Positions 1-6,864 of a DNA stretch of 6,864 bases are shown in pieces. This DNA comes from a virus (Duplodnaviria; Heunggongvirae; Uroviricota; Caudoviricetes). The stretch spans positions 1 to 6,864 of IMG/VR virus record IMGVR_UViG_2875713109_000003; one strand, given 5' to 3'. The position numbers and the translations under genes were made by a program. The notes beneath the pieces were generated by a model. It worked only from the letters and a program-made list of their open reading frames with translations, was not told the DNA's origin and made no database searches. How positions within the stretch are numbered: the stretch's first letter is position 1; every line of letters starts with the position of its first letter.

Positions 1-1014
1 TTAAAGATGATTTAAAGGATTTAACTCAACTGCTTCTGTCAGATGGTCAGGGGAAAAATGTGCGTAGCGCATCGTTACCTTAATATCTGTATGTCCAAGG
101 ATGCGTTGGAGTACAAGAATGTTGCCCCCCCCCATCATAAAGTGGCTTGCGAAAGTGTGTCGAAGAACATGCGAAAGCTGGCCATCAGGTAATTCAATTT
201 TGGCCCTTTTTATTGCAGTTCTGAATGCGGAGTAGCATGGCTTAAACAGAGGTTTTGATGTTCTGATGCGTGGAAGCATTTCGTATAGTTCATCACTTAT
301 TGGAACAGTTCTGTTCTTTTTTCCCTTTGTTTTGGTGAAGGTGATCTTCCCGGGACTGATTTGCATGCCAGACAGGGATTCTGCCTCACCCCAACGAGCA
401 CCAGTGGCCAGACAAATTTGTACGATCATCGACAGGTCTTTAGCTCTGCTTTTTTCGCACTCAGCAAGAAGCACTTTTACCTCTTCTACTGTCAACCAAG
501 ACAACTCCGCTTCATCAATTTTGAATTCACGAATATTTTCGAGTGGATTAGGAGCCATCCAATCATCCAGACGCTTCAATTCATTAAACATTGCGCGGAA
601 GTAAGCCAGTTCTAAATTCACAGTTCGTGGTGTGACTGCTTTTACTCTGTTGGAACGAGTAATTTTTCCGCTTAAACGTTGCTCACGATAGCTGGCAAAC
701 AATTTCGCATTAAACTCACTCGCAAGAGGGTTACCCATTGCTATGCAAGCAAACTCCATCGTATCTTTTCTTTTCTGACCATCAGACAACGTAATACCGT
801 GTGCATTAAACCACGTATCAACAAGGTCAATAACACGTCGCTTATCTTTTTTTTCACCAAGCCAAGGCTTATCAATTGTTTGGTCTTTTATATATCGCTC
901 AAATGCCAGAGCTTCCCCTTTAGTTGCAAATAGGCGGCGTACACGCCGCCCATCCCTACCGTTGGGGAAGACCTGAGCCTGCCACTTACCATTAGCGAGT
1001 TTTGTTACTGCCAC
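1..1014 (-). CDS. int: Phage tyrosine integrase, P2/186 Int family, apparently full length (337 aa, GTG start at 1014, stop at 1-3)
   Basis: Translation strongly resembles P2/186 integrase from memory. The C-terminal region carries the tyrosine-recombinase motifs HVLRHTFASH, LGHT and MRYAH (catalytic Tyr). Length equals P2 Int. It lies downstream of the repressor as in P2/186. Any attL would be left of the window. Confidence 0.9.
   Translation of the reverse strand: MAVTKLANGKWQAQVFPNGRDGRRVRRLFATKGEALAFERYIKDQTIDKPWLGEKKDKRRVIDLVDTWFNAHGITLSDGQKRKDTMEFACIAMGNPLASEFNAKLFASYREQRLSGKITRSNRVKAVTPRTVNLELAYFRAMFNELKRLDDWMAPNPLENIREFKIDEAELSWLTVEEVKVLLAECEKSRAKDLSMIVQICLATGARWGEAESLSGMQISPGKITFTKTKGKKNRTVPISDELYEMLPRIRTSKPLFKPCYSAFRTAIKRAKIELPDGQLSHVLRHTFASHFMMGGGNILVLQRILGHTDIKVTMRYAHFSPDHLTEAVELNPLNHL
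125..133. repeat. Homopolymeric C9/G9 tract inside the int coding sequence (codons Met-Gly-Gly-Gly of HFMMGGGNIL)
   Basis: Nine consecutive C on the plus strand, counted directly. On the coding strand this is ATG-GGG-GGG-GGC. It is the only long homopolymer in the window. Confidence 0.9.
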
Positions 1015-1019
1015 GTTTT

Positions 1020-1568
1020 TTACCTTTGCGTGATTAACTCTTTAGCAAATATTGATAAACCGGGCTTACCTTCTTCAAGGTAACAGCACTTTTCAAATGC
1101 TTTGCTCCATTCACCATTGGCGGACATTAACTGGTCTTCATTCAATATATTGCTGTGTCTGCGGAGTAAATTTATTGCCTGCTTTTTTGTAATGCTAAAA
1201 TCATATTTATATTCCGTCATATACTCTACCTTCCGAGGCTGGGGGGTAATTGAAATAGGTAATACTGTGACTTTAACCCTGTCTGCAGGCGTTTGATACA
1301 AAGTACGATATGCTGCGTAAATGGCTGCCCTGTCTGATTCGTACTTAATATCTTTCGTTGAACTCCCTGATAAAGTGCGCGGCGAGATTTGGATGTGTAA
1401 AGGCTTTTCAGATAAAATTTTGAAAGATGGAAAATCCTTACCGTCTACGGTATAAGTTGGATAATCGTTATAGTTTTCCATCAAGTCATTAATGTTTTTG
1501 AATTGTTCAGGTGCTGCAATTGCAGCAAATGATGACAAAATTAATACGCCTGTGACTAAAACTCTCAT
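1020..1568 (-). CDS. Hypothetical secreted/periplasmic protein (182 aa) with a predicted Sec signal peptide; family not recognised
   Basis: ATG at 1568-1566 is preceded by a strong Shine-Dalgarno AAGGAGA (1579-1573) with ~5 nt spacing. The N-terminus MRVLVTGVLILSSFAAIAAPEQ has a basic n-region, a hydrophobic core and an AIA-AP cleavage-like site, with no later hydrophobic segment. The region is visibly AT-rich compared with flanking genes. It sits between cI and int in the same orientation, where P2 and 186 have no gene. Confidence 0.65.
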   Translation of the reverse strand: MRVLVTGVLILSSFAAIAAPEQFKNINDLMENYNDYPTYTVDGKDFPSFKILSEKPLHIQISPRTLSGSSTKDIKYESDRAAIYAAYRTLYQTPADRVKVTVLPISITPQPRKVEYMTEYKYDFSITKKQAINLLRRHSNILNEDQLMSANGEWSKAFEKCCYLEEGKPGLSIFAKELITQR

Positions 1569-1592
1569 TTATTCTCCTTACGATATTTAATA

Positions 1593-2207
1593 TCAGTCCA
1601 CGTTATCTATTTTGCTTGCCACTTTCCCTAAAACTTTTACATCAGAGGCCGCACACTCAAATGATGCAGGGCCGTTTTCAACACGAACTCGCCCGCCAGG
1701 CAGACGGTAAACCTGTCTGATGCTCGCAAAACCATCTATCTCAATCAGCCAGGTGCCGTCATTGATCTCGCCTTTATATTCACTGACGAGATACGTCGTC
1801 GATTCAAATTTGACAAGAAACGGATCTGTGGTGTTTTGAGGAATTAGGTGTAGGTCATAATGAATCAAGGTTGTGTTGTTTAGAATCCCATTTGTGATTT
1901 CGCTTAATTGCAAAGTTAATCCGTGATCTTCATTTGGCGTGGTTTTTGGAGTGCCCTTACCAGTAGTTAGCCAAAGCAAGGGTACACCTGTGTCCAGATG
2001 GCAGGCTATAAGCCAGTCATGTGGGAAAGTGTCACGCATCCAGCGGTTAGCCATTGTGCTTTGAGAGACGCCGAGATGATCACATAGAGCTTGTCTTGTG
2101 CTGAATCCATAAGCCTGAAGAATGCGTGTTATGGCCTCTCTTCCCCCACTTTGAGATGGAAAAATGAAAGTTGAAATCTCATTAGGGTTTTCTTTTGTGT
2201 TTGACAT
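1593..2207 (-). CDS. cI: 186-type CI immunity repressor (204 aa; N-terminal HTH domain, C-terminal oligomerisation-type domain, no obvious S24 autocleavage motifs)
   Basis: The N-terminal segment ITRILQAYGFSTRQALCDHLGVSQSTMANRW...LWLTTGKG resembles the coliphage 186 CI HTH region from memory. Size, position upstream of int and divergent orientation to the apl/cII operon fit. No GDSM-type serine protease motif was seen, consistent with the antirepressor-controlled 186 class. Confidence 0.8.
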   Translation of the reverse strand: MSNTKENPNEISTFIFPSQSGGREAITRILQAYGFSTRQALCDHLGVSQSTMANRWMRDTFPHDWLIACHLDTGVPLLWLTTGKGTPKTTPNEDHGLTLQLSEITNGILNNTTLIHYDLHLIPQNTTDPFLVKFESTTYLVSEYKGEINDGTWLIEIDGFASIRQVYRLPGGRVRVENGPASFECAASDVKVLGKVASKIDNVD

Positions 2208-2229
2208 ATCTCAATTGTGATCCTATTAT
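2201..2229 (+). promoter_or_regulatory. Candidate early lytic promoter (pR-like): -35 TTGACA (2201-2206), 17-nt spacer, -10 TATTAT (2224-2229)
   Basis: Hexamers read directly. The -35 is a perfect consensus with optimal 17-bp spacing, and its 3' end overlaps the cI start codon (2207-2205). It is oriented toward apl/cII. The predicted start lies ~70 nt upstream of the apl ATG. Confidence 0.5.
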
Positions 2230-2308
2230 CGCTTTTGTGGTGTTCGGTATATGTGCGAATACATCCGAATAGTGAAGTTTTTAAACACAAACTGAGGAAT
2301 AGTGCATC
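2208..2308. promoter_or_regulatory. Lysis-lysogeny switch region between divergent cI and apl; expected to hold CI/Apl operators and a leftward pL-like promoter
   Basis: 101-bp non-coding gap between divergently oriented regulators. In 186, pR and pL are face-to-face. A weak leftward candidate is -35 TTGAAA (2327-2322) with -10 CACTAT (2304-2299) on the minus strand. Short direct repeats CGAATA occur at 2256-2261 and 2266-2271. Operators cannot be assigned with confidence. Confidence 0.4.
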
Positions 2309-2545
2309 ATGAAAAGTAATTTTTCAATGCGCCCCAGCATCAACCTTGTGATATCTGAGCCATTCATCACACTGGATGAGTTCTGTCGTCGTACTGGTTA
2401 CAAGCCTAGCTATGCCCGCCAAATGATCCGGGAAAACCGCCTTCCCATCAGGAAAAAAGCCGGAGTTAACAGCCTTATCGAAATCAACATGTTCGCGTTG
2501 ACGATGGAAGCGGCCCAAGGCTGCGAAGTCGCAATGCAAGCCTGA
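2309..2545 (+). CDS. apl: Apl/Cox-family excisionase and transcriptional regulator (78 aa)
   Basis: First gene of the rightward operon. The HTH-like segment ITLDEFCRRTGYKPSYARQMIRENRLP resembles P2 Cox and 186 Apl from memory. SD GAGGA (2294-2298) lies ~10 nt upstream of the ATG. Confidence 0.65.
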   Translation: MKSNFSMRPSINLVISEPFITLDEFCRRTGYKPSYARQMIRENRLPIRKKAGVNSLIEINMFALTMEAAQGCEVAMQA

Positions 2546-2579
2546 TAGTTCCATTTTGGGATAGAAAAGGTGTTACATC

Positions 2580-3089
2580 ATGTTTGATTATCGTGTTTCC
2601 AAACATCCGCATTTTGATGAAGCCTGCCGGGCTTTCGCACTGCGTCACAACATGGCAAAGCTGGCAGAACGCGCGGGAATGAACGTCCAGACGCTGCGTA
2701 ACAAGCTTAACCCGGAACAATCACATCAGCTCACGCCGTCAGAAATCTGGCTGCTTACCGATCTGACTGAAGATTCAACGCTGGTAGATGGTTTTCTGGC
2801 ACAGATTCATTGTCTGCCATGTGTACCGATTAATGAGGTGGCAAAAGAGAAACTGCCACATTACGTCATGAGCGCAACCGCAGAGATCGGGCGTGTTGCT
2901 GCAGGTGCGGTATCTGGCGATGTAAAAACCAGTGCAGGTCGTCGTGATGCTATCAGCAGCATTAACTCTGTAACACGACTGATGGCGCTGGCTGCTGTGT
3001 CATTGCAGGCCCGTTTACAGGCTAACCCTGCGATGGCGAGTGCAGTTGATACCGTGACTGGCCTCGGTGCTTCATTCGGTTTGCTGTGA
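2580..3089 (+). CDS. cII: Phage 186 CII-family regulatory protein (169 aa), activator of lysogenic establishment
   Basis: Translation MFDYRVSKHPHFDEACRAFALRHNMAKLAERAGMNVQTLRNKLNPEQ... closely matches my recollection of 186 CII. Length equals 186 CII. Position immediately after apl fits. Confidence 0.85.
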   Translation: MFDYRVSKHPHFDEACRAFALRHNMAKLAERAGMNVQTLRNKLNPEQSHQLTPSEIWLLTDLTEDSTLVDGFLAQIHCLPCVPINEVAKEKLPHYVMSATAEIGRVAAGAVSGDVKTSAGRRDAISSINSVTRLMALAAVSLQARLQANPAMASAVDTVTGLGASFGLL

Positions 3090-3096
3090 GGTGCTT

Positions 3097-3297
3097 ATGC
3101 TGACGAAAGAACCATCATTTGCATCGCTGCTGGTAAAACAAAGTCCGGCAATGCACTACGGTCACGGCTGGATAATGGGTAAGGATGGTAAACGCTGGCA
3201 TCCGTGCCGTTCACAAGATGAATTGCTGGCAGAACTATCAACGAAAAAACGGGGGAACAAATGGCTATTGAAGGCGCTGCGGCGACTGTTCCATTAA
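3097..3297 (+). CDS. Small early protein (66 aa), hypothetical; positional analogue of 186 fil
   Basis: ATG at 3097 is preceded by SD GAGGTG (3089-3094), which overlaps the cII stop. The upstream ATG at 3067 in the ORF track lies inside cII and lacks an SD. Function is inferred from position only. Confidence 0.5.
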   Translation: MLTKEPSFASLLVKQSPAMHYGHGWIMGKDGKRWHPCRSQDELLAELSTKKRGNKWLLKALRRLFH

Positions 3298-3602
3298 GCC
3301 CCGGCGAACGCCTGAATGGACTTAATCATATTGCGGAGTTAAGGGCGAAAGTTTTTGGCCTGAATATTGAGTCAGAGCTTGAGCGGTTTATTAAAGAGAT
3401 GCGTGATCCACGGGATATTAATAGCGAACAAAATAAACGGGCACTGGCTGCCATATTCTTTATAGCAAAAATTCCAGCTGAACGTCATAGCATCAGCATT
3501 AATGAGCTGACCACTGACGAAAAGCGGGAGTTGATTAAAGTAATGAATCATCTTCGTGCAGTGGTGAGCTTATTTCCCAGACGGCTAGCCATGCCGAATT
3601 AA
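3261..3602 (+). CDS. Hypothetical phage early protein (113 aa)
   Basis: ORF in the same operon orientation with G-rich SD GGGGGA (3251-3256). It overlaps the preceding gene by 37 nt in a different frame. Mixed charged and hydrophobic composition. No family recognised. Confidence 0.5.
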   Translation: MAIEGAAATVPLSPGERLNGLNHIAELRAKVFGLNIESELERFIKEMRDPRDINSEQNKRALAAIFFIAKIPAERHSISINELTTDEKRELIKVMNHLRAVVSLFPRRLAMPN

Positions 3603-3669
3603 CCAATTAATGAAATTCATGGCGTAAACCCGCCGGGCATTCCTTTATCTAAATTCAGGAGAATTGATT

Positions 3670-3903
3670 ATGCGTAATATTGAAACCCTCTCGACTAAAA
3701 GCGGACCGGATGACGCAGGACTTAATATTTTACTGACAGAGGCTCGTCTGGAAGAACGTCGGGCAAGGGCTGAGGCAATGGCTGCCCGCCTTGATAGCCT
3801 TGCGTGTCATATTACATCCCGCCAGCTAAGCCACGTCGAAGCAGCAGAACTGCTACGTGTGACCGCTGAAGCAATCCAGAACGAAGCGCAGGAGGTCCAC
3901 TAA
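3670..3903 (+). CDS. Hypothetical small phage protein (77 aa), alanine/arginine-rich and probably helical
   Basis: ATG at 3670 is preceded by SD AGGAG (3656-3660). The TTG at 3664 used by the ORF track is less likely. The stop overlaps the next start (TAATG at 3901-3905). Confidence 0.55.
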   Translation: MRNIETLSTKSGPDDAGLNILLTEARLEERRARAEAMAARLDSLACHITSRQLSHVEAAELLRVTAEAIQNEAQEVH

Positions 3904-4130
3904 TGGCTGATGCAATGGATCTCGTACAGCAGCGCGTTGAAGAAGAACGCCAGCGCCATATCCGTGCTGCCCGTGCCAAAACACCGGGCGTGTCCCGCGT
4001 GCTTTGCATTGAGTGTGAAGCGCCAATTCCGCCAGCACGCCGCCGTGCCATTCCGGGTGTGCAGCTTTGCATTACCTGTCAGGAAATCGCAGAGCTGAAA
4101 GGCAAACATTACAACGGAGGTGCTGTATGA
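3903..4130 (+). CDS. TraR/DksA-family C4-type zinc-finger protein (75 aa)
   Basis: Two CxxC pairs with appropriate spacing (CIEC ... CITC) and an arginine-rich N-terminal helix, typical of phage TraR-like proteins. SD GGAGG (3891-3895). The stop overlaps the dam start (ATGA at 4127-4130). Confidence 0.75.
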   Translation: MADAMDLVQQRVEEERQRHIRAARAKTPGVSRVLCIECEAPIPPARRRAIPGVQLCITCQEIAELKGKHYNGGAV

Positions 4131-5191
4131 GCACCATCCTGAAATGGGCGGGAAATAAAACCGCCATAATGTCCGAACTGAAAAAACATCTTCCTGCTGG
4201 CCCGCGACTGGTTGAACCTTTCGCTGGTTCCTGTGCTGTGATAATGGAGACGGATTATCCCAGCTATCTGGTTGCGGATATTAATCCTGATTTAATCAAC
4301 CTCTATAAAAAGATTGCCGCTGATTGTGAGGCGTTTATATCTCGTGCCAGTGTTTTATTTGAGGAAGCAAACAGTGAGCTGGCTTATTACAACATAAGGC
4401 AGGAGTTTAATTACTCAACTGAAATTACTGATTTCATGAAAGCGGTATATTTCCTGTATCTCAATCGTCACGGTTACCGTGGTTTATGTCGCTATAACAA
4501 GAGCGGGCATTTCAACATTCCCTACGGTAATTATAAAAATCCGTATTTCCCTGAAAAAGAAATTCGCGCATTTGCAGAAAAAACCCAGCGAGCAACGTTT
4601 ATCTGCGCCAGCTTTGATGAAACGCTGGCGATGTTGAAGGCGGGGGATGTGGTGTATTGCGATCCGCCTTATGACGGTACGTTTTCCGGCTATCACACTG
4701 ATGGTTTCACTGAAGATGACCAGTATCACCTGGCATCCATTCTTGAACATCGGTCATCAGAAGGACATCCGGTCATTGTTTCTAACAGTGACACATCCCT
4801 GATTCGTTCTCTGTATCGCAATTTCACTCACCACTACATCAAAGCAAAACGCAGCATCGGTGTGGCAGCTGGCGAGGGTATCCGGTTTACGTGCTGTTGC
4901 TGTGATGTTTATGAATCCACTGGCAGCACTACGCGGTGGGCTGGCTGCCGCAGGCGCGGTGCTGCGTGTGCTCGCATCCGGCCCGCTGGCGATGCTGCGC
5001 GTTGCCCTGTATGCCATATCTGGTCTGTTAGGTGCTCTGCTCAGTCCGATAGGTCTTGTGGTTACTGCACTGGCGGGCGTGGCGCTGGTTGTCTGGAAAT
5101 ACTGGCAACCCATCACCGCATTTCTCGGTGGCGTGGTGGAAGGATTCAAAGCGGCGGCAGGTCCCATCAGTGCAGCATTCGAACCACTTAA
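4127..5191 (+). CDS. dam: Dam-family N6-adenine DNA methyltransferase; native C-terminus lost, with the frame reading on into out-of-frame tape measure sequence after ~residue 245
   Basis: SD GGAGG (4116-4120). N-terminus [11 protein letters not shown] and motif EPFAGSCAV (SAM-binding motif I) plus catalytic DPPY (4661-4672) are typical of Dam/D12-class methyltransferases. The segment IKAKRSIG (to ~4861) matches the Dam C-terminal region. After that the translation becomes Cys/Arg/Gly-rich ([11 protein letters not shown]), which looks like wrong-frame reading. The ATG at 4067 in the ORF track is inside the TraR gene and is rejected as the start. Confidence 0.75.
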
Positions 5192-5948
5192 GCCTGTGTT
5201 TCAGTGGATTGGCGACAAAGTGCAGGCGTTGTGGGGCTGGTTTACTGATCTGCTGACGCCCGTTAAGTCGACCTCTGCCGAACTGCAGAGCGCAGCGACA
5301 ATGGGGCGACGATTCGGGGAGGCACTGGCGGAAGGGCTGAATATGGTCATGCATCCGCTGGACTCCCTGAAATCCGGTGTTTCCTGGTTGCTGGAGAAAC
5401 TCGGCATTGTCAGTAAAGAGGCAGCAAAGGCGAAACTGCCGGAAAGCGTGACGCGTCAGCAACCTGCGACGGTGAATACAGACGGTAAAGTGATGATGCC
5501 ATCAGGTGGCTTTCCGTCATGGGGATATGGCTTTGCGGGGATGTATGACAGTGGGGGGTATATCCCGCGCGGGCAGTTCGGTATTGTCGGTGAAAACGGG
5601 CCTGAAATTGTCAACGGTCCGGCAAATGTGACCAGCCGGAGAAATACAGCTGCACTGGCTGCCGTTGTTGCCGGAATGATGGGCGTTGCTGCTGCGCCTG
5701 CAGAGCTTCCGCCGTTACATCCTTTGGCACTTCCCACGAAAGGCGGTGAAGCGATGATTAATCGCGCAGCCACTGTGACGCCCGTTTACCGGATTGAGGC
5801 ACCGACGCAGATCATCATCCAGACGCAACCAGGACAAAGTGCGCAGGATATTGCGCGGGAGGTGGCCCGCCAGCTTGATGAACGTGAACGCAGGCTGAAG
5901 GCAAAAGCCAGGAGTAACTACAGCGATCAGGGGGGATACGACGCATGA
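4860..5948 (+). pseudogene. T: Tail tape measure protein (P2 gpT family), C-terminal ~360 codons only; 5' portion deleted
   Basis: GC-rich frame giving an Ala/Gly/Leu-rich hydrophobic segment followed by a C-terminal region typical of myovirus tape measure proteins. It lies directly upstream of U and D, as in P2. P2 gpT is roughly 800 aa, so more than half is missing. The in-frame stop at 4800-4802 limits the upstream extent. No convincing SD precedes the GTG at 4860. Confidence 0.7.
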
Positions 5949-6430
5949 TGATGGTGCTGGGATTGTACGTGTTTATGCTGCGCACCGTGCCGTATCAGGA
6001 ACTGCAGTATCAGCGTAGCTGGCGACATGCGGCTAACAGCCGGGTAAATCGTCGTCCGTCCACGCAGTTTCTGGGACCGGACAACGACATGCTGACGCTT
6101 TCTGGTGTTCTTATGCCGGAGATAACAGGCGGCAGGCTGTCGTTGCTGGCACTGGAGCAGATGGCAGAACAGGGGAAAGCATGGCCTCTGATTGAAGGCA
6201 GCGGCACGATTTACGGCATGTATGTGATTGAGGGACTGAATCAGACTAAAACGGAGTTTTTCCGCGACGGTATGCCGCGCCGGATTGAGTTCACCCTGTC
6301 GCTCAAACGGGTAGATGAATCCCTGTCCGATATGTTCGGTGATCTCAGTTCGCAGCTGAATAATCTGCAGGACACGGCAACATCTGCATTAAGCGATATC
6401 AGTAAAACGGTGGGAGGGCTGCTGTCGTGA
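5945..6430 (+). CDS. U: Phage tail protein U (P2 gpU family), apparently intact (161 aa)
   Basis: N-terminus MMMVLGLYVFMLRT... and the internal motif GGRLSLLALEQMAEQGKAWPL...GMYVIEGL resemble P2 gpU from memory. SD GGGGGA (5931-5936). The start overlaps the T stop (ATGA). Confidence 0.85.
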   Translation: MMMVLGLYVFMLRTVPYQELQYQRSWRHAANSRVNRRPSTQFLGPDNDMLTLSGVLMPEITGGRLSLLALEQMAEQGKAWPLIEGSGTIYGMYVIEGLNQTKTEFFRDGMPRRIEFTLSLKRVDESLSDMFGDLSSQLNNLQDTATSALSDISKTVGGLLS

Positions 6431-6864
6431 ATTTCAGCTCTGAACTGCTTAACAAAGGCAACAATTCTCCGGCATTCAGCATCAGTATTGAAGGCAGGGA
6501 TATCACCACTGTGCTGGACAACCGCCTGATGGGGCTTACGCTGACGGATAACCGGGGCTTTGAAGCGGACCAGCTTGATCTGGAGCTGGACGACGCTGAC
6601 GGAAAAATCGTGCTGCCGCGCCGTGGTGCGGTCATTACGCTGGCGCTGGGCTGGAAGGGGCAGCCGCTTTTCCCGAAGCGAAGCAGGGCGATTACCTGGT
6701 GGGTACGGATGAAAATGTGCTGGTACTTAATCGTACTTATGCCAACCGGAGCAACGCCGAGCGAGCGGCGAAAATGCAGTGGGAACGCCTGCAACGCGGC
6801 GTTGCGTCATTCTCGCTACAACTGGCGGAAGGGCGGGCAGATCTCTACACGGAAATGCCAGTGA
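6427..6864 (+). pseudogene. D: Tail protein D (P2 gpD / late control gene D family), disrupted: N-terminal ~80 codons in one frame, C-terminal-like sequence in another frame from ~6675
   Basis: The GTG at 6427 overlaps the U stop. Frame A gives MNFSSELL...RDIT...TDNRGFEADQLDLELDDADG...LALGWKGQPLF, which is gpD-like, then turns into W/C-rich nonsense and stops at 6862-6864. Frame B (open from 6600 to the window end) reads EAKQGDYLVGTDENVLVLNRTYANRSNAERAAKMQWERLQRGVASFSLQLAEGRADLYTEMPV, which is gpD C-terminal-like. Confidence 0.65.

Follow-up and report, generated by a model that had tools for sequence, protein, structure and literature searches.

Does a run of nine guanines in the coding strand of a prophage integrase gene act as an evolved switch of prophage mobility, or is it an incidental mutational hot spot? 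The question is raised by a G9 homopolymer at positions 125–133, on the minus strand, of the window, by which we mean the whole stretch of 6,864 nucleotides that was analysed; on the plus strand the run reads as C9, CCCCCCCCC. The initial annotation of this DNA had proposed that the loss or gain of one base would turn the integrase off, in a reversible manner, and lock the element in place. Our comparisons of the tract with its natural alleles, with its relatives and with the state of the prophage around it lead us to consider it likely that G9 is an incidental and lineage-specific frameshift hot spot in int, which grounds the prophage through the loss of Int, and not a switch that has evolved as such.

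Position of the tract in the integrase gene

The only long ORF spanning the tract is int (1–1014, minus strand), which is intact and in frame in the window and encodes a tyrosine recombinase of 337 aa. Its product matched the Pfam families Int_N (PF24624, 1.3e-33, residues 57–165) and Phage_integrase (PF00589, 6.2e-23, residues 173–321). Among the solved integrases, matches were obtained to the catalytic domain of HP1 integrase (1AIH, E 8e-66), to 5C6K (E 1.5e-52) and also to 5DOR; the last two structures we take to be P2 integrase, their HFMINGGS motif being that of the P2 int gene. Int shares 60.2% identity with phage 186 Int over its full length, the nearest phage record is that of Klebsiella phage ST13-OXA48phi12.1 (85%), and a protein identical to Int of the window (P0001) is present in E. 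coli assemblies. Judged by these similarities, Int is a member of the HP1/P2/186 integrase family, with which it shares the Int_N plus Phage_integrase architecture, the R-H-R-H-Y residues and the motif HFMM-x-GG-N/S, as well as the location of int near cI at the prophage end and the integration into the 3′ end of a tRNA gene.

The catalytic set R-H-x-x-R-H-Y is complete in Int of the window, and all of its residues align to HP1 Int (1AIH). The box I arginine R207, within ATGARW (codon at 394–396, minus strand, as for all codons given here), is invariant in an alignment of 120 homologues. The His/Arg box (box II, H282-V-L-R285, 160–171) is placed by the structure alignment upstream of the tract in the coding direction; R285 (160–162) is likewise invariant and H282 (169–171) nearly so. 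On the other side of the tract lie the histidine of the LGH motif, H308 (91–93), and the catalytic nucleophile Y317 (64–66), which aligns to the MRYAH of HP1, both nearly invariant among the 120 homologues. The 1AIH alignment and the conservation within the family thus bear out the earlier placement of the tract between the His/Arg box and the catalytic tyrosine.

On the coding strand the tract and its surroundings read CAC TTT ATG ATG GGG GGG GGC AAC ATT CTT, that is HFMMGGGNIL, and ATG ATG GGG GGG GGC AAC corresponds to M293, M294, G295, G296, G297 and N298 of the 337-aa ORF. The nine guanines are made up of the third base of the M294 codon, the GGG codons of G295 and G296 and two bases of the GGC codon of G297, so that sequence and ORF agree with the ATG-GGG-GGG-GGC (MGGG) reading of the initial annotation. 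The tract sits 87% along the ORF. In the family motif HFMM-x-GG-N-I-L, G296 and G297 are conserved and the position marked x, residue 295, is variable: in the alignment of 120 homologues it is occupied by N (53), R (28), S (13), A (5), G (2), K (2) and other residues.

G9 is the longest homopolymer of the window, the runner-up being a T8 at 847–854. With the composition of the window, C or G runs of at least nine bases are expected about 0.02 (first-order Markov) to 0.03 (independent bases) times in 6864 bases. GGG accounts for 13 of the 78 glycine codons in the window's genes and, given the peptide MGGG and this codon usage, the probability of two GGG codons in a row is about 2–3%. As far as these frequencies tell, the run is unusual, yet reachable through chance synonymous drift.

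G8 and G10 alleles in natural isolates

The tract had been predicted to be prone to slippage, and alleles of the same gene with eight and with ten guanines are indeed present in independent public assemblies. Within the 90%-identity protein cluster of Int, which has 16 members, two proteins (P0124 and P0131) are truncated through a change of frame at the tract. In the −1 frame, that of G8, translation ends at a TAA at 75–77 (minus strand) and yields P0124, a protein of 312 aa ending in ...MMGGATFLYSNASLDIQILR and encoded by a gene of 939 nt in loci L002–L006. In the +1 frame, that of G10, a TAA at 80–82 (minus strand) closes P0131, a protein of 311 aa ending in ...MMGGGQHSCTPTHPWTYRY, whose gene measures 936 nt in loci L007 and L008. 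Both products are devoid of H308 and Y317, which confirms the anticipated truncation of Int ahead of the catalytic tyrosine by an indel of one base. The remaining short members of the cluster are fragments at contig ends; apart from these, every truncated int allele breaks at the tract.

The G8 allele was found in assembled contigs of GCA_900479265.1, ERR13482074, SRR24987566, ERR1995446 and SRR32903574 and the G10 allele in assembled contigs of SRR24504109 and SRR13000442, and each of the ten loci retrieved with the full-length protein (L009–L018) has G9. Tract lengths of 8, 9 and 10 were the only ones seen. The contigs number six for G8, three for G10 and 107 for G9 (P0001, or 242 index blocks), which puts the in-frame G9 at about 92–96% of contigs and the off alleles at about 4–8%, the latter being a rough frequency because the counts come from an index and not from a census.

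The prophage sequences with G8, G9 and G10 are at least 99.9% identical to each other. Over the 4870 bp in common with the window, the change in the tract is the sole indel and is accompanied by 0–2 SNPs. Over up to 12.7 kb, the other homopolymers of six or more bases (19–37 of them, including two A8) show no change in length. Since no other homopolymer is altered, the G8 and G10 contigs are not generally indel-prone assemblies, and this origin of the variants can be discarded.

The off alleles are spread over at least three prophage haplotypes, which are also met with G9. G8 appeared both with 9894A (L002–L005, which also have 6571T) and with 9894G (L006, in which 6571 is not covered), and G10 both with 5987G (L007) and with 5987A (L008); the 6571T/9894A type and the 5987A type also occur with G9. 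The derivation of all G8 alleles from one event is unlikely, because L006 has 9894G and the A state of L002–L005 is found with G9 as well. The distribution of these SNPs implies three or more independent slips, the most parsimonious count being four, and at least two are certain, one per length. Several of the G8 contigs that share one haplotype may come from the same clone or even from the same strain, as in the case of GCA_900479265.1 and ERR1995446.

Among 5426 complete genomes of E. coli the region is present in only two, each time with G9, so that complete genomes provide no length spectrum. Likewise, a pattern scan that allowed any tract length (GCCACTTTATGATG N{4,14} CAACATTCTTGTACTCCAACG) found no copy in JGI metagenome or IMG/VR viral contigs, and the length spectrum therefore comes entirely from isolate assemblies.

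The tract in related integrases

The comparison of tract length across related assemblies, proposed in the initial annotation, found G8, G9 and G10 all present and G9 not shared by all related int genes. In a sister lineage (P0121, 342 aa, 121 index blocks, about 95.6% nucleotide identity) the same peptide MMGGGN is written ATG ATG GGT GGG GGG AAC, and P0007, which represents another MMGGGN lineage, uses GGC GGC GGC. Frameshift alleles appeared in none of the 121 index blocks of the sister lineage versus nine of the 251 of the G9 lineage, a difference of marginal significance (Fisher p = 0.034).

We further measured the longest G run at the site in 81 int homologues from 80 loci of species-representative genomes. 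It was of two bases in 67 of them, three in four, five in six and six in four, and a run of seven or more was found in none of the 81, a result that rules out the tract as a feature of the family. P2, 186 and HP1 all have N at position 295, the motif being HFMINGGS (AAT GGA GGA AGT) in P2 and HFMMNGGN (AAT GGC GGT AAT) in 186; the NGGS that the initial annotation gave for P2 is thus correct. Unlike the P2 and 186 integrases, Int of the window has Gly instead of Asn at 295, and the three glycine codons that follow the ATG form G9. The view that the family does not require the tract is therefore supported both by the interrupted run of the sister lineage, which encodes the same peptide, and by the Asn of P2, 186 and HP1.

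In other lineages, Arg at position 295 is encoded by CGG and gives rise to runs of G7–G8 (CGG-GGG-GGN), and single frameshifted alleles were found at such CGG tracts in L105 (CGG GGG GGA ACA) and L106 (CGG GGG GCA ACA). Owing to the conserved Gly-Gly following the ATG, the site is repeatedly prone to the build-up of G runs, and nine guanines were reached, among the lineages compared, in this one only. With the run interrupted in the sister lineage, replaced by GGC codons in P0007 and shorter than seven in every homologue surveyed, the comparison revealed no tract that would have been maintained by selection.

Prophage context and state of decay

The complete E. coli chromosomes of PSS-07 and 28A18CPO003A contain the window without a difference, and a megablast of its positions 1–1100 against the phage collection gave no match. 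By its gene content and location, the element is a 186/P2-like (Peduoviridae) prophage remnant at the 3′ end of tRNA-Ile in E. coli. The gene order runs from int through a 182-aa ORF, cI, a 78-aa ORF in the position of apl/cox, cII, fil, DUF5347 and DUF2732 to a traR-like gene, a fusion of a truncated dam methylase with the tape-measure gene, gpU and gpD, with ogr and tRNA-Ile just outside the window. A putative excisionase is encoded at 2309–2545. At the deletion junction, 4880/4881, the dam methylase is cut short and runs into the 3′ portion of the tape-measure gene; about 521 bp are missing from the interior of gpD, and gpA, the head genes, the lysis genes and most tail genes are absent from the window. 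Full prophage copies, with gpA, portal and terminase genes, occupy the same site in other E. coli assemblies. Another remnant (L017), with a deletion junction of its own, keeps G9 too.

The element is flanked by a direct repeat of 47 bp that corresponds to the 3′ end of tRNA-Ile (7290–7336 and 16425–16471 of L001). Both 47-bp att cores are identical in the element of the window and, the cores being intact, Int still has its substrate. The window has hence lost genes for lytic growth and retains both int and att, and inactivation of int or att was found only in the relatives with G8 and G10. The proposal that the tract locks the element in place does not hold for the window, where the prophage is already a deletion remnant, non-viable through these deletions, with int in frame, so that it is not the tract that keeps this element where it is.

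Origin of the tract and fate of the frameshifted alleles

The hot spot that we favour could have arisen in a few steps. The variable residue beside the conserved Gly-Gly (HFMM-x-GG-N) would have become Gly, and synonymous changes would have led to GGG-GGG-GGC directly after the ATG. Strand slippage during replication may then add or remove one G, and the frame would shift 11 codons ahead of H308 and 20 codons ahead of the catalytic Y317. From what is known of the family, the resulting products of 311 or 312 aa should keep the DNA-binding parts and lose DNA cleavage. Given this loss of catalytic residues, a prophage with an off allele would be capable of neither excision nor reintegration and would become 'grounded', a fate for which the inactivation of int is a recognised route (PMC6379469). 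Back-slippage to G9 would be expected at a similar rate, which makes reversal possible in principle, and the off alleles could be leaky if RNA polymerase or ribosomes slip on the run.

In mismatch-repair-defective E. coli, four 8-bp G·C runs accumulated 95 indels over about 250,000 generations; runs of this kind are outliers in the K-12 genome, and the indel rate grows exponentially with run length (PMC8510543). The 95 indels amount to roughly 1e-4 per run per generation in these mismatch-repair-defective lines. With mismatch repair active, the rate should be about two orders of magnitude lower. A slip rate of the order of 1e-4 per generation is thus probable for the tract only where mismatch repair is defective, and one about 100-fold lower elsewhere. 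It follows from the low rate in repair-proficient cells that the tract would constitute a fast route to prophage decay and not a working phase-variation switch. On a back-of-envelope estimate, a rate near 1e-6 in a young lineage (no more than 2 SNPs in 4.9 kb) would fit a frequency of off alleles of a few per cent with no selection involved.

In mutational behaviour the tract is akin to the 8-bp G·C runs of the leuP/Q/V/T tRNA genes of E. coli, indel hot spots in MMR-defective mutation-accumulation lines (PMC8510543), which are also homopolymers of extreme length and strong hot spots of ±1 indels. Unlike these runs, the tract of the window is one base longer and belongs to a protein-coding gene on a mobile element; the variants come from natural isolates and not from laboratory lines. 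In its consequences the tract resembles the lesions of grounded or cryptic prophages (PMC6379469), since a frameshifted int would block the excision of an otherwise intact prophage, and the window shows later decay in the form of the dam-to-tape-measure and internal gpD deletions. It differs from them in that the lesion of int is predictable, at one hypermutable site, and could be undone by a single back-slip, and in that the window presents the order reversed, with structural genes lost and int and both att cores intact.

Alternative explanations

The G8 and G10 variants were called from assembled contigs, including those of Logan/SRA runs, and long G runs are well known as places where sequencing and assembly go wrong, poly-G being error-prone on several platforms. 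One NCBI contig (L110) stops within the tract, after ATGATGGGGGG, which indicates that assemblers do struggle at this site, and both complete E. coli genomes with the region have G9. It could hence be argued that G9 is neutral, that G8 and G10 are errors of sequencing or assembly and that no real variation in length exists. We regard this as unlikely, because G8 was called repeatedly, in five loci that represent no fewer than four separate samples, as was G10 in two, and because their contigs show no other indel or homopolymer change, unlike errors of the long-read or Ion Torrent style. Furthermore, short-read consensus errors are uncommon at a 9-mer, and G·C runs of eight bases have been shown to attract indels strongly in E. 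coli (PMC8510543). Another explanation would be a programmed recoding, in which slippage of RNA polymerase or the ribosome on G9 would give rise to a defined fraction of truncated, DNA-binding and catalytically dead Int able to modulate recombination. This is a formal possibility only, suggested by the fact that long homopolymers can cause transcriptional slippage and by the rapid closure of the alternative frames (75–77 and 80–82), which would give discrete products. Since the tract is conserved in no relative, the out-of-frame tails are not conserved peptides and the known bacterial transcriptional slippage sites are runs of A or T, we find it extremely improbable.

A third alternative would have selection act on the length of the tract itself. 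Like the simple-sequence contingency loci of Neisseria, Haemophilus and Campylobacter, G9 is an intragenic poly-G run in which a change of ±1 switches the frame, natural isolates include both on and off lengths and the change could in principle be undone. In an evolved locus of this type, selection would keep both excision-competent cells with G9 and locked cells with G8 or G10, as a reversible bet-hedging on mobility. Both off lengths do occur in nature, on backgrounds identical to those of the on states, and have arisen more than once; off alleles reside in otherwise intact prophages with gpA, portal and terminase genes (L002, L003 and L007), one back-slip would restore the frame and the intact att cores provide Int with its substrate. 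However, the tract is missing from the sister lineage, in which the peptide is identical, and from the 81 homologues, and shows no sign of long-term maintenance. Unlike the contingency loci, it is unconserved and confined to one young lineage, its spectrum is narrow (8, 9 and 10, that is, only ±1) and dominated by the on state, with G9 at about 92–96%, and it lies near the 3′ end of the gene, where, 87% into the ORF, almost the whole protein is made to no purpose in the off state. Mismatch repair is active in the host, E. coli, and the high indel rates of G·C runs were documented in mismatch-repair-defective lines (PMC8510543). No reversion was inferred from the loci fetched, and a literature search found no precedent for a phage integrase controlled by a homopolymer or by slippage. 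Taken together, these data make an evolved contingency locus quite improbable, and the 'reversible on/off switch' of the initial annotation is not sustained by a tract of one young lineage with no counterpart longer than six in the survey. We likewise consider it very doubtful that the tract works as a phase switch of prophage mobility, for which slippage would have to toggle Int fast enough, as it might above all in the mutator sublineages that are common in natural E. coli, for lysogen populations to hedge between an excisable and a locked prophage, the locked cells escaping the consequences of excision or induction.

Implications

As the evidence stands, the tract is ordinary in kind, a hypermutable coding homopolymer in the recombinase of a mobile element with natural frameshift alleles. 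If the tract were found to switch rapidly and in both directions, it would join the few examples of simple-sequence phase variation in E. coli, as the first to affect an integrase of the P2/186 type, and an SSR-controlled integrase would, if true, give the P2/186-like phages a means of controlling the prophage that has not been described for them. For annotation, the 'truncated integrases' of 311 and 312 aa of this prophage family are best regarded as tract-length variants, and the tract deserves a check at the level of reads before int is called a pseudogene. With the incidental hot spot that we favour, an accident at the synonymous level creates a site at which the loss of Int far exceeds ordinary mutation, and the tract offers a concrete and datable example of the first step of a temperate phage towards domestication.

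Homopolymeric runs in the integrase gene

Runs of G are also found at the tract site in related int lineages in which position 295 is an arginine encoded by CGG, reaching G7–G8. Single frameshifted alleles occur in these lineages, reading CGG GGG GGA ACA in L105 (SRR23653020) and CGG GGG GCA ACA in L106 (ERZ28574231). A 609-bp contig assembled from short reads (L110; GCA_009799475.1, WTUU01000252.1) ends inside the tract, after ATGATGGGGGG, a break that reflects either read heterogeneity or a collapse of quality over the poly-G stretch of that assembly. Another homopolymer of the int gene, an A8 run on the coding strand (GAA AAA AAA GAT, window 847–854), was used as an internal control only; its length was unchanged in all 17 loci compared, which were chosen via the protein and hence constitute a biased sample.

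Deletions and variable gene content of the remnant

The dam methylase gene (window 4127–4880) is cut and fused at 4880/4881 to the tape-measure gene, of which the 3' portion remains (window 4881–5948), with loss at this junction of gpA, all the head and lysis genes and most of the tail genes. The 374-aa ORF spanning window 4067–5191 is a fusion artefact of the junction. The second prophage remnant bearing a G9 tract, L017, departs from the intact prophage at the equivalent of window position 4757, and its deletion is therefore independent of that in the window. With L017 as reference, a further ∼521 bp are missing inside the window gpD (ORF 6427–6864), at a junction displaying a short overlap (window ∼6672–6677); RefSeq labels this gene only as 'frameshifted'.

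Between cI and int lies an ORF of 182 aa (window 1020–1568, minus strand) with a signal-peptide-like N-terminus and without Pfam match. Since relatives carry unrelated genes at this location, namely a 60-aa YdcA-like product in L105 and a 288-aa one in L107, these data suggest a variable cargo slot within the lysogenic operon. The interval from int to the distal copy of att (L001 7290–9000, in the locus holding the window, beyond int and outside the window) is a second variable slot within the att boundaries, occupied in the G9 lineage by an AF_1680-family cargo gene (PF27235, 444–450 aa) and in the sister lineage by a different gene of 401 aa with a faint DUF7837 match.

At the position of the excisionase gene apl/cox, a 78-aa ORF (window 2309–2545, plus strand) without Pfam match is assumed, from its position only, to encode a putative recombination directionality factor. 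The remnant is flanked by a 47-bp perfect direct repeat corresponding to the tRNA-Ile 3' end (L001 7290–7336 and 16425–16471). Because this repeat is present on both sides, both att cores are kept in the ∼9.2-kb element, in which int is also intact, and the element may be excisable.

Follow-up and report, generated by a model that had tools for sequence, protein, structure and literature searches.

How did the dam methylase gene of a P2/186-like prophage come to lie directly against the last third of a tape measure gene? The stretch of phage DNA analyzed here (6,864 bp, hereafter the window) sets a P2/186-like early arm directly against the distal end of the late tail operon. An initial annotation, made from the letters of the sequence, had read this as the scar of a large internal deletion that left a cryptic prophage, with dam running out of frame into the 3′ part of T. 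The existence of an intact sibling prophage, in which 23,803 bp absent from the window are still in place, bears that reading out and allows the junction to be resolved to the base.

Host locus, intact sibling and gene map

The window is identical (100% across 6,864 bp) to part of the chromosome of Escherichia coli PSS-07 (NZ_AP027673.1) and represents the inner part of a defective P2/186-type prophage of the Peduoviridae, close to the Elveevirus Cartapus. In PSS-07 the integration site is the CAT-anticodon tRNA-Ile gene adjoining mug. The whole remnant is 9.2 kb long and is flanked by 57-nt att direct repeats (2781-2837 and 11916-11972 in the locus excerpt, L001), the right copy of which lies within the CAT-anticodon tRNA. 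A near-identical, apparently intact prophage is found in E. coli 28A18CPO003A (NZ_CM148319.1, about 654.4-687.9 kb; locus L003, hereafter the sibling), and the two occupy a common chromosomal site between nfeF and the tRNA adjoining mug. Their DNA identity is 99.96-100%, with 3 mismatches in the ~9.2 kb of shared DNA (0.33 per kb), and the intact genes from int through the TraR/DksA gene, plus U and ogr, have RefSeq protein accessions common to the two strains. In the base-level comparison the window resolves into three collinear segments of the sibling:

Window 1-4880 equals L003 603-5482, with 2 SNPs.
Window 4879-6677 equals L003 29284-31082, with 0 mismatches.
Window 6675-6864 equals L003 31606-31795, with 0 mismatches.

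The assignment to the Peduoviridae rests on several features. The tail module has the order T-U-D-ogr, as seen in the annotation of PSS-07 and the sibling, in the GpU profile match and in 96% DNA identity to Cartapus; a 186-type switch and early region (CI with PF07022 and PF16452, CII/CP76 and Fil) diverges from int-CI; and the element is integrated at a tRNA gene between att direct repeats. What a functional P2-like phage needs is incomplete here: A/ori, cos, portal, terminase, capsid, lysis genes and the full tail set are absent, and D, moreover, is frameshifted. The features of the window are as follows:

1-1014, minus strand: phage integrase, intact, 337 aa (PGAP "phage integrase", WP_124793600.1, the same accession in the sibling).
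1020-1568, minus strand: 182-aa ORF between int and CI with an N-terminal signal-peptide-like segment (same accession in both strains).
1593-2207, minus strand: 186-type CI immunity repressor, intact (PF07022, E=2.2e-28; PF16452, E=1.8e-21).
2201-2229, plus strand: strong sigma-70-like promoter match, TTGACA-17-TATTAT, 11/12 (a consensus match only).
2309-2545, plus strand: gene in the Apl/Cox position, 78 aa (placed like the Cartapus "Cox-like excisionase and repressor").
2580-3089, plus strand: CII (CP76) regulator (PF06892, E=3.3e-44).
3097-3297, plus strand: Fil, phage 186 filamentation protein family (PF10893, E=7.1e-24; PGAP).
3261-3602, plus strand: DUF5347 early gene (PF17282, E=3.3e-32).
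3670-3903, plus strand: DUF2732 early gene (PF10809, E=1.3e-28; PGAP coordinates).
3903-4130, plus strand: TraR/DksA-type zinc-finger protein (PF01258, E=3.1e-11).
4127-4880, plus strand: native part of dam, codons 1-251 plus 1 nt of codon 252, of 285 (equals L003 4729-5482, base for base).
4879-4880, no strand: deletion junction 1, "TA" in both parents, 23,803 bp missing.
4881-5191, plus strand: out-of-frame run of the dam ORF through T DNA, 103 residues and stop.
4881-5948, plus strand: 3′ third of T, codons 671-1025 of 1025 (100% DNA identity to L003 29284-30353).
5945-6430, plus strand: tail gene U, intact (PF06995, E=2e-44; WP_000980396.1 in both strains).
6427-6677, plus strand: 5′ part of D, about 83 codons of 366 (equals L003 30832-31082).
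6675-6677, no strand: deletion junction 2 within D, shared "GAA", 526 bp missing, frameshift.
6678-6864, plus strand: 3′ part of D, out of frame and running off the window end (equals L003 31609-31795).

The window opens on the integrase stop codon, and the start of U overlaps the stop codon of T (ATGA). Pfam and PADLOC scans gave no match for the 182-aa ORF (1020-1568). A Pfam search likewise returned nothing for the 78-aa ORF in the Apl/Cox position, the product of which is a candidate excisionase and switch protein. In Rfam no family reached the gathering score anywhere in the window, and a promoter and terminator scan found no excess over shuffled controls, the 11/12 match at 2201-2229 being the sole noteworthy site. 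Because it faces CI, as in phage 186, this match is a candidate early lytic promoter that might drive transcription from apl/cox through the truncated dam (dam′) and onward. Downstream of it there is no convincing plus-strand terminator.

The dam-T junction and the DNA that was lost

The match to the sibling's dam ends at 4880 (L003 5482) and the match to its T begins at 4879 (L003 29284), which places the breakpoint at 4880. The left parent reads ...GGCGAGGGTA up to the breakpoint and AATCAGC... beyond it, the right parent reads ...CTGGATTA followed by TCCGGTT..., and the window across the junction reads ...GGCGAGGGTATCCGGTT... The two parents overlap by 2 bp, the TA at 4879-4880, and the offset against the sibling gives 23,803 bp of DNA absent between dam codon 251/252 and T codon 670. 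No inserted or filler DNA was found at the join, every base of the window being assigned to collinear parental segments; beyond the TA, the two parents have no similarity in the 30 bp flanking the breakpoints, and no IS end or att-like sequence was found at the dam-T junction. The initial annotation had put the breakpoint at about 4860, in the range 4800-4900; the range contains the junction, and the point estimate is 20 bp off. It had also described the sequence up to about 4860 as AT-rich. The shift in composition is real, with a GC fraction of 0.468 in 4481-4880 and 0.588 in 4881-5280 (0.577 in the T remnant), although native dam (4127-4880, 0.448) is AT-rich only in relative terms.

The missing interval takes in most of what makes a phage of this type. 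On the dam side the last 34 dam codons, the replication endonuclease gene A and the small genes after A, including a DinI-family gene, are gone. So are the head genes and their neighbors (a DUF4145 gene, portal, terminase, scaffold, major capsid protein, small terminase subunit and head completion), the lysis genes (holin, lysozyme and spanins), the tail genes (tail protein X, tail completion, baseplate V/W/J/I, fibre genes, sheath, tube and E/E′), a Gin-like invertase and the first 669 codons of T. In the Cartapus annotation cos adjoins the DUF4145 and portal genes and so falls within the interval equivalent to the deletion. The remnant should thus no longer be able to replicate, lyse the cell or form particles, while it presumably retains CI immunity, the integrase and a PD-T7-3-like cargo gene.

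Among 5,426 complete E. coli genomes, one, PSS-07, spans the junction. In none of 58 matching phage records does any one place account for 80% or more of a query spanning the junction, and exact-match scans with the 33-nt junction gave 0 hits in metagenome contigs and 0 in GTDB species-representative genomes. The junction does recur in a second data set. The 6,992-bp Logan contig ERR2204704_471 matches PSS-07 at 100% identity, extends 6,574 bp to the dam side and 420 bp to the T side of the junction, contains the junction 41-mer and encodes the exact 354-aa fusion protein; the independence of ERR2204704 from PSS-07 is judged from the accession type (ENA versus DDBJ).

The broken genes: dam, T and D

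Upstream of the break, the dam product is a well-defined methyltransferase. The ORF at 4127-5191, the ATG of which (4127) is preceded by a GGAGG Shine-Dalgarno sequence, matches PF02086 (D12 N6-adenine methyltransferase) with E=3.4e-76 and 256.7 bits (cutoff 22), and positions 1-253 of the 253-position profile are covered by Dam residues 7-244. Structures of E. coli Dam (EcoDam; PDB 2G1P, 4GOL and others) align over residues 4-263 of the intact phage Dam with E~1e-72. The DPPY motif (D179-P-P-Y182, 4661-4672) and AdoMet-binding motif I (F32-A-G-S-C36, with Cys for the last Gly, as in the intact sibling) both align with EcoDam, so that profile, DPPY and motif I together place the protein in the D12 family. 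Both E values agree with the "recognisable Dam methyltransferase" of the initial annotation.

The C terminus is a different matter. Of the 285 residues of the intact Dam (WP_111970383.1), 251 are kept and 34 are lost, and 103 out-of-frame residues are gained, giving an ORF of 354 aa with its stop codon at 5189-5191; the earlier estimates of roughly 20-30 residues lost and an extension of about 110 need adjusting to these figures. Native Dam ends at G251, the equivalent of EcoDam R258, and thus falls short of a complete C terminus, which would reach to about EcoDam residue 270 and is likewise seen in DpnM. The intact phage Dam alignment goes on through residue 263 and that with DpnM to 259; the lost segment, KSATEIIAV..., aligns with EcoDam KKVDELLAL (conserved residues 259-267), and the continuation of intact Dam in the EcoDam alignment is KSATEIIAVSGP, which is replaced in the window. 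Beyond the junction the dam frame no longer resembles Dam, the EcoDam-like segment giving way to unrelated residues. This tail is Arg/Cys/Gly-rich, with 16.5% Arg and 12.6% Cys compared with 4.8% and 2.0% in native Dam, in keeping with the initial description of Cys/Arg-rich nonsense in the dam frame. In PADLOC the match to the best orphan-methyltransferase profile stops at position 255 of 275, with 20 C-terminal positions unmatched, and PGAP labels the gene "DNA adenine methylase, incomplete, missing C-terminus." Judging from its conservation in the alignments, the missing stretch belongs to the methyltransferase fold, probably as a structural element, and is no loose tail; given the general topology of class-I methyltransferases, it may be a terminal beta-strand. 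Because a C-terminal segment conserved with E. coli Dam and DpnM has been replaced, GATC methylation by the truncated protein (Dam′) is probably impaired. A single-sequence AlphaFold2 model of the 354-aa fusion was unusable (mean pLDDT 31, pTM 0.19), and no literature on the role of the EcoDam C terminus was found in PMC4417163.

On the other side of the junction, the frame at 4881-5948 translates to exactly residues 671-1025 of the sibling's 1025-aa tape measure protein and is 96.5% identical to Cartapus T. The initial annotation had called this the C-terminal ~360 residues of a tape measure protein followed by U and D; the frame and the two downstream genes are as described, but T itself contributes 355 residues and D is broken. 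The 362-aa ORF that opens with a GTG begins with about 7 codons of dam DNA read in the T frame, the remainder being the T remnant proper. The native start codon of T, its Shine-Dalgarno sequence and the late promoter are all missing from this remnant, and there is no Shine-Dalgarno sequence before the GTG or before downstream in-frame ATGs. Domain PF10145, residues 246-457 of intact T, is absent from the remnant, and its loss leaves the 362-aa ORF Pfam-silent. Since the late promoter, which lies upstream of the sheath gene, is deleted, transcription of what remains of T-U-D would be possible only from the early promoter. PGAP labels T "missing N-terminus" and both dam and T "incomplete; partial in the middle of a contig." We infer that dam and T are both pseudogenes, and their fused ORFs should not be read as a new protein.

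D carries a deletion of its own, which the initial annotation overlooked. At 6675-6677, 526 bp are missing; the parents share GAA, preceded by differing bases (CCCGAA versus CCGGAA). As 526 is not a multiple of 3, D is frameshifted, and PGAP flags it "frameshifted." Among the matches listed, the D region is contiguous only in PSS-07, the other listed matches being two pieces 526 bp apart, and the same two-piece pattern is seen in most of the 1,089 E. coli genomes that cover the D query.

Origin of the junction and relation to known elements

Taken together, these observations make it highly probable that a P2/186-type prophage lost 23,803 bp by illegitimate recombination while integrated and that D suffered a separate deletion. 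The loss itself, with its exact endpoints and size, is seen directly in the comparison with the sibling. In the proposed sequence of events, a P2/186-type prophage would have integrated at the CAT-anticodon tRNA-Ile gene adjoining mug. RecA-independent illegitimate recombination, neither homologous nor site-specific, would then have removed 23,803 bp in the integrated state, starting within dam codon 252 and ending within T codon 670, with the ends meeting seamlessly at the 2-bp TA overlap. The out-of-frame join leaves a dam ORF of 251 native and 103 nonsense residues and a T fragment without its own start or promoter, and a second, independent deletion of 526 bp with a 3-bp GAA overlap frameshifts D. 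Short-homology or homology-independent illegitimate deletions occur in E. coli, and the dam-T junction has their properties, being seamless and free of long homology, filler or mobile-element ends. Under an analytic random-join model the probability of an overlap of at least 2 bp is 0.16 for junction 1 and that of at least 3 bp is 0.05 for junction 2; the 2-bp and 3-bp overlaps are thus close to, or barely above, chance, and at junction 1 no more than chance. For this reason slippage, microhomology end-joining and topoisomerase-mediated joining cannot be told apart, and since the final junction alone survives, a one-step deletion is indistinguishable from nested successive deletions. As cos lies in the lost DNA, a genome of this kind would not be packageable, which argues that the deletion arose in the prophage state. 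With regard to timing, the prophages differ by 0.33 per kb, whereas the right chromosomal flanks of PSS-07 and 28A18CPO003A differ by 3.4 per kb and the left flanks by more. From these values we infer that in both genomes the phage postdates the split between the strains, and the deletion would be more recent still.

Other origins of the junction fit these data poorly. That P2-like phages, or a satellite-like derivative, naturally carry a short T-U-D module after dam, with no deletion at all, is barely conceivable. The sole hint in this direction is a prophage remnant in strain AHB21 with dam about 2 kb from a truncated T, and that element is a patchwork of PGAP-flagged partial genes with other breakpoints and at another site. 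As the initial annotation had stated, the early region and T-U-D lie apart in intact genomes: in both Cartapus and the sibling 23.8 kb separate them and dam is followed by A. An intact relative with T next to dam would have spoken for a natural arrangement, yet 0 of the 58 phage records cover at least 80% of the junction query in one place, and the Cartapus breakpoint equivalents lie ~9.3 kb apart on its cos-opened linear record. In addition, the dam and T frames are both cut mid-codon and joined out of frame, and without cos the element is not packageable. A mis-join by the assembler, with the real prophage intact, might be suspected from a junction seen in a single complete genome out of 5,426, and assemblers can be misled by P2-like prophages, which often occur in several copies. 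Such an artefact is nevertheless very unlikely, and we give it only a slender chance: the identical junction is reproduced, at 100% identity, in the short-read contig from ERR2204704, which also settles the concern about a contig join raised at the outset; PSS-07 has only one locus matching dam and T, and hence no second copy to mis-join; and the second small deletion in the same element is what real decay is expected to produce. The most probable source study of PSS-07 (PMC10621974; the strain name is not in its main text) used hybrid DNBSEQ and MinION Unicycler assemblies, which also speaks against a mis-join. Nor does a deletion made by Int, the Gin-like invertase, an IS element or RecA acting on repeats, in place of illegitimate recombination, have more than a small likelihood. 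The prophage does encode Int and, in the deleted part, the Gin-like recombinase; however, the breakpoints share TA only, their flanking 30 bp are without similarity, repeats linking the junction to sequence elsewhere are chance-level 8-14-mers only, no IS or foreign DNA is present at the join, and the att repeats lie at the prophage ends and not at the junction.

A further possibility concerns not how the deletion arose but why it persists, namely that it was kept by selection for a benefit to the host and that the ORF of Dam′ and its extension is still an active GATC methylase. The benefits that may be proposed are CI immunity, the PD-T7-3-like defence cargo, Fil and the loss of lethal lysis and replication genes. 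The genes from int to traR are all intact and identical to those of the functional-looking sibling, the cargo gene adjoining int matches PADLOC PD-T7-3 (E=7e-16), DPPY, the motif I region and the entire Pfam D12 profile lie upstream of the break, and dam has a good Shine-Dalgarno sequence. However, remnant and intact phage differ by only 3 substitutions in 9.2 kb, and with so little divergence the intact ORFs reflect recency and not purifying selection; the junction is known from one complete genome and one read set only; the Dam segment that was lost aligns with conserved EcoDam 259-267, the DpnM alignment extends through it, and the best orphan-methyltransferase profile is left with its 20 C-terminal positions unmatched. 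Finally, E. coli has a dam gene of its own, so nothing selects for Dam′ activity. We therefore consider selective retention together with an active methylase improbable, and its fuller form, a selectively kept, immobilized immunity and defence island with a 354-aa Dam′ that would be expressed from the early promoter and act as an orphan GATC methylase despite its Cys/Arg-rich tail, a shade more so.

Illegitimate deletion in an integrated prophage, the reading that we prefer, also agrees with what related elements look like. The sibling in 28A18CPO003A is like the remnant in site and gene order, and Escherichia phage Cartapus (NC_070909.1; Peduoviridae, Elveevirus) is 94.5-96.3% identical over cII-to-dam and T-U-D, but both differ from the remnant in that the full 23.8 kb still separate dam from the last third of T and D is intact, at 366 aa. 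The gene order of Cartapus matches that of the interval deleted relative to the sibling, with gpA directly after dam, although its int/CI/cox module and the cargo genes adjoining int differ from those of the remnant. The AHB21 element (NZ_OZ547226.1, L006) is like the window in having lost the replication, head and lysis core while keeping int-CI-early genes-dam and the end of T through U, D and ogr. Its order is int, CI, early genes, dam, partial J, I, partial H fused to partial T, U, D and ogr, and it is unlike the window in its intact dam, its fragments of J, I and H, and its different breakpoints, site and immunity module. The AHB21 and PSS-07 deletions are independent events, and the same kind of outcome recurs. 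In E. coli K-12, ogrK and yegZ (a gpD fragment) are a decayed P2-like remnant in which the replication, head and lysis core was likewise lost to internal deletion and end-proximal genes are kept, and prophage decay by deletion is reportedly the subject of work by Bobay and colleagues in PNAS in 2014.

At the level of the protein, the window Dam resembles EcoDam in the conserved DPPY and motif I regions and departs from it where the equivalent of EcoDam KKVDELLALY is replaced by 103 unrelated residues. At the level of the DNA, the junctions resemble known illegitimate deletions in E. coli, with seamless overlaps of 2-3 bp, no mobile element and the core lost, and nothing here is distinctive. 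Thus, the dam-T fusion is ordinary prophage decay, a known phenomenon, and PGAP already marks both genes as partial pseudogenes. It is a base-resolved example of a P2/186-type prophage turning cryptic, with little import beyond correct annotation and no new system. With an intact "before" copy at the same site, the pair could serve as a textbook illustration, and remnant and sibling may offer a natural control for the functions of grounded prophages, such as immunity and defence cargo.

Extent of the remnant and a second deletion

The PSS-07 prophage has lost sequence within the tail genes as well as between dam and T:

window 6427-6864, continuing past the window end: tail gene D
window 6675-6677: deletion junction in D, 526 bp missing, 3-bp overlap GAA

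This internal deletion frameshifts D, which the initial annotation had treated as intact, and is a second, independent event. The remnant of ~9.2 kb is enclosed by direct repeats at its attachment site (coordinates in the PSS-07 locus, L001):

2781-2837 and 11916-11972: att direct repeat, 57 nt, 96% identical
11926-12001, minus strand: attachment-site tRNA

PGAP annotates the latter as tRNA-Ile, whereas ARAGORN calls tRNA-Met (CAT); we take it to be a lysidine-modified, ileX-type isoleucine tRNA.

Related prophages in PSS-07 and other hosts

Over the whole loci, prophage DNA of PSS-07 (L001) and 28A18CPO003A (the intact sibling, L002/L003) differs at 0.33 positions per kb, while the adjacent chromosome differs at 3.4 per kb on the right side and at a higher rate on the left. 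This roughly ten-fold lower divergence of the prophage implies either recent independent acquisition or transfer of one phage into non-clonal hosts. The query spanning the dam/T junction matches only one locus in the whole PSS-07 genome, whereas the majority of E. coli genomes matched by this query carry at least two such loci. PSS-07 appears to lack a closely related helper P2-like prophage.

A related, decayed P2-like prophage is found in another E. coli strain:

AHB21, NZ_OZ547226.1 3243467-3260143 (L006): site rcdA/ybjL

Unlike the PSS-07 remnant, it occupies rcdA/ybjL, and it has decayed independently. It retains an intact dam and lacks the region from A through the head genes. Only part of J remains, and truncated copies of H and T are fused. 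Two of its genes are annotated as CI, and a KAP NTPase adjoins int.

Candidate early promoter and genes adjoining int

Two features lie near CI:

window 1020-1568, minus strand: 182-aa ORF between int and CI
window 2201-2229, plus strand: near-consensus sigma-70 promoter match (TTGACA-17-TATTAT)

Directed toward the early operon, the promoter match overlaps the region of the CI start codon; this candidate is a likely pR equivalent. The ORF has a hydrophobic, signal-peptide-like N-terminal segment (MRVLVTGVLILSSFAAIAAP), returned no match in Pfam or PADLOC, and may function in lysogenic conversion or exclusion. Beyond int lies a cargo gene:

L001 3130-4464: 444-aa gene inside the prophage, between attL and int, upstream of the window start at a distance of ~40 bp to 1.4 kb

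Its product matches PADLOC PD-T7-3 (E=7e-16) and also DUF4145. P2 phages have a known defence hotspot beside int. In the related intact phage Cartapus, the corresponding position instead encodes a RES-domain protein and an exonuclease, and this difference in cargo is consistent with the P2 hotspot.
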